Part shown: positions 1-64,000 of the stretch, in pieces
Numbering within the stretch: the first letter of the stretch is position 1
How the letters are laid out: each line of letters opens with the position of its first letter
Virus record (IMG/VR): IMGVR_UViG_3300009488_000018
Span: 1 to 64,000 of that record
From: a virus
Direction: 5' to 3' (one strand)
Length of the DNA stretch: 64,000 nt
Notes under the pieces: model-generated
Told to the model about the DNA's origin: nothing
Database searches by the model: none
What the model saw: only the letters and a program-made list of their open reading frames with translations
Translations under genes and position numbers: made by a program

Positions 1-1
1 C

Positions 2-1537
2 GGATCTCTAATTACCAGCAAATCAACTACTTGGCAAGGTGGTCTAGTTTACCTTGAGACCAGTGGCAAAGTAGAAGGCGTGACAGTCAATGGAGGCTCA
101 ACTCTGCCTGATCGTACTGCAGGTATATTTGCCGCTGCTATAACTGAATCTGTTAGCCTAGAGGTAACCGGTTGTAGTGTAGAAGTCTATACTAGGGCAG
201 GAATATATGCTCTTGGTGAAACAATGACAGCTAATTATCACCACAATGTAATTAACGGACCAGGTGATGCATCAGCAGGAGTTCCCAATGGCATATTCTT
301 CCTTAGAGGTGTGAATGGTTCGGCTACTTACAATACTGTAACAGACTTATCATATACTGGAGAAACATATCGGAGTACGGGTATAGGAACCTATAATGCC
401 GGAGCTAACATCACGTTTGCTTATAATACCATCTCTAATGTCCAGAATGCCTTTGCCCTGGCTAAAAATACCAGCGGTACGGTGGTTGAGCATAATGAAG
501 CGTACAACTGTCATACTGGTGTCAAGATGGAGTCAGGTGCTGCCAACAGCGTTATTCAGTACAATGACCTACATGACAATGATTTTGCCATACGCTGCGG
601 TTCTGCAATGGGTGGTGGTAATGTAGTTCATTACAATAACTTTGTGAACAATCCAGGTCTTGAATGGACTAGTGGAGACGAGACGTATGTGGGAGCTGTC
701 TGTAACGTTCATACGACCTATATACTTGATGCCGAGAACAACTGGTGGGGTGACGCCTCTGGCCCATTTGATGATATTGGGGATGTAATGGTTCCACCTT
801 GCGGTGGTGTCTATGTTAATGACATGTGGACATCTGGCACAGGTGATAGCGTAAGTAATAATGTAGACTACTGTCCTTGGTTGGAAGAACTTTACAGCAC
901 ACCAGTTGCGAATGCTGGATTAGACCAAAATGTGGATGAAGGTGTCACGGTTACCCTTGATGGGTCCGATTCAAAGGATGCGGATGGTGAGATTGTTTCT
1001 TATCTGTGGGGGCAGACGAGTGGAATCTCAATGACCCTTTCTGATATCAATGCAGTTCAACCAACTTTCACCTCTCCAGATGTTGGACCAGATGGTGAGT
1101 CATTTACCTTCCAACTAACAGTTACAGATAATGAGGGACTGGAAGATACGGATACTTGTATCGTCAATGTAACTTGGGATAACAATCCTCCCATCGCAGA
1201 TGCAGGAGTTGATCAAACAGTGGTGGGTGAGGGTGTCACGGTTACCCTTGATGGGTCCGATTCAAAGGATGCGGATGGTGAGATTCAAGGTTATCTCTGG
1301 ACTCAGACCGTTGGGCCCCCGGTAACCCTGTCAGATGCCTCCGCTGTTCAGCCCACTTTTGTGACTCCAATTGTTGCTCCTAGCGGTACACGCCTGGAGT
1401 TTCTACTTCTTGTGATCGACGATGGTGGCCTACAATCTACTGATATCTGTATCGTTAATGTAGAACCGGAGCCTGAACCAGCGCCACTACGAGGTGATGA
1501 TAACGGTCCTTGCTTTATAGGTACAACATCCGAATAG
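2..1537 (+). CDS. Surface/secreted protein, 5'-partial: right-handed beta-helix region, two PKD-like Ig domains, C-terminal GPCFIGT tail
   Basis: Frame is open from base 2. Asn-rich parallel beta-helix repeats, 'AENNWWG' motif, two 'PVANAGxDQ..VTLDGSDSKDADG..Y.W.Q' PKD repeats. Confidence 0.75.
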   Translation, partial: GSLITSKSTTWQGGLVYLETSGKVEGVTVNGGSTLPDRTAGIFAAAITESVSLEVTGCSVEVYTRAGIYALGETMTANYHHNVINGPGDASAGVPNGIFFLRGVNGSATYNTVTDLSYTGETYRSTGIGTYNAGANITFAYNTISNVQNAFALAKNTSGTVVEHNEAYNCHTGVKMESGAANSVIQYNDLHDNDFAIRCGSAMGGGNVVHYNNFVNNPGLEWTSGDETYVGAVCNVHTTYILDAENNWWGDASGPFDDIGDVMVPPCGGVYVNDMWTSGTGDSVSNNVDYCPWLEELYSTPVANAGLDQNVDEGVTVTLDGSDSKDADGEIVSYLWGQTSGISMTLSDINAVQPTFTSPDVGPDGESFTFQLTVTDNEGLEDTDTCIVNVTWDNNPPIADAGVDQTVVGEGVTVTLDGSDSKDADGEIQGYLWTQTVGPPVTLSDASAVQPTFVTPIVAPSGTRLEFLLLVIDDGGLQSTDICIVNVEPEPEPAPLRGDDNGPCFIGTTSE

Positions 1538-1559
1538 TCTCACCTATTGTGAGGTGCCC

Positions 1560-1600
1560 GAGGTTGGAAGACTGTCCAAACAGATGGTCTTCCAGCCTTA
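1560..1600 (+). terminator. Stem-loop after the PKD gene (probable terminator or stabilising hairpin)
   Basis: gaggttggaagactgtc / gatggtcttccagcctt inverted repeat with G-U pairs. Confidence 0.5.
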
Positions 1601-1878
1601 GTGAATTAGCTACTCTACCCCGACTAATGGCGGTGGTGTTGATCTCGCAATCATTGATGATTTGAAAGTTCAGCTGAGGGACGAGAAACAAACAACCAAA
1701 AGCTCGGGCGGTTAAACTTTCCGATTCTCAGTGACTTAACCGAATAAACGGAGGAGAGGCCAAGGACTTGTCTTTCTTCTAAAAAAGAGGAGGTGAAATA
1801 AATAAGAACAAGTTAAAGTCCATTTTTGTTTAAGATTTAGTTACAACTAACAGATAATGTTAAGAAGGAGAAAAGATT

Positions 1879-2955
1879 ATGAAAAAGTTATTTACATTAC
1901 TTTTTGCGTTAACGTTAATCTTTACGTTTACCGGGATGGCCCTGGCAAATGATCTTAATGATCATCCTGATGGTGATGGTGCGGTCATTAGTACTGGATC
2001 GTTTAATATCGGAGCTGGATCATTTGGTGCTGGATGTGATATTGATTGGAAAAAGATTCCCAATGGTGGAGCGTTTGGTATCAGCGGAGCCGGTGGACTT
2101 GCCGGAGCCAGTGCTTATGGCTATATAGACGGTGGAACTACTTCGGGTGATGTTTACACTATCGGTGGTGGCCTCTCTGGAACGGATGCCTATCGTTGGA
2201 CACCAAAAGATCAAGATGAAAATCCTCTTGGTGATAAGAGAATTGGTGTTGGAAGTCACAGCGAAAATGAAGCCATTACTGGTGCTGGTGCTGGAATCGG
2301 AGTTGATCCCAATGGTTTTGGTAATGCCGCAACTCAAATATGTGGTGCCGCTACTCAGGGTACTCTGAATGCTTCCTATGTCACCGAATCTCCTCGGTAT
2401 TTTGACACTGAGGGATTTTCCGGTGGTATTGCGGGTCAGGGTTCTATCGGTTGTTTCCATGGCGAGGGCAGTATCAATACAGGCTCTACCCCTTTAGGGG
2501 TTGAAATAGATGCCGAAATTGCCATGGATGGTTACTCATACTCCGAATCATATCGGTTTGTAGGCTGGCATAATGGGTATAAAACCGAAGGTATGGGTAC
2601 ATATGTTGGTGCTGGAACCGACATCGAATCTTACGGATACGGCGTCGGATACGTCGTTAATGGTTACGAACCTAATGGCAATCCTGGCCCACCTGGCCCA
2701 CCTGCCTATAGTAATGTTGATGGCGGATGGACTGCTGGTGGTTTTGCTGCAACGGCGACTGTACAGAACGCCCCAGGTATAGGTGGAGCAGGAGCTTATG
2801 CAGTTGGATCCTATAGTGGGTCAGGTCCTTTGAACACCAACTACACTGGAAGTGCTAATGGTTACAGTGCTACATCTGTTACTACTGCCAAAAACATGAA
2901 CGGAAGTATCAATACTGCCAGTGCAGGTATGAGTGTGACCAGCACGGTTCACTAA
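1879..2955 (+). CDS. Secreted Gly/Ser-rich protein of unknown function
   Basis: AGGAG RBS; signal peptide MKKLFTLLFALTLIFTFTGMALA. Confidence 0.75.
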   Translation: MKKLFTLLFALTLIFTFTGMALANDLNDHPDGDGAVISTGSFNIGAGSFGAGCDIDWKKIPNGGAFGISGAGGLAGASAYGYIDGGTTSGDVYTIGGGLSGTDAYRWTPKDQDENPLGDKRIGVGSHSENEAITGAGAGIGVDPNGFGNAATQICGAATQGTLNASYVTESPRYFDTEGFSGGIAGQGSIGCFHGEGSINTGSTPLGVEIDAEIAMDGYSYSESYRFVGWHNGYKTEGMGTYVGAGTDIESYGYGVGYVVNGYEPNGNPGPPGPPAYSNVDGGWTAGGFAATATVQNAPGIGGAGAYAVGSYSGSGPLNTNYTGSANGYSATSVTTAKNMNGSINTASAGMSVTSTVH

Positions 2956-3065
2956 GACAATCTTAACCTGGTGGGGACTGTTTTCTATGATCAGTCTCAA
3001 ACCTTAAAATGTTAACAACTTGAAAGGAACATAGTTACTAACTTAAGATTTAAGGAGAAAAAGTT

Positions 3066-3776
3066 ATGAGAAAGTTAATCATAAGTCTTTCAATAATTGC
3101 GTTATTGTTTGTGTTCACCATGCCAGCGATGGCTTTTCTTGACTATATAGACGATGACAGTATTACGGCTGAGGCTAATGTTGAGGCTGTCGCTGTTGTA
3201 AACCAAATTGGTGCTCCTATTCCAAGAGCTTTTCCAATGGCCCCGGAATATCACTATCCTGGTCTAATCGGTTACTCTGGCCCAGCCATGGCGTCTTCAA
3301 ACTTCCGGAGTATGAAACAGATCGTTCTGTATTCCAACGTTTGGAAGCTTAAAGACCTCCAGAATATCCTCATCAAGGATAAACTGGTAAAGAAGCATGA
3401 GTTGATCACGGATAAGAAGGTCCTGGCCAAGACTATCCGAGTCATCGTTTCTAATGGGAAAGCTGAAAACGCTGCTGTTATTGGTTTCGGAACCAGCAAG
3501 TCAGAAAACGGTGCCAACTCGGTTGGTGTGTTTGCGATGGCCTGTGTTCGAGCAGCCAAAATGGGTGCTAATGCTATCCACATGAATGCTGAAGGTGTAA
3601 ATCGAGAGTTGAAGTCCTTCGGGTGGGGTATTGGTCTCGCAATGACTCGTGCATCGATTAACCATGATGAAACTGCCGGAAGTGTTGCTGGTGGCGGTAC
3701 TGGTATCGCTGGTGCCAAAGCTACTGTTAAGGATAATCCCTGGTTACAGTGGACAGCACTTAAGGTAGGCAAGTAA
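3066..3776 (+). CDS. Secreted protein of unknown function
   Basis: AAGGAG RBS; signal peptide ending AMA. Confidence 0.75.
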   Translation: MRKLIISLSIIALLFVFTMPAMAFLDYIDDDSITAEANVEAVAVVNQIGAPIPRAFPMAPEYHYPGLIGYSGPAMASSNFRSMKQIVLYSNVWKLKDLQNILIKDKLVKKHELITDKKVLAKTIRVIVSNGKAENAAVIGFGTSKSENGANSVGVFAMACVRAAKMGANAIHMNAEGVNRELKSFGWGIGLAMTRASINHDETAGSVAGGGTGIAGAKATVKDNPWLQWTALKVGK

Positions 3777-3808
3777 ATTATACCGGTTCGTGCCTCGGTA
3801 TAATGGCG

Positions 3809-3850
3809 AGTGGTAGAGGGGACTTAGAATCTCCTCTACCATTTTTTTGT
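3809..3850 (+). terminator. Rho-independent terminator at a convergent junction
   Basis: tggtagagggga / tctcctctacca stem followed by a T-run. Confidence 0.75.
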
Positions 3851-4696
3851 TTATTTTTTTGTTAGTCTTACTACTTTAAGTTTTCGTCTTATCTTAGCTA
3901 CTGTCTTTTTATGTTCTGGTTTTCCCCACAATTCTTTTAATTTTGCATAAGCAGTATAGAATAGGGCTAATCCAAGATTATATAAAGACTTTCCCATCCA
4001 AGGAACTGACAGACCAAAAACAGTTCCAACTCCAAACAATGTTATTAACATAAGTCCTTCTGGACTTACAAATAAACTTTCAATTGTAAAAACACCTTTG
4101 AGAGCTAATACAATAGTTTCAAAATTAAAGTCATATTCAAGGTCTCCAATGAAAGTCATATGTAACCACATATAAAGAATTAACCCTGCTAAGACAATAC
4201 CAGTAATTTTCTTTAATAGAGGATAACGATTTAGTACTTCATCTACTTTCATAGCGCCTCTTCTCACTTTTTCAAATATCTTTAATCTAAAGATTTCTCT
4301 GAAAATTTCAAACAAACCATTTCTGATAAATCCAGATAGTTCATTAAGAGCTCTGAAAATCAATCTGAGATTAAACGCAAAAGCTTTTAGTAAACCAAAT
4401 ATATCTCTTTGTTTGAACGACGCAACGATAGTAGACGTATTGATTTTAAATTCCTTAGATATCTTTATAAGACTTGTTTTTAGTTCTGAGAAAACTCGGA
4501 CGAGTTCTCTGGAAAGTCTGAGTTTCTTAATCTGGTCCCAAAGACCTTCTGATAAATGTTCTAGAAAAAACTCTTCTGATAACTTGTTAGACATAACTAA
4601 ATCTAATGCTTCACAATACATTTCATAATCAACAAAGGAGTAGTCCTCTACAATTCTATCGTATTCTAGTAATATTAGATAGTCTTGAAGGTTCAT
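3851..4696 (-). CDS. Hypothetical membrane protein
   Basis: Long ORF, GGAG RBS before MNLQDY, 2-3 hydrophobic segments in the C-terminal half. Confidence 0.7.
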   Translation of the reverse strand: MNLQDYLILLEYDRIVEDYSFVDYEMYCEALDLVMSNKLSEEFFLEHLSEGLWDQIKKLRLSRELVRVFSELKTSLIKISKEFKINTSTIVASFKQRDIFGLLKAFAFNLRLIFRALNELSGFIRNGLFEIFREIFRLKIFEKVRRGAMKVDEVLNRYPLLKKITGIVLAGLILYMWLHMTFIGDLEYDFNFETIVLALKGVFTIESLFVSPEGLMLITLFGVGTVFGLSVPWMGKSLYNLGLALFYTAYAKLKELWGKPEHKKTVAKIRRKLKVVRLTKK

Positions 4697-4737
4697 TACT
4701 TCTCCTATAATGACGTCCTTTACAGAACTGTATATTA

Positions 4738-6651
4738 TTACTCCCACACATCTCTTTCTGATAACACTGCATATGTTACTCCACCTTTTCTTACTCTTAA
4801 ACTTGTTGCAAGGATGTGACTTAAATTTGAAGATAAGGGAATATATCTTACCGCACCAACATAAGCATTAAGATAATTGGCTATACCATTTGAATTAGGA
4901 TAAATTTTCATATTCTGTACTGAAAAAACAGTTGTCACAACAAAATCATCCCAATAAACATATGCATCATCTGGACTCTCGTAAACATAACACTCTAAAT
5001 CTACTCCACCGGAAGGCCCCATACTCTTAGAACTTCTCTCTGTCCATTCAGTACCATTTGTTGATGAATAAACTTTTGCTGTGCCATCTGTTAATGTCAT
5101 TCTTAACCAAAAAGGGGTAGATGGTATCGTTGTACTTCCACCAGTCCACTCTAATACCCAGCTTAAACCACCATTAAAACTTACAGCCCCAATATAGAAA
5201 GAAGTAATCCCATCCCTGTACATTAAATCACATGACAAAAGAAATCCGCCTGATCCTCCATAGTCAACAAGTTTTGCGCTTACATCAAAATTACCTACTA
5301 TTGACTGAGATACAGCTGCTTGTGCATCTCCATCAGCGGTCAATTCCAACCTATTATTTTGTTCATTTATAGTATAAACGCCATAACTGTTACCTGTCGT
5401 CCACCAAGCGCCTAACGAATTATCGTCGAAATTATCAGAAGTTAGATCTGGATTAGTACTACCTTTACAATGCAGTTCTTCTGTTATAGGATCGTTAGTA
5501 AATCCTTCATACCAAGTAAAATATACAGAATACTTTTTACCAGATCCAGATATATTTACAGCTAGATTTTCTGGAGTACCATAGTTATTTTCATTGTCTC
5601 CTCTGAATGAACCTGTATCAGAATCATAATAAAGAGAAACAGTAGCCTGAACTACTATACCAACATAATAATTACCAGCTGTTACTTCTGGGGATGTACC
5701 AAATGTTCCCGTTTTAAATTCTTTGACCGTGTCAACTAATACAGCAGGAGTAATAGCATTACTTACTATAACACCAGGTATTGCATCCGTCCATATAACT
5801 CCTTTAATATTAGTTGAACCAGCAGCTACATTACAACAGGCAGATAAAGATGTGATACTCTTAGGGTCAGTTATATCTCCTAGTATAACAACTTTCGTAG
5901 CATAAGCATAGTCAGCTGGCATTGATGTACTTAAACTTCCACAGGTATCGTAACCGAAAATAGGATCAACCGTTATAGGATAAATAGCAGTATTAAGAAA
6001 ATCTTGTGGTATACTTATAGTTAATACAAGTTGCTGACCTCTTCCAAATCTTTTCTCATCTATATTTAATTCACACCACACTCTTTTGTTTTCTGAGTCA
6101 ATTGCATAAGGTCTATAGATATGTGCTATTTTACCTGTCTTGTAATTCTTCCCACCTATTCTTGAATAGTTATCTTTCTTCGTTTTATGATATACCGCAT
6201 AAGAACCTATTACATTTTCTGGTGCAAAGCATCCTTCATCTATTTCTTCCTGTGTTAGTGGAGGCTGGTAGAAAAAATCCAATTCTTTACTTTCAATAGT
6301 ATATTCAAGAATATTACTGTCAGGCTTCTCGTATAAAATAGTTTCGAGTTCAAATCCCCCTTCCTCTGTGCAACAAATCTCACCACCTTCTGTTGGAGAA
6401 ACAGGTAAATCATATAGATTGACTTCTAATTTCTTATTCTTTGAACTCCAGCAAATTTTATCATTTATTATTTTATGAGAACCCCCTTCAATATCCTCCT
6501 TTAGACGAATAGAAAAATTACATTCATTGTCCCAACGAAGAAATTTTACCTGTGGATAAAAATTACTTTGTTTAACATCACCTATCTCAACCACATTAGA
6601 GGTCTTTCTTTCTACTCTATATGAAGTATCATTTAGTTCTATAAAAGACAT
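4738..6651 (-). CDS. Virion/tail-associated protein with beta-rich, lectin-like C-terminal domain
   Basis: 637-aa ORF in the tail-fibre cluster; beta-sandwich-like segment from 'SDNFDDNSL..WW' to 'VYWDDFVV'. Confidence 0.55.
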   Translation of the reverse strand: MSFIELNDTSYRVERKTSNVVEIGDVKQSNFYPQVKFLRWDNECNFSIRLKEDIEGGSHKIINDKICWSSKNKKLEVNLYDLPVSPTEGGEICCTEEGGFELETILYEKPDSNILEYTIESKELDFFYQPPLTQEEIDEGCFAPENVIGSYAVYHKTKKDNYSRIGGKNYKTGKIAHIYRPYAIDSENKRVWCELNIDEKRFGRGQQLVLTISIPQDFLNTAIYPITVDPIFGYDTCGSLSTSMPADYAYATKVVILGDITDPKSITSLSACCNVAAGSTNIKGVIWTDAIPGVIVSNAITPAVLVDTVKEFKTGTFGTSPEVTAGNYYVGIVVQATVSLYYDSDTGSFRGDNENNYGTPENLAVNISGSGKKYSVYFTWYEGFTNDPITEELHCKGSTNPDLTSDNFDDNSLGAWWTTGNSYGVYTINEQNNRLELTADGDAQAAVSQSIVGNFDVSAKLVDYGGSGGFLLSCDLMYRDGITSFYIGAVSFNGGLSWVLEWTGGSTTIPSTPFWLRMTLTDGTAKVYSSTNGTEWTERSSKSMGPSGGVDLECYVYESPDDAYVYWDDFVVTTVFSVQNMKIYPNSNGIANYLNAYVGAVRYIPLSSNLSHILATSLRVRKGGVTYAVLSERDVWE

Positions 6652-6662
6652 ATCTTATCTCT

Positions 6663-6908
6663 TTATGCAATCCATATACAACCGTTAACTAAATCTGTGG
6701 GTTCGTTTAATGGAATGACTATCTTTTCAGGACATGTGAGACTTGATGTTGTTGGCAGTACAACGTCGTCGGTGTCCGATACAGTTATACCAGTACCCTG
6801 CACTCCCTTTGCTCCATCACTACCTCTAACAATTGTATGGTCAGCTATATTTTCAGGAGCGGAAACACCACCACCAGCAGCTTCTTCTGGTTTTGTTCGT
6901 TCTGCCAT
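6663..6908 (-). CDS. Small virion protein; N-terminus (MAERTKP) paralogous to the 6990-8513 product
   Basis: GAGG RBS; shared N-terminus. Confidence 0.6.
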   Translation of the reverse strand: MAERTKPEEAAGGGVSAPENIADHTIVRGSDGAKGVQGTGITVSDTDDVVLPTTSSLTCPEKIVIPLNEPTDLVNGCIWIA

Positions 6909-6989
6909 TTATTTACCTCTAGGTTTTTAGAATGGTCGATCTTGTAAAGTTAAGATTTCACATTCAATTATCCCATTTCCGTTAAATTA

Positions 6990-8513
6990 TTAATCTTCTT
7001 CATAACCACCCGCTTCTGAGCCCCCAACACTGAATATAAGCCCATCAGAAACTGTAACTTTAAAATTTACACCATCATCAAAATAACCTTCCCAATTTCC
7101 ACTAGCTAACTTAGTTAGCCCAGCTTTTATTGAAGATGCTGAAACTTCAAAAGTACCAAGCCTGTCAAGGTAATCATCATGATCCTTTTGATGTTTCTTA
7201 TTATAAGCATCCAATAATCCCCCAAGAGGAATACTCCAAAGATTGGAAGGGTTACCTAATGCTACTTTGAGTTCGTCCCGCCTAAATATGTAGAAAGTAT
7301 TTGTTTGATGACTAAGAATCATAAAACCAGCTAATGAATTACCAGCAATAGCAGAAAAAGTACTTTGTCCAACAGCATCGCTACTCTCTGCTCTCAAACG
7401 CACCCAGCTCCTACCAGAATCTGCGGAATACCAAACTCTACCAGTAGAAGCAGTATATCTACCTATAGCTAAAAATATCTCTTTGGTGTAGGCCCAAATC
7501 GCGACGTCACCCACTCCAGTACCAACCATAAAATCTCGTTTAGTCCAGGTTGCTCCCCCATTCTCAGTAACAGAAACAAACGTATCGTTCCCACCAGAAG
7601 AATCGACATAAATTATAACCATATTGTCGGCATCAACAACAGACAAATCGGACAACCCGTATGTACCACCAGTATCAATATCAACTTTCGTCCAACTAGT
7701 ACCTCCATCAAGAGTCTTATGAAAGTGTAGATTGCTTGCTTCAGAGACTGTAACATAAATTAAATCAACACTAATAATCTCGCATCTCACAGCTTGGGGA
7801 GAAGTATATGCTGTTGCATAGACCTTAACTGGGGATGACCAATTCGCACCACTATTGACTGACTTTGTAAGATAGAGACAATCATCGACCCCACTTATGA
7901 AAAATACGTAGATTGTGGTCCCATCCAATGAACAAATGTCAGCACACCTGACATGAATATTACTAGAGACCTCTTTCAGACCAGCCCAGTCAACCCCAGC
8001 ATTAACAGACTTCTTGAAATAGAGCTTGTCACTATCTTTTCCAAAAATGACTAGAATGTTATTAACATCTATAGTCTCAAGCCTGATTGTATCTTGAGCA
8101 GCCAGATCATGTATAAGAATTGCAGCTGGCCAATTTGCACCATTATCTACAGTCTTCCTCAAAGCAGGTTTTGTATCCCAATTAATATGAGCTACATAAA
8201 ACACATTATCATTAACGGCATTAACATCGGCTTGTTGAGGAGATGCACTACCTATGTTAGGGCCATATGTAGGCATAGGAGTAGGTATAAAATGCCCATC
8301 TAAGAGTAAAATATCTGTATTCTGGGCATGCTTCTTAGAGATTGAATCAAGATAGTTAGCCCTAGTTAAAGAACCACCACTTTTAAATCCCAAAGAAGTA
8401 TCCTTGACATTATTAATACTTTTGTTGTTCATATCAAGGTTAGAAGCAGCTGGATTTGTCATAACACCTGCAACAGCAGAAGCTGGTATTGCTGGTTTTG
8501 TCCGTACTGCCAT
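6990..8513 (-). CDS. BNR/Asp-box (sialidase-fold) beta-propeller protein, putative receptor-binding or tail protein
   Basis: Six or more S/T-x-D/N-x-G-x-T/N/S-W repeats (TVDNGANW, SVNAGVDW, SVNSGANW, TLDGGTSW, TENGGATW, SADSGRSW). Confidence 0.75.
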   Translation of the reverse strand: MAVRTKPAIPASAVAGVMTNPAASNLDMNNKSINNVKDTSLGFKSGGSLTRANYLDSISKKHAQNTDILLLDGHFIPTPMPTYGPNIGSASPQQADVNAVNDNVFYVAHINWDTKPALRKTVDNGANWPAAILIHDLAAQDTIRLETIDVNNILVIFGKDSDKLYFKKSVNAGVDWAGLKEVSSNIHVRCADICSLDGTTIYVFFISGVDDCLYLTKSVNSGANWSSPVKVYATAYTSPQAVRCEIISVDLIYVTVSEASNLHFHKTLDGGTSWTKVDIDTGGTYGLSDLSVVDADNMVIIYVDSSGGNDTFVSVTENGGATWTKRDFMVGTGVGDVAIWAYTKEIFLAIGRYTASTGRVWYSADSGRSWVRLRAESSDAVGQSTFSAIAGNSLAGFMILSHQTNTFYIFRRDELKVALGNPSNLWSIPLGGLLDAYNKKHQKDHDDYLDRLGTFEVSASSIKAGLTKLASGNWEGYFDDGVNFKVTVSDGLIFSVGGSEAGGYEED

Positions 8514-8532
8514 TTATTTGCCTCCAAATTTT

Positions 8533-8985
8533 TTAAAACGGTCGATCTTGTAAAGTAACATAAGTTAGAGAAAGTAATGTAGTTCCAGAAGCATTCTCAA
8601 GATACACATACAAACTATTAGTTACTGGAGTATCTCGGTTCTTAATAACAAAATCTTGAAAATTCTCATCTGAATGATCTAAGTTAATACTATCATAAGA
8701 TAAGACTTCATAAATCGTATTAAGTTTAGTAACATCATTTATATTGAGAATTCTCATATTAAAATCTGTTGAGCCGCCAGAAATCGAAAACACAAGTAAC
8801 TGTATAGCGTATGACTTTCCTCCAGTCGTTCTGAGATTTGGCATTTGTCGATATGAAGGTTCATCATTCGCAAGACCAGGAAGTTTAAGTTCTACTAAAG
8901 CAGTAGCATCCGTAATCTCCCACGTAGCAATGATATTTGGAGGCATCGAGTACGTAACTTCAGTACCTATCAATCTTGCAGACAT
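8533..8985 (-). CDS. Hypothetical virion protein
   Basis: ORF with GGAG RBS inside the structural operon. Confidence 0.65.
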   Translation of the reverse strand: MSARLIGTEVTYSMPPNIIATWEITDATALVELKLPGLANDEPSYRQMPNLRTTGGKSYAIQLLVFSISGGSTDFNMRILNINDVTKLNTIYEVLSYDSINLDHSDENFQDFVIKNRDTPVTNSLYVYLENASGTTLLSLTYVTLQDRPF

Positions 8986-9014
8986 TATTTAAGTCTCCTT
9001 TTAATGTTTGTTAA

Positions 9015-9326
9015 TTAATCACCAAATTCAGGTGTTTTTTCTCTTTGAGTTTCAACCCACTTAGCCAATTTCTCTTGAGTATCGTCTGCCCATTTAGAAA
9101 TTTTTGGATTCGACTTCTTCATCCAAACTTTTAGGTTTATTAGAGCTTTACTAATTTCTTCCCAACCCTTCTTTCTAATCAAACCTTGGAAATGACTCAA
9201 AGGAAGTTTCTCAACATCTCCTCCTTCTGGGACTTCTAATATTCCAGGATGTTTAACAGCAATCCTAACTTTCTGTTCAGTTTGATATAACCTGTCTAGA
9301 TAACCCGTAATTGGATTCTCTCTCAT
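9015..9326 (-). CDS. Hypothetical protein
   Basis: 103-aa ORF co-oriented with neighbours. Confidence 0.6.
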   Translation of the reverse strand: MRENPITGYLDRLYQTEQKVRIAVKHPGILEVPEGGDVEKLPLSHFQGLIRKKGWEEISKALINLKVWMKKSNPKISKWADDTQEKLAKWVETQREKTPEFGD

Positions 9327-9484
9327 TTCTTTCGTTGCTCCTAATGTTAAAGATCTGATCTAAAATTTCGACCCCTTAAGTTTATATTGAACTTAGAAAT
9401 CTAGTCTTTTTACCAGCTCTAACTAGTTATAATCATTGATACTTTTTTCTGGAAAATTCTAAAAAGTAACTTTCTCAAATCTTT

Positions 9485-9970
9485 TTATAAGTATAATTCC
9501 TCTAAATAGTCAATAGAAACATTCTGGTAGTTATGATTCCTATCTTTTAGCTTTAACCTTTTTAGATTCCCTCCTTCTCTATAAACTACATGAACCCAAC
9601 CATCTGGCGGGAACTCAAGGATTAAAGTCCGAAATTCAAGATTCTTATATATCCACTTAATTACATCTAACAAAGTAACTCCTTCTTCTAATGGTTCTAT
9701 ATCGGAAGCTTCTCCTCTACAATGATTACTATTTATACTTCCACCTATAGCTTTATTTAATTTTTTAGCTCTGAATCCACTAGTTATTCTAATTCGTCCA
9801 AAGTGGTTTCTAACTGGTTGCAGAACCATTACAGCAAGGAGCTCAATCTTTTCCCACTCTTCATCAGTAGGAATATTATTTATTCCAAGTCTTATAGCTG
9901 CGTCTGATTTAACAAATTCTTTATATTTAAAACTTGGTGCTCCAGGAATTCTTGCTTGTAAATCTCTCAT
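9485..9970 (-). CDS. Peptidase M15A family Zn-peptidase (endolysin candidate)
   Basis: RITSGFR..N..IGGS.NSNH.RGEASDI...WVHV motifs. Confidence 0.85.
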   Translation of the reverse strand: MRDLQARIPGAPSFKYKEFVKSDAAIRLGINNIPTDEEWEKIELLAVMVLQPVRNHFGRIRITSGFRAKKLNKAIGGSINSNHCRGEASDIEPLEEGVTLLDVIKWIYKNLEFRTLILEFPPDGWVHVVYREGGNLKRLKLKDRNHNYQNVSIDYLEELYL

Positions 9971-9971
9971 T

Positions 9972-10379
9972 CTATCCTCCCGTTCCTCCTCCAATTACCA
10001 TTCTTGTAACAAGATATATAATCACTGCTTGAACTATTAAAAAGCCCATACCAATAATTTTATTCATATACTTTTCTGTAAACGAAACTTTCTGTCCCAT
10101 CACAGCAGAATTAGTTTTCATATTTCCAATACTTGTTGTTAGTTCATGTTCTACTTCAAGTCTCTCCTTATGACAATCTTCATAATGTTGTCTCGAATCT
10201 TCCGTACATTTCTGTACATTATCCATCTTAATTTTTAACACGTCTATTTTACCTTTTAACTCCCCAATCTTATTATTACTATCGTCAGTTCTATCATAAA
10301 TATCTTTAATATCTTGCGGCACAGACTCAAGTTTACCTAATAGTATCAGTATCTGTTTGTATTCCTCATTGGCAGGCAT
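9972..10379 (-). CDS. Coiled-coil protein with C-terminal TM helix (holin-like candidate)
   Basis: Immediately upstream of the M15 peptidase; single C-terminal TM segment. Confidence 0.5.
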   Translation of the reverse strand: MPANEEYKQILILLGKLESVPQDIKDIYDRTDDSNNKIGELKGKIDVLKIKMDNVQKCTEDSRQHYEDCHKERLEVEHELTTSIGNMKTNSAVMGQKVSFTEKYMNKIIGMGFLIVQAVIIYLVTRMVIGGGTGG

Positions 10380-10390
10380 AAATTGTCTCC

Positions 10391-10684
10391 TTATTCAAAT
10401 AGAGATTGAGTTCCAGTAGCTCGTGATCGTGTATTATATAGTTTACTTAATTTGTTACCAGGAAGATTTTCATAACTGTTTCCTTGAAAAATTCTAATAT
10501 TACTTTCTAAAGACTTTAGTTTCTCAATAAATTGATATGCAGAATCGACAATCTGAATTTCTTCTGGCTCAGGGTCAGTTTTATTTTCTAAAATCTTTAT
10601 TAGAAAATTGAGAGTATCTATCATCTCTTTACTAGAATTAAGTTCCTGAAGGAATTTCAGAGTAATTTTATTTACCTGTGACAT
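10391..10684 (-). CDS. Hypothetical protein
   Basis: ORF with GGAG RBS. Confidence 0.6.
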   Translation of the reverse strand: MSQVNKITLKFLQELNSSKEMIDTLNFLIKILENKTDPEPEEIQIVDSAYQFIEKLKSLESNIRIFQGNSYENLPGNKLSKLYNTRSRATGTQSLFE

Positions 10685-10708
10685 AACTTATATCTCCCTA
10701 GTTTACTC

Positions 10709-10921
10709 TTATTTACTTTTTTTAGGTTTCCTACCCTCGAAAACGCAACCACATGATTCACAGTAGAATATAAGACCTTTAATACCTTCTGGATCGTCTG
10801 GTAGGGGCGATGGACGTCTTTTTTGAACATCTATTTCTGCGTCACATTCTGGACATTTAACTATGTCTGCACCTAAATGATACTTTACACCATGTTGTAT
10901 AACTTCAAATTCAAAACCCAT
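10709..10921 (-). CDS. Small zinc-ribbon protein
   Basis: CPEC ... CESC. Confidence 0.6.
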   Translation of the reverse strand: MGFEFEVIQHGVKYHLGADIVKCPECDAEIDVQKRRPSPLPDDPEGIKGLIFYCESCGCVFEGRKPKKSK

Positions 10922-10925
10922 GTTA

Positions 10926-11270
10926 TTAACCTCCTGGTTTAGTTTCTTCTATAATCTCAATAAAAGGTAGATTAAGAACTTCTTGATTTCCAATCCTTTC
11001 ACCACTATTTTTTACCATATCAGATATCGTTCTTAACACAACAATATTTGTATTCCTCTGTTGTTCACTACTTTTCTCTACTCCAATTAATCGATTACTT
11101 AAATCTTGAATCAATAGAAAAGTTCTTCGAGGAGCACAATCATGAACTAATAATGGTTGTCCATCTCCTCCTGGTTGTTTGGGTTGCCACCAACTTTCAA
11201 TATAATTAGGACATTTATCTTTAAACTTCTTCCACATAGGACATTCGCCTTTTCTACATGTATCTTCCAT
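10926..11270 (-). CDS. Cys-containing protein downstream of the tail-fibre genes (possible fibre chaperone)
   Basis: C..CP..CP...DCA motif; position next to fibre genes. Confidence 0.55.
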   Translation of the reverse strand: MEDTCRKGECPMWKKFKDKCPNYIESWWQPKQPGGDGQPLLVHDCAPRRTFLLIQDLSNRLIGVEKSSEQQRNTNIVVLRTISDMVKNSGERIGNQEVLNLPFIEIIEETKPGG

Positions 11271-11273
11271 GAA

Positions 11274-12026
11274 TTAATCCTTTCTCGCCAAAATTCCTAC
11301 ATATGCCTGCGGTCTCCATGTACTTGGAGTTCCAGAATCTAATGTATTCCCATGATTATGAACATCTCCTCCTCCTGTACTACTAGTTGGAACAGTATTT
11401 GTAGCATAAGGAGAAAAATACAAACCACCCTGACCACCCTCAACTCTCCAAGTATAACGGTCTGGCCTATCATGTGTATGAGCTGGCATCTCAGCTTTTG
11501 TTAATTGATGGTCTGCCGTAGTATGTAAATGATTTGGTTGTACCCATGTTCCAGCATTATTTCCACCTGCTACATTATATGCATTAGCTCCACCCTTTAC
11601 TGCAAGTAAACTATCAGCCGCAGCAATTAAAGACCATCCAACAGGAGATACATCTTGATAGAACCACATGCTAGAACCAGATGGAACAGGAGGTCCAGCT
11701 GCTACGGGTCCAGCAGTCCATGCCGACCCATCACATACAAAAATTCCAGTTTCACTCCCAGAAATAGTAGCAAGTAATGTAATTCCATTGCTAGCATAAA
11801 CATTAAGTACATTCCCACCATCCGTATTAGTTATCCAAAAGATTATACCATCTGAGTCTGCTTCAGTTGGCAATGTTATCTTTCTATCAACACCATTTGG
11901 ATCTAAGAATTGAATCCTTTCACTATCCGTTGCTAACGTCTTATTTGCATTTAGAGTCTCAGTATTAGTACTTTGTGAAGACAATATTAATAGAACGTCC
12001 GACAAAGAATATCTTCTTTCAGTCAC
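11274..12026 (-). CDS. Short tail fibre / tail-collar-like protein
   Basis: Collar-like 'PVPSGS.MWF.Q..SPVGW' and HxH boxes (NHLHT, AHTHD, VHNHG). Confidence 0.7.
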   Translation of the reverse strand: MTERRYSLSDVLLILSSQSTNTETLNANKTLATDSERIQFLDPNGVDRKITLPTEADSDGIIFWITNTDGGNVLNVYASNGITLLATISGSETGIFVCDGSAWTAGPVAAGPPVPSGSSMWFYQDVSPVGWSLIAAADSLLAVKGGANAYNVAGGNNAGTWVQPNHLHTTADHQLTKAEMPAHTHDRPDRYTWRVEGGQGGLYFSPYATNTVPTSSTGGGDVHNHGNTLDSGTPSTWRPQAYVGILARKD

Positions 12027-12045
12027 TTAACTTTCTCCTTATTAA

Positions 12046-12816
12046 TTAATCTTTTGTACAAATAATACCAACTCGTGCTTTTGGTCTATAAGTATTTACA
12101 GTAGCACTATTACCTGTATTACCATGATTATGTGCTTGACCTCCACCAGTATCGCCTGTATATACAGTTTCAGTACCACTTCTTGTATTTAACCAATTAT
12201 CAGAAGACGAATATGTCAAACCATATGTATTATGAACATAACTATGGTGATGTACCGGCATCTCAGCTATCGTTAATGTATGGTCATCTGTAGTATGTAA
12301 ATGGTTTGGTTGTGTCCACGTTCCTGCACCGCTCCCACCAGCTACATTATATGCATTAGCTCCACCCTTAACTGCTAGAAGCTCATCTGTAATTGTTCCA
12401 TCAATAGTCCAACCAACTGGTGCTACGTCTTGATTAATCCACATTGGAGTGCCAGTTGGAATATCAGTTCCATATCTTCCAGAACCAGTTGCGCCCGCTC
12501 GCCAAACAATACCATCACACATAACAAAACAAGACTCAGCTCCGCTAAGATAAGACTTAGGAGTAACTCCATCACTAGCATAAACTGTCAAGAGATTACC
12601 AGCTGGTCCAGCAGTATTGGTTATCCAGAAAATTATACCATCCGAAAGAGCTTCAGAAGGAAGTATAACATCTCTATCAGACCCTCCTGGGTTTAGGAAC
12701 TGAACTCTTCTGTCGTTAAAAAGTAGAGTTTTATCACCAGTTAGTGTTTCAGTATTCGTTCCAAAGGATATAATTTTTGCAAAAACGTCTGGCAAATTCC
12801 ATTCTCGTTCAGCCAT
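12046..12816 (-). CDS. Short tail fibre / tail-collar-like protein, paralog of 11274-12026
   Basis: 'IPTGTPMWINQDVAPVGW' and HxH boxes. Confidence 0.7.
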   Translation of the reverse strand: MAEREWNLPDVFAKIISFGTNTETLTGDKTLLFNDRRVQFLNPGGSDRDVILPSEALSDGIIFWITNTAGPAGNLLTVYASDGVTPKSYLSGAESCFVMCDGIVWRAGATGSGRYGTDIPTGTPMWINQDVAPVGWTIDGTITDELLAVKGGANAYNVAGGSGAGTWTQPNHLHTTDDHTLTIAEMPVHHHSYVHNTYGLTYSSSDNWLNTRSGTETVYTGDTGGGQAHNHGNTGNSATVNTYRPKARVGIICTKD

Positions 12817-14177
12817 TAGCTATTTAAACTCCTAGTTAATTCGTACCAAACTGACCCGTCAAAAAGTAACGATATCGTATCGTCAGCAACTCCAATAAAA
12901 TCAGCACCACCCTGTAGAGTTATGTTAACATTATGTTGAAATGTTGTATTACTATCTGTAAAGATAATACGTTTCACATCATCAGCTCTACAACCATCAA
13001 AGTTTGTAATTGTGGTTGGAGCTGAAGAATTTGTTTTCCATGTTCTATAGTCAGATAAATCGGGTGTTGCATCACCATCTGTCATTACTCCAATTCCTCT
13101 AGCAGATGGACCTGCAGGGTCTGAAGCATAGGCGTCTCCAAAAACTTCTTTTCCTAAAGCTTCAATTCTTAAGTTTAACTGTACTTCAAGTGACTTGTAT
13201 GGCATAAACCAAATATCACAATTAATTGTATGACTTCCTTCTTCAACACAAACTCCAATCCACTGAGTGAAAACTGCTGTTGAATCAGTAATAGCACCAG
13301 CAGTCACTGCAGAAAGATAAACTTCTTCTCCTTCTGAAATTGTCCTTCCTGCTTCTATGGGAACATTTTCGACTTTACCATATAATCTAGCTTTTCCACC
13401 AGTAGTTTTAGTTCCAGTTTGTATCACAGCTACTTGGGCTAATGTATCAAAATCTGTAGCGATAGCAGGATGTAAATTACCGTCTGTTGCTAAGTAAGCA
13501 AGTTGTCCCACAGTACAAGTTCCAGTATCAGCTACATCTCTTAAGTTTGCGAATGATTCCCATCTATTTGATAAACCAAAGAATAACTCATTTTGGTCGA
13601 TAACATAAATTAATTTAGATTCATGTTCATCTTGATCAAATGTTGGAAGAGTATATTCAACTCCTGCCCATATAGGTACATATTCTCTTTTTATAGTTAC
13701 GTTTGTAGGATCGTAGTCATGGATTGACACAATATGACGAGCATCACCGTCTCCTTGTACTAAAACTGCTTTTAAGAATAAGTACGCAGCGTCGGTTATA
13801 TTACCTCTTTGGTCTGGTCTAAGGATTCTTATTGAAGCTTTTGGTGATGGGCGAGCTTTTGCGAACGAATAGTTAACTGCTATGTAGTAGTATCCTTGTC
13901 GATCCCATGGATTTGTATGAGGAATATAAAAGTCTGAGTCAGTCATGTCGACTGTAAAGTTAGAAGTGAGTTCTACAAGAACTTGGTCTTTATAAACTAT
14001 TCCTGTAGTTATAATAATAGCAGTAGAATCAGAAATTTCAATATCTACTGAATGGTGGTGATCAATACAATCTGCCCCTCTCGTTGCCAATTTATGGATT
14101 AGATTTACAACATTCGAATTATATGAAGCATAAGGGTCAACATTTCGTACTTGATCTGGATATATTGTGTCAGCCAT
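12816..14177 (-). CDS. Tail/baseplate-associated structural protein
   Basis: 453-aa first gene of the fibre operon; beta-rich. Confidence 0.55.
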   Translation of the reverse strand: MADTIYPDQVRNVDPYASYNSNVVNLIHKLATRGADCIDHHHSVDIEISDSTAIIITTGIVYKDQVLVELTSNFTVDMTDSDFYIPHTNPWDRQGYYYIAVNYSFAKARPSPKASIRILRPDQRGNITDAAYLFLKAVLVQGDGDARHIVSIHDYDPTNVTIKREYVPIWAGVEYTLPTFDQDEHESKLIYVIDQNELFFGLSNRWESFANLRDVADTGTCTVGQLAYLATDGNLHPAIATDFDTLAQVAVIQTGTKTTGGKARLYGKVENVPIEAGRTISEGEEVYLSAVTAGAITDSTAVFTQWIGVCVEEGSHTINCDIWFMPYKSLEVQLNLRIEALGKEVFGDAYASDPAGPSARGIGVMTDGDATPDLSDYRTWKTNSSAPTTITNFDGCRADDVKRIIFTDSNTTFQHNVNITLQGGADFIGVADDTISLLFDGSVWYELTRSLNS

Positions 14178-14451
14178 CTATCTAAATCTCCTTTAGAAAT
14201 TTCCTAAACGTTCGAGAGACTCCTTTTATTTTTGTTCTACATATTGTAGTTATCGGTACAAACTAACTTCGAAGTTATTAATTAGTTTTCTATATATATT
14301 AATACCTGAAGGTAAGTTTGTTAATTTCTAAGAGGAGAGATATGATGAAATAATAAGAGTGGGAGATGCCGTACTTTCACGACATCTCCCGTAACATCAT
14401 TCATAACTTAATAGTATTTAATATGAGTAGTAAGTTTGTATTTTGTTCTAA

Positions 14452-15111
14452 TTAACTGATCAGATCAGTGGCTTTTACCAAATCGTCTATTAAAGGACTA
14501 TTAGAATTAACTTCGATAACTTTCCATCCATTATTACGAAGTTTCACATTTCTGGCTAAATCCATGTACCGGTCTTCATTATGCCAGAAAGCACGAGGAA
14601 ATTCAAAGTCTACCTTCAAAATAGGATCAGCGAAGTCTGTAATAAACTCATATTCTAACCTTCCATCTGGAGCAAATATTCTGATCATATAGTCCTGCTC
14701 TATATTACGAAAACTTTCTTTTAGAAACCTTAAAATGTTATCCTTAGCTCTGCTCATAGGGTCTTGTTTCTTTTTAGGTAACTCTATAACAACTTCAGGA
14801 ACTTCTTCTAATCTTAGCTCTTCTGGTTCTTCAACCGATAATTCTTCATCGGTTATTATATCTTCTATTACAGGCTCACCTTTTCTTTCATCTTCTTTTT
14901 TAAACAGATGAAGTTTTCCAAACTTTCCTCTAGATCTGAATTCTTTTGATGAAAGTGGAGCGTCAGGATATCTAGTTCTATACTGAGCAAGTGTTACATC
15001 ATGTATCCTTGAGAGATGTTTTGGAGAAATAACGAGAAATGCTTTTCCACAAATCTGACAAACTACTTTCTCGTTTTCATCAAGCTTAGGATAGGGTAGA
15101 GATTCACTCAT
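14452..15111 (-). CDS. C2H2 Zn-finger plus DUF559/Vsr-like endonuclease-fold protein
   Basis: CQICGK..H...H..TL.QYR.RYP; C-terminal 'ITDFADP..KVDFEF..AFWH...RN.KLR..GWKVIEV'. Confidence 0.6.
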   Translation of the reverse strand: MSESLPYPKLDENEKVVCQICGKAFLVISPKHLSRIHDVTLAQYRTRYPDAPLSSKEFRSRGKFGKLHLFKKEDERKGEPVIEDIITDEELSVEEPEELRLEEVPEVVIELPKKKQDPMSRAKDNILRFLKESFRNIEQDYMIRIFAPDGRLEYEFITDFADPILKVDFEFPRAFWHNEDRYMDLARNVKLRNNGWKVIEVNSNSPLIDDLVKATDLIS

Positions 15112-15168
15112 TTCGTTCTCCTTTCAATTCTTTTAACCATTTATAGTTTGTTCTAAATAGGAGATCTC

Positions 15169-15543
15169 TTGAAGAAAAAATATCATTACTTGCTCGGAGT
15201 TGCCGTACATAGCGCTCGTGAAGAAAAAGCAGGTGACTTCTTTCTAAAATATTTTTTAAAATATACTGAAAAAGATGTAGAAGCAGTAAACCAAGCGATT
15301 GAAATGTCAAAAAATGAAATGTGGGAAGCCACTATTGAAGAAGCACTAAAAGCATATAACAAATCAGGTTTAATTTCCCTTCTACAGGGTCTTCTCCTCT
15401 CTTCTGAAGCAAATGATGCAACATTACATCATTTTGTTACAGAATATAAAACAGAGGAAAAAGTTTTCGAAACTATAGTTTCTCTTGCAAACTCTTGCAA
15501 TTACCATAAAGAATTACTAAAGGAATCAAGAATCTTAAAATAA
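15169..15543 (+). CDS. Hypothetical protein
   Basis: GGAG RBS, TTG start. Confidence 0.55.
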   Translation: MKKKYHYLLGVAVHSAREEKAGDFFLKYFLKYTEKDVEAVNQAIEMSKNEMWEATIEEALKAYNKSGLISLLQGLLLSSEANDATLHHFVTEYKTEEKVFETIVSLANSCNYHKELLKESRILK

Positions 15544-15554
15544 GGAGTTAAAGA

Positions 15555-16373
15555 ATGGGAAACGATACAACTACAGAAGATACAATTACAGAAAATTCAA
15601 ATGAGGAAATTCAAGAACCAAAAAAGAAACAACCATCATGGTTTACTGTTATTGTTATAATAGCAATAGCCGCTATATGTTCTTACTTAGTCACTGCAAT
15701 TCAGTATAAAAAAATAATGGACAATAAAGAAGAACGTATTGAGTTTCTTGAAAAAGAGATTAAAATTCACGAAGAACATGTTGAGTTGCTTACAGAAGAA
15801 ATTGAAAATTCCAAAGAACAAATGTCAAAATATCTTGAACTGTTAGATAAACAAAAAGCTTTGGCAGAAGAAAAGTTGGTCAGAGATAAGAAGAACTATG
15901 AAAAACTTGTTGAGTGGGTTTATAAAAACTCTTCTAAGATCTCAAGGAAAACAGCAGAAGAAATAGTTAGTTACACGTTAGCAACCAACTTTCCACTGAT
16001 GCATCTAGCCATAATGAAAATCGAAAGCAGTTTTGATCCATCTTCAATTTCGTCCAAAGGAGCTTCTGGAATCGGTCAACAGATGCCAAAGGACTACAAG
16101 GAACTACTAATCCAAGCTGGAATCATATCTGAGTGGAGAGACATCTTTAATATTCCACAGGGTGTCAAAGCCACAGAATTTGCTTGGAACGACAAATTTC
16201 AACTAGGAAAGGGCAACGTTCTGGAATCTCTAAAACTGTACTATGGAGAAAATGATAAAGATTACATAAATCAGGTATTGATTGATTATCATTATCTTGT
16301 ATATTTACGTAATTTTAATGGATTAGAGGAGCAGGAAAAAAACGATGAAACAAACATAAAGCTATTAAAGTAA
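15555..16373 (+). CDS. Membrane-anchored lytic transglycosylase (SLT domain)
   Basis: TM helix and coiled coil, then 'AIMKIESSFDPSSISSKGASGIGQQMP' (catalytic ES and GxxQ motifs). Confidence 0.85.
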   Translation: MGNDTTTEDTITENSNEEIQEPKKKQPSWFTVIVIIAIAAICSYLVTAIQYKKIMDNKEERIEFLEKEIKIHEEHVELLTEEIENSKEQMSKYLELLDKQKALAEEKLVRDKKNYEKLVEWVYKNSSKISRKTAEEIVSYTLATNFPLMHLAIMKIESSFDPSSISSKGASGIGQQMPKDYKELLIQAGIISEWRDIFNIPQGVKATEFAWNDKFQLGKGNVLESLKLYYGENDKDYINQVLIDYHYLVYLRNFNGLEEQEKNDETNIKLLK

Positions 16374-16411
16374 ATTAGAAAAAATTAATTAGAAAAAATG
16401 GGGGTGGAAAA

Positions 16412-16906
16412 ATGAACTTAAAAGAAATAAGAATAATAGAGGATCATTTCGAGAAAAAAATCATAAAAGTAGAAAATAAAGGAAAGTTTTTTAAAGTAGA
16501 ATTTTCCGACAGTTCAGTAATGGTTTTTTTCAAAGCGGAAGACCTAGCCAGGAGTTTAGAGAAGATTCGTGAAGAGAGTATAAAGATTTTGTCCAAATGT
16601 TCGACAAAAACTCTAAAAGAAATCGCCAAATTCTGTAAATACAATATAGAAAATGAACCTTTGGTAAGTCTTTATTTTAACAGAGCTGAAGAACTTTCCA
16701 GTCTTCTAGAAAGAGCCTATGTTGAAGTCAACGGACCAAATATCTTGCATTTCTTCATAAAAGAAATTGATATAAAAGTCTATGGAAAGGCACAAACATT
16801 TATGAAACAAGTGACTGATTTATATACCACAATAGAAGAAGTTCTGAACTCAAAAGAAAAAGAAGTATCAGAAAAACGAAATCATCTTAGAATAGTGAGA
16901 GGATAA
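16412..16906 (+). CDS. Hypothetical protein
   Basis: 164-aa ORF in a + strand gene cluster. Confidence 0.6.
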   Translation: MNLKEIRIIEDHFEKKIIKVENKGKFFKVEFSDSSVMVFFKAEDLARSLEKIREESIKILSKCSTKTLKEIAKFCKYNIENEPLVSLYFNRAEELSSLLERAYVEVNGPNILHFFIKEIDIKVYGKAQTFMKQVTDLYTTIEEVLNSKEKEVSEKRNHLRIVRG

Positions 16907-17261
16907 CATGGCACATTCCAGAAATGATACGTACACACGGTGTAAGCAATGGTGGAAGCATTTGAGATCATGGAAACGTGTGCAAGCCAAACAGGAAAGG
17001 CAGGCTGCCAAGAAACGCATTTCAAGGGATTCAGTTTAATATAGTCAATTAATTGGAGAAAAAATGGAAGGAGATCAGGATGACGAAAACTTTTGAAGAT
17101 CCAGTCTTTCTGAATAAAATGATTGAAGATGGAGAAGAGGCACTCAAACATCTTGAGAAAGACGATGGATCATATGTTAACACATGGTTAGAAAAATATG
17201 GCCAGCTCGTTGAAGAAAAAATAGAAGAAGACTTCTCAGATCTTCTTCAGGAGGTATTGAA

Positions 17262-17708
17262 GTGATGAACATTGGTTTTACAGGAAATAGATTAGGAATG
17301 TCTCGTCGTCAAATGAGAGTATTTAAAACGATAATGATGGATCTTATAATGAATACTAGAACTTTTCACCATGGTGGATGTATAGGTTCTGACAAACAAG
17401 CACATGATATTATATTTGGAATACGGAACGACAAATCTATCAACCTTACATATCCTCTAAGTGAAAATGTAAAGATCATTGTTCATCCATCAAACAATCC
17501 TGTAAGTCGAGCTGATTGTACCCTTGATGCTAATGATGAACGATTAGATGAAAAACCACCGTTGGAAAGAGATATGGATATAGCGAAAAGTTGCGATATA
17601 CTTTTTACTACTCCTAGAATATTAAGAGAAGAAAGAAGGTCTGGAACGTGGGCAACTATTAGATACGCCAGGAAACTTGGGAAAATGATTGTAGTCTTAG
17701 ACCCGTAA
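17262..17708 (+). CDS. SLOG/YspA-like (DprA/Smf-fold) protein
   Basis: IGFTG.R, HHGGCIGSD, RSGTWATIRYARKLGK motifs. Confidence 0.65.
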   Translation: MMNIGFTGNRLGMSRRQMRVFKTIMMDLIMNTRTFHHGGCIGSDKQAHDIIFGIRNDKSINLTYPLSENVKIIVHPSNNPVSRADCTLDANDERLDEKPPLERDMDIAKSCDILFTTPRILREERRSGTWATIRYARKLGKMIVVLDP

Positions 17709-17993
17709 TTTCAATTTAGAAACTTTAACTTCAAACTGGGATGGAATTATGAAAATAGAAAAGAAAGGAGAGTTCTGTAAGATTTGTAGGAAGAACGTTA
17801 TGGCAGAACGTGAGAAAATTAATTATTTCTCACATCTCTGTCTAATGCTTCTAACAGCTGGTTTAATATCTAAATTTAAGGACCAGCTGAGAAAGAAGGA
17901 ATATCGTTGTCCAGAATGTGGTAGTATAACGAGTGGTCCCACTAAAGGAGAAGTCATCCTTATGGGAGAATCTATCTTATGATGTTTAAGAAT

Positions 17994-18030
17994 AACCTGG
18001 GATCTGCGAAAGGTCCCAGGTCGTTTTATT
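17994..18030 (+). terminator. Rho-independent terminator
   Basis: acctgggatct / aggtcccaggt stem followed by a T-rich tract. Confidence 0.6.
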
Positions 18031-18057
18031 TTAATTTATTCTAGAAAGGAAAAAAAC

Positions 18058-18852
18058 ATGGATACAAGTTTGGTTACTCAAAAGTTCGAAGAGGTTGGCG
18101 CAAGAGTAAAATTTGGTGAAATCCGACCAACTCGTGAATCAGAAGGAGAAAAAATCAGGATTGACATTAGAACAGATCGTCTTGGTGAATACTACCTCAT
18201 CGATGCCAAAGATGAAGTTTTTGTTGATATACCTGATGTGCAAAAAGTCGACAGACATCTACTACTTTTTGCGAGAGACCCAGAGTTACGGCGATTCCTA
18301 TGCGGGCATGATGAAAGGAATTGGTTCATAGCTGCAATTCCAGAAGATAGTAGAGCTTCTAATGTTAAAGAGGCGAAAGAGTCGCTCAAACCTCGGGATG
18401 TTAAATTCTCTGAAAAGAGAGCCGGTGTTAAAAAGAAAGACTCAGAAAAAAGAAGAACTAAAGCTTTCGTGAGACAAGGAGAATGGTTCTTTATTCCAGT
18501 TCCAGAATTTCAAGTTCAAAAAAGCTTAATATTAAAGAACGAACCAATTCAAAGAAGTAGAGGAACTCCTCACATGGTTGAAGAAGTTTTCCGGAGAGGA
18601 GGGGAAAATCTTTACATCAGTAGAGAATATCCAAACGGACTCTCTGAAAATAGGTATCAAGATTTGATTAAATCAAATCCAGAACTTAAAAAAACACACT
18701 GGGAAGTTCGAAGAGTCAATCCTACAGTTTTTGGAAGAGGACGGGTTACTCATAAAGATCATAAAACTATCGTCCTCCAATTCTGGCATGAGATTATAAT
18801 GAATACTGAGTTTCGAGCTCGAGCTATGAGAAATGTTGCCTTTATAGATTGA
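18058..18852 (+). CDS. Hypothetical phage protein (RQGEWFFIP motif)
   Basis: 264-aa ORF with RBS. Confidence 0.7.
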   Translation: MDTSLVTQKFEEVGARVKFGEIRPTRESEGEKIRIDIRTDRLGEYYLIDAKDEVFVDIPDVQKVDRHLLLFARDPELRRFLCGHDERNWFIAAIPEDSRASNVKEAKESLKPRDVKFSEKRAGVKKKDSEKRRTKAFVRQGEWFFIPVPEFQVQKSLILKNEPIQRSRGTPHMVEEVFRRGGENLYISREYPNGLSENRYQDLIKSNPELKKTHWEVRRVNPTVFGRGRVTHKDHKTIVLQFWHEIIMNTEFRARAMRNVAFID

Positions 18853-18858
18853 GGTGTT

Positions 18859-19356
18859 ATGATGACAGAATATGCAAAGTGTATAGGTTGTGGATATTGT
18901 TGTATAAAAGCTAAGTGTTCAGCTGCTTTAAGATTGTACCCAAATAGTAAACAATGTCCACAACTTATTTGGAATGGTGAAGATACAAGATATTATTGTG
19001 GACTAATGTTATTACCAGGAGAACTTGGTAGAGTTTATAGGAAGGAATTATATGCAGGAACGGGATGTAGTTCAAGCTTTTGTAATTCTTGGCGTAAGGA
19101 TATTAAACGACGAGATAAAAAAGATATTGAAAAAGTAAAAATAATTTCTCCAATAGACCAAAAGTTCCAAGTTTTTCTTCGTTCTCTGGGTAGGCAAGTT
19201 ATGAGTACTGACTTAATTAAATTAACTGTTTCAACTTTTGTTGCTGACTTAACACAAATGGGTTATGAAGAGTCTTATGCTGAATTTGTTGGAGATAATG
19301 TATTAATGTATATACAAAATAACAAACATTCTTTATTCTCAAAATTTATGGGGTAG
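18859..19356 (+). CDS. Cys-rich (CxxCGxCC) metal-cluster protein
   Basis: CIGCGYCC...CPQL...YYCGL. Confidence 0.6.
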   Translation: MMTEYAKCIGCGYCCIKAKCSAALRLYPNSKQCPQLIWNGEDTRYYCGLMLLPGELGRVYRKELYAGTGCSSSFCNSWRKDIKRRDKKDIEKVKIISPIDQKFQVFLRSLGRQVMSTDLIKLTVSTFVADLTQMGYEESYAEFVGDNVLMYIQNNKHSLFSKFMG

Positions 19357-19358
19357 AT

Positions 19359-19889
19359 ATGTATTATTTCAAAAACATGGCAGGAAAAACTTGTAATGAA
19401 GAAGTAAGAGAAGAATTAACACACGCTGGTATTATACCAATATATCCAGTTACTCTCAAACATTCGGAAGTAAAAACGTCTGTAGCAGGAGTTCTTGGTT
19501 GTTGGTACGATCCTGAAGAAATAAAAGTCAGTTTAAATAAGTCTAGAATACTCCAAGAAATGGACTTTTTAGAATTGACAAAGGACCTTTTCAGATATAT
19601 TTTTTCGAGAGCTTGGACATACTGGGTTTGTCATGGTCCGGTACCATTAACAGTAGCTAAAGAATTATATTCAACTGAAATTGGAAAGAAGTCTGTACGA
19701 GTTACTGGTAATTGTACATGTCCACCACCAAAGGATCCTTGGTTAAATCCCTATGATGGACCCTATGGAACAGAGGGTTCAGCAGTATATTTGTATCATA
19801 TTGACACAGTCGAAGGATTGAGATTATTCGTAGACAAACTGAAAGAATACAAACTTGACCAGGTTCCAAGACAATACAAGTTTAGTTAG
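19359..19889 (+). CDS. Hypothetical protein
   Basis: Tightly packed ORF. Confidence 0.65.
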   Translation: MYYFKNMAGKTCNEEVREELTHAGIIPIYPVTLKHSEVKTSVAGVLGCWYDPEEIKVSLNKSRILQEMDFLELTKDLFRYIFSRAWTYWVCHGPVPLTVAKELYSTEIGKKSVRVTGNCTCPPPKDPWLNPYDGPYGTEGSAVYLYHIDTVEGLRLFVDKLKEYKLDQVPRQYKFS

Positions 19890-19900
19890 GAGAGACCATT

Positions 19901-20416
19901 ATGATAAAACTAAATATAGGTGAGGCAATCCAGATCTTAGAAGCACTTTATAGTTCAGACGACCCAATAGAATTTAGAGGAAAAGAAACATCTCCAAACG
20001 GTCTTCTTTATGATGACTTTGGTCTTTACGAAGCACAAGGTGCTTCAGGAATTCGAATTCAATTCCATACATTAAGTGGAAAAAAGATATCAGGTTCGTT
20101 ACATACAATGGTACGAGAAAGACTAGGACTAAGCATCAAACAAACAAAAACAAAAGAACCTAAAAAAGTTGTGAAAACGTATCATTTATATGAATGGGGA
20201 ATGCGAGGAAGTGGTGAATTCCATCCAGAAGTAATAACTGAAATTCAAAAAGACACTGAAATAGACTTCTCATTTAGTGGCGATTCATTTGTAGATTATT
20301 CTACACTTGCAGATGAAATTGTTCAGCAACTTGCAGACCACGGTTTTAAATATGATTGTTATTCTGATGACGACATTATTATAAAGATAACTATGTCAAA
20401 TAAACAAGAGGAATAA
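19901..20416 (+). CDS. Hypothetical protein
   Basis: GGAG RBS. Confidence 0.65.
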   Translation: MIKLNIGEAIQILEALYSSDDPIEFRGKETSPNGLLYDDFGLYEAQGASGIRIQFHTLSGKKISGSLHTMVRERLGLSIKQTKTKEPKKVVKTYHLYEWGMRGSGEFHPEVITEIQKDTEIDFSFSGDSFVDYSTLADEIVQQLADHGFKYDCYSDDDIIIKITMSNKQEE

Positions 20417-20419
20417 GTT

Positions 20420-21828
20420 ATGTTACGAGAACTTATAGAGTACATAAAATGGTTACGAGACGGTAAACCAATGCTTACTTATCCTGGTTTCCATTGTGGA
20501 GCATGTGGTCGTTGGGAGGACGAAGAATTCTCTATACCAAAACATAAATCTGATGGAGAATGGGCTGATACATGGGGATTATGTAAACAATGTATACAAG
20601 AAAGTACAGGAGTTAATCATGAAATACAAAGTCAAATATCAAAGAAGAAGTAGAGACGGTTATTCATTGAAAAACATTACAGATATATTTTCAACTGGTC
20701 TTTCTCAAGAAAAATTTGTTGAGGTTTTCAATAAACTGAGAGAAGGCAGTAGCACAATGCCCATAACCGTTAACGACGTAAAAAAAGTAAGATTTAATAG
20801 AGTAGAAGTATTTTCTGTTGTCTTACTAACAATTAGTATATTAGTAGCAATTTTCTCATTTCTTATGAAAAACTAAATAAGGAGAGACAATCATGAGAAA
20901 AGTTAAGTTTAAAGTAGTAATAACTAATCGTCGTATTAGTTACTATGCTCAAGGGAAATATTGTAAAATATACAATAAAGGTGAAATCGTAACTGCCGAG
21001 AAACATACAATTGGTATTGCAGTATTTAAAAAGAAACAGAACGCTGAGAAATTCATAGATAGACATGTCGTAGGACAAATCATAACTGTAGAACCAATTG
21101 GCAGAGGAAAAACTTTCAGTCTTGTTTTTGGTAGTCAAGATGAAGATTCATTGAATTTCTTTTATCATGAACTATCAGAATGTCCTAAGTTTCTTGATTT
21201 TGCTATAGACAGGTCAATAACACCAAAAGGAACAATCTTCTATCCAGCAGTAAAAGTATTAGATTAAAGGGATAAGACTATGATAGACCATAAAACAATA
21301 ACTAAATGGTTAATAGATTTTTCTGAGGACAGAGAATCTATACAAATTGAACTTGACTCTAATGGAAGTCTTGCTGATATAGTCTTCAATGGAAGTTTTG
21401 AAGAAATGATAAAGCATATAAAATATGTGATAAAAATAGATAAAGTTTCTGTATTTACAAAGAGACAAATTCAAGCAAGACTTATCATACAACTTACAAA
21501 CAAATATGGACTACAACTAAATGAGTGGTCATAGAAAGGAGAAGAAGTGTTTAATAACTTGTCCACAAAACTAAAAGTTAGATCATCAAGGTTTGCGAGA
21601 GAACATTCTAGTGGTCTCGCCAAAACAATTTTCATCTTGATTGTTGCAGCGATTTGTTTTATACCGTTCTATATTGGTTTACTTTTTTGGTGGTTGATAT
21701 CTCCATCAGGATTTTGGCCAGTTTTTGCAACATCAGCATTACTATTAGTAATTTTCGGTTCAACACAAACAATATGTCTTATTATTAGCATCATTGTTAT
21801 TATTAATGTTCTAGTTGAAGATCTCTAG
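20420..21828 (+). other. Run of small hypothetical CDSs (20420-20653, ~20619-20876, 20893-21267, 21280-21534, membrane protein 21547-21828)
   Basis: Abutting + strand ORFs with purine-rich RBSs. Confidence 0.6.
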
Positions 21829-21843
21829 AAACAGGAGAACATA

Positions 21844-22209
21844 ATGAGAACAGAAGAAGAACATGTTGAATATACAAATACATATTACATATGTGAAAGA
21901 TGTAACTACAGATGGTTAGGTTCTAAAATATATATTGTTTGTTGTCCTAAACATGGTGATCTTTGTGCTCATTGCGCTACAAATATAGACCCTAAGAAGC
22001 TAGTCTTCCCTTTTGTAATATGTCCAGAATGTAAAATTACAGGAAATGAAATTATAAGTTACCAGTACCAGAACAATAACCCTCCAACTGGTCCAAACTG
22101 TCAGTGGGACAAAATACTTTTGCCAGAATCTTTCGTAATAATACGAGACGATTCATCAGGTTATTGGATTGGTTCTAAAAAGGAGGCAGTTGATGAGAAT
22201 AATAGTTAA
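21844..22209 (+). CDS. Zn-finger protein (paralog 1)
   Basis: CERC..W...CPKHG.LC..C...CPEC; C-terminal G.WIGS. Confidence 0.65.
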   Translation: MRTEEEHVEYTNTYYICERCNYRWLGSKIYIVCCPKHGDLCAHCATNIDPKKLVFPFVICPECKITGNEIISYQYQNNNPPTGPNCQWDKILLPESFVIIRDDSSGYWIGSKKEAVDENNS

Positions 22210-22456
22210 AAATATTAAAGTAAATCACTACGTTTGCGAAAGATGTGGACGTGAATGGCAAGAGAGAATGTGGATAACAAAATGTCCTAAACATGGAGAG
22301 TTCTGTGCAGATTGTTCTATTTCCGAAAACGGGGAAAAGTTAGTATGTCCAGACTGTCGTTCTGAGATGGCTAGGGATATACAAACAATTACATACCCAT
22401 ACGTTGAAATAAAAAAAGACTTTGCAGGAGTTTGGATTGGTTCTATTTCAACTTAG
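22193..22456 (+). CDS. Zn-finger protein (paralog 2)
   Basis: CERC..W...CPKHGEFC..C...CPDC; C-terminal GVWIGS. Confidence 0.65.
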   Translation: MRIIVKNIKVNHYVCERCGREWQERMWITKCPKHGEFCADCSISENGEKLVCPDCRSEMARDIQTITYPYVEIKKDFAGVWIGSIST

Positions 22457-22468
22457 AACAAAATAAAT

Positions 22469-22821
22469 GGGGGTGAATGGCTTCGACGGGGACAATGAAA
22501 TATATGTTGCGTATCGCGGGCGGCTGACCGTGTTAAAACCAGTCAAATTAAACATAGTCGCAGATGACTATTACCAAGAGATGCGCTTAGCTGCGTAACT
22601 CCGTTCTTTTCCCGTCCCTCTCCGTGGACTCGAAAAGAGCGTCGACTTTAACGGAGATAGCTTGATTTTCTGTCCACAAAAATCAGGCGAGACACTGTGG
22701 ACTTAATCTTCATACAAGTTGTCTGGATACGAGTAAGAAGATGACATTTATAATCCAGAATATATACGTAGAAGCATGTGTTGAAAGTTTTCGGACTCGG
22801 GTTCGATTCCCGACACCTCCA
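22469..22821 (+). ncRNA. ssrA: tmRNA; tag peptide (A)ADDYYQEMRLAA at 22560-22598
   Basis: 5' GGGGGTG..GGCTTCGAC; 3' GGGTTCGATTCCCG-CACCTCCA with G3:U70 alanine identity; internal tag ORF ending LAA-stop. Confidence 0.93.
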
Positions 22822-22843
22822 TCCAAGGTTACTGGAGAAACTA

Positions 22844-23185
22844 ATGGAAACTATAGGAAAGACGTATGTCAGCAAAACAGACGAAGAACTGAAACAAGTC
22901 GCGTTAGACTTATTTAAGGGTATTATTTTTTCGGATCGACACTTGATAAATGAACCTAACATGCTTACTTCAGTATTCATGGTACTTCCAATGTTAGATA
23001 AAGAAAAATTAGAAGAACTAAAAAATAATGATGTACATTTCATTTTTGAGTATCTTGATAAAGCTTTGCCGAGGTCTATAAATGGCTGTCCGGCATTTAT
23101 GTCACTACAATATCTTGATAAAGACGACACTGAAAAGATGTTTAAATATTATAGAGAAATAGAAAGAAAAGTTAAGTCAGTATAA
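22844..23185 (+). CDS. Hypothetical phage protein
   Basis: GGAG RBS right after the tmRNA. Confidence 0.65.
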   Translation: METIGKTYVSKTDEELKQVALDLFKGIIFSDRHLINEPNMLTSVFMVLPMLDKEKLEELKNNDVHFIFEYLDKALPRSINGCPAFMSLQYLDKDDTEKMFKYYREIERKVKSV

Positions 23186-23336
23186 TTAGCGTCTATTTTA
23201 AAGTCACTGGAGAAACTGGATTATCGAGCCAACATCCAAGATGAAAATTTAAAAAGCGCTCCTAGAAGTTTCTCCAGTGACTCCTTCCTTTATTCCACAT
23301 CTAATAGTAAAACAAATCTAACAAGAGGCAACTACG

Positions 23337-23618
23337 ATGAAACGAGATTTAAGTTTCTTAAATAAAGAAATAACAAATCGAATAAAAAAGTGGATTATCG
23401 AAAGTAATAAATGGAATTGTCCATTCCTTTATAATGTTATATACATGGATCCTCAATCTGGACTTACACACCACTGTAATTATTGTGAGAAAATATTTCC
23501 AGGAATCAAGGGGAGACAAAACCCAAAGACAACAATAAGAAATTGTCCTTGTGGCCACTACGAGTTCAGATATGTAAAACGTATAGCCAATCTCATAATC
23601 AAAGAAATACCTAAATAA
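23337..23618 (+). CDS. Cys-rich protein, tandem duplicate 1
   Basis: MKRDLSFLN...CP..C.YCEKIFPG...CPCGHYE. Confidence 0.7.
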   Translation: MKRDLSFLNKEITNRIKKWIIESNKWNCPFLYNVIYMDPQSGLTHHCNYCEKIFPGIKGRQNPKTTIRNCPCGHYEFRYVKRIANLIIKEIPK

Positions 23619-23631
23619 AGAGGCAACTACG

Positions 23632-23910
23632 ATGAAACGAGATTTAAGTTTTTTAAATAGACGAATAATACGTCGAATAAAAAAGTGGGTCAAAGGTAGT
23701 AAATGGAATTATTGTCCATTCATTTATCAATTACCTAGCTTCAGATTATTTGGTTTTAAATCTAAACGTCGATGTTATTATTGTGAGAAAATATTTCCAG
23801 GAATCAAGGGTAAAGAAAAACCAGAAAGAACAATAAGTAATTGTCCTTGTGGCCACTATGAATATAGGTACGTAAAACGTATAGCTAACCTCATAATAAA
23901 ACTAAGTTAA
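23632..23910 (+). CDS. Cys-rich protein, tandem duplicate 2
   Basis: Near-identical N- and C-terminal DNA to 23337-23618. Confidence 0.7.
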   Translation: MKRDLSFLNRRIIRRIKKWVKGSKWNYCPFIYQLPSFRLFGFKSKRRCYYCEKIFPGIKGKEKPERTISNCPCGHYEYRYVKRIANLIIKLS

Positions 23911-23927
23911 TAGAAAGGAGGCTTACA

Positions 23928-25880
23928 GTGTTACGTAAAGATGGAAGAGTTAAGTTCTATACAGTTCAGTATCTTTCCACAGTATCTAACCAGTGGACAG
24001 AACTCAAGCTTGAGAACTTTATTGGTGTAAGTCAAAAAGATGCTTACAACCCGCTTGAAGAACCCTATAGAAGTTTTACATTAAGTGGGAAATGTTGGCA
24101 AACAATCGGAGAACGAGGATGTTATAACAAGAAGGTTGCTATCAGACTTCTCAAACTTCTCAATGCAAAATATACTAAAATATCTTTCCGTGTCATACAT
24201 GTCGAAATGTGGCAAGAAACACAACAAGTATATCCTCACCAACACTATCCAATACCAATACCAAGGAGATAAAATGTTAATTGAGATTGATGAACATGTA
24301 ATCAACAAAGTTAAAGACATCGCAAAAGAGAGCTGCGACAAAAAAACTGATTTAGATGAAATAGACGAGTTCATACAAGACATAATTGAAGAATGGATCC
24401 TTAGAAAAGAAACTTTGAAAGGTTAAGGAAGGAATTATGTTAGAAAAAAAAATATGTAAGAGATGTCGTATAAAGGAATTCAATAGTAGTAAAGGATGGA
24501 ACGAGTTCACAGAATCGTGGTTCGATCCATACATATACAAAGTGGGTGGGACAGTAATCCGTCCAGGTCATGTACATTGTCCCTACCCCATACTTGAGAG
24601 ATGGAGAGAGAGGGCATTAGAAAAGATAAGAAAATCTGGATTGTTCGAAAAATGGGAACTTGGTCTCATTGAAAGTCAGTTCGGAATCTTTGATTCTCAA
24701 GTACATTTAACAGAAGAAGACCCCCCACCATGGTGTCCTTACAAAAAAGAACATAGAAAAGATCTGAAAATTACATTGGACCATGGATCTAGTCTAAGAG
24801 AAAGATTTAGTTAAGAAACTAAAGTTTGGAAGGTGATGATTTTCCCACCATACCCACCAAAAATGGCGCGGAAAGCATGTTTCAGCCAGTCATCACCTTC
24901 CATTATTCATAAGAAGGAGAAACCAGATGGAAAAAGAAGATATTGAAGATCTCAAGAAAATAAGGTACGAAGTAGAAAGGATAATGAGCTCTTTCTCAAA
25001 TATCAATAAGATCCTAAATTATTGGATTGAAAGGCTCGAAAAAAAAGAATTAAATACTGATGCCAAAGGAGAAGCAGATGCCGATAGCCTGTAAATATTG
25101 TATCGCTACTAAGGGACTAAAGGGAAGTGATATCGATAAACTTCCTAAAACCAATGAGGAACTTTTTCAACATATAGAAACGGAACACCATGTACCAATA
25201 ATTAGGGAAAATGAAACAGAAGAAGAATGTTTGGAGCGGTTTAAAAGAGAGAATCCAGAAGCTGGTGGTCCTAACTGTAAATGTCCCGCTTGTCAACGTA
25301 AAGGAGAGGTTCAGGATCTGTTAAACGATCTTCAATGTCATAATTAGAAGAAAGGAGATAACATGTCAATCTTTCCAAAACCAGAAGTTCTTAATGAGCA
25401 AATTGAGGACGAAAAGTCAATATATAAATGCTCCAACTGTAATAAAGAATTTCCTGGAAAAGAAATGAAATTTCAAGATGGTCTTCCAGATAATTTTCAA
25501 ATTGCAGGTCTGGACCAAAACCAAAAAATACCACAGTGTCCTCATTGTGACAAACTTGCGTTTTTTGGTTTTGAAAAAGTAAGATAAAAGGAAGGAGCAT
25601 GAATAAGAAAAAAATAGAATATCTTTTAGATCATTGGAAACTAGGAATTCATCTCGTCCTGCATACCAATAGATTCGGGGTGAATAATGACTGGTGGTTT
25701 CAGTATCGTGAATCACTTTTTGGGTATCGACCTTGGTGGAAAACCCTACTTAACTTGATTACTGTACGTCCAATGATAAGAAATTATAAAGCTATGAAAC
25801 ACAGAGCTATATATCTTGGCTTTATGCATCCAGATGAAGTAAGACTTTTATGGGGTAAACACCCCTGGTTTGATGATTAA
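23928..25880 (+). other. Run of small hypothetical CDSs (23928-24272, ~24274-24426, 24437-24814, ~24928-25059, 25060-25347, 25363-25587, 25599-25880), several with CxxC motifs
   Basis: Packed ORFs with AAGGAG-type RBSs. Confidence 0.6.
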
Positions 25881-25914
25881 AGAGAATATCGGAATCAAGA
25901 AAGGAGTATAACTT

Positions 25915-26127
25915 GTGACAAAAATGATAGAACTATATATACAGAGTCCTAAAACGGAGAAAATTAAAACCGCAAAAGGCACAGTGGACTACTCTGATTG
26001 GTTAGAACAAGAAAGGGACCGGATTAGTTCAGACCCGACTCGGACTGTAGAAGTCAGGGAAAGTAAGAGTGGTGATCAAGTATCTCTCTGGGTTGATGTT
26101 ACGAAACGTAAACGTATCAGAGTATAG
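25915..26127 (+). CDS. Small protein, paralog A, upstream of the RAMP-like gene
   Basis: AAGGAG RBS; MIELY.Q..KT.K..T.KGT.DY..WL.QERDRI.SDPTR..EVRE.K.G...SLWVD. Confidence 0.7.
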   Translation: MTKMIELYIQSPKTEKIKTAKGTVDYSDWLEQERDRISSDPTRTVEVRESKSGDQVSLWVDVTKRKRIRV

Positions 26128-26150
26128 CCCAGCGGAATGCAGCAAAGTAA
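26111..26150 (+). repeat. Short ARY-NN pentamer unit (8 pentamers) overlapping the stop of paralog A
   Basis: aacgt atcag agtat agccc agcgg aatgc agcaa agtaa. Confidence 0.7.
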
Positions 26151-26176
26151 TTAATTTTAAACGGAAGGAGTTACTT

Positions 26177-26377
26177 ATGGGAGAAATGATAGAATTATAC
26201 AAACAAGGTTTCAAAACAGGAAAAGTTCAAACTATAAAAGGTACAATGGACTATATTAATTGGTTAAAGCAGGAAAGAGACCGGATCGGCTCAGACCCGA
26301 CTCGGATTGCAGAAGTCAGGGAAAATAAGATCGGAAATCGAGCGTCCCTTTGGGTTGATAATCTTGTAGAATATTAA
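26177..26377 (+). CDS. Small protein, paralog B, upstream of the RAMP-like gene
   Basis: AAGGAG RBS, ATG at 26177; clear paralog of 25915-26127. Confidence 0.7.
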   Translation: MGEMIELYKQGFKTGKVQTIKGTMDYINWLKQERDRIGSDPTRIAEVRENKIGNRASLWVDNLVEY

Positions 26378-26390
26378 CATACTTAAGGAG

Positions 26391-26445
26391 AGCGGAGTAT
26401 AGCAAAGCCAAACACAGCCGAGCGCAACCTAGCGAAACATAGTTA
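26391..26445 (+). repeat. ARY-NN pentamer unit (11 pentamers) in the leader of the RAMP-like gene
   Basis: agcgg agtat agcaa agcca aacac agccg agcgc aacct agcga aacat agtta. Confidence 0.9.
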
Positions 26446-26469
26446 ACTTAACGAGAAGGAGAAATAGTT

Positions 26470-27042
26470 ATGAAAGAATGGCAAATAGACATAAAAGTTA
26501 AGGGTCTGACTGATATTATGTTTGATCGTTTTTACGATCAAAGTAAAACGAAAAGACCACCCGAAGCAAAAATGTACATCAACGATGGTATTATTTCATT
26601 TCCTAGTATGAATATACGTGCTTTCCTAACTAGCCAGAGGAATGGTGGGTGTGTTCGAGTATTTGAAGGAAAGAACTGGGCAGACTATTATCGTGTCTGT
26701 CAGTCCTTTGTGAAAATCGAGGACTGTTTTATTCCATTCCTTGATGAAAATGAACAGCCAATTAAGTTCGATAACTTCAAGGAGAAAACGTTCATATATA
26801 CTTGTAACGTATTGGTAGGACACGGACAAAACGTAAGTCGTCAAACTATTTCAAGACCAGTACTTAGACTGCCCTGGTTTCTCGAATTCCAAATTATACT
26901 CTTCGAGAACGAACTTATAAAGTTAGAAAAACTCAAAGAGTATTTCCAACGAGGTGGTAAGCTGATTGGCTTTGGAAATGGGAGACCTCAGGTTGGCCAG
27001 TTCGAAATTATCAAATGGGATGTAAGGGAATTACAATCATAG
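26470..27042 (+). CDS. Stand-alone Cas7/RAMP-like protein (candidate VIPR-type RNA-guided effector)
   Basis: N-terminal strand 'WQIDIKVKGLTDIMFDR'; 'IISFPSMNIRAFL' resembles the RAMP IPxxxIKG helix; strand 'WFLEFQIILFE'; C-terminal Gly-rich loop 'GGKLIGFGNGRPQVGQFEI'; adjacent to the repeat array. Confidence 0.7.
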   Translation: MKEWQIDIKVKGLTDIMFDRFYDQSKTKRPPEAKMYINDGIISFPSMNIRAFLTSQRNGGCVRVFEGKNWADYYRVCQSFVKIEDCFIPFLDENEQPIKFDNFKEKTFIYTCNVLVGHGQNVSRQTISRPVLRLPWFLEFQIILFENELIKLEKLKEYFQRGGKLIGFGNGRPQVGQFEIIKWDVRELQS

Positions 27043-28382
27043 CTAAGCCAAGTGAAGCAAAGTATAGCGGAGCCTAGCGAAACGAAGCCCAGCATATGAA
27101 ACGTAGATATCACTTAAGTTGAAAACTTCTAAGTGGTATCTACGTTCTAAGTTAGAAGTTTAAAATAAAAAATTGTAGTCTAACGGAGCGGAGTAGAGCG
27201 GAGCATAACGCAACTTAGTATAACAAAGCATCGCATCAGTTAAGAAAACAATGAAATAGAAAAATACTGGAAGTACTCCCTCAGCCGAGCAAAACACAGC
27301 TGAGCAGACCTAAGTGGAGCAGAGCATAACAAAGCATAGTAAAAACAACGAAATAAAAACACTGAAAGTTTTGGATCGAAGAGGAGCGAAGCTAAACGCA
27401 GTAAAACGCAGCTAAGCTGAGCCGAGCGAAACGAAGCGTAGTTTAATACTAGTAAAATAGAAGAAGTGAAGTATTAAAGATATTTTTTCAGTAACTAAAA
27501 CTAAGCAGAGCGGAGCTGAGTACAGCAAAACAAAACGGAACGGAGCGACACATAGCATAGCATAGTAAAAATAACGAAAAATATAAATGTTATCAGAGCG
27601 CAGTGAAGCTGAACACATCAGAGTATAGCCAAGCGTAACTAAGATCAGCGAAGCAAAGAATAAAAAACGACAAAAAGTAAAATGGATATTCCGGAGCGCA
27701 GCGAAGTTTAACCAAGCGCAGTCCAGCCAAGCACAACCCAACAAAGCAAAGCATAGTCACAACGAGAAATGGAATACTAAAACATTTTTCAGAGCGGAAC
27801 GAAACAAAGTGCAACGAAGAATAACGAAAAAGTTTCAAAGCGCAGCTGAGTATAGCGCAACACAACTAAACCAAGACCAGCTTAGCAAAGCACAGAACAA
27901 CGAAAAATACCAAAATATTTTCATAGCATAGTGAAACAAAGCACAGATAAGCATAACTTAGCTCAACATAGCAAAACTCAACTGAGTAAAGTAATAGTAA
28001 AAGAATAACGAAAAATACTAAAATATTTTCATAGCAAAACTAAGCACAACAAAGTCTAGCTTAGCGCAGTTCAACCTAGCGAAACGAAGCAAAGCATAGC
28101 AAAGAACGAAAAATAAAATACTAAAATATTTCTATAATACAGCCTAGCTGGGCGAAGCATAACTTAGCTAAACGAAACGAAGCGGAGCAAAGCATAGCAA
28201 AGAACGACAAAGAGTAAAATAATGAATATTCCGCAGCTGAGCGAAGCAGAATAGAGCAAAGCGGAACACAACAAAGTACAGCGGAGCATAGTAAAGAACG
28301 AAAAATACTAAAACATTCACCTAGCGAAGCCTAACCAAGCAAAGTACAGCGGAACTTAACTTAGCGAAGCAAAACGAAACAA
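27041..28382 (+). repeat. Array of 14 non-coding units of ~11-15 ARY-NN pentamers (one truncated) separated by A-rich linkers; putative guide-RNA array
   Basis: Units start at ~27041, 27177, 27283, 27375, 27499, 27592, 27695, 27793, 27839, 27925, 28033, 28136, 28235, 28323; linker consensus ~A(G/A)AACGAAAAATACTAAAA(T/C)ATTTTC. Confidence 0.9.
27100..27146 (+). other. Long hairpin between array units 1 and 2
   Basis: aacgtagatatcactta / taagtggtatctacgtt 17-bp stem (one G-U) plus an inner agtt/aact stem. Confidence 0.75.
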
Positions 28383-28385
28383 CGT

Positions 28386-28430
28386 AAAATTGTCACCTGA
28401 CCCATTTCTGAGTTAGGTGACAATTTTTTT
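28386..28430. terminator. Bidirectional terminator between the array and the convergent capsid gene
   Basis: aaaattgtcacctgac / gttaggtgacaatttt followed by a T-run. Confidence 0.8.
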
Positions 28431-28457
28431 GTTTCGAGTTCGAGTCTCGTCTATTTA

Positions 28458-29930
28458 TTAGGCACCAATAGTAAGCAGAGCAATACCATTACTTCTAACC
28501 AACGAAGTCGCATAACGACTCAAGATGGTTAGACTTGGAGTGTGACCAAGTGGGTAAGGGTGAAGAACTGCTGGAACGTAAGGACAATATAGATACACAC
28601 ACTTCAGTTCTTCAACTGGTTTGTAGATCACTACCATTGTACCTTGTGTTACCACTCCACTTGTTAGAACCTTCCATTTTCCACCAGCAACAGTAGCTGA
28701 ACGATATCCAAGATCACCATCTACACTAGAAGTTCCAGTATAGTTAAAGGTTTGAAGATCTTCAAGGATAGCAACATCTAGAGGATTCGCTAGAATCGTA
28801 TTAGCAGCGTCCATATTTGTATCGTTGTATACTTGAGCAGAAAGTTGGTTCAATACGGGAATGATATTTTCATGCCAGTATTTAGCACCCCAGTAGTAAG
28901 TACCAGCTGGCGTTCTATTAAAGTTAGCTGTATGTGTCGGAGAATTCAGTCTGGTGCTTCCTACAATCAAGGCGTTGATAATTTCCCTGTCGATATCTAG
29001 CGCGATTTGTTGTCCAAGAATATTCACAATTTCTGCTTGCATTGAAAGATCGAATAGAGCCCGCATATCTTGCTCCATATTGATTGTCCAGTTTGCAGAA
29101 ATTTGACGATCCCTAGCATACAGTCTTACTTTATCGACACTTAACTTGACTGCGGGGTTGATTCTGTTTTCTTCTAGTGAACAAGTAACTCTGAATCTTA
29201 CATATGCAACTCCAGTAGGACCTCCAACAACACTAGAAATATCTAGAGTTCCAGCTAGATAATCAACTTTACCAGAAACAACATCCTCAACTCCAGTAGT
29301 TGCATAAACAGTTGCAGAAAAATGTCCTTCAACAGCTGGGATAATTGAAACGTCTACCCAAGTCGTACCATCAGGAGAGACAGCTGTAATTTCGAAGTCT
29401 CTTTCAAGATGCGCTTCCGTACTAGATACTGCAGGAGCAGGAATAAGACCTAAAATGTCAAAATTCAAGGATGGAACTGCAACTGATGCATAAGTTGGAA
29501 TTCCAATACCTGGTCCACCTGAGATGTCAGTTCCAGTAACAGGTGCAGGAATCAGAGCAGTAGTATTCGCAGCTGAGAATTCAGCGTTGATAAATGCTTT
29601 TATCGTTTCTGGTTTATCCATTGGCGACAAAGTAATTGCTTCTTTAGCAACTAGTTTAGGATAAAATACTCTCAGTATTGGAAGAGTTAACGTCTCATAA
29701 GGGTTGATTTGGAACATTGAATTTTCTAGTAAATTTACTCTTGTGTTCTCCGCTAACTGTATAAAAACTTCACGATCATGCTTATTCTCTAGAGACTCAG
29801 CAAGAGCAGTTACATACGCCTCGAAAGCTGTATCGTCTACAAGCACAGCTTTCATGTTTCCAGGTTTACTAGGATCCACTCCACTAACTTTCTTAGTAGT
29901 CTTATAGACTTCTTGAAGTAGTTCCTTCAT
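28458..29930 (-). CDS. Major capsid protein (T4 gp23-like, HK97 fold)
   Basis: 'RQISANWTINMEQDMRALF.L.MQAEIVNIL..QIALDIDREII', 'YCPYVP', 'ILSRY' motifs. Confidence 0.88.
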   Translation of the reverse strand: MKELLQEVYKTTKKVSGVDPSKPGNMKAVLVDDTAFEAYVTALAESLENKHDREVFIQLAENTRVNLLENSMFQINPYETLTLPILRVFYPKLVAKEAITLSPMDKPETIKAFINAEFSAANTTALIPAPVTGTDISGGPGIGIPTYASVAVPSLNFDILGLIPAPAVSSTEAHLERDFEITAVSPDGTTWVDVSIIPAVEGHFSATVYATTGVEDVVSGKVDYLAGTLDISSVVGGPTGVAYVRFRVTCSLEENRINPAVKLSVDKVRLYARDRQISANWTINMEQDMRALFDLSMQAEIVNILGQQIALDIDREIINALIVGSTRLNSPTHTANFNRTPAGTYYWGAKYWHENIIPVLNQLSAQVYNDTNMDAANTILANPLDVAILEDLQTFNYTGTSSVDGDLGYRSATVAGGKWKVLTSGVVTQGTMVVIYKPVEELKCVYLYCPYVPAVLHPYPLGHTPSLTILSRYATSLVRSNGIALLTIGA

Positions 29931-30095
29931 AACAATTTTCCTCCCTATTATTTAATTGAATAGTAAATTAGATCTAAACGGTAAACTAATTTATTATTTG
30001 TTCTAATCTGAAAGTAAGGAGGGATCAGTACTTTTTTAAAGGTAGGAATTTAGAACTGTTCTAAGGAGAGATTTGTAGAATAGAAACATTCTGAA

Positions 30096-30509
30096 TTAAG
30101 TAGTAAACCTTTTACTAATCATTCTTAAAGTTTGTTTTAAGTGGTAGTCTAGTTTATCATTAGATAAGCTTTCAATAACCTTCAATAAAACAATAATTTC
30201 ATTTTTTAAAGCTCCATCATAAACTAAACCAGATGAAACTAACTTAGAAATTCTATCAACTAATTTCTTTGTTTTTTTCTTCTTATTATAAACTTTCATT
30301 CTTCCTTCAATGTTATCTTTAGATTCTCGTATAAGTCGACTTTTTTGTTTTAACTCCTTTTCCAACTCCTTAACTCTAGATAATTCTTCATGATATATCT
30401 CACTTAAAAGTGGATATATATTCTTAACTATTCTCTCTGATAAATCTAATTTTGTTCTATCAATATTTTCTTTTGTTACATCTGGAATACTCGTTTCTAT
30501 AATATTCAT
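30096..30509 (-). CDS. Hypothetical coiled-coil protein
   Basis: ORF in the head operon. Confidence 0.6.
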   Translation of the reverse strand: MNIIETSIPDVTKENIDRTKLDLSERIVKNIYPLLSEIYHEELSRVKELEKELKQKSRLIRESKDNIEGRMKVYNKKKKTKKLVDRISKLVSSGLVYDGALKNEIIVLLKVIESLSNDKLDYHLKQTLRMISKRFTT

Positions 30510-30799
30510 AATTCACTTCCTAAAGTTTCTAATAAATCAGAGCGTAACTCTGATACATAATCTGACAATATATTTATTCTTTTTTCTAAATCATTTTTGA
30601 TTTCTACCGAACGTTGGATGAGTCCATTTTTTTTCGAAACCTTCTCTTCTAAAATCTTTATTTTTTGTTCAACATCTTCAGTTTCAGATTTTAACAAAAA
30701 AGTTTCATCCGTCTTACATATAGCAAAGATAGTTCTCATTATATTTGGAACTGGAAACTTCTCAACTTTTATTTCTCTCTTCACTTTTTCAATCTTCAT
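30506..30799 (-). CDS. Hypothetical protein
   Basis: ATGA overlap with the next gene. Confidence 0.6.
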   Translation of the reverse strand: MKIEKVKREIKVEKFPVPNIMRTIFAICKTDETFLLKSETEDVEQKIKILEEKVSKKNGLIQRSVEIKNDLEKRINILSDYVSELRSDLLETLGSEL

Positions 30800-30814
30800 A
30801 TAACACTCCCAAAA

Positions 30815-31474
30815 TTATACCCATTTATTAAAGAACTTAATACACCTAGTCTCAATTAGTTTATCAAAGTAGTCCGGTAAGAAACACCTTCCATTAATAC
30901 AAACGAGTCCAACTTGTTCTACTAAACAAGAAGACTCAAACTTCATCTCATTAAAGTCTACAACTGCTGCAGAATGTGATGGCATAGAAACAGCATCAAA
31001 AGCAATAATAGTAAGAGGAGATACTACAATACTATAATCTTTTTCTCGTTCAAGTTCTGCAAGACCTCTCATCGAAAAACCTATTCCAGACTTGTCTCGT
31101 AACAAACCTAGTAGAATTGCTCCATTAGGAGTAGATGTTGTTTCCATCTCACTAAGTAAATGGTTTTCTCTAAATTCATAATCTCTAATCAAATGAGAGA
31201 CTTCTTTCAAAGCAACAGTGGTTTGTCTTATTGCATCAAATTCTTCATTTCCTTGTAGGAAAGGATGGTCTAATTCATTTAAAAATGAACGTCTTTTCAT
31301 TCTTCCTTCACAACCTTCCATTGCCTCAGCCAAAACTTTCTTAGGATACATACGATTGTTTTGATTAATTTCATTCATTGTTTGGATTGTACAACGAAAA
31401 ATTGCTTTCGACGGATCACTCTTTATTATTTTAGCTTCTTGATAAATAGCACTCTCTAAAATAAAAGATGACAT
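30815..31474 (-). CDS. Prohead core protease (T4 gp21-like)
   Basis: N.NNRMYP, ELDHP, VSH, TPNG.IL..LL, IGFSMRG, FDAVSMPS. Confidence 0.88.
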   Translation of the reverse strand: MSSFILESAIYQEAKIIKSDPSKAIFRCTIQTMNEINQNNRMYPKKVLAEAMEGCEGRMKRRSFLNELDHPFLQGNEEFDAIRQTTVALKEVSHLIRDYEFRENHLLSEMETTSTPNGAILLGLLRDKSGIGFSMRGLAELEREKDYSIVVSPLTIIAFDAVSMPSHSAAVVDFNEMKFESSCLVEQVGLVCINGRCFLPDYFDKLIETRCIKFFNKWV

Positions 31475-31486
31475 ATTTATTTCCTC

Positions 31487-32101
31487 TTAAATAACTTTAT
31501 TAGTAGTACTACTTTTCTTAGACTTATAGTAACTATCTAATAATGTATACACAATATCTAAGAACTCATAGAAAACTACAATTATTTCGTCAATCTTATC
31601 TTTGAATGACTCTAAATTTGAAGTAAGAATCTCAAATAAGCTTATTGCCTCAGATACATAATCTCGAAGTTTTAACAAAGTAACACTAGATGTAGTCGAA
31701 AGATATGACTCAATTGAAACTAATCTTGAGTATATTTTCTTCAACTCATAGATTCTACCAATCTGAGATGCAGTTTTTGGTGGCTCTTCTATACCCATAC
31801 CCATACCCATACCTGGCATTTCTCCACCCATTCCGGGTACTACACCTCCTACTTCTCCACCAACTGCTGCTGCTTCTTTCTCTTCTTCAGGTGGTTCTCC
31901 CGCTCTTGCTTCTTCATCAGGAACTGTTTCTTCTTCCTCTTCTTCTGGTACTTCTTGTTCTATTCTCACATGTGTCGTATATTCATCCTCATCCGTTTCA
32001 TACGGCGCAAAAGGTACATCTAAGACGTCATCACGGTCTCTAATCTCTTGCTTAAACAACGCATCTTGTAACTGTTTTAAAATATCAGAAGGATTGGCCA
32101 T
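31487..32101 (-). CDS. Acidic head-assembly-region protein
   Basis: Glu-rich and Gly-Met-rich linker; lies between portal and protease. Confidence 0.6.
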   Translation of the reverse strand: MANPSDILKQLQDALFKQEIRDRDDVLDVPFAPYETDEDEYTTHVRIEQEVPEEEEEETVPDEEARAGEPPEEEKEAAAVGGEVGGVVPGMGGEMPGMGMGMGIEEPPKTASQIGRIYELKKIYSRLVSIESYLSTTSSVTLLKLRDYVSEAISLFEILTSNLESFKDKIDEIIVVFYEFLDIVYTLLDSYYKSKKSSTTNKVI

Positions 32102-32114
32102 CCAATTGCTTCCT

Positions 32115-32330
32115 TTATAACGCTAGTAACTGAGCCATTTGCGCAGCAGTTACTGGTGCACCATGATTATCTACCTGTATTCCAGTCCATCCACAAGCAG
32201 GACAAGTCCATCTAATAACTCCGTCTTGCGCAATAACATCTTCTTGTGTCCCAGGAATAAACGTCCGAACAACATCTTTTTCCATTCGGATAGCCCAACC
32301 TCTATTTTTACAATTATGTCTATTTTCCAC
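32115..32330 (-). CDS. Small Cys-containing protein (paralog of 32363-32569)
   Basis: C.NRG...CPAC...HG.PVTAAQMAQL. Confidence 0.55.
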   Translation of the reverse strand: MENRHNCKNRGWAIRMEKDVVRTFIPGTQEDVIAQDGVIRWTCPACGWTGIQVDNHGAPVTAAQMAQLLAL

Positions 32331-32362
32331 TTTATTTTCCTCCGTCCTAAGCAAAAATAATC

Positions 32363-32569
32363 TTACATTGCTTGTAACACAGCTAGTCTTGCTGCGGTTA
32401 TCGACCTCCCATAAACTTCAACGAACGTTTGAGTAGGAGCATTACAACAAGGATAATCATAATGCTTAACTATTTCCCAAGAGCCTCCTCTCCAAGCTCT
32501 ACGAACGTTAGTCACCTTAGCAGTTTGTGGAATACCTCTGTTATTACAAAAACATTTGCTGTAACTCAT
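32363..32569 (-). CDS. Small Cys-containing protein
   Basis: GGAGG RBS; C.CNNRG...PCC...YGRSITAARLAVL. Confidence 0.55.
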   Translation of the reverse strand: MSYSKCFCNNRGIPQTAKVTNVRRAWRGGSWEIVKHYDYPCCNAPTQTFVEVYGRSITAARLAVLQAM

Positions 32570-32624
32570 ATTATTTTCCTCCTGTACATTATTTATAATT
32601 TGTTCTATTATAAGAGACCTTTTG

Positions 32625-34532
32625 TTAGAAAGCAGCTGTTCCCATTCCGCCCATTCCACCCATGCCTTCTTCTTCTTTCTTCTTCTCTGGATCTAACTCT
32701 TTCTCAATTTTACTACTAATTTCATACTTTTTAACTTCTTCCCAATCAACTTGTGACAGATATTTTTTCTTAGAATATTCTCGAGGAATTCCAATTCTTT
32801 CAAGCGTCTCAACTAAACTTGCTAACTCACCCATATATCTTGCTTCACGTTCATATTGAAGTGACCGAGGAACTGGTAAAGCTATATTAACAACGTCAAG
32901 GATTGTTAGTGCTTCCTCTGGATTAGTTAAATCAAATACTTTCTCAATCAATTCATTAATCTGGTGTGTAAAATACTTTTGGTGACCAATTATCGTTCTA
33001 GCAAACAAAACATTTTCTTCGGTTAAAGCAGCTTTATTTGAAAGATTTTCTTCAATATTAATAAAACTTGGAGGAACACCTAAACTAGCAGTTAATTGGT
33101 CTCTCATAAATTTGAGTTCGTCAACCTTAGACCTAATGTCCACATTTCCTTCATTAAATGTTGAAATATCAACAAAAGCTTTACCATCTTTCTGAGGAAT
33201 ATAAACATCTTCGAAAGTTGTAATCATACTAGGAATTGTATCAACTGTTCCGAATGAATCAAGACTAACTTTTCTCTTTCTAAATTCTTCTTTCATCGCC
33301 TCAATTGCTTTCTTTGCGTCTCGTGGCAGTCCAACCTCAATTGCAATTTTTCTTTTCTCAGTCGAACGTGAAAGTCTCTGAATTGCTAAAGCAGTTTCTA
33401 ATGCGATTAAAACTTTCGCAGAAAATTGACCACTATCAAATATAGACTCACCATAAGGATAGTACTTAGTAGAAGGAACCATAAAATGGATAACTCGATC
33501 TGGTGGAACATACCTAACATTCATTGTATTATTAATATCTGTCTGTGAAAGCATTGCTTTAATTATATCTTTTAAGTCTTTAATTTCTTTAAACTCTTTC
33601 ATCTGTGGTAATTTTTTCTGTAAACTTTTAATAATTGACATACAGATATTATTAATTGGTTCGTCTTGTATTGATATTCCAGGAAAAAGTGTTATCTGTG
33701 GAAAAACTAGATAACCAAAACATAAAGGAAAAAGAGAACTTTGTAATTTTACTACAAATTTTGGCTCGTGAAATATTAATTTTATATCACTAAGGCTCAT
33801 TTTATCGTTTTCTTTTTCTTCTTTTTCTTTACTTGTTTCTTCAGACTCTGCAAAAGACGAATAGTCCATTGTTATCTCAAATTTCTCTTCTTTATTCAAT
33901 GGAACTTTTAGGACCTCTTTTTTTCCTTCTTCTATATCTTGACTAACATGTGTAAAATATTCAGCCTCAGTTAAAATTGATCTACTAGTTAAAGCAGTTT
34001 TTGGATCACCAATCTCACAGAAAAGGTCACCGAACTCAAGAGTGTTTCGAACTATTAAATTTAAATGTCTTTCAAGGTCTAATTGTTTTACTACTTCTTG
34101 AACAATTCTAACTTTCGATTCTGATGGTGCAGTCTCATCCTCTAAGAGGGTGGATGGTTTAATCTCTAACGAAATTTTTGATATATCATCTGGTGACAAA
34201 ATACTATCAGTTAAAACACTTAATGCTCTATAACAATAGTTTATATTTGATACTATTGCTTCATAGGTCTTATAACGTAGAAGTCTACCACCTTGGCCGA
34301 ATGCAGCAGGGGTAGAACCTTGTGTAAATAAACCACCAGAAGCAGCAACCTGTACATCTGTTGCACCTTTAGATATTAAACTTCGAACCAATTCAATATA
34401 ACCATTTCGACCAGACTGTGATTTATAAGCTACAATGTTCTTAACAGCTTGGTCTAGCTTTTTATCAATTTTTACTGTCGAAGTTCCAATGATACTAGTT
34501 TTTAGTTTTGAAAAAACATCTTTTAATGGCAT
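32625..34532 (-). CDS. Portal protein (T4 gp20-like)
   Basis: 'YPYGESIF', 'ALAIQRLSRSTEKR.I.IEVG.P', 'EDVYIP.KDG', 'L..SLGVP.S' motifs. Confidence 0.85.
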   Translation of the reverse strand: MPLKDVFSKLKTSIIGTSTVKIDKKLDQAVKNIVAYKSQSGRNGYIELVRSLISKGATDVQVAASGGLFTQGSTPAAFGQGGRLLRYKTYEAIVSNINYCYRALSVLTDSILSPDDISKISLEIKPSTLLEDETAPSESKVRIVQEVVKQLDLERHLNLIVRNTLEFGDLFCEIGDPKTALTSRSILTEAEYFTHVSQDIEEGKKEVLKVPLNKEEKFEITMDYSSFAESEETSKEKEEKENDKMSLSDIKLIFHEPKFVVKLQSSLFPLCFGYLVFPQITLFPGISIQDEPINNICMSIIKSLQKKLPQMKEFKEIKDLKDIIKAMLSQTDINNTMNVRYVPPDRVIHFMVPSTKYYPYGESIFDSGQFSAKVLIALETALAIQRLSRSTEKRKIAIEVGLPRDAKKAIEAMKEEFRKRKVSLDSFGTVDTIPSMITTFEDVYIPQKDGKAFVDISTFNEGNVDIRSKVDELKFMRDQLTASLGVPPSFINIEENLSNKAALTEENVLFARTIIGHQKYFTHQINELIEKVFDLTNPEEALTILDVVNIALPVPRSLQYEREARYMGELASLVETLERIGIPREYSKKKYLSQVDWEEVKKYEISSKIEKELDPEKKKEEEGMGGMGGMGTAAF

Positions 34533-34564
34533 CTATTTTTATCCTCAAGAAAAAGAGATAACAC

Positions 34565-35558
34565 TTATTCTCCTGTCTCCATTAAGTTTTCGATAGCGTC
34601 TTTACGTATCTCATCACCCTCATATTTAGTACTAAAAACTTCCATGAGATTAAAAAGAAAAGTGTCTTCATCACCATACAAGTTAGTAAACTCATTTGTA
34701 AGCATCGGTCCCATCAACTTTATAACAAGACTTGCGAAGTCCTTTGCGAATTCGTTAAACTGTTTATCATCTATTTTTGTTGCTTCTATTGAATAAATTA
34801 ACATTCTGTCTTTATGAATTATATCATAGGCTTTTTCTATAAAAAGACTCTGGACTCCAATATAAGTCTCAAAATTAATTACGTACTGAAGATTTTGTTC
34901 TTTCTTTCTAGGTATAAATTTTAGCAAACCAAAAAGGACAAGGACAATTAATGCTCCAAGTAATAATGCTTCCAAACCCATCTAATCACCCTCTGTTATT
35001 ATGTCGACTTCTTCTTCGTTTTCGAGTTCAGTTGACTCAACTGGTTCTGACTTTTGATCTACAATATCTTCACTAGTTTTTTCTTCATTTACCAAAATTG
35101 ATATAACTTTATTTGGTCTCAAAACTACAGAACTAGAAGTAGTATGTAATATCGAAATATTCCCTAACTCTAATACTGCAGATAATTTCTTTATATAACT
35201 AGACAGGTCAGAATCATCTAAGTCAACAAGTTCTATATTACTAACGTTCTCTTGAAAGATTACTATTTTCTTCATTGTCTTCTCCAAAATTACTATCCGT
35301 CTAAAAACCTTCTAAAGTCGACTTCATTTCTAACTCTTCTATCAAGGGTTCTGTAACAACGCTAATTTCCTCTTTTAACTTATCTTCCCTAGTAGATAAC
35401 ACAATTGAGTAATCAATGACTTTAGAAGCAAATCTTACTTTAAATATATCCAATTCATCTTTAGTCATTTCTAACTCAACTGGCGACCTTACAACTCGAT
35501 TTCTGAAAAAGATCTTTTTTCCTGGTGTTCTAACCTTTACTATATAAAATTCTGACAT
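34565..35558 (-). other. Three small hypothetical CDSs (34565-34981 with N-terminal TM, 34982-35287, 35301-35558)
   Basis: Abutting minus-strand ORFs. Confidence 0.6.
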
Positions 35559-35624
35559 TTTGATTCCTAATTCAGAAGTTAGGTGAGTTCTATAAAGAAC
35601 TCGTTTAGGAACGTTCCAATAAAT

Positions 35625-36488
35625 TTAAACTACAACGTCTTCGGACTCAATTTCGTCGACGTCGTCTTCAATCTGTTCTTTGAAAATTTGGAAAGTTTCT
35701 TCTAACTCATCTTCGTCTTCTTCATTACCTTTTGTTCCTGGCTTACCCGGACCACTACCTAATGCCGCAGGCGCAGGTGGAACTTGTTCCTCAACTTCTT
35801 CCATTTTCTTATCTACATCTAATTCCTCTTCCTCTTCCTCTTTCTCTTCTTCTCCAGCTACTTCTTCTTGTTCAAGTTTTGCAGCTTTGACTGGATGTCC
35901 TTCTCCCTTATCCTTGTCAGGCGGGACCTCTTTCTCGGCAGTACCTGTACCAGCAGCTTCTGTTCCGGCTCCCTCATCACCTTCTTCTTCCATCTCACCA
36001 ATTAGTTTCTCAATAATTGCATCTTCAACACTTTCCCCAACTTTTTCAGTACTCTCTCCAACTTCTTCCACTTCTTCCTCAGCTTCTTCTGCCGCTTTTT
36101 CTTCTTCCGGCGTTAATTCATCTTGTTCTGCTACTTTCTTTTCTTCTTTTTCTTCCTCTTCCTCTTTCTCTTCTTCTCCAGCTACTTCTTCTTTTTCCGT
36201 AACTTCTTTCTCAATGTCTTTCTTTGCAGCTGCGATATTATCATCAGGAACTTCGTCAACCACGTTATCTTCATGTTCTTCAATAGAAACTCCTTCGTCA
36301 GCACCTTCATTGAAGTAGTATCTCTCTAAAATACTTGCAGCATCCTTATGAGTAGGGAGTTCTCCAGCGCCATCATAGGACATAATAGGATCTAACATCG
36401 GACCTTTCATGTCAACTGTCTTTGAAGTATCAAACTCAGCAATAGCTTCTTTTAACAGTTTAACATATGAAACTTGTTTTTTGCCCAT
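35625..36488 (-). CDS. Highly acidic protein (scaffold or internal head protein candidate)
   Basis: Glu-rich low complexity, repeated EEVAGEEEKEEEEE; GGAGG RBS. Confidence 0.6.
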   Translation of the reverse strand: MGKKQVSYVKLLKEAIAEFDTSKTVDMKGPMLDPIMSYDGAGELPTHKDAASILERYYFNEGADEGVSIEEHEDNVVDEVPDDNIAAAKKDIEKEVTEKEEVAGEEEKEEEEEKEEKKVAEQDELTPEEEKAAEEAEEEVEEVGESTEKVGESVEDAIIEKLIGEMEEEGDEGAGTEAAGTGTAEKEVPPDKDKGEGHPVKAAKLEQEEVAGEEEKEEEEEELDVDKKMEEVEEQVPPAPAALGSGPGKPGTKGNEEDEDELEETFQIFKEQIEDDVDEIESEDVVV

Positions 36489-36577
36489 AACAAAAACCTC
36501 CTCTTACTTTGACTATAAAATTTCTTATTAGTATTATTTTGTTCTGATCTAACTTGCTTATTAAACTTAGTTCGAAT

Positions 36578-38071
36578 CTAAAAACCACTTTTCAATTCCG
36601 AAAAACCTTTAAATAAATTGTCAGAAGTAACAGTCGCTTTGTCAATATTAGACGCTTTAGTTCCAGAAACAAATTGGAACTTATTAAAATTAACTGTAAA
36701 GTCAATCCCCACATTCGCTCTTCCACTTCTATTCTTCCCCACTTTAGCATGGACTATATCATCTCTTACAGGATCTTTTGCTAATAAACATACAAAGTCA
36801 GCATGCTCCACTTTCTTAATTGACTCTGACGTTTGGTCTAAATTCAACTCACTAGCTTCTTTTACTCGATACGCTGCTCTTCCTAGTTGTGTAGCAGTAA
36901 CTACAGGGATACCATATTGTACTGCCAATGTCTTCAATGACAAAGTAATATGACCCAACTCTAATCTATATAAATCATACTTTGTATCAGATTTTAGAAG
37001 GTCTATGTAATCAACAAAAATCCCACAAATAGATTCTTTTCCATATTCCTCTATTACATCATCTAAAACTCCCATCAAATCAATAGCACTTATAGTCATT
37101 GCTGGAAAGTACTTCATAATTATTGTTGCATTACTTTCCATTAACTTATCGTAGATCATCTGTTTCATATCTACTTTTTCTTCTCGAATATCTCTCATAA
37201 CTTCTATAGTTGTTTTTTGAAACAACGGTTGGTAAGTCCTCATTAAGGACTCGTCAATTGTATTCTCCATAGTTACATAAACATAAACCTTATCTATTTC
37301 GCCTTCTTTTAAAACTTTTTCCGAAAGAAAACCTCGTCCTGTTTCAGCAGATTTAATTATTAAGTTATTCAAAATAGTTGATTTCCCAGCGCCAGTTCCT
37401 CCACCAAACAAATATAACCTTGAGGGTTCGAATCCCCCATACATGATGTCACCATCAAAAATCGGAAAGCCAGTTGGAGTTTTACTCTCCCGATCATACT
37501 TCTTTTTTATAACTTCTATAACACGGGTATAATCATCCTTAACTAAATCTAATGATGCAGCTGCTTCAATAGTCACAGCTCGATTTGCTTCCATCATATT
37601 AGCGTATAACTGTTTAATTGTAACTTCATAATCTTCAACCAAGTCTTCAATAGAGTCAAACGACCCATCTTTTATAGTATCTAAAACTTTACTTAACTCA
37701 TCATAATTACTAAAAATCAAGTTTATTTTCTTCCTTAACCTAATTTGTCTAACAATGTCATTTATCTTTACACTAGACAATTTCTCATTCGCTTTTAAGT
37801 CTAAAAAGTCTTTATATTGCTTAAACTTTTCACCAAACGTTATACTCTCTATAATAGACTCAACAGTTTTATCTTCCAGAAACATCGTACAAATTTTTCT
37901 TAAACAGTCTAATTTACTTTTTACTGTTAACGGAACTTCTATTTCCTCTTTCTTTTCATAAGAATCAAGAATTTCTATAATATCCCTATACAAACTTTTA
38001 CTTTTCTTAACTTTAGATTCCTTACAGAGTATTAAAGAAAAACACGAATTCAAAAAAGATTCAGTTATCAA
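36578..38071 (-). CDS. DnaB/gp41-like replicative helicase
   Basis: Walker A GGGTGAGKS, YVTMEN, FVDYIDLL, TATQLGR, KNRSG. Confidence 0.9.
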   Translation of the reverse strand: MITESFLNSCFSLILCKESKVKKSKSLYRDIIEILDSYEKKEEIEVPLTVKSKLDCLRKICTMFLEDKTVESIIESITFGEKFKQYKDFLDLKANEKLSSVKINDIVRQIRLRKKINLIFSNYDELSKVLDTIKDGSFDSIEDLVEDYEVTIKQLYANMMEANRAVTIEAAASLDLVKDDYTRVIEVIKKKYDRESKTPTGFPIFDGDIMYGGFEPSRLYLFGGGTGAGKSTILNNLIIKSAETGRGFLSEKVLKEGEIDKVYVYVTMENTIDESLMRTYQPLFQKTTIEVMRDIREEKVDMKQMIYDKLMESNATIIMKYFPAMTISAIDLMGVLDDVIEEYGKESICGIFVDYIDLLKSDTKYDLYRLELGHITLSLKTLAVQYGIPVVTATQLGRAAYRVKEASELNLDQTSESIKKVEHADFVCLLAKDPVRDDIVHAKVGKNRSGRANVGIDFTVNFNKFQFVSGTKASNIDKATVTSDNLFKGFSELKSGF

Positions 38072-38122
38072 AACTATCCCTCCTTTGTTTTTTTGTTCAA
38101 AAAACTATCTTAAAGTACATAC

Positions 38123-38449
38123 TTACATTAATCTTGTAAGTTCTCTAAGTATTTCTTCATCTACTTCTTTTGCGATTTCTTTCGATAAAGCCTCAATTAG
38201 TCCTTTTTCTACATCGTAAGAATAGATTGTTTTTACATTAACAGACGAAGAAAAAGACCAATCAGCTGAAAGAATCTTTCGAACTTTTCCTATTATATTC
38301 TCGATCCAGTCTAGTTTTCCATGACCAAAACACTTACCACAAATTTCTGTACATAACTCATCATTATCACTACTGTTCGGTTCATGACATGTACCTTTAC
38401 ATCTATCACAAATAACTTCGCCTTCTTTAAGGTGTATCTTATTACCCAT
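38123..38449 (-). CDS. CxxCxGxG Zn-finger protein with a capsid-like C-terminal segment
   Basis: CDRCKGT..CGKCFGHGKLDWIE followed by 'LSADWS...LSKEIAKEVDEEIL'. Confidence 0.6.
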   Translation of the reverse strand: MGNKIHLKEGEVICDRCKGTCHEPNSSDNDELCTEICGKCFGHGKLDWIENIIGKVRKILSADWSFSSSVNVKTIYSYDVEKGLIEALSKEIAKEVDEEILRELTRLM

Positions 38450-38669
38450 TTACTAATATCCCCAATGAACTCGTTGGTCTCCACGACGAATGAACATGAG
38501 ATGGGTCCGTTAGTTCTTGTTTTCCAATAACAACCTCAATCCAATCTAGTTTCCCACAACCAAAACATTTATCACAACGTCTAGGATAAGGAGTATATAA
38601 GTCAGGAATTAGCTTACCAGATCCCTTACATTTATTACAAACTACTTCACCTTCATTAATTTCTACCAC
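38442..38669 (-). CDS. CxxCxGxG Zn-finger protein (paralog)
   Basis: CNKCKGSG..CDKCFGCGKLDWIE. Confidence 0.65.
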   Translation of the reverse strand: MVEINEGEVVCNKCKGSGKLIPDLYTPYPRRCDKCFGCGKLDWIEVVIGKQELTDPSHVHSSWRPTSSLGILVNG

Positions 38670-38983
38670 CTTTCATAATCCTCCGTTGTCGTTGAAGATG
38701 AAAACGAAGTTGAATATGAAGTAGTTGAACTACATGTAGTAGAAGTACAAGTTTTCCCTAATACATTCTCAATCCAGTCTAACTTCCTATCACCAAAACA
38801 CTTTGGACAAAGTTTACCATCTTTCCGTCCCCACCCTTTACATACATCGCATATAATGTCTCCTTCACCTAATGGAACTTCAGGGTCTACATCTTCCTTA
38901 CCTTCATCTTTAAACCACTTTGGCAAAGGAAATCCAAATCTACTTAACCACAATTTTTTAGTAATTTTTTCTACAAAACTCAT
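38663..38983 (-). CDS. CxxCxGxG Zn-finger protein (paralog)
   Basis: CDVCKGWG..CPKCFGDRKLDWIE. Confidence 0.65.
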   Translation of the reverse strand: MSFVEKITKKLWLSRFGFPLPKWFKDEGKEDVDPEVPLGEGDIICDVCKGWGRKDGKLCPKCFGDRKLDWIENVLGKTCTSTTCSSTTSYSTSFSSSTTTEDYERW

Positions 38984-40359
38984 ATCGTTAGAACTCTTCC
39001 ATTATCTTCAAGTTTCGAAAATTCATCTTTACTAAGAAACTTGCTTACCAAGTATTCACAATATTCTTCATCCAAATTTGTTAAGATATCTAACGACTTT
39101 GCAATACTATATGATTTTATTCGTTGCTTTTTGGTTATCTTTCCACCGTTCAGGTTCTTAGTAATATCAATAACTGAGTTTGTAAACTCCTCTAAAAAAC
39201 CGTTCTCATAAAATATATATACCTTTTCTGCTGACTCTTTACAAATAGACTGTATCTCAGAGTATTGGTTCAACATATGTAACATAGTATATACTTTTAT
39301 CTCTTCAAAGAATGTCCCTGTTTCACTACTATAAATTCCGTCTTTTCCAACTTCTTTAAAATTAAATTTTCTAAAAAGTTGGTTCATTTCTTGAATATAT
39401 ATATCTACTACTTTTGTTCCACCTTTAAATCTCTTATCCAAATTAGTCGATTTAATATCTACTTTATGTATGATATTATTATCGAGTACATGGATATACC
39501 TTCCAACCATCAAACCTTTATAAAGACCTGACGAGTCATATGTTATATTAACTTCAATATTGTGTTTGTTTCGGATATGAATTTTGAAAAGCTCATAAAA
39601 GAAAACATCTCTAAAGGTTGCTCCACCAAGTATATGAAAATCTAAAGCATTTAAACCACTTCTTTTACATTCATTTAACAATATAACTAACGGGAGCACA
39701 TAAACAATACATGGAATTGCTAAATCACCAGCTAAATTAGCAACCATTCCTCCAACACCAAAATGATTAAACTTCGAGAATAAGTCATACTCTCGTAAAA
39801 GTTTTAAAAATATTTCCCACAATCTAGGTGTTCGAAAGTGGTGAATATAAATGATCTTCTTTATAACATCTGGGCTCAACCCCGCTGCCTTAGTATAGGA
39901 CTCAATATTCATCTTTTCTACTTCATCAAAACTATCAAAAGCAACACAGTTCGGTCCAGGTATAAGATCTAAAATAAATGCTCTATCAAGAACTTCATGA
40001 TGTTCTTCTAAAAAGTCGTAGAACATTCTAAGAAGAAGTTTTGTTGTATCTTTAGCTAGACCAATAGAAACTTGGTATCCCCCAGAATCTGTAATAAGTA
40101 AAGAACCATCAAATAAACCAAACTCTCTACAATTCTTAAACAACGTAGCTTCTGATTTATTAAATTTAGAATAACTTCTTCTCATTGCAAAATTTTGTCC
40201 ATAAGAATGGAGGAAACCAGAACATGTTTTTAAAAGGAAATCTGAAATATCTTCTCGAGAAAAATTACTCTCATACCGGTTTTTTGTATTTTTTATAAAG
40301 TTATTTATTATTGTGGCGAGAGTTTCAAAACCTGCTACTACATATCCAGACTGTGTCAT
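38980..40359 (-). CDS. TGT-fold (tRNA-guanine transglycosylase / DpdA-like) protein
   Basis: 'LITDSGGYQ', 'FILDLIP', 'FGVGG', 'FHILG', 'TYDSS' motifs in TGT order. Confidence 0.7.
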   Translation of the reverse strand: MTQSGYVVAGFETLATIINNFIKNTKNRYESNFSREDISDFLLKTCSGFLHSYGQNFAMRRSYSKFNKSEATLFKNCREFGLFDGSLLITDSGGYQVSIGLAKDTTKLLLRMFYDFLEEHHEVLDRAFILDLIPGPNCVAFDSFDEVEKMNIESYTKAAGLSPDVIKKIIYIHHFRTPRLWEIFLKLLREYDLFSKFNHFGVGGMVANLAGDLAIPCIVYVLPLVILLNECKRSGLNALDFHILGGATFRDVFFYELFKIHIRNKHNIEVNITYDSSGLYKGLMVGRYIHVLDNNIIHKVDIKSTNLDKRFKGGTKVVDIYIQEMNQLFRKFNFKEVGKDGIYSSETGTFFEEIKVYTMLHMLNQYSEIQSICKESAEKVYIFYENGFLEEFTNSVIDITKNLNGGKITKKQRIKSYSIAKSLDILTNLDEEYCEYLVSKFLSKDEFSKLEDNGRVLTI

Positions 40360-40361
40360 AA

Positions 40362-40601
40362 CTAAACTGTACCGCTTTCTGCATATGCTTTACTTTCTTC
40401 ATCGAGTATTTCTCCACATTTCTTACAAACCAAAACAGGAATCAGAAATCTCTGTTCATTACCATCTTTTGTGAGAAACGAAGAAAGTTTCTTGATTCTA
40501 AGAGCTTGGTCAAATATTTCATTACCACATTTACATTTCATATCTGGTAAATTGTCTAGACTCATCCCAGGTGGTAATGATGGAATATCTTGTCCATTCA
40601 T
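40362..40601 (-). CDS. Small zinc-ribbon protein
   Basis: CKCGNEIF...VLVCKKCG. Confidence 0.65.
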   Translation of the reverse strand: MNGQDIPSLPPGMSLDNLPDMKCKCGNEIFDQALRIKKLSSFLTKDGNEQRFLIPVLVCKKCGEILDEESKAYAESGTV

Positions 40602-41431
40602 TTCTGTTCTCCCTCTATTAATAATATATCCTCTTTCATCCTCAAAACTTTTGCTATATCAAAACAATGATCATAGAGATGAAGACCTTTGCTCGATGCA
40701 ACCATTTCACCATCTCCAACACCTATACTCTCGGCCATATACTCCTTCAATAATTGGATAGAAGCCAAATTAGCGGGAAATCCACTCCACAGGTCCCATG
40801 ACCTAAAATATACAAAGAAATGTAGTTTATTATCTTGTATTCTTGTATCTATCTGTCGTAAACAGGGTGGGTCTTTTATTAACATATCAGAAGGGTGAGC
40901 TACTTGAAGAGTTATTTGATTATTTCTAAATCCAGACTTCTTATATCTCCAAATCGCATACTCGATTTGGTTTAGAAATGTAGGAGAACTGTATCTAGGA
41001 CCACTAGAAATTATCTCTTCATTATCCCACAAGTCTGATTCAATATGGTAAATAGGTTCTTGACGACAATTTACAATATCTTCTTCTATTCTTGCTAGGT
41101 AACTTTCTGGAATCTCGTATTTTGTAAGTCTTTGACCATAAGTATATGACTCATTCTCCTCCATATATGAAGTCAGCAAATAAGGAAGATATTTATCTAA
41201 GTAGTCATTAGATACTGGATTCGGAATTCCATAATGGCCAGGAATTTGTGGGAGAAGAGGTTTAGTCCCAGGATATCGAATATAAATAGTTACATAATCA
41301 AACTCAAGTCTTTTTTTACCAGAGTATGATCCCTTATCAATTGTAAAAACCTTACCTTTCTCAAGTGCTGTATAAACACATTGAAACCAAGCATCTGGTA
41401 AGTCTCTAGCGACAATATTCACTAGTTCCAT
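40598..41431 (-). CDS. thyA: Thymidylate synthase (ThyA family)
   Basis: YTYGQRL, catalytic DPPCL, FRSWDLWSGFPANL, LHLY; true start at MELVN because the longer ORF runs into a tRNA. Confidence 0.8.
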   Translation of the reverse strand: MELVNIVARDLPDAWFQCVYTALEKGKVFTIDKGSYSGKKRLEFDYVTIYIRYPGTKPLLPQIPGHYGIPNPVSNDYLDKYLPYLLTSYMEENESYTYGQRLTKYEIPESYLARIEEDIVNCRQEPIYHIESDLWDNEEIISSGPRYSSPTFLNQIEYAIWRYKKSGFRNNQITLQVAHPSDMLIKDPPCLRQIDTRIQDNKLHFFVYFRSWDLWSGFPANLASIQLLKEYMAESIGVGDGEMVASSKGLHLYDHCFDIAKVLRMKEDILLIEGEQK

Positions 41432-41455
41432 ATTAATTCTCCTTTTCTCGTTTAG

Positions 41456-41528
41456 TAGCACCGGATGGTCTTGAACCATCGACCTCACGATTATCGGTCG
41501 TGCGCTCTACCAACTGAGCTACGGCGCT
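41456..41528 (-). tRNA. tRNA-Ile(GAT)
   Basis: Cloverleaf; CACGA-CCGATAA-TCGTG. Confidence 0.88.
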
Positions 41529-41537
41529 TTATATCCT

Positions 41538-41717
41538 TTACCATTCAAACACTGTAGCGTGAAAAAGTTTCATTATTTGTTTAGCTACTTCTTCTGAGTT
41601 ACTATCATTTTTCTTTGCTTCTACTATAATGTTTTTAATTTCTTCTAACATCGTCTCTTCTAGATCTTTTCCATTCTTATAACATCTATCCACAAAATCA
41701 CTATAGTCTTTATTCAT
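41538..41717 (-). CDS. Hypothetical protein
   Basis: AGGAG RBS, between two tRNAs. Confidence 0.5.
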   Translation of the reverse strand: MNKDYSDFVDRCYKNGKDLEETMLEEIKNIIVEAKKNDSNSEEVAKQIMKLFHATVFEW

Positions 41718-41743
41718 TTCCACTCCTTTCAACCTTCAAACTT

Positions 41744-41819
41744 TGGAGCGGGCGACAGGAGTCGAACCTGCAGCTTTCGGGTTGGAAGCCCGCTACTCTA
41801 CCATTAAAGTTACACCCGC
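41744..41819 (-). tRNA. tRNA-Gly(TCC)
   Basis: GCGGGTG/CGCCCGC acceptor, CTTCCAA loop, GTTCGA, encoded CCA. Confidence 0.85.
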
Positions 41820-41822
41820 TAA

Positions 41823-42125
41823 TTATTTTTTAATAGATGTTACTGTCGCTTTTTGTCTTTCTTCTAAAATACCATATACTTCGGGATAACCCAAAACTTT
41901 CATGGTCCTATTATCAATTAACATTACTTGGCCACCGAATTTCGCAAACAGAATAATATCTCCCTCTTTGATTGTAGGAACTTCTTCACCAACAGAAAGG
42001 ACACGACCATATCCTTGTGGGTCTTTCTCAGCAGTAGCTGGTATAATAATTCCTCCTTCTGTTTTCTCGTCCTGTTTTAGGACCTCCACAACTATTTTGT
42101 CTTTTACTGCTTTAACAAATTTCAT
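41823..42125 (-). CDS. groES: Co-chaperonin GroES (Cpn10)
   Basis: DKIVV...EKTEGGIIIP.TA...G.VLSVG...K.GD.ILFAKFGG. Confidence 0.9.
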   Translation of the reverse strand: MKFVKAVKDKIVVEVLKQDEKTEGGIIIPATAEKDPQGYGRVLSVGEEVPTIKEGDIILFAKFGGQVMLIDNRTMKVLGYPEVYGILEERQKATVTSIKK

Positions 42126-42427
42126 TTACTTTTCTCCTTTATTCTAAGTTCATCCTCTTCTATAATCCTTAAAGGTGAAAATTCTTCAGATTCAAAAACT
42201 TCTTTTCCTACAAAGATTTTAGGAATTCTATATCGTTCTATTTTACTACCATCTTCAAAATAAGCAAACTGATCATCCAACCTTGCTATCTTTTGTATCC
42301 TCATATTGACTGTAGGAATTGGGTAGACGCTACTTCCTGGTTTTGTATCCTCTAGTAGACGCGCAGGATATTGTACTAATACAGGATTACCAATGCTAAG
42401 ATGAAGTGCTATTTTTATCTTCTCCAT
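42122..42427 (-). CDS. Hypothetical protein
   Basis: Overlapping start and stop with neighbours. Confidence 0.55.
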   Translation of the reverse strand: MEKIKIALHLSIGNPVLVQYPARLLEDTKPGSSVYPIPTVNMRIQKIARLDDQFAYFEDGSKIERYRIPKIFVGKEVFESEEFSPLRIIEEDELRIKEKSK

Positions 42428-42660
42428 TTCTTCCCCTCCTTTAAAAGTCTTTCTTCTTCTCTTATTCGTCGTCTTCTGGCAATCTCTTTCTTCTTTTTCT
42501 TCTTTATACTAGGTTTTTCAAAAAACATCCTCTCTCGCATTTCTAAACTTAAACCACTTCTCGTATATTTCTTCTTAAATCTCCTTAATAATTCATGTAA
42601 ACTTTCACCTGGCCGAGTAACTACAGAGATACCTTCTTCATATTGACGTCGATAATACAT
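42415..42660 (-). CDS. rpsU: Ribosomal protein bS21 homolog
   Basis: V..RPGESL..LLRRFKKK..RSGL..EMRER.FFEKPS.KKK.K...ARRR. Confidence 0.85.
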   Translation of the reverse strand: MYYRRQYEEGISVVTRPGESLHELLRRFKKKYTRSGLSLEMRERMFFEKPSIKKKKKKEIARRRRIREEERLLKEGKKWRR

Positions 42661-42680
42661 TTTTAGAATTCACCTCCATT

Positions 42681-43358
42681 CTAAACAAAACCATAAATTA
42701 TATGTGATCTTGTAGAAAAGTTGAACTTATATTTTTCACAGGCATTAAATACTTTACCAGCTCGTTCAATAAGTTCTTCTCTTGTACTCCCTTCTGGCAT
42801 AAGATAAACTCGATGATATTCGTTACTATAACCACAGAGAGACGATAACATCTCTAAATAAGTATGTATTAAATCGACATCTTCATATACTATCTTAAAA
42901 TAAACACTTCGAAAAGAGAGAAAATCCTTTGTCTTAGTAATTGCTAATTCTAAGTCTTCCTCACTAAAGATTTTTGGCGAATAGATAAATTTTATAGATT
43001 TTTTTAAGTCAACTCGACTAATTAGTCCTTCAAGATTATAACCGTTTGTTTCGACATTAGCTATTAGATAATTAAGTTCATTTAAAATTGCTACTGAATC
43101 ATCTATATGTTTCCCAACAGTAGGTTCTCCACCAGTAACAAGAATACCTACTTTTTTCTGGTCTATAATATCCTGAAGTTCTTGTAACGAATAATTGGCT
43201 TCATTAGAAATTCGCATCTTGACTTTCGTATCACACCATGGACAGTCTAAATTACAAGTCTTACAACGCAGAATTACCATCGCCCGTCCTAAATCTGGAC
43301 CCTCACCTTGAAAACTACAAAAATTCTCAATTAAACGAACTTCTGTATTCACTATCAT
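42681..43358 (-). CDS. queE: 7-carboxy-7-deazaguanine synthase (QueE-like radical SAM)
   Basis: F.SFQGEG, CNLDCPWCDT, VTGGEP, VETNG, SPK, LMPEG, R.H. Confidence 0.85.
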   Translation of the reverse strand: MIVNTEVRLIENFCSFQGEGPDLGRAMVILRCKTCNLDCPWCDTKVKMRISNEANYSLQELQDIIDQKKVGILVTGGEPTVGKHIDDSVAILNELNYLIANVETNGYNLEGLISRVDLKKSIKFIYSPKIFSEEDLELAITKTKDFLSFRSVYFKIVYEDVDLIHTYLEMLSSLCGYSNEYHRVYLMPEGSTREELIERAGKVFNACEKYKFNFSTRSHIIYGFV

Positions 43359-43381
43359 CCTCCTATAATTTAATATTTGTT

Positions 43382-46300
43382 CTAAAACGTTAAAATCTTT
43401 TCTCTAGTTTCCATTATTGGTTTTAATAATTGCTCATATCTATCTTGCCAAACAAACTTATACATTAACTTTGTATCTGGAACAAAATAATCTGGAAGTC
43501 TTAACTCTTCATCTGGCAAACAAATTACGTCTAATTTTTTCCCTTCACTTAAAAACTCTTTTTCATACTTCTTAACAACATCTTCTGGTGCTTTTAAAAC
43601 ATCAATTCCTTTTGTCTTAAAAAGATATCCCCGATCACCGGGACTAAAGGCTTCATACATTAACTTATTCCAGTTAATACATCCTCTAACATTCTGTGGA
43701 ATTACTTTATAACTTTCAACTTTTTTAGTGAACGCAGCTGGTTTTCCAACTGACTTATTCCCCTCTTCAATCAACTTAATAACCTCTTTTCCTTTTCTTT
43801 CAACAAACTTATTAATTGTTATTAATGAAAACCTCTCATTCTTTAAGATAATATCAAGAAGTTCAACTAAAAATTCTTTAGTTACTGAAGGAAAATCTGA
43901 CCTTTTAATTTCCATCCCCATATAAATTACATCATCGGTTCTTCTTCCTTCCTGAGAAATTACATTAATTATATACCTTTTCTTAGCCAGAAACAATCCT
44001 CGTCTGATAACTAACTCATTCTTCAACTCGAGTCTGTTTCTTTCTGGAGGAACATTATGACTCAAAACTAACTTCTGAATAATATCCTCATTTAAATGTT
44101 TTTGTATCTCAACGCAAAACTTATTTATCTCTAATATTTTGTCGTCTTCTGACCGATCTCCGTCTTTAATCAAGCTGTCCAAAATAGCGAACAAAGAATC
44201 TGTATCCCCAGTTATTACATTCTCAGTATACCTACTTATGTCACCAAACATCTCTTGTTTAGTTATCTTCTCTGGTTTAATATAGGGATTCCCTTTTAGT
44301 TTGTCAATAAATGCATTCCCTTCAAGAATCGATGCTTTAATAGCTTCTTGACCAGAAAGAGTAATAGTCCTTCCCGTATCAATATTAAAAAATCTAAAAA
44401 CGTTATTACCAAGAACTCCATATAATGCGTTCGCAAAGATCTTAAAAACTTGTTGTTTATTATCATAAATAGACTTCAAGTTCTCGTCACCTAATTGTTT
44501 AGCCTCAAACATCTTTTGTTTAAACTCTCTCCTAGACGATAAGAGAATATCGAGAACTTCGCTATAAATAGATAACTCATTCTCATGTGCTTTAAAGAAA
44601 CAACCGTTTATTGTAGATATTAACTTACATTCTTCAATTTTCTTTAATAACTGTTCTTTAGTTATTTCAACTTCTTTTTTCGAATAAGCTGGATCAATTA
44701 CCATAGTAAACTTTTCAGGAAGGTTATCAATATCATAAATGAGATCATATCCATGTGTGTAATCTTTGAACTTCATTACAAATGTGTTAATTCCAATATT
44801 ATAAGTTATAATTAAACTTGGATACAAAGAAGTAAAATCAAAATCGACAATGTTATTATGAACACCTACAATTGGTTCTTTTACAAACGCACCTTCAAAT
44901 TGTTCTTTCTTCTCATGAATGTTTGCATTCTTTGACGCAATTCCCCTTTCTTTTAAGAATGATATTACCAGAGAATCTAACATTCCCATGTTACTCGTAG
45001 AACCTTTAAAACTATTCTTACTTATCTTCTTAATCTCATTCTGTAACAAAATATGTTGTAGTTTCTTCTCTAAGTCCACTAACAATGTAACGTCTCGCCG
45101 GTTATATTTAATAGATTTATTCACATCAGATCTGTACATCTCTGAAAAGTTACTTCCAGTATCTAACTTTTCCTTATTAATTTCAAGCTTCGCAATTGTT
45201 CCAAGTCGATAATTTTCTCTCTTTGTATATGTAAAGTTTCTATATAAAATCAATTGGTCTAAAGTAACAAAACCAAATATATCAGCATAATTCTGTATTA
45301 AGTCTATCGAAACTTCTCCAAACTTTGACATACTTTCTGATCTAAGACCTATTTTAGGACATCGATTATGAATATATGGGAGGTCAAATCCATTAGAGTT
45401 CCAACCACAAATAAAATCTGGATCTAACTTCTTGAAATTCTTGATAAAACTGTTAACCAGTTCCTTTTCTGTTTTAAAAACAATAACCGAACCTTTGTCT
45501 ATATCTATATCAGCTGCGTTAGGATTCTTCAACAGAATTTTATTGTCTAATACATAGCTTACAAGTTCACCATGATAGTAATATGAAATCATACATATGG
45601 TATGTCTTGCTTCCTCTGGGTGTGGAAATCCTTTCTCTTCTGAATAAGTTTCAATATCAAGAAAAAAGATATTAAGATCAATTTCAGGTGCTTCGTTCTT
45701 TGTTTGAAGGTAATAATCTTGAGCATGTTTCGTAGTTATTTTCTCATCTCCCTCATAAGTAATATCTGAGTCTAACATAATTTTCTGTTTATATGGAATT
45801 TTAACTTGTACTAAGTCGTCATACTTAACGAAATGTCTTGACTCAACTTTACTTCCTTTCGGAACTTGATAACAATAATAATCATCTTTTTCTTTATGAT
45901 AAACTTTATTATTTTCTTTGTCTCTAAAAATATATAAAACATCTCTAGTTCTACCTAAATACTGAATATCTACTAACCTATATTTGTCAGTATAGAACTC
46001 CTCAGGAATCTTATAGTAATGCACTCCTTTTTTGTTTAAAACTTTTGCTCCACCACTTTCTTTTATATCGACTTTCGTTCCTAAAATCTCAGCTACTGTT
46101 TTCATATCATCTGAAAATCTCTGTTCAAAAGAGGGATTACGATTTACAAAACTTGGGTGGACTGTCAAGAAGATATCGAAGTTATTCCATTTATAAATAT
46201 TCCCTCTTAAGTTAGTAACTCCAGATTTAGCAATTCCAAAAGCACTCATCGGAACTGTACCCATAGCTACAACTAGTTTGGGATTACATTGCTCTATAAA

Positions 46301-46633
46301 TTTGAAACAATTTTCTTTACAAATGTTAATTACTTCTTCTGTAGGATTACCAGTAGTTCCATCTTTATTTAAGGTTTGACAGAGAACAACATTTGTAAGA
46401 AGGTACTCAATTTTATTAAGACTGAACTGTCTAAAATATTTTCTAAATTTTTGTCCTGCTTTTCCAATTAACGGAACTCCCTTTTCAACTTCATCTTTCC
46501 CTGGATTCTCAGCTACAAAAACTACCTTAACCTTAGTCAAGTCATCCCTACAATTAGTTTCTAAAATACAAGAAGGTGAAAAAAGGAGGGAACAAACAGA
46601 GCAGTTAGCAAATGATTTCTTAATAGATTCCAA
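43382..46633 (-). CDS. Family B DNA polymerase with N-terminal uracil-DNA glycosylase (family 4/5-like) domain
   Basis: UDG: CSVCSL, AENPGKDE, PLIGKAG, TNVVLC, TVHPS. Exonuclease: LDIET, GWNSNGFD, YNRRD. Polymerase: DFTSLYPS, KIFANALYG, GDTDS, KKRY. Confidence 0.92.
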   Translation of the reverse strand: MESIKKSFANCSVCSLLFSPSCILETNCRDDLTKVKVVFVAENPGKDEVEKGVPLIGKAGQKFRKYFRQFSLNKIEYLLTNVVLCQTLNKDGTTGNPTEEVINICKENCFKFIEQCNPKLVVAMGTVPMSAFGIAKSGVTNLRGNIYKWNNFDIFLTVHPSFVNRNPSFEQRFSDDMKTVAEILGTKVDIKESGGAKVLNKKGVHYYKIPEEFYTDKYRLVDIQYLGRTRDVLYIFRDKENNKVYHKEKDDYYCYQVPKGSKVESRHFVKYDDLVQVKIPYKQKIMLDSDITYEGDEKITTKHAQDYYLQTKNEAPEIDLNIFFLDIETYSEEKGFPHPEEARHTICMISYYYHGELVSYVLDNKILLKNPNAADIDIDKGSVIVFKTEKELVNSFIKNFKKLDPDFICGWNSNGFDLPYIHNRCPKIGLRSESMSKFGEVSIDLIQNYADIFGFVTLDQLILYRNFTYTKRENYRLGTIAKLEINKEKLDTGSNFSEMYRSDVNKSIKYNRRDVTLLVDLEKKLQHILLQNEIKKISKNSFKGSTSNMGMLDSLVISFLKERGIASKNANIHEKKEQFEGAFVKEPIVGVHNNIVDFDFTSLYPSLIITYNIGINTFVMKFKDYTHGYDLIYDIDNLPEKFTMVIDPAYSKKEVEITKEQLLKKIEECKLISTINGCFFKAHENELSIYSEVLDILLSSRREFKQKMFEAKQLGDENLKSIYDNKQQVFKIFANALYGVLGNNVFRFFNIDTGRTITLSGQEAIKASILEGNAFIDKLKGNPYIKPEKITKQEMFGDISRYTENVITGDTDSLFAILDSLIKDGDRSEDDKILEINKFCVEIQKHLNEDIIQKLVLSHNVPPERNRLELKNELVIRRGLFLAKKRYIINVISQEGRRTDDVIYMGMEIKRSDFPSVTKEFLVELLDIILKNERFSLITINKFVERKGKEVIKLIEEGNKSVGKPAAFTKKVESYKVIPQNVRGCINWNKLMYEAFSPGDRGYLFKTKGIDVLKAPEDVVKKYEKEFLSEGKKLDVICLPDEELRLPDYFVPDTKLMYKFVWQDRYEQLLKPIMETREKILTF

Positions 46634-46770
46634 ATAGATACCTCCATTTTAGTTTTATTTTTTGTTCTACAAATATGAAATAATTTCTTAGTTATTTTCT
46701 TAGAAACTTTCTATATATATAAATAATTGATTAGAATAATTATTGTTTAAAACATTTAGGAGGTGGTAAA

Positions 46771-47202
46771 ATGAACCAAGAAATTCCAATTCCAGGAGCC
46801 AATCCAGTCTCAATTAGACAAGTTAAGAAACTTGCAGACCGACTTGCTTATTCAGAGATCCAGGTTCCAAAAATCGTCATGGACGAAACAATCCAATGGC
46901 AAGATATCATGCCAGAGTCTTACGGGGAAGACCAAGAAGGAAGATTCTTCTTGGTTACTCAACTTGTAACTACTATAACAACAGTTGAAACATTCAAAGA
47001 AGGAATATTCAAAGGAAAATCGATAACTTCCTTCGAACCAGTTTGTTTATGTATGTTCCAAAGATTTCCAGACAAGGAAGACTTCGTTGAATTTACATCA
47101 AACACAACAGGTCTTTTCTTCCGGTTGTCAATTAAATCTTTCAAAGAAATAGTTGACCAGTTAGACAAAGGCAAGGGACATACAGTTAACATTTATACCT
47201 AG
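46771..47202 (+). CDS. Hypothetical protein
   Basis: GGAGGT RBS. Confidence 0.65.
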   Translation: MNQEIPIPGANPVSIRQVKKLADRLAYSEIQVPKIVMDETIQWQDIMPESYGEDQEGRFFLVTQLVTTITTVETFKEGIFKGKSITSFEPVCLCMFQRFPDKEDFVEFTSNTTGLFFRLSIKSFKEIVDQLDKGKGHTVNIYT

Positions 47203-47295
47203 AAAACGGGTGGACTTCAGTCTAAGAAATACTAGACTTGTCCACCTATTTATTTGTCAAAACCCTTAATCTTCAAAAAGGAGGAACAATATGAA

Positions 47296-47919
47296 ATGAA
47301 AGAAGAACTTCTAAAAGCAACTGACCTCTTGGGACTTCAAATAGATTATAAAGATACTACGGTTCTCCAAACATACAAAAATATTTTTGAAGAAACCAAC
47401 AGAAAGATTCAAAAAAAGAAACTTACAGAAGCAAAGAACTTAATAATCCGCGACATTATTGAAAAGCAACTAACAGAACAGAACTTTTTTAGTATAGAGG
47501 TTCCTCCGGACTTCAACCCTTGTGAATCATGCAAAGGAACAGGAGAAATTTACAGACTCGAAATTATAAAGATCGTAGATAAATGTAGTTATTGTAAAGG
47601 AAGTGGAACCTATACAGAACCCTGTAAGCGATGTAACGGTACTGGTCTAATAGACAACAAGAAATGTCCTACCTGTAAAGGAACTAAAATATATGTACAT
47701 AAGAAGATGTTTCCAAAAAGACCCGAAGATAAAATATGTAGTCACTGTGAAGGATCAGGAGACGCAATTAAAATAATAAAAACAGGAAAGATCGACATAC
47801 ATACGACTTGTATTACATGCCGAGGAAGTGGAATGAAAAAAGTAAAACATAAACGAGGTCTTCCTCATCCAGTCATTACAACAGACATAGGAAAAATAAT
47901 CAAAAAGTTACTCCCGTAA
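47296..47919 (+). CDS. DnaJ-type CxxCxGxG zinc-finger repeat protein without a J domain
   Basis: Six CxxCxGxG/T motifs; no HPD. Confidence 0.7.
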   Translation: MKEELLKATDLLGLQIDYKDTTVLQTYKNIFEETNRKIQKKKLTEAKNLIIRDIIEKQLTEQNFFSIEVPPDFNPCESCKGTGEIYRLEIIKIVDKCSYCKGSGTYTEPCKRCNGTGLIDNKKCPTCKGTKIYVHKKMFPKRPEDKICSHCEGSGDAIKIIKTGKIDIHTTCITCRGSGMKKVKHKRGLPHPVITTDIGKIIKKLLP

Positions 47920-47923
47920 ACTC

Positions 47924-47969
47924 TTCTCTGTTATAAAGATCTCTTAACTCAGATCTTTATAACAGAGAA
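47924..47969. terminator. Perfect 19-bp inverted repeat at a convergent junction
   Basis: ttctctgttataaagatct-cttaactc-agatctttataacagagaa. Confidence 0.7.
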
Positions 47970-48464
47970 ATTTCTAGACAACAAATCTTGTAAAGAGATC
48001 TTCCCTTCATTTTTTTGTTCAACAGATGTCAACTTCTTTTTCTTTGGTTTATCAATCCCTAGAGAACTATAGATACGTTCAACATCTGGTGATTTCTCGA
48101 CTAGGTCACATAATAAACTAACATCATAATTTTTTATTATAGGTATTTTTGCTCTAAGAGAGTCAAACAATTTAGTATTTTTCTTATACTGAACAAAGGG
48201 TATGTTCTTCCTCTGAACCTTAAAATCTATAACACACTTTTTTATAAAGAAAAGGAGTTCTTCTTTATCTATATATCGAAGGTTTATATTATTAAAGTAA
48301 GAATCTAAATAGAAATTTAATGGTCCATTATTTAAGAATAATGAAATAACATAAGTTGAGGTAATTGGACTGTTATATTTTAGAATATCAGGAACCTTTT
48401 CTCCTCTTGGAATAGGAGATTTAATATCATTGTTAAAAAGCCATGAGAAAAATGTTTTATACAT
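47949..48464 (-). CDS. Hypothetical protein
   Basis: 171-aa ORF. Confidence 0.6.
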   Translation of the reverse strand: MYKTFFSWLFNNDIKSPIPRGEKVPDILKYNSPITSTYVISLFLNNGPLNFYLDSYFNNINLRYIDKEELLFFIKKCVIDFKVQRKNIPFVQYKKNTKLFDSLRAKIPIIKNYDVSLLCDLVEKSPDVERIYSSLGIDKPKKKKLTSVEQKNEGKISLQDLLSRNFSVIKI

Positions 48465-48476
48465 TCTAGAAAACCT

Positions 48477-49265
48477 TTATAACCCTCGTTTTATCCTTTC
48501 ATTAATCTCAAAAATAAGTCTCATTATTCGAGGATCATCATCAACTCTACTTCTCAAATCAACTAACAGTTTTTTCTCTAGTTCCCACTTAGTTATTAAA
48601 AGTCTCCGTACATTTAGTTCGTTTTTATCTTTGGAGTTCTCTATTGGAAACTGCAGAATTTGTTCTAAATCATATACCCTCTTTTCTTGTAAGTCAATTT
48701 CTTTATGTAGCTTATTATGGAAACCAGTTTGGACTACTTTAATACTTCCTACTTTATCCCAGAACTTATCTCTCGTATGATGTAGTATCCAATTATTTGC
48801 CAAGGTTGTTCTAAAAAGAAATTCAAGACCATGATAAATAATAAACGAAAAATTATGTCTCGCTAATCCAATATTCAATGAATTACTTCCTTTCGATGCT
48901 AATTCCATAAACGGCGACTTCCTTCCCTGAGCACTAAATCGTAACTTCATTTGACAAATCTTCGTATCATAACATGATTTCGGTCTTGGTAAAATGTTTC
49001 CAGAACATGTCCAACAATCGTCATAAATAATATAGTGATCTACTATTTTTTGAACTATCTTTTCTATATTATTTATATTATAGTTTATACTAAATAAATG
49101 GAAGGGTTCATATTTTCTATTATTAAAAAGATATTTTCCATACGGACTTATCTCTTTATAAAAACATATTAACTTCATTAGCATATCATAGTCTACTTTG
49201 TTCTCTCGTTGTAATTTTAATAGTCGTTTGAATTCTACAAGATCCGCTAGTGGCAGTTTCATCAT
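48477..49265 (-). CDS. Putative HNH-like endonuclease
   Basis: 'WILHH...D....IKVV..GFHNKLH' degenerate HNH pattern. Confidence 0.4.
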   Translation of the reverse strand: MMKLPLADLVEFKRLLKLQRENKVDYDMLMKLICFYKEISPYGKYLFNNRKYEPFHLFSINYNINNIEKIVQKIVDHYIIYDDCWTCSGNILPRPKSCYDTKICQMKLRFSAQGRKSPFMELASKGSNSLNIGLARHNFSFIIYHGLEFLFRTTLANNWILHHTRDKFWDKVGSIKVVQTGFHNKLHKEIDLQEKRVYDLEQILQFPIENSKDKNELNVRRLLITKWELEKKLLVDLRSRVDDDPRIMRLIFEINERIKRGL

Positions 49266-49284
49266 TCTACATCCTCCAAAACAC

Positions 49285-49584
49285 TTACTTTTGTAAAACT
49301 AACGTATTAAATTTATAACTACATCGTCCTAAATCACAAAGAAAATCAAGAGACGATTTTCTAGCAATTTCATCCATTATAAAAGTTACACGTCCCTGAT
49401 TATCTTTTTCTTTATGAACCCAGTGTCCTAAGTAAGTATTCTCTACAATTCTTCTAAGTTCGTCTCTTACTGATTTAGATTTCCAACCAATCAACTGAGA
49501 TATATCTTGTACTGACACTTTACCAAATTCTTTCAGGACCCACAATGTTCCCTTTCCTAGTTCTTCAAACGGTGATGTTTTCAT
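49285..49584 (-). CDS. Winged-helix-like small protein
   Basis: 'VSVQDISQLIGWKSKSVRDELRRI' HTH-like. Confidence 0.5.
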   Translation of the reverse strand: MKTSPFEELGKGTLWVLKEFGKVSVQDISQLIGWKSKSVRDELRRIVENTYLGHWVHKEKDNQGRVTFIMDEIARKSSLDFLCDLGRCSYKFNTLVLQK

Positions 49585-50553
49585 TTACTCTTCTCCTTTC
49601 ATTTCTTTTATTATTCTTTGAAAAAAACAACACATTTCTGAATGGTTCAATAAAATTGGACATGGTAGTTCTCTATCTAATCCCTTATTAATTATTTCAA
49701 ATAACTCTTCTTCATTATCATATAAATATTCTCTAGGCAAGAGTTCTGGATAAGAAAACTTATTCGGAGCAACAGGAATACAACCATTTAAAACCGCATC
49801 AACAACTTGATAACCAAATGTCTCTTCCTTACTAGTTATAAGCATAACTTTACACATACTTATACATCTATAATAATTATCCCACGATATAAAATTCCTT
49901 CTTATAATTTTACCAAATTTCTTCTCAACCTTCTTTTCTAATCGTTTATTAACTTTCTGGATATTTGGACGAGCAACAGATATTGTATCTTTTACTTTAC
50001 CAGCAATATTATAAGTTTTAAAAGGTGGGTAAGGCAGGGCAGTAACAACTACGTTTCTCCAGTCTGAATTTCGTCTATAATACTTTAACTTATATTCATG
50101 GTACTCACTAGCAACAAAGACTTTATCAAATAATTTAGAATGACCAGTTTCAACTAACCATTTTGATTTCCTAACAGGTTGGAAGATATCATATGCATTC
50201 CTACTTGTACCATGACAAAAAGCAAAATTCTTACTTGGTCTTTTATGGTGAAGGATATTAGAAAAGAAACCTGGATAACTTAAATCTGACAAAAATAAGA
50301 TGTCATTATCTTTTAAGTCAAGACTCATAAACTCCCATATTTGATGTCGCTCTAACTCAACAGATAATTGTAAATTAGAAAATACATTTGGACTATCAGT
50401 AGGTTGGTCTTTAAAGTTACTGATAAAAGATTTTCCTAGAACAATTACTTCGTCAAATTCTTTCTTAAACTCCTCTTTGAATACAGGTAACCACCATTCT
50501 TGATACCTCATTTTAACTGGAAACTGAGGTACGAAAATCAATCTATTCATCAC
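49585..50553 (-). CDS. Glycosyltransferase (GT-B, GT4-like)
   Basis: 'SKEETFGYQVVDAVLNGCIPVAPNKFSYPELL' ExFG motif. Confidence 0.8.
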   Translation of the reverse strand: MMNRLIFVPQFPVKMRYQEWWLPVFKEEFKKEFDEVIVLGKSFISNFKDQPTDSPNVFSNLQLSVELERHQIWEFMSLDLKDNDILFLSDLSYPGFFSNILHHKRPSKNFAFCHGTSRNAYDIFQPVRKSKWLVETGHSKLFDKVFVASEYHEYKLKYYRRNSDWRNVVVTALPYPPFKTYNIAGKVKDTISVARPNIQKVNKRLEKKVEKKFGKIIRRNFISWDNYYRCISMCKVMLITSKEETFGYQVVDAVLNGCIPVAPNKFSYPELLPREYLYDNEEELFEIINKGLDRELPCPILLNHSEMCCFFQRIIKEMKGEE

Positions 50554-51016
50554 TCTCCTGTTTTAAAATTTGTTCGCCATATTCATCTAAAAGATCCATT
50601 TCTTTTAGTCTTTTGTTCAGATAATCTTTAATTTGTTCTAGCTTTCCTTTGTATTCTTCGGAATCCCCATTAAAAGCATATTTAAAAGGCTTAGGAACTT
50701 CTACTGGTACTTTCTCAATTTCTTCCATCGGCCAAGCAGTACCAAAACCATCACTCAAGTCAACGTGGTTTTCATCGAATAAGATGTTATAACCCGTCTT
50801 AAATCTTGAGACCAAAAAAGTTCCCATCTCCTCAATCCAAATTCCTAGTTTAGACTTTCTAGCATCAATCTTATATAAATATCGATCCTTTAATTTACTG
50901 ATATTTATAGACCGTTCTCTTTTCTCATCTTCTAGTTGCTTTAACCTTTCGCTAAAGTTATAATAACTATCTGATTTCTCTTTTAACTCGTTCAAAAAAG
51001 GGTTCCTTTTCTCCAT
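50543..51016 (-). CDS. Hypothetical protein
   Basis: Overlapping ORF in the operon. Confidence 0.6.
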   Translation of the reverse strand: MEKRNPFLNELKEKSDSYYNFSERLKQLEDEKRERSINISKLKDRYLYKIDARKSKLGIWIEEMGTFLVSRFKTGYNILFDENHVDLSDGFGTAWPMEEIEKVPVEVPKPFKYAFNGDSEEYKGKLEQIKDYLNKRLKEMDLLDEYGEQILKQESDE

Positions 51017-51293
51017 AAGCTTCTTTAACGACTTCGCTTTTAGTAATTCCTACTGGAATTTCCACTACTCTCATATAAACACCATGGCTTACATGTTCTA
51101 GATAACCCGAAGCAGTTAGATACCTACGATATACATCAACTGTTTGATATAGGTATCTATTTCGTCTAGTTTCTCTTAAACGATTCTCACCATAAAGAGA
51201 ATCTAAAAGTTCTTGTCTAGAAACTTTATCTTGTAAATTTTTCTCTCTAAAAAAATCTACTACCGATGTCCACAAATTCTTTTGTTTTGACAT
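50967..51293 (-). CDS. Hypothetical protein
   Basis: GAGGAGG RBS before MSKQK. Confidence 0.55.
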   Translation of the reverse strand: MSKQKNLWTSVVDFFREKNLQDKVSRQELLDSLYGENRLRETRRNRYLYQTVDVYRRYLTASGYLEHVSHGVYMRVVEIPVGITKSEVVKEAYGEKEPFFERVKREIR

Positions 51294-51338
51294 TCTATTC
51301 CTCCTCATAACCTTAGTTCTCAATAAATATTAAGTAAT

Positions 51339-51809
51339 TTAGATGATCCACTTATAATAACCTTCAAACAAAATATACTTCTTATCATGTTCCCATAAGT
51401 CTTTCTGACTCGGATAAACATTGTTTAACAAAGTTTCTTTCTGACTCGGATTTTTAACTTCATGACAATATGGTGCTCGCATATTTGTACTATAAAATAT
51501 TACGTCGAAACCACCTCTAACTAGTTGCTCACCTATTGTTCCCTGTAAACGATGTGCTGGATGAGTCTCGTAGATTGGATCCGGAAAGTAAAATATATTC
51601 TGTCTATTTAGAAGTTGGGAAGGGATTGATCTAAGAAAAAACTGGGCTTTAATATCTACAAACTTCTTAATTCTTAAAGCTTCTTCTTTCCTTTTTTCTT
51701 CAATATCTTCTGTATAGATAATAATAGGTTTCTGATCTTCCATTAAGATTCTTGTACAACCAATTATTTCATCATCAGGGTGAGGCGATATAATCACAAT
51801 ATCAAACAT
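51339..51809 (-). CDS. PIG-L/LmbE-family deacetylase-like protein
   Basis: 'IISPHPDDEIIG' and 'ETHPAH' metal motifs. Confidence 0.8.
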   Translation of the reverse strand: MFDIVIISPHPDDEIIGCTRILMEDQKPIIIYTEDIEEKRKEEALRIKKFVDIKAQFFLRSIPSQLLNRQNIFYFPDPIYETHPAHRLQGTIGEQLVRGGFDVIFYSTNMRAPYCHEVKNPSQKETLLNNVYPSQKDLWEHDKKYILFEGYYKWII

Positions 51810-52007
51810 CTACATTTTCTCCTTTCTATTTACTTTTTGTTCTACTTCTTTTCAAAAAAATCTCAGAGTTTATCTCTGTAAGATTATTTATTTGTTCATT
51901 AAAATAAAATAGTTTTCCAATGAAAACAAAACAATTATATATATTAATTACTGAGTAAGGGTCGAGTTGTTTATTTTTTCAAATTTAAGTTTAAAGGAGG
52001 AACTCTC

Positions 52008-52538
52008 ATGGAAATGAAAGTGGTAGAAGGTATGAAAAAACTTAAGATTATTGAGAAAAAAATGAGGTCTAACTGCCAGAACATAACTAGGTATGCTAGT
52101 ATGGTAGATATAGAACGACCACTTTTTGAAACGGAAAAAAAACAAGTGGAAGAAGTTAAATCTCTCGTACAGTCTAATGTAGACCTAATGAAAGAAGCAT
52201 TAGGACTAAAGAAAAAGATTGAACAGACTAACCTAGAAACCACCGTTCAAATTGAAGGCGAGTCTTATACAATCAGTGACCTCCTTTTCATTCATCATAG
52301 AATGGGAGAACTAATGTTGAGTACATTCTACTCCATGAATGATACAGAAGGGCAGAAAAGACTGAGGAACTCTCCTTCAATAGAAGGAAGAACTCCACAA
52401 GTGGTTCGTATGTACAAAGAAGAAACAAGAAACGAAGGTCTTAAAAAATGGCAAAACCTTCTTGACAATATTACCATGCGTCTAGAGGTGATAAACGCCA
52501 CAACAAACCTGGTCGAGGATGAACCTCAACAAGAGTAA
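52008..52538 (+). CDS. Helical/coiled-coil protein, possibly DIP1984/DUF6847-like
   Basis: MKVVEGMK...LKKKIEQTNLETTVQIEGESYTISDLL...LEVINATTNL pattern; GGAGG RBS. Confidence 0.6.
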   Translation: MEMKVVEGMKKLKIIEKKMRSNCQNITRYASMVDIERPLFETEKKQVEEVKSLVQSNVDLMKEALGLKKKIEQTNLETTVQIEGESYTISDLLFIHHRMGELMLSTFYSMNDTEGQKRLRNSPSIEGRTPQVVRMYKEETRNEGLKKWQNLLDNITMRLEVINATTNLVEDEPQQE

Positions 52539-52550
52539 GAACAAAATACT

Positions 52551-52863
52551 AAAGGGGTTCGGTAGCGTAAAAATGGAAACTTTGGGAGCCCGCTAACTGG
52601 GACAATGTTAGAGTGAAATAATAAAGTAAATCTGATTCGACAACTTCGAATATTTTTTACTTCCATTATAACAATGGTGTTAAGACTCATGACATAAGGT
52701 TAAAGACTAAGACGATCTCCACGTCGATAAAGAACGGAGATGGTCAAGTTTAAAGACAAAAGTTTCAAGATACGCTAAGGTAAAACTTCTGCGGGAAAAA
52801 TCCAGACTAAGGTGTAGCCCTCTCAAGCAACCTATCACTTCTGGCTGTTATTTGGACCCTTTT
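52551..52863 (+). ncRNA. Putative ~310-nt structured RNA with 7-nt periodic AAG repeats
   Basis: Closing stems aaaggggttc/ggaccctttt and ggtagc/gctgtt; internal hairpins; AAGNNNN runs. Confidence 0.55.
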
Positions 52864-53022
52864 CTCAAAAAATCTTAAGTAACTCTACATTATATCTAAA
52901 AATTCCCAACCCAATGTCGTATCCTTCTCAAGGTTGGTCACATGTTGTGAGGGTAAGACTATTTTACTCTCACAACAAACCTAATTCTTAGGAACTATTT
53001 TTTTCTTCTGGGAGACTGTTAT

Positions 53023-53096
53023 GGAGACTGTGGTGAAGAGGTTACCACGAAGGGCTGTGGCCCCTTTATACGCCAGTTCGAATCTGGTCAGTCTCC
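53023..53096 (+). tRNA. tRNA-His(GTG) with G-1
   Basis: 8-bp acceptor GGAGACTG/CAGTCTCC; AAGGG-CTGTGGC-CCCTT. Confidence 0.9.
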
Positions 53097-53127
53097 CCCT
53101 TTAGAAGCTATTTAAAGGAGGTTACTA

Positions 53128-53583
53128 ATGGTTTCGTTTGTAAATAAAGATATAACTACTATAACTGAAGGTATCATTTGTCATCAAGTTAATTGTCGCG
53201 GTGTTATGGGTGCGGGACTAGCTAAACAAATCAGGAATAAGTTTCCAAAAGCCTATGAAGATTATATACAACAATATAGAAATAATAAGCTTCAACTTGG
53301 CAATGTTATATTTACAACAATTAACACTTATCCATTCTTGGTTATAGCTAACTTATGCGGACAAGATGGATATGGAAGACAAGGAGTATTTACAATTTAT
53401 CAAGCCGTCAGACAATGTCTTTATAAAGTAGTAAATTACAAAAATTTCCTTGTGGGACCATATTTATTGCCAATATATATTCCAGATCATATGGGGTGTA
53501 CATTGGGTGGTGGAGACTGGAAAAAAATACTACAAATAATAGATAAAATAATACCAGATGCTATAATAACACAATATGGATAA
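53128..53583 (+). CDS. Macrodomain (ADP-ribose processing) protein
   Basis: ICHQVNCRGVMGAGLAKQIR..FP; MGCTLGGGDW. Confidence 0.88.
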   Translation: MVSFVNKDITTITEGIICHQVNCRGVMGAGLAKQIRNKFPKAYEDYIQQYRNNKLQLGNVIFTTINTYPFLVIANLCGQDGYGRQGVFTIYQAVRQCLYKVVNYKNFLVGPYLLPIYIPDHMGCTLGGGDWKKILQIIDKIIPDAIITQYG

Positions 53584-53601
53584 ATTGAGCGGAGGATAAA
53601 A

Positions 53602-54003
53602 GTGAAAATTTATAAGATACAATTTTATAGGTTTAATACTCGTGTTAAACCAATGATGGAAGCGAATGTTGATGTAGTGTTTAGAACTAATTTTCCCCCA
53701 GAGGAAGACGATTTGTTCAATGACGAGTTTCTCAATATAATGTGGAAAGAAATGTGGAAACAGAATCCTGGATGGCTGTTATGTCATGGGCCCTCAACAT
53801 TAGGATTTCATGGTTGGTCATCTGTTATGTGGAAAAGGGAGTCATTAGTGGAGGTTAAAATAGATGAAAGGGATATGCCAGAAGATCTGACAGGAGAAGG
53901 GAATATGCTTACCGCATTAACATTTCATCCACTACTTCCCTCTGATATAAGAACGGCATTAAAAAAAGCCTACGAGCGCGGATTGAGAGACAAAACAAAA
54001 TAA
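53602..54003 (+). CDS. Hypothetical protein
   Basis: GGAGG RBS, GTG start. Confidence 0.6.
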   Translation: MKIYKIQFYRFNTRVKPMMEANVDVVFRTNFPPEEDDLFNDEFLNIMWKEMWKQNPGWLLCHGPSTLGFHGWSSVMWKRESLVEVKIDERDMPEDLTGEGNMLTALTFHPLLPSDIRTALKKAYERGLRDKTK

Positions 54004-54005
54004 CC

Positions 54006-54097
54006 GGAGAGGTTGACCACAGTGGGAACGCGTGGCCTGGTCTTGAAAACCAGTGGTCGTTAACAGCGGCTTCGGGGTTCGAATCCCCGTCTCTCCT
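54006..54097 (+). tRNA. tRNA-Ser(TGA)
   Basis: CTGGT-CTTGAAA-ACCAG; long variable arm; GGTTCGAATCC. Confidence 0.85.
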
Positions 54098-54369
54098 TCT
54101 AATATCAAACAAAAGAGGTAATAAAGTGGGAACGACCGGAGAATTACATAAAGAATTATTCAAGATGAATATAAAGTTGGTTAAAGTACATCCATTCTAT
54201 GAAACCTTCAAAGACGAACTTAGAGACATCTTAAGGAAATGTTTAACATATGAAAATAAATTTATAGCGACAAATTGTTTTCTTTCTGACAAAATTGATG
54301 AGCTAGAAAGAATAATGAAAGGATCTGGAAAATATCTTCATTAATTTTAATAAAAGGAATTATTGAACT

Positions 54370-55053
54370 ATGATTTTAGCAGTAGGCGACATCCACAGTG
54401 AGTTCAAACACTTAAATTCTCTAATCAGTGAGAAACAACCATCAATAATTCTTCAAGTTGGTGACTTCGGATACTGGCCAAAAGACAAGAAAAGTCAGAA
54501 AATAAAAAATAAAGATACTATAATCTACTTTTGTGACGGAAATCATGAAGACCATGAAAGTTTGAAGAACCTCGAAAACAACGAAATACAACAGAACATA
54601 TTTTATATGAGAAGAGGTTCTACTTTAACTCTACCGGATGGTCGAACTGTTTTATTTATGGGAGGTGCTTTCTCTCACGATTGGAGATATAAAGAATTTG
54701 GCAGTGATGAATGGAAATATAGAGAACCTGGAATTGACTGGTTTCCATTTATGGAACTAATTACTCAAGACGATATTAACAAAATTCCAAATATAAAAAT
54801 AGATATTGTTATTAGTCATACTGCTCCAGAAGAATTCTTCATGCCACCAAGAGACGGAGGATTAAAAGTTAAAGATCCATCAAGAGAATGTTTATCTCAA
54901 ATATTAAAAAAGTATAAACCAAAAGAGTGGTACTTTGGTCACTATCACTACTTTAAATATGGTTTTGATTATGGATGTAAATGGACAGCATTATCATATT
55001 CCAGATCAAATAGTAGATGGTGGGTTGGTTTAGATTTATGCAGGGTCGAGTAG
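54370..55053 (+). CDS. Calcineurin-like metallophosphoesterase
   Basis: GDIH, GDFG, GNHE, SHT, FGHYH. Confidence 0.9.
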   Translation: MILAVGDIHSEFKHLNSLISEKQPSIILQVGDFGYWPKDKKSQKIKNKDTIIYFCDGNHEDHESLKNLENNEIQQNIFYMRRGSTLTLPDGRTVLFMGGAFSHDWRYKEFGSDEWKYREPGIDWFPFMELITQDDINKIPNIKIDIVISHTAPEEFFMPPRDGGLKVKDPSRECLSQILKKYKPKEWYFGHYHYFKYGFDYGCKWTALSYSRSNSRWWVGLDLCRVE

Positions 55054-55121
55054 TGGTCTAGCTCAGTGGTTTCATATGCCACGGACATGTGTCTTCATGG
55101 GTTCGAATCCCATCCCTGCTA
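55039..55121 (+). tRNA. tRNA with CAT anticodon (Met, initiator-like) and an atypical long variable arm
   Basis: U1:U72 mismatch; GTGGT-TTCATAT-GCCAC; GACA-TG-TGTC variable stem; GGTTCGAATCC. Confidence 0.75.
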
Positions 55122-55132
55122 CATTAACATTA

Positions 55133-55204
55133 GACGGTGTAACCGAAATGGATAGGTGACGGGTTGCAACCCCGTTTATGCAGGTTCAAGTCCTGTCACC
55201 GTCT
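55133..55204 (+). tRNA. tRNA-Cys(GCA)
   Basis: ACGGG-TTGCAAC-CCCGT; U73. Confidence 0.88.
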
Positions 55205-55209
55205 CTAAC

Positions 55210-55294
55210 GGGCGAGTCGATTAGTATGGTGACATCAGCGGACTGTAAATCCGTGGCCCCTGGCTTGTAGGTTCGAATCCTTCCTCGCCCACCA
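55210..55294 (+). tRNA. tRNA-Tyr(GTA)
   Basis: GCGGA-CTGTAAA-TCCGT; variable arm; encoded CCA. Confidence 0.88.
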
Positions 55295-55323
55295 AAATCA
55301 TTATAAAAGGGAAACAAGAACAT

Positions 55324-55692
55324 ATGGGAAAAGAATTGTTATTCTCTGTTACTGCAAAGGACTGTGATTGGGGTTACTATCGAGGAAGTGGTAAAGGAGG
55401 ACAAAAGAAAAACAAAACAAGTAACTGTGCTAGGTGTACCCATCGTGATAGTGGAGCAGTTGGGAAGTCAGAAAAAGGACGATCTAAAGAACACAATCGA
55501 AGAGAAGCTTTCCTCCATATGATCGAAACTAATAAATTTAAAGTATGGCACAGAGTTGAGATTGCAAGGAGACTTGGAACCCTTGCAAAGATAGAAGAAA
55601 AGGTCGATCAAGAAATGAAGAAAATTAAAGTAGAAGTTAAGTCCGAAGATGATAAATGGGTAGAATGGACAGACAATTTAGAATCTATTTAA
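55324..55692 (+). CDS. Class I release-factor-like GGQ peptidyl-tRNA hydrolase domain protein (ArfB/PrfH-like)
   Basis: 'YRGSGKGGQKKNKTS.C.R.TH.DSG.V......RS..HNR..AF'. Confidence 0.85.
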   Translation: MGKELLFSVTAKDCDWGYYRGSGKGGQKKNKTSNCARCTHRDSGAVGKSEKGRSKEHNRREAFLHMIETNKFKVWHRVEIARRLGTLAKIEEKVDQEMKKIKVEVKSEDDKWVEWTDNLESI

Positions 55693-55948
55693 AATAGAGA
55701 AATATGAAAGGGTAATAAAATGAACCCACAACAAATCTACCTTAAGAAGGAAAAACTACAAAAAAGCATCAAACTTTTATGTAGAAATTTTGAGAAAGAA
55801 ACAAACACAGTCGTTACAGAGATTACTAACCGGAATACCGATAACAATGGTTGTCTAGATAGTACTAAAGAAGTTTCCGTAATTTGTGAAGATGACTACT
55901 GCATTTATAAATGAGAATTGTCACAACCAAACTGAAAGGAGAATTGTT

Positions 55949-56587
55949 ATGAGAAGAATAACTCGTTCTTATTGGGGAAAAGGTCAAATAGAAGCAGTAC
56001 CTGAGGAGACAAAGACAGAAGATAAAGCGGAAGTATTAGTTAGAGAACCTTCTGTCTTAGAACAAGTAGATAACAGGATCTATTTCTATGCAGAAATAAA
56101 TCGTCAGAATATTTTAAAATTAAACAAAAGTTTACGACGGTTAAGTAATGATCTTATAACAACAAGCAATTTACAAGAGTTTAATATGTATCCACCTATA
56201 ATTCTACATATCAACACTTATGGTGGTAACCTTTTTGATGGACTAGCAGGACTGGATGAAATAACAAATTGTAAAGTAGAAGTCAGAACTATTGTAGATG
56301 GTTGTTGCGCAAGTTCAGGAACTTTCCTTAGTGTTGCTGGAAAGGAACGATTTATAAACAAACATGCTTTTATGCTTATCCACCAACTTTCTTCGTTCTT
56401 TTGGGGTCCATATAGTGAATTTCAAGACGAGAAGAAAAACTTAGATTGGTTGATGGACATGATAAAGGACGTCTACAAAGAATACACTAAGGTACCAGAG
56501 AAGACGATAGACGAGATTTTGAAACATGATTTATGGTTCGACGCAGAAACATGTCTGGAATACGGGCTAGTTGATAAAATTCTCTAA
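55949..56587 (+). CDS. clpP: ClpP-like protease
   Basis: ILHINTYGG, DGCCASSG (Ser), FMLIHQ (His), DLWFDAE.CLEYGLVD. Confidence 0.85.
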   Translation: MRRITRSYWGKGQIEAVPEETKTEDKAEVLVREPSVLEQVDNRIYFYAEINRQNILKLNKSLRRLSNDLITTSNLQEFNMYPPIILHINTYGGNLFDGLAGLDEITNCKVEVRTIVDGCCASSGTFLSVAGKERFINKHAFMLIHQLSSFFWGPYSEFQDEKKNLDWLMDMIKDVYKEYTKVPEKTIDEILKHDLWFDAETCLEYGLVDKIL

Positions 56588-57021
56588 GAAGGAAACTACT
56601 ACATGGAAGAGGGCGATCAGGTAAATAATGTTGTTGTATCTACTGATGGTTGCACCTGTCAAGGATGCGGTAAAATCTATAAAGTAGATATTATAGTCCC
56701 TGACGAACTCTGGAAACTTATTAAGCCTAAAGATAAGTCAGACGAAGGAGGGCTGTTATGTGGAATGTGTATAATGGATAGAATAGAAGCCTTCAATAAA
56801 TTTGATGCTTATGAATTAAGACCATTGTAATGGAGAGTGGAAATGAGTAAAATAGAGAAAGATAGTGAATTGCGTTACTATGCTTCCATTTTATGCGAGT
56901 ATTTTGTGCCTGAAATGGATGGGTATACGTGTTTATGTCACGAGCCTAAAAGAATGGAAGACCCGATAGGGTTGAAAAAATGCGTAGTAAAATATTGCCC
57001 TAAGCTCAATAAAACTGACTA

Positions 57022-57106
57022 GGGAGGTTAAACCGTAGGGGTAGCGGGCTTGGCTGTAGACCAAGTGTCATTGCGTACTCGGGTGGTTCGACTCCATCAC
57101 CTCCCA
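57022..57106 (+). tRNA. tRNA-Tyr(GTA), second divergent copy
   Basis: CTTGG-CTGTAGA-CCAAG; long variable region; GGTTCGACTCC. Confidence 0.8.
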
Positions 57107-57142
57107 TCAAAAACAAATAATGTATAGAAGAAGGAGATACTT

Positions 57143-57604
57143 ATGAGGAAACCAATTGGATACAGCTTTGAGATCGGGATTAATGAAAACAAAACACCAT
57201 CTTTATGTATGTATCCAACACAATTCTGTAACATAAGACCGATAGCTGTAATGAGTAATCTATTTCATGCTGTCATACCAAGTATGGTTCGTAACGTGTT
57301 TGGAGGGATAAAAGTAGATCTCCTCTTTGGTAAAATAAAGAGACCTGTTTCAAACCCTTTTGCAATACAAAATCCATGGACCAGCGGAAACCATTGGTTT
57401 GTTATCGATATACCATTCCCATTACCAGCATTCTTTATTTCCTTTGGGTTTGGTAAACGAGGGAAACAGTTTGGATTTTATTTCGGCTGCAAGACATACC
57501 GAATAGATCATATTTCAAATGCTGGTAAATGGTGTGATGAGTCTGAGATGGGAAACATTTACCTTTGTCCATCATGCAGTATCCGCGAAACAATGTGGGA
57601 TTAA
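57143..57604 (+). CDS. Hypothetical protein
   Basis: AAGGAG RBS. Confidence 0.6.
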   Translation: MRKPIGYSFEIGINENKTPSLCMYPTQFCNIRPIAVMSNLFHAVIPSMVRNVFGGIKVDLLFGKIKRPVSNPFAIQNPWTSGNHWFVIDIPFPLPAFFISFGFGKRGKQFGFYFGCKTYRIDHISNAGKWCDESEMGNIYLCPSCSIRETMWD

Positions 57605-57605
57605 T

Positions 57606-57681
57606 GGGAGAGTAGCTCAGCGATCGAGCAGTCGGCTGTTAACCGATTGGCACGTAGGTTTAAATCCTACCTCTCCCGCCA
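57606..57681 (+). tRNA. tRNA-Asn(GTT)
   Basis: GTCGG-CTGTTAA-CCGAT; G73 CCA. Confidence 0.85.
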
Positions 57682-57699
57682 ACTAGGTTTATTATTTTA

Positions 57700-57860
57700 T
57701 GTACTTGTTAGGTGCGTTATGTGATGGAGGTCTGGGTGGAAGACTGTAGTTATCCCAGTTCAGTGGAAAGGATACGGTCGTACGGAGGCATGGCTGGCTA
57801 CAGAGCAATCCTCCAGCGTCGAGGACGTATGGGCCATACATTTCGCGTCTAACAAGTACA
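57700..57860 (+). ncRNA. Unknown structured RNA 1 in the tRNA cluster
   Basis: 17-bp closing stem tgtacttgttaggtgcg/cgcgtctaacaagtaca; inner ggagg/cctcc and ctgtagtta/tggctacag. Confidence 0.6.
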
Positions 57861-57869
57861 ATTAACTAC

Positions 57870-57948
57870 GGGCTGTGGGATTGCATGGGGTGATCACCTC
57901 GCTTGCACCGAGGATATCAGCAGGGTTCGATTCCCTGACGGTCCACCA
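57870..57948 (+). tRNA. tRNA-Ala(TGC)
   Basis: G3:U70; CCTCG-CTTGCAC-CGAGG; CCA. Confidence 0.85.
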
Positions 57949-57952
57949 GTTT

Positions 57953-58106
57953 AGGTTGTTAGTTTGTTGATGACGATTATAGCAAAGATTAGTACGCACT
58001 ATAAGCATTCACTTGGTATGATATGGGACGACGTTCCCATGATAGGAATGCGGGAAGACGTTCCCAAGGTCAGTGAGAGACTGGCTTGTCGATGAACTAA
58101 CAATCT
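57953..58106 (+). ncRNA. Unknown structured RNA 2 in the tRNA cluster
   Basis: ~21-bp closing stem; two GGGA(C/A)GACGTTCCC hairpins; gcattc/gaatgc and gtcagt/actggc stems. Confidence 0.6.
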
Positions 58107-58114
58107 TTTAATTT

Positions 58115-58194
58115 GCTGAGGATACGGTAATATTATAGCCTGCGGCGTCTAAGTATAAAAGATGTACATAGGGTGATCCCGTATCTTCGGCCCA
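58115..58194 (+). ncRNA. Small stem RNA ending in CCA (tRNA-like or degenerate)
   Basis: 13-bp stem gctgaggatacgg/ccgtatcttcggc followed by cca. Confidence 0.45.
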
Positions 58195-58197
58195 TAT

Positions 58198-58274
58198 CTG
58201 AGTGTAGTTCAGTCTGGTAGAACGCCTGGTCTGGGGCCAGGATGTCGGTGGTTCAAATCCATTCACTCAGACCA
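58198..58274 (+). tRNA. tRNA-Pro(TGG)
   Basis: CCTGG-TCTGGGG-CCAGG (atypical C33); CCA. Confidence 0.85.
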
Positions 58275-58275
58275 T

Positions 58276-58350
58276 TCTGGGGTAGCTCAATGGTAGAGCT
58301 TTCGGGTGATAACCGAAGGGTTGCTGGTTCGAGTCCAGCTCCCAGAACCA
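58276..58350 (+). tRNA. tRNA-Ile(GAT), second copy
   Basis: TTCGG-GTGATAA-CCGAA; CCA. Confidence 0.85.
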
Positions 58351-58351
58351 T

Positions 58352-58385
58352 GTCGATATAACTCAAACAGGTAGAGTCCTGGCGG
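58352..58385 (+). pseudogene. tRNA 5'-half remnant
   Basis: GTCGATA-TA-ACTC-AAACAGGTA-GAGT D-arm with no 3' half. Confidence 0.45.
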
Positions 58386-58434
58386 TCCATTAATTTATTA
58401 TAAAGTGAAAATAAATAAAAGAAAGAGGAATTAC

Positions 58435-58842
58435 ATGAAAACAGAAAATCAAAATTGTCTATCATGTCAAGCAATGAGGAATCGTCTTATCTCTATTGCA
58501 AAAGGATGTATACATATTGAACAATTAAACGATAGAAATAAGTGTGATGAGCATGAAGGTTGTTTTGAACGTGATTTAGTACTGAGGTCAATTTACGAGA
58601 TTGCAACAGGCAAACATAATTGGCCAGAAGCAAGACCATACGATCCAGTAACAGAAGAGGAATTAAATATAGAAGAATTTTCTTGTAAAGTCTGCAAAAA
58701 TGCTATTTGGTTAGAGGGAATCCAAAATTGGATATGTACAAAAATGCCAAATGTAGATAATATCCTTCATTGGGTACTCACAAAAACAATCCACAAAGAG
58801 TGTCCCCTAAGTCACAAGGAGAAAATGGAGAATCGAATATAG
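58435..58842 (+). CDS. Cys-rich hypothetical protein
   Basis: GAGG RBS before MKTENQ. Confidence 0.55.
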   Translation: MKTENQNCLSCQAMRNRLISIAKGCIHIEQLNDRNKCDEHEGCFERDLVLRSIYEIATGKHNWPEARPYDPVTEEELNIEEFSCKVCKNAIWLEGIQNWICTKMPNVDNILHWVLTKTIHKECPLSHKEKMENRI

Positions 58843-59330
58843 TGAAGAAACATAATTGTGTTCTACAAGATTGGGTTCATGAACTGTCTTTTATGCAACA
58901 ATCTGTATTAATTACAGCCACTCGTGGACCAGATGGATTACGAAAAGACCATATATCTAAAGTCTTGCTACGTTGGTTAAGACGTTGTTACATGATATCT
59001 GCTTTTGAGAAAACAGTTTTATCTGACCCCTATGACCCAAGAGGAGGTTCTTTTACAGGTCCTTGTACAATGGAATTAGAAAAGGCAGTGGATTTATATC
59101 TGAGATCGATTGATGAAATACCACACCACTTCCATCTTCATCTAATGCATGCTTCAGAGATTTTAGGTTACAAACATCCTAGTCCAAAAATACGGAGCTT
59201 TTGGAACAAATTCTATTCAAGAATTGTTAGAGACGCACATTTAAACCCTGAATCTGAAGAACAAATGGACAGAAGATTAGGAAACAATCGAGATACTTGG
59301 AGACAAGCTGAAGAAGTAACTGCTTATTAG
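58842..59330 (+). CDS. Hypothetical phage protein (VLQDWV..L.FMQQSVL..A.RGPDG)
   Basis: ORF; start approximate. Confidence 0.65.
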   Translation: MKKHNCVLQDWVHELSFMQQSVLITATRGPDGLRKDHISKVLLRWLRRCYMISAFEKTVLSDPYDPRGGSFTGPCTMELEKAVDLYLRSIDEIPHHFHLHLMHASEILGYKHPSPKIRSFWNKFYSRIVRDAHLNPESEEQMDRRLGNNRDTWRQAEEVTAY

Positions 59331-59355
59331 ATTACAAAAAAATTAGAAATAATAT

Positions 59356-59431
59356 GGAGTCGTCGTCTAGTCAGGTCGAGGACACAAGGCTTTCACTCTT
59401 GTAATCGTGGGTTCGAATCCCGCCGGCTCCA
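59356..59431 (+). tRNA. tRNA-Glu(TTC)
   Basis: CAAGG-CTTTCAC-TCTTG; GGTTCGAATCC. Confidence 0.88.
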
Positions 59432-59455
59432 CTTAAAAGAAAAGGAGAATTAGTT

Positions 59456-61487
59456 ATGTATCTAATTAAATATGAAGGATTATGGGATGGAATTTCACTG
59501 TATGGTTTTGCGTTTATACCTATAGATGAGTGGGAAAAGATAATGAAACTAATATCAGATTATAAAGATTATCCAGTTATAGTAACAATCGGTTCAAACG
59601 GAGAGAAAATATGTTACAATAACAGTCGTGAAGTACTAAAAGAATATACAACACAAATAATCTCATATGATATGAGCGCAAAAATTAAAAATATATTTGG
59701 AAACTTTCAATTCGGTATGTTTCCAATATTCCTAGTTGAAGAAGAAATAAAAGAAAGAAAAGAATCATGAAAAATGCATTCTTAGAGATTCTTACTTGGA
59801 AGGGTACGTCTGCCTTCGGGGCAACTCACTACTACGGTAAAATCCGTTTCGGTAAGGATAGTGTCGATGTTGAGTTCATCTTAACTAAGAACGAAGCTAC
59901 TAAAATGAACATGGATAGGGATGTTGACGTTTTTGGTCGCTATCACGCAGGAGAAGAATCTACTGCATTTACTGACGAGAAGAAAGTCATAAAAGAGGCG
60001 ATTAAATTATTCAAGAAGGATCCTCATGGATATGATGTCTTATTAAAGGGAAACCATTGTACCTGTGATCCCCAAGAAATAATAACAGGCCCTAAGAATG
60101 TTATGATAAGAGCTAACATTATATACGAGGAATTTGAAAGCTATAATGGATGGGGCTGCCAGGAAGGAGATCATAAGAAAGTACAAGCGATATGTGACAA
60201 ATGGGACATAGTTCTTGGAGGCAAGTTCTGGGAAAGAGATTAAGGTTTAATTTTATTAAAAGGTAAGAATCATGAAAAATGGATACGGTAGAATCTTTCC
60301 AGGAGGCAATAAGAAAGATTTTGTATGGATAAAACGATCATTAAAAAGAAGAAATATCCCATATAAACAAATAAAATTGCACCACGATGGATGTATATTT
60401 CTAATTCAACAAGAAGACTTACACAAATTACCAAAAGATAAAGATGGTCCTTATCTCGGAAACAACCAAAGGGGTTTTTCTATTTACTCTATAACAGAAG
60501 AGATGATAGCGGACGTATTAAAATAAAGGTAGTCCTTACTAAACCAAGTAGATAACAACTTTTGAAAGGAGATAGAAGACAATGAAGATTGGTGACAAAG
60601 TTTGGACATATAATCATTGGCATAGTTTAATAGAGATAAAAATTTGGTCTATTATAAATGATGATAAGACATATGTAGTTAACGGAGAATTTCTATTAGA
60701 CAACTGTTCTCTTACAAAGGAAGAAGCAAGAGACAAGTTAATAGAACATATGTGTCGTCAAATAGAAATTAAGAAGAAGAATATTATTCACCTAGAAAAA
60801 GAGGTACAAAATATTCGGAAACTAATTTTGTAAACTAAACACTAAACTAATAAACTGAGGAAATAAATGGGAAGAACTTTTATTGGATGGATAGAAGGAA
60901 AACTTCAGGATAAACGTAAACTTCGAAAGTTAGGCGTTAAAGGAAGAATGAAATATAATCTAAATTTAAGATGTTTTGAGAACTGTGAGATCGATGAAGA
61001 TATAGTAGACAACTTAAGAAAAGAACATCCTCCATTCTGGTCACCTGCTTTTACTGGTGTAAGTCTTAATGGAAGTCAAGAATTTTTGAATTTCAAAGTA
61101 TAAGGATTAGTCATGGGAATAATAATGTGGGACAAACCGAAAAAAATGATGACTGAAAAAACAAGACAAAAAAGATTTCAGTCAGACTGTGATATTCCTG
61201 GAACTTACTTTCCAAATATGAGTCTAGAAGACAGGAAACGTTGGAAAGGTAAAGTTGTTGGAAAAACAACAGGTTCTCCACAAGTAGAAATAAGAAAAAA
61301 TACATTTGTTATAATAGTTTCTTTAGGTGGTGGATACAAATACAAATATTATAGTAGAGACAAAACAAAAAGAACAAATATACATATTGGAGCTTCTGGA
61401 CCGATCCAATTAACTTTTAAAGAATGGGAAGAGATGAAATATGTAGTAGATGAAGCAACACAGGTGTTAAGGGAGTTAAGTGATTAG
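59456..61487 (+). other. Run of small hypothetical CDSs (59456-59770, 59767-60243, 60272-60526, 60582-60833, 60867-61103, 61113-61487)
   Basis: Packed + strand ORFs with RBSs. Confidence 0.6.
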
Positions 61488-61495
61488 AAACATAT

Positions 61496-61572
61496 CGGCG
61501 TGTAACTCAGCCTGGTAGAGGGCATGGTTTGGGACCATGCAGTCGGCGGTTCAAATCCGTCCACGCCGACCA
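61496..61572 (+). tRNA. tRNA-Pro(TGG), second copy
   Basis: CATGG-TTTGGGA-CCATG; C1:G72; CCA. Confidence 0.88.
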
Positions 61573-61589
61573 TTAAGAAAGGAGCGAAT

Positions 61590-61790
61590 ATGGGTTTACT
61601 TGGTGGAACAATAAAAGAAGGTTCTTGGTGGTTAAATAGCAAGTCAGATCCTAGATGGAACGTAGAAGGACGTTCATCATATGTGGGCGGACTTGTGATG
61701 CCATCTGACTGCGAATCTAAAATTGAAGAACTAAAAAAAGAACTTGGTGAGCCCCCAGACGATTTGGAATGGGGATACATGAAAGATTAA
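61590..61790 (+). CDS. Hypothetical protein
   Basis: AAGGAG RBS after the tRNA. Confidence 0.6.
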   Translation: MGLLGGTIKEGSWWLNSKSDPRWNVEGRSSYVGGLVMPSDCESKIEELKKELGEPPDDLEWGYMKD

Positions 61791-61804
61791 GAAAAGGAGA
61801 AAGA

Positions 61805-64000
61805 ATGGCAATAAAATATCCACCTTTACCAGTAACATTTAATGTTGAGAAAGAAGTGGCTTTTTATTATTCGTCAGTTATTTCGCAAATACTAAATTGC
61901 AGTTTCAAAGCGAGATTTAATACAGATGGTCTTTTTGAATCGTCTGAAATTAAACTCCTTGCCGAATATAAATGTGGTGTTTCACTAACTAAAAAAGGTT
62001 TAATTCAATGTGTTGTACAAAATTTATTCTATATCAAAAGGATTGAGAAGGCAGGAGAATTATTACCAAATGTTATTTTTATTGGTAATGAAGAAAACTA
62101 TTGTATCTTTGATTCTTCAAATTTAAATGAGTATCTTAAATTAGACGTAAATTGGTTTGAAATATCTCCAAGTCAAGCTTTTATAAAACCACCAGAAGTA
62201 CTTTATAACGCTATCGAAAAAAGTTTTACTGTGCACCTATATTCATTATCTAATATACCAATTTTAGAACAAATTATTAATAATTTTAGGAATAATAATA
62301 TAGGATTAAAGATGACAGTAAACAATGATAATGTTGGAATGTTATTTGAAGAATTTATAACTTCAAATATTGTAGCGCAAAAATTAGAACCGCATGAAGT
62401 GGTAGCATTATTTGCTAGCATTCTCTTTGGTGAATGTTCTGATATTGTGAAAGATGAAAACAAAATAACAACACCCTTGTCAAACAAACAAATAGTAAAA
62501 ATTTATCGAAAAAATTACGACTCATTTTTAAAGATTGTAAAAGAAGTTGGTGATATAAAAATAAAAGACGAGATAATGGCTCAATCAGATCGCCTAATCG
62601 AAGAAGTTTATCGACGATTCCACGGAGAATTCTACACACCAAAGATCTGGGTTAATGAAGCTCATAAAATGATTTGTGAAACAATTGACCCACATTGGTA
62701 TGAAAATTATGTTGTCTGGGATACTTGTTGTGGTCTTGCAAATCTCACTAGAGATTATACATTTACAGAATTATATATGTCAACGTTACATCAAGAAGAT
62801 ATTGATATCATAAAACAGAGAGGATATAATCCAGAGGCTAAAGCAATATTTCAATATGATTTTTTAAATGATGATGTTCTAGCAGATGAAAATGTACTAC
62901 CAATGGTTCCAAACAATTATATTTCTAAACTAGAACAACTGGCTCCAGGTTTAATCGAAGCTTTTCAGGAGAACAAGAAGATCTTAATTATTATGAATCC
63001 ACCATACGGAGCTGCAGGAGGAAGCAAGATCCTTTCAATTAGAAAAGAAAATATTTCGAACACTAAAATTAAAAATATTATGAAAAATCAAAAGTTAGCT
63101 CACGCATCTTTACAACTATTTTGTCAGTTTTTATTTAGAATTATTGGATTTAAGAAATACTATAACGAAACAAATATAAGTATAGCATCTTTTTCAACAC
63201 CAATATTTTTAGCTGGTCCTTCATTTAAGAATTTTAGAAAGTTATACTTAAATGAATTTAGCTACATAAGAAGCATTTTTTTCAGATCAGATGAATTTGA
63301 TTCTGTTTCTGGAATTTGGGGAATCTTATTTAGTCTTTGGAATAGCGGTAAAACAATAATTCAAGACTCCTTTGTAACAACAATGGTTGACAAAGATACT
63401 ACATTAAACAAAGTACTATACAATACTGACAATGTGGAACCAGCTACTAGTCACTTAAAAAGAACAGTTCCAGAAAAAAGTTGGATTGAATATCCGAACT
63501 TTAGTAGTGGATTGGTAGTTAAAGAGACACATAACTTGTTTTTGAAAAATTCAATTGGTACATTTGTTACAGCAAGTAATGATGTGAATCAATCAATTTT
63601 TGTTACTGGCGTCCTAAGCGGTGCATCATCAATTGGTGGAATTCCTATTACAAAAAACAATTTTTTAGATTTTGTTAGCTTATTTACTGCAAAAACAAGA
63701 GCTCCCAGACACTGGAGTACAATGCATGACCAATTTTTAGTTCCTAATAAACAAATAGATGGATATCAACAATGGAATTATGATGCTATTGTATATACAA
63801 TTTTTAAAGAGGCACAAGTATCTACGTCTGTTCGTAATATATTTTATAAAAATAAGCAATGGAATATCAAAAACGAATTCTTCTGGTTACCGAACCAATT
63901 TATGCAAGATTTAGCAAACCAGAACAATTTTGAAGAGTTATACAGAGATGCAAATACATTTAATCAAGAAAGATTTGTATATCAAGAACTACAAAAAGTT
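61805..64000 (+). CDS. Type IIG-like restriction-modification fusion (PD-(D/E)xK-like N-terminus plus N6-adenine MTase), 3'-partial; absent from the ORF track
   Basis: Manual translation from ATG 61805: NTDGL..LLAEYK, then in frame GEFYTP (62624), VWDTCCG.ANL, DFL, MNPPYG (62993). Confidence 0.8.
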   Translation, partial: MAIKYPPLPVTFNVEKEVAFYYSSVISQILNCSFKARFNTDGLFESSEIKLLAEYKCGVSLTKKGLIQCVVQNLFYIKRIEKAGELLPNVIFIGNEENYCIFDSSNLNEYLKLDVNWFEISPSQAFIKPPEVLYNAIEKSFTVHLYSLSNIPILEQIINNFRNNNIGLKMTVNNDNVGMLFEEFITSNIVAQKLEPHEVVALFASILFGECSDIVKDENKITTPLSNKQIVKIYRKNYDSFLKIVKEVGDIKIKDEIMAQSDRLIEEVYRRFHGEFYTPKIWVNEAHKMICETIDPHWYENYVVWDTCCGLANLTRDYTFTELYMSTLHQEDIDIIKQRGYNPEAKAIFQYDFLNDDVLADENVLPMVPNNYISKLEQLAPGLIEAFQENKKILIIMNPPYGAAGGSKILSIRKENISNTKIKNIMKNQKLAHASLQLFCQFLFRIIGFKKYYNETNISIASFSTPIFLAGPSFKNFRKLYLNEFSYIRSIFFRSDEFDSVSGIWGILFSLWNSGKTIIQDSFVTTMVDKDTTLNKVLYNTDNVEPATSHLKRTVPEKSWIEYPNFSSGLVVKETHNLFLKNSIGTFVTASNDVNQSIFVTGVLSGASSIGGIPITKNNFLDFVSLFTAKTRAPRHWSTMHDQFLVPNKQIDGYQQWNYDAIVYTIFKEAQVSTSVRNIFYKNKQWNIKNEFFWLPNQFMQDLANQNNFEELYRDANTFNQERFVYQELQKV

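Follow-up and report, generated by a model that had tools for sequence, protein, structure and literature searches.

In silico analysis of a 64,000-nucleotide stretch of viral DNA (the window), part of a 124-kb T4-like phage found in sediment or subsurface metagenomes, identified a locus which very probably constitutes a phage-encoded VIPR (Viral Interference Programmable Repeat) system with an A-R-Y repeat triplet in place of G-G-Y. On the + strand, this locus comprises one upstream vrRNA unit, the vipr gene and fourteen downstream units. The encoded protein is a sequence homologue of the Vipr protein of Escherichia phage SUSP1, the pairing of gene and array is maintained among its relatives, and a single residue of its G-loop varies in step with the first base of the repeat.

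The vipr gene and its pentamer array

The features of the locus and its surroundings are as follows (array units were assigned by repeat parse):

25915–26127, + strand: small ORF A, 70 aa, paralogue of ORF B (64% identity)
26111–26150, + strand: short A-R-Y/NN run of 8 pentamers between ORFs A and B
26174–26377, + strand: small ORF B, 67 aa, directly 5' of the first vrRNA unit
26355–26383, + strand: sigma-70-like promoter candidate (9/12, consensus match only), just before the upstream unit
26391–26445, + strand: upstream vrRNA unit, 11 pentamers, predicted unstructured (z +1.5)
26470–27042, + strand: vipr, 190 aa, minimal RAMP by sequence match to SUSP1 Vipr and by predicted fold
27008–27037, + strand: sigma-70-like promoter candidate (9/12, consensus match only), inside the 3' end of vipr, before unit 1
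27041–27095, + strand: vrRNA unit 1, 11 pentamers, overlapping the vipr stop codon
27100–27146, + strand: strong hairpin after unit 1, no U-run (z -2.9 for the whole stretch)
27177–27231, + strand: vrRNA unit 2, 11 pentamers
27283–27342, + strand: vrRNA unit 3, 12 pentamers
27385–27449, + strand: vrRNA unit 4, 13 pentamers
27499–27568, + strand: vrRNA unit 5, 14 pentamers, in which strain substitutions keep the R and Y classes
27597–27656, + strand: vrRNA unit 6, 12 pentamers
27695–27759, + strand: vrRNA unit 7, 13 pentamers
27793–27827, + strand: vrRNA unit 8, short, 7 pentamers, probably truncated
27839–27903, + strand: vrRNA unit 9, 13 pentamers
27925–27994, + strand: vrRNA unit 10, 14 pentamers
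28033–28102, + strand: vrRNA unit 11, 14 pentamers, the example quoted in the sequence-only reading
28136–28200, + strand: vrRNA unit 12, 13 pentamers
28235–28294, + strand: vrRNA unit 13, 12 pentamers
28323–28392, + strand: vrRNA unit 14, the last, 14 pentamers
28386–28430, + strand: intrinsic terminator, long hairpin and U-run (centroid -22 kcal/mol, z -3.1)
28458–29930, - strand: major capsid gene, its 3' end facing the array terminator

The 190-aa ORF, in which an earlier sequence-only reading of the window had recognised RAMP hallmarks, is intact and retains all family-invariant residues, and its AF2 model (pLDDT 94.2, pTM 0.87) confidently predicts a RAMP fold with an RRM core, a thumb hairpin (approximately residues 107–132) and a G-loop (residues 167–178). 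A Foldseek search with this model, which that reading had proposed as a check, returned Csm3/Cas7 chains as the best matches with a probability of 1.00 (top match 7uzw_B, E 6.5e-7, TM about 0.55; 100 matches at E ≤ 0.001). At the sequence level, a phmmer search of the PDB with the single protein retrieved SUSP1 Vipr (36pp, E 5.8e-6), and a profile of 38 family sequences found the same entry as its only match (E 9.1e-10), the similarity being of low identity and spanning the C-terminal two thirds only. Neither protein nor profile had a sequence-level match among the CRISPR RAMPs of the PDB, and Pfam yielded no match for the protein. The G-loops of this protein and of SUSP1 Vipr can be aligned position by position, N170 and G171 occupying the places of D177 and W178. 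Sequence and model comparisons thus support the assignment of this protein as a minimal Cas7-like RAMP homologous to SUSP1 Vipr, and the parallel with VIPR drawn in the sequence-only reading (a Cas7-like gene adjoined by GGY/NN repeats, with competition between phages as a role) agrees with the preprints on that system. The one RNA-library contig found for the locus, of 99% identity, covers 26475–26825, a part of vipr, with DNA carry-over as a possible source; the RNA-library contigs do not extend over the array, and assembled contigs cannot reveal small RNAs.

A sliding period-5 scan was passed at a single place in the 64-kb window, 26381–28400, where the period-5 self-identity reaches 0.417 (compared with 0.279 for a control region of the window), with additional peaks at periods 10 and 15. 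This region was parsed into 15 units of 7–14 pentamers each, 184 pentamers in total, all on the strand of vipr. The sequence-only reading had counted 14 units of approximately 11–15 pentamers; fourteen do indeed lie downstream of the gene, between 27041 and 28392, while the upstream unit brings the total to 15, and 14 of the 15 carry 11–14 pentamers (13 of those downstream), the exception being unit 8. The overlap of the gene with the array is also as that reading described, since the TAG stop codon occupies 27040–27042 and the first downstream pentamer starts at 27041. The 184 triplets are AGC (93), AAC (49), AGT (28), AGA (5), AAT (4) and others (5). Position 1 of the repeat is A in 181 pentamers and G in one, position 2 is G or A (A in 54) and position 3 is C or T, the information content of the five positions being 1.86, 1.03, 1.15, 0.15 and 0.10 bits. 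The last two bases are nearly random, all 16 NN dinucleotides are present and no two of the 15 units share an NN string, in accordance with the near-constant ARY triplet and the unit-specific strings claimed at the outset. The array thus lacks the canonical GGY triplet; the authors who defined VIPR allow "a related consensus" for the repeat, and a non-GGY triplet therefore does not exclude membership. Throughout the 124-kb genome, runs of at least six A-R-Y pentamers number 17 on the + strand, 16 of them in the locus, and none on the - strand, while ten mononucleotide shuffles produced 1–7 such runs per strand. The 8-pentamer run at 26111–26150 is possibly a relic or a short vrRNA unit, a reading that is tentative because its length is not far above that of the runs of six or more in the shuffles.

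Within each unit, roughly 8–11 variable pentamers come first and are succeeded by conserved terminal pentamers, with an A-rich tail behind them. In 8 of 15 units AGCAT stands in the final or penultimate place, matching the recurrent ending noticed previously, and unit starts lie 86–136 nt apart except around the short unit, consistent with the period of approximately 100 nt given in the sequence-only reading. The pentamer tracts are predicted to be unstructured and no stable fold is predicted for the A-rich tails (z about 0). Unit 1 is the only unit with a strong hairpin directly after it; this element might serve as a 3' cap, as an attenuator or in processing, and in related strains the substitution 27136 G>A turns one of its U.G pairs into U-A. 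The strong terminator which the sequence-only reading had placed at the end of the array was recovered as a hairpin with a U-run. A consensus promoter scan identified only the two listed + strand sites near units, and several units are preceded, at a distance of 8–14 nt, by -10-like boxes; no shared phage promoter emerged from genome-wide motif counts. By analogy with SUSP1, the units would give rise to individual vrRNAs, either from promoters of their own or by processing.

Neighbourhood, relatives and array turnover

To one side of the locus lies a block of small, early-looking + strand genes, and to the other the late head module. ORF A had no match in Pfam, PHROG or PADLOC, and neither it nor its paralogue could be assigned to a known family by these resources or by a homologue search of 5.8 billion proteins, in which ORF B had only 2 close homologues; the AF2 model of ORF B (pLDDT 68, low confidence) suggests a beta-beta-alpha-beta-beta layout. 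As a separate observation, ORF A occupies the slot in which relatives carry a different accessory gene of approximately 97 aa. No Cas or nuclease families were detected among 33 neighbouring ORFs (12.8–41.5 kb), among the ORFs at 24.4–26.4 kb or by PADLOC, and cas10, cas5, cas6 and cas1/2 were all absent from the neighbouring ORFs and the PADLOC output. Furthermore, the locus contains pentamers only, without CRISPR-type repeats of 25–40 nt, so that the repeat-spacer array and cas genes of a class 1 CRISPR-Cas system are both missing, as the sequence-only reading had stated. Rfam gave no match in the locus at E ≤ 1, and hammerhead-type separators are therefore not present. For the locus, megablast found no match among 50,697 phage records, and when one genome for each prokaryote species was scanned, the only match was a short MAG contig, for which reason no host was inferred. 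VIPR was found in one of 28 related T4-like phages examined, among which it is an accessory island.

Of 78 homologue loci, 74 have a period-5 array beside the gene and on its strand. The metagenomic family (L002–L078) and Burkholderia phage vB_E436 (PQ789831.1) encode homologues with 27–55% identity along the full length and with arrays directly flanking the gene. Most of these relatives combine GGC/NN repeats with a Gly-Thr-aromatic G-loop and lie near the terminase and portal genes of smaller phages, while the closest (L016, L017 and L074; 53–55% identity) have A-first repeats, AGC/NN (AGY), and a Gly-Asn-Gly G-loop. The share of A at repeat position 2 is highest in the present array, at 29%, compared to 17% or less in relatives. 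The gene of approximately 97 aa adjoins vipr in 39 loci of relatives; a profile search of the 124-kb genome detected no homologue of it (best E = 2). No accessory vap gene was found at the locus, such a gene being described as typical of VIPR loci and not as universal.

The arrays themselves appear to turn over rapidly. Close relatives with identical flanks differ in their NN strings (L016 versus L074; L004, L031 and L068), and the unit content of the array varies among strains that are 95–99% identical. Among these strains, 12 substitutions were found inside unit bodies, of which seven exchange purine for purine or pyrimidine for pyrimidine at positions 2 and 3, three fall in NN and two affect position 1. 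Such turnover between close strains is what would be expected of a fast-evolving weapon.

The G-loop residue and the first repeat base

The relationship between protein and repeat was explored in 51 distinct complete homologues, 49 of which have arrays. Forty-three proteins carry Thr at the G-loop position corresponding to residue 170, and in the 41 of these with arrays A occupies repeat position 1 in 0–24% of pentamers; the two proteins with Ser have A in 34% and 47%, and the six with Asn or Ala in 90–100%. Residue 170 thus separates the repeat types perfectly in this set of 49 (Thr with G, Ser with a mixture, Asn or Ala with A), and its column is the only one in the alignment in which the A-type and G-type groups have no residue in common. 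The column aligns to D177 of SUSP1, which hydrogen-bonds G1 according to the SUSP1 cryo-EM preprint. Outside this set, the distant Vipr L111 is an exception, having Thr-Tyr in place of residues 170 and 171 yet AGY arrays, and other distant AGY-type clades have Gly or Ser there. The tree places A-type proteins at three positions, but a single clade is not rejected by an AU test (p 0.164), so that the correlation could stem from as few as one evolutionary event.

In the present system, the change from G to A at repeat position 1 goes with Asn170 (Thr in GGY-type relatives, the G1-contacting D177 in SUSP1) and the loose position 2 (G or A) with Gly171 (an aromatic residue in relatives, the G2-stacking Trp178 in SUSP1). 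It is tentatively proposed, as a hypothesis that we do not hold to be the likelier outcome, that a one-residue replacement of Thr by Asn, with Ser as an intermediate, re-specifies position 1 from G to A, that loss of the aromatic residue loosens position 2, and that an orthogonal, insulated VIPR system results.

Guides, alternative roles and relation to known systems

By homology with the SUSP1 complex, one Vipr protomer would bind each pentamer and bury its constant triplet, thereby presenting the two variable bases for pairing. A filament assembled on one vrRNA may then read its target with gaps (two bases paired, one skipped, two paired, and onward), the putative target being double-stranded DNA of a rival phage or of a satellite, which the filament would silence. 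The sequence-only reading had likewise envisaged one protomer per ARY, nucleic acid binding and a role in competition, and these elements are plausible by the same analogy. In accordance with a one-base skip, which predicts a period-3 reading of coding targets, the 139 variable NN fit codon positions 1–2, in sense orientation, of the ORFs of this phage (logL -376.2, r 0.73) better than a three-register mix (-382.3), genome dinucleotides (-388.7) or the reverse complement (-401.3), on the premise that targets share the codon usage of this phage. The sense codon model was the best in 94% of bootstraps over units. Additionally, GT is strongly under-represented among the NN (1 observed versus 8.8 expected). 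In 575 kb surrounding the capsid genes in 28 related phages, no guide matched better than NN-shuffled controls.

The array might mainly supply decoys, or guides for the Vipr proteins of other phages in the manner of satellites' solo vrRNAs, instead of serving its own protein. A 2026 preprint describes solo vrRNAs by which other VIPR systems are redirected or attacked, and the 15 units form the largest array among the loci examined, the next largest having 8. We nevertheless consider this proposal improbable, given that the phage encodes its own Vipr with a G-loop state matching the A-first repeats, and that no guide matched any of the 78 vipr homologue loci (320 kb) above NN-shuffled controls.

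Slightly less probable still is the proposal that a genuine VIPR system regulates the phage's own genes or transcripts in a temporal manner, which would suit the position of the locus at the border of the early-looking and late blocks and the ability of VIPR complexes to pair with RNA in vitro (cryo-EM preprint). No unit exceeded NN-shuffled controls in the 124-kb genome with skips of 0, 1 or 2, the best matches reaching 15–20 of 22–28 specified bases as in the shuffles, and a search with a skip of 3 found only the array itself; the guides therefore appear to point elsewhere. The natural targets published in the VIPR preprint are, moreover, other mobile elements.

No more credit is given to the view that the locus is a decaying or inactive remnant, with A-R-Y a degenerated GGY that no longer loads onto the protein. 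The missing accessory gene, the truncated unit at 27793–27827 and the loose second position could be taken as signs of decay, but the near-invariant A at position 1 points to a fixed new state and not to drift, the reading frame is undamaged, A-first repeats recur in relatives with the G-loop residue changed in step, and strain differences preserve the R and Y classes. Finally, it is scarcely credible that the array is a fortuitous or structural tandem repeat, or - strand coding sequence, unrelated to the neighbouring gene. In favour of such a reading, - strand ORFs of 90–110 aa run across the array, and (AGCNN)n microsatellites are common in viral contigs, 65 of 80 motif hits fetched in an array-first search having at most 7 distinct NN and no Vipr gene. 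Against it, all 16 NN are present here in 15 different strings, the gene-array pairing is kept in 74 of the 78 homologue loci, and in the array-first search the loci with a Vipr-family ORF (12 of 12) all fell among the 15 with at least 12 distinct NN.

The favoured reading, a VIPR system with an A-R-Y triplet, may be set against the type II system of SUSP1 (10.64898/2026.04.26.720920, 10.64898/2026.04.26.720927; PDB 36pp). Both are phage-encoded without cas1/2 and have homologous proteins, and in each locus a single vrRNA lies 5' of vipr and an array 3' of it, in units of approximately 100 nt made up of 9–16 pentamers, each a constant triplet plus variable NN; the G-loop core (RP..G.F), thumb R129 (= R138) and R172 (= R179) are kept. 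They differ in the triplet (A-R-Y versus G-G-Y), the G-loop pair (Asn-Gly versus Asp-Trp), the number of units (15 versus 4) and the tail (A-rich with no predicted pseudoknot versus a pseudoknot); in addition, no vap1-like gene was detected here, and the host phage is the T4-like one described above. Csm3/Cas7, the type III CRISPR-Cas backbone, shares with Vipr the RAMP fold with RRM, thumb and G-loop and, presumably, polymerisation along a guide RNA at a fixed step, this step being 5 nt with three buried bases in VIPR as opposed to 6 nt with one flipped base.

The sequence-only reading had called the variant "possibly undescribed". Its A-R-Y triplet is real and AGY recurs in the closest relatives, but alternative repeats had already been reported: the Methods of 10.64898/2026.04.26.720920 list the non-canonical repeats "NNNGG, YNNNG, NNNNG", and 21 non-canonical 5-mer clusters, including GAC/NN, CAC/NN, WGT/NN and TGH/NN, appear in 10.64898/2026.10.21.760802. 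Like these, the present locus places a Vipr-like gene beside a period-5 array with a triplet departing from GGY. AGY/NN can be written as YNNAG and therefore fits YNNNG, whereas the AAC pentamers (49 of 184) do not; AGC, AGY, ARY and RGY are absent from the running text of the four VIPR preprints searched, the motifs themselves being listed in Fig. S17 (10.64898/2026.04.26.720920) and Fig. S10 (10.64898/2026.10.21.760802). The locus is accordingly a variant of the recently described VIPR, and since both the basic system and non-canonical repeats were already in the 2026 preprints, the gain is incremental.

VIPR is a newly described form of protein-to-DNA guidance by a non-contiguous RNA code, and the present locus extends its reach into large T4-like phages from sediments. 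The natural series GGY, mixed, AGY and ARY, tied to one G-loop position whose SUSP1 counterpart contacts the first base in the solved structure, points to a concrete candidate residue for recognition of the constant part of the guide. Should the tentative proposal of re-specification be true, this Vipr and its guides would form a set orthogonal to GGY-type systems. Satellites or rivals that hijack Vipr by means of GGY-type solo vrRNAs would then be kept out, leaving the phage able to run a very large guide repertoire (15 units), and the specificity of the VIPR handle would be tunable by one or two residues. VIPR pairs that do not cross-load guides would be useful for multiplexed repression.

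The Cas7-like protein and its pentamer array

The 190-aa ORF at 26470-27042 (+ strand) and the repeat tracts around it are present as the sequence-only reading had described. The ORF matches no Pfam or PADLOC family, while PHROGs place it in one family of unknown function (phrog_4652, E 1.7e-8). Its sole significant match among solved-structure sequences is the 'SUSP1 Vipr protein' (PDB 36pp; E 5.8e-6 with the 190-aa sequence alone and 9.1e-10 with a 38-member profile), Vipr being the Cas7-like RAMP protein of VIPR (Viral Interference Programmable Repeat) systems. The AF2 model was confident (pLDDT 94.2, pTM 0.87), and a Foldseek search of a PDB library predating the release of the VIPR entries gave 100 matches at E <= 0.001, the best being Csm3/Cas7 backbone subunits (7uzw_B, E 6.5e-7). 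Additionally, the G-loop of SUSP1 can be aligned residue by residue with the Gly-rich loop at the C-terminus of the ORF. The fold matches and the homology to 36pp thus indicate that the RAMP hallmarks proposed for this ORF are real.

Features of the vipr locus
25915-26127 and 26174-26377, + strand: two small paralogous genes, 64% identical
26111-26150, + strand: possible 8-pentamer relic (A-R-Y/NN run)
26391-26445, + strand: upstream unit (pentamer parse)
27041-28392, + strand: 14 downstream units (pentamer parse), the first overlapping the vipr stop codon
27100-27146, + strand: strong hairpin after unit 1 (structure prediction), the only unit followed by one

The parse yielded 15 units, each a tract of pentamers with a constant triplet (A-R-Y) and a variable dinucleotide (NN), and each a putative guide RNA (vrRNA). 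The triplets of the 184 pentamers are AGC (93), AAC (49), AGT (28), AGA (5), AAT (4) and others (5); the three triplet positions carry 1.86, 1.03 and 1.15 bits of information, the two variable ones 0.15 and 0.10 bits. All 16 NN occur, every unit has its own NN string (15 of 15), and a long hairpin with a U-run closes the array. Period-5 self-identity is 0.417 in the array region versus 0.279 in a control stretch, and no second region passed a sliding period-5 scan of the window. Runs of at least six A-R-Y pentamers number 17 in the genome, all on the + strand and 16 of them in the vipr locus, versus 1-7 per strand in ten genome shuffles. On the - strand, the array can also be read as Leu-, Cys- and Ala-rich ORFs of 90-110 aa (27412-27865); these arise from the repeat itself and might be annotated as genes by mistake.

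Pentamer tracts and A-rich tails are unstructured by prediction. Several linkers hold a -10-like box 8-14 nt ahead of the next unit, and promoter-like consensus matches precede the upstream unit and unit 1; the units may have their own promoters or be processed. Rfam identified no ribozyme in the vipr locus.

Relatives and the first base of the repeat

According to two preprints, Vipr proteins are phage-encoded, with vrRNAs of ~100 nt that comprise 9-16 GGY/NN repeats and a 3' tail, and each repeat takes one protomer; GGY is buried, G1 being bound by H17 and D177, G2 by R138 and W178, while Y3 sits in a pocket including R179; NN pairs with double-stranded DNA, one target base being skipped per repeat; natural targets lie in satellites and prophages; and seven types are described, with alternative repeats 'NNNGG, YNNNG and NNNNG' (10.64898/2026.04.26.720920; 10.64898/2026.04.26.720927). 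Further preprints report non-canonical 5-mers in 21 clusters, naming GAC, CAC, WGT and TGH (10.64898/2026.10.21.760802), and solo vrRNAs (10.64898/2026.10.15.759431).

A word-indexed search of 5.8 billion proteins returned 6 Vipr homologues. Viral and metagenome contigs, when scanned, contributed 77 homologue loci and a cultured Burkholderia phage one more, 78 in all; because the viral and metagenome sets have several contigs in common, distinct proteins were counted. Period-5 tracts adjoin the gene in 74 of the 78 loci, the remaining four (L034, L056, L067 and L076) lying on contigs of 1.0-1.8 kb. Most relatives' arrays are of GGC/NN type, which ties the protein family to canonical VIPR, and AGC/NN arrays occur in the nearest relatives (L016, L017 and L074, 53-55% identity) as well as in L004/L030, L031, L068 and L011. 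NN strings differ even between relatives whose flanks are identical, as would be expected if they are guides. The earlier VIPR reading is upheld by these arrays, the homology to SUSP1 Vipr and the RAMP fold: judged by sequence and structural model, the locus is a VIPR system.

For 51 distinct complete proteins, the G-loop triplet aligned to SUSP1 G176-D177-W178 was compared with the fraction of A at repeat position 1.

G-loop triplet and fraction of A at repeat position 1
Gly-Thr-aromatic: 43 proteins, 41 with a parsed array; 0-0.24
Gly-Ser-aromatic: 2 proteins; 0.34 and 0.47, GGC and AGC interspersed
Gly-Asn-Gly, Cys-Asn-Tyr or Cys-Ala-Tyr: 6 proteins; 0.90-1.00

Only at window residue 170 does the alignment show no residue shared between proteins whose arrays have A (A-type) and G (G-type) at position 1. 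Furthermore, the window protein, L016 and L017 have Gly in place of the aromatic residue of the other proteins and of the G2-stacking Trp of SUSP1; A at position 2 is highest in the window (29%) and reaches only 6% in L016, so the link of this Gly to position 2 is loose. A-type proteins fall at three places in a tree with a weak backbone, and a single A-type clade was not rejected by the AU test (p 0.164).

Viral contigs were also searched from the array side with a generic AGC-NN motif, 80 of 125 stretches being taken. Among the matches listed, at least 15 loci have at least 12 distinct NN, and 12 of the 15 hold a Vipr-family ORF. In these more distant proteins, the residue aligned to 170 is Gly in eight (seven Gly-Gly-Phe, one Gly-Gly-His), Ser in two, Ala in one (on the same contig as L011) and Thr in one (L111). 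Thr in this column is thus not always accompanied by G at position 1, so other contacts must contribute. Simple microsatellites made up 65 of the 80 stretches listed (L080-L159); such (AGCNN)n repeats, perfect or nearly so and limited to one or a few distinct NN, occur commonly in viral contigs (giant-virus bins among them) and are unrelated to Vipr genes, so motif-only vrRNA searches need an NN-diversity filter.

In 39 relatives' loci a ~97-aa gene adjoins vipr with one vrRNA between (L016:2792-3085; L017:2470-2763; L031:1237-1542; 36 further loci). It matches no Pfam, PHROG or PADLOC family, is absent from the window phage's genome and may be an accessory (vap) gene of this Vipr family. In its place, the window has the two small tandem paralogues upstream, of no known family and with only two close homologues in 5.8 billion proteins; each is followed by an A-R-Y/NN tract, and the pairs look like a duplicated gene-plus-unit module.

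Guide content and strain variation

No unit beat shuffled guides against the phage's own genome (skips 0-2) or the other loci examined. NN composition was assessed on 139 variable dinucleotides, leaving out three conserved terminal pentamers per unit. Of the models compared, positions 1-2 of sense codons in long ORFs of the phage itself described these best (logL -376.2, r 0.73), ahead of the three codon registers mixed equally (-382.3), of genome dinucleotides (-388.7) and of the reverse complement (-401.3); the codon 1-2 model was best in 94% of bootstraps over units, 13 of 15 units preferred the sense orientation, and GT is nearly absent. Guides that skip one base on coding targets would be expected to draw on a single codon register, and these guides may read such targets in this way, the test being indirect and assuming that the targets' codon usage is similar to that of the phage.

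Three other runs yielded strain contigs that are 95-99% identical across vipr; these keep vipr and the capsid side and differ in unit content: in one, 183 other letters replace 27340-28293; another has a 228-letter insertion at 27207-27268; two pass directly from about 27723/27748 to 28379; and in one case the order is rearranged. This is only suggestive of unit turnover, since repeats can mislead assemblers. Of 12 substitutions shown inside unit bodies, seven are G/A or C/T at positions 2 and 3, three are in NN and two at position 1, a pattern that an A-R-Y constraint fits better than a fixed AGC. A strain difference within the 27100-27146 hairpin improves one base pair. Additionally, a 357-nt contig from an RNA library (99% identical) spans 26475-26825 of vipr, although DNA carry-over is possible.

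Genomic setting and relation to known systems

The window covers the first 64 kb of one 124,327-bp phage contig (G+C 35%).

Landmarks in the window
22469-22824, + strand: full-length tmRNA (Rfam RF00023, 172 bits)
28458-29930, - strand: gp23-type major capsid gene (Pfam Gp23, E 2.5e-31)

The tmRNA tag peptide according to ARAGORN is ADDYYQEMRLAA. Between 41455 and 61572, ARAGORN identified 13 tRNA genes and Rfam 11, that at 41747-41819 by Rfam only; they lie mostly on the + strand at 53-62 kb.

The vipr locus is flanked on one side by a block of small ORFs on the + strand and on the other by the head module, in which the capsid gene is followed by a prohead protease and then a T4-type portal. 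The capsid protein is at most ~25% identical to any phage-collection record and the vipr locus has no nucleotide match in that collection; on these comparisons the phage is distant from every record there.

Compared with VIPR systems as described in the preprint text, the locus differs in its A-R-Y triplet, the matching G-loop change in its Vipr, its array size, the absence of the partner gene usual in its family and a tail unstructured by prediction. As VIPR, alternative repeats and non-canonical 5-mers have already been reported, the locus represents a variant of a known system.

Within 10 kb either side of the capsid gene, only one of 28 related phages (62-77% capsid identity) has a Vipr-family gene, and it is of a different, distant type, which marks the vipr locus as an accessory island. 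In the 21 kb of L210 examined, there is a period-5 tract similar to that of L219 and no Vipr ORF was detected. L219 itself is a related T4-like phage (capsid identity 71%) with a distant Vipr-family gene at 15800-16824 (- strand; E 1e-5 to the family profile) adjoined by a period-5 array with a constant part resembling xGT/NN, and different VIPR types thus occur in this phage lineage.
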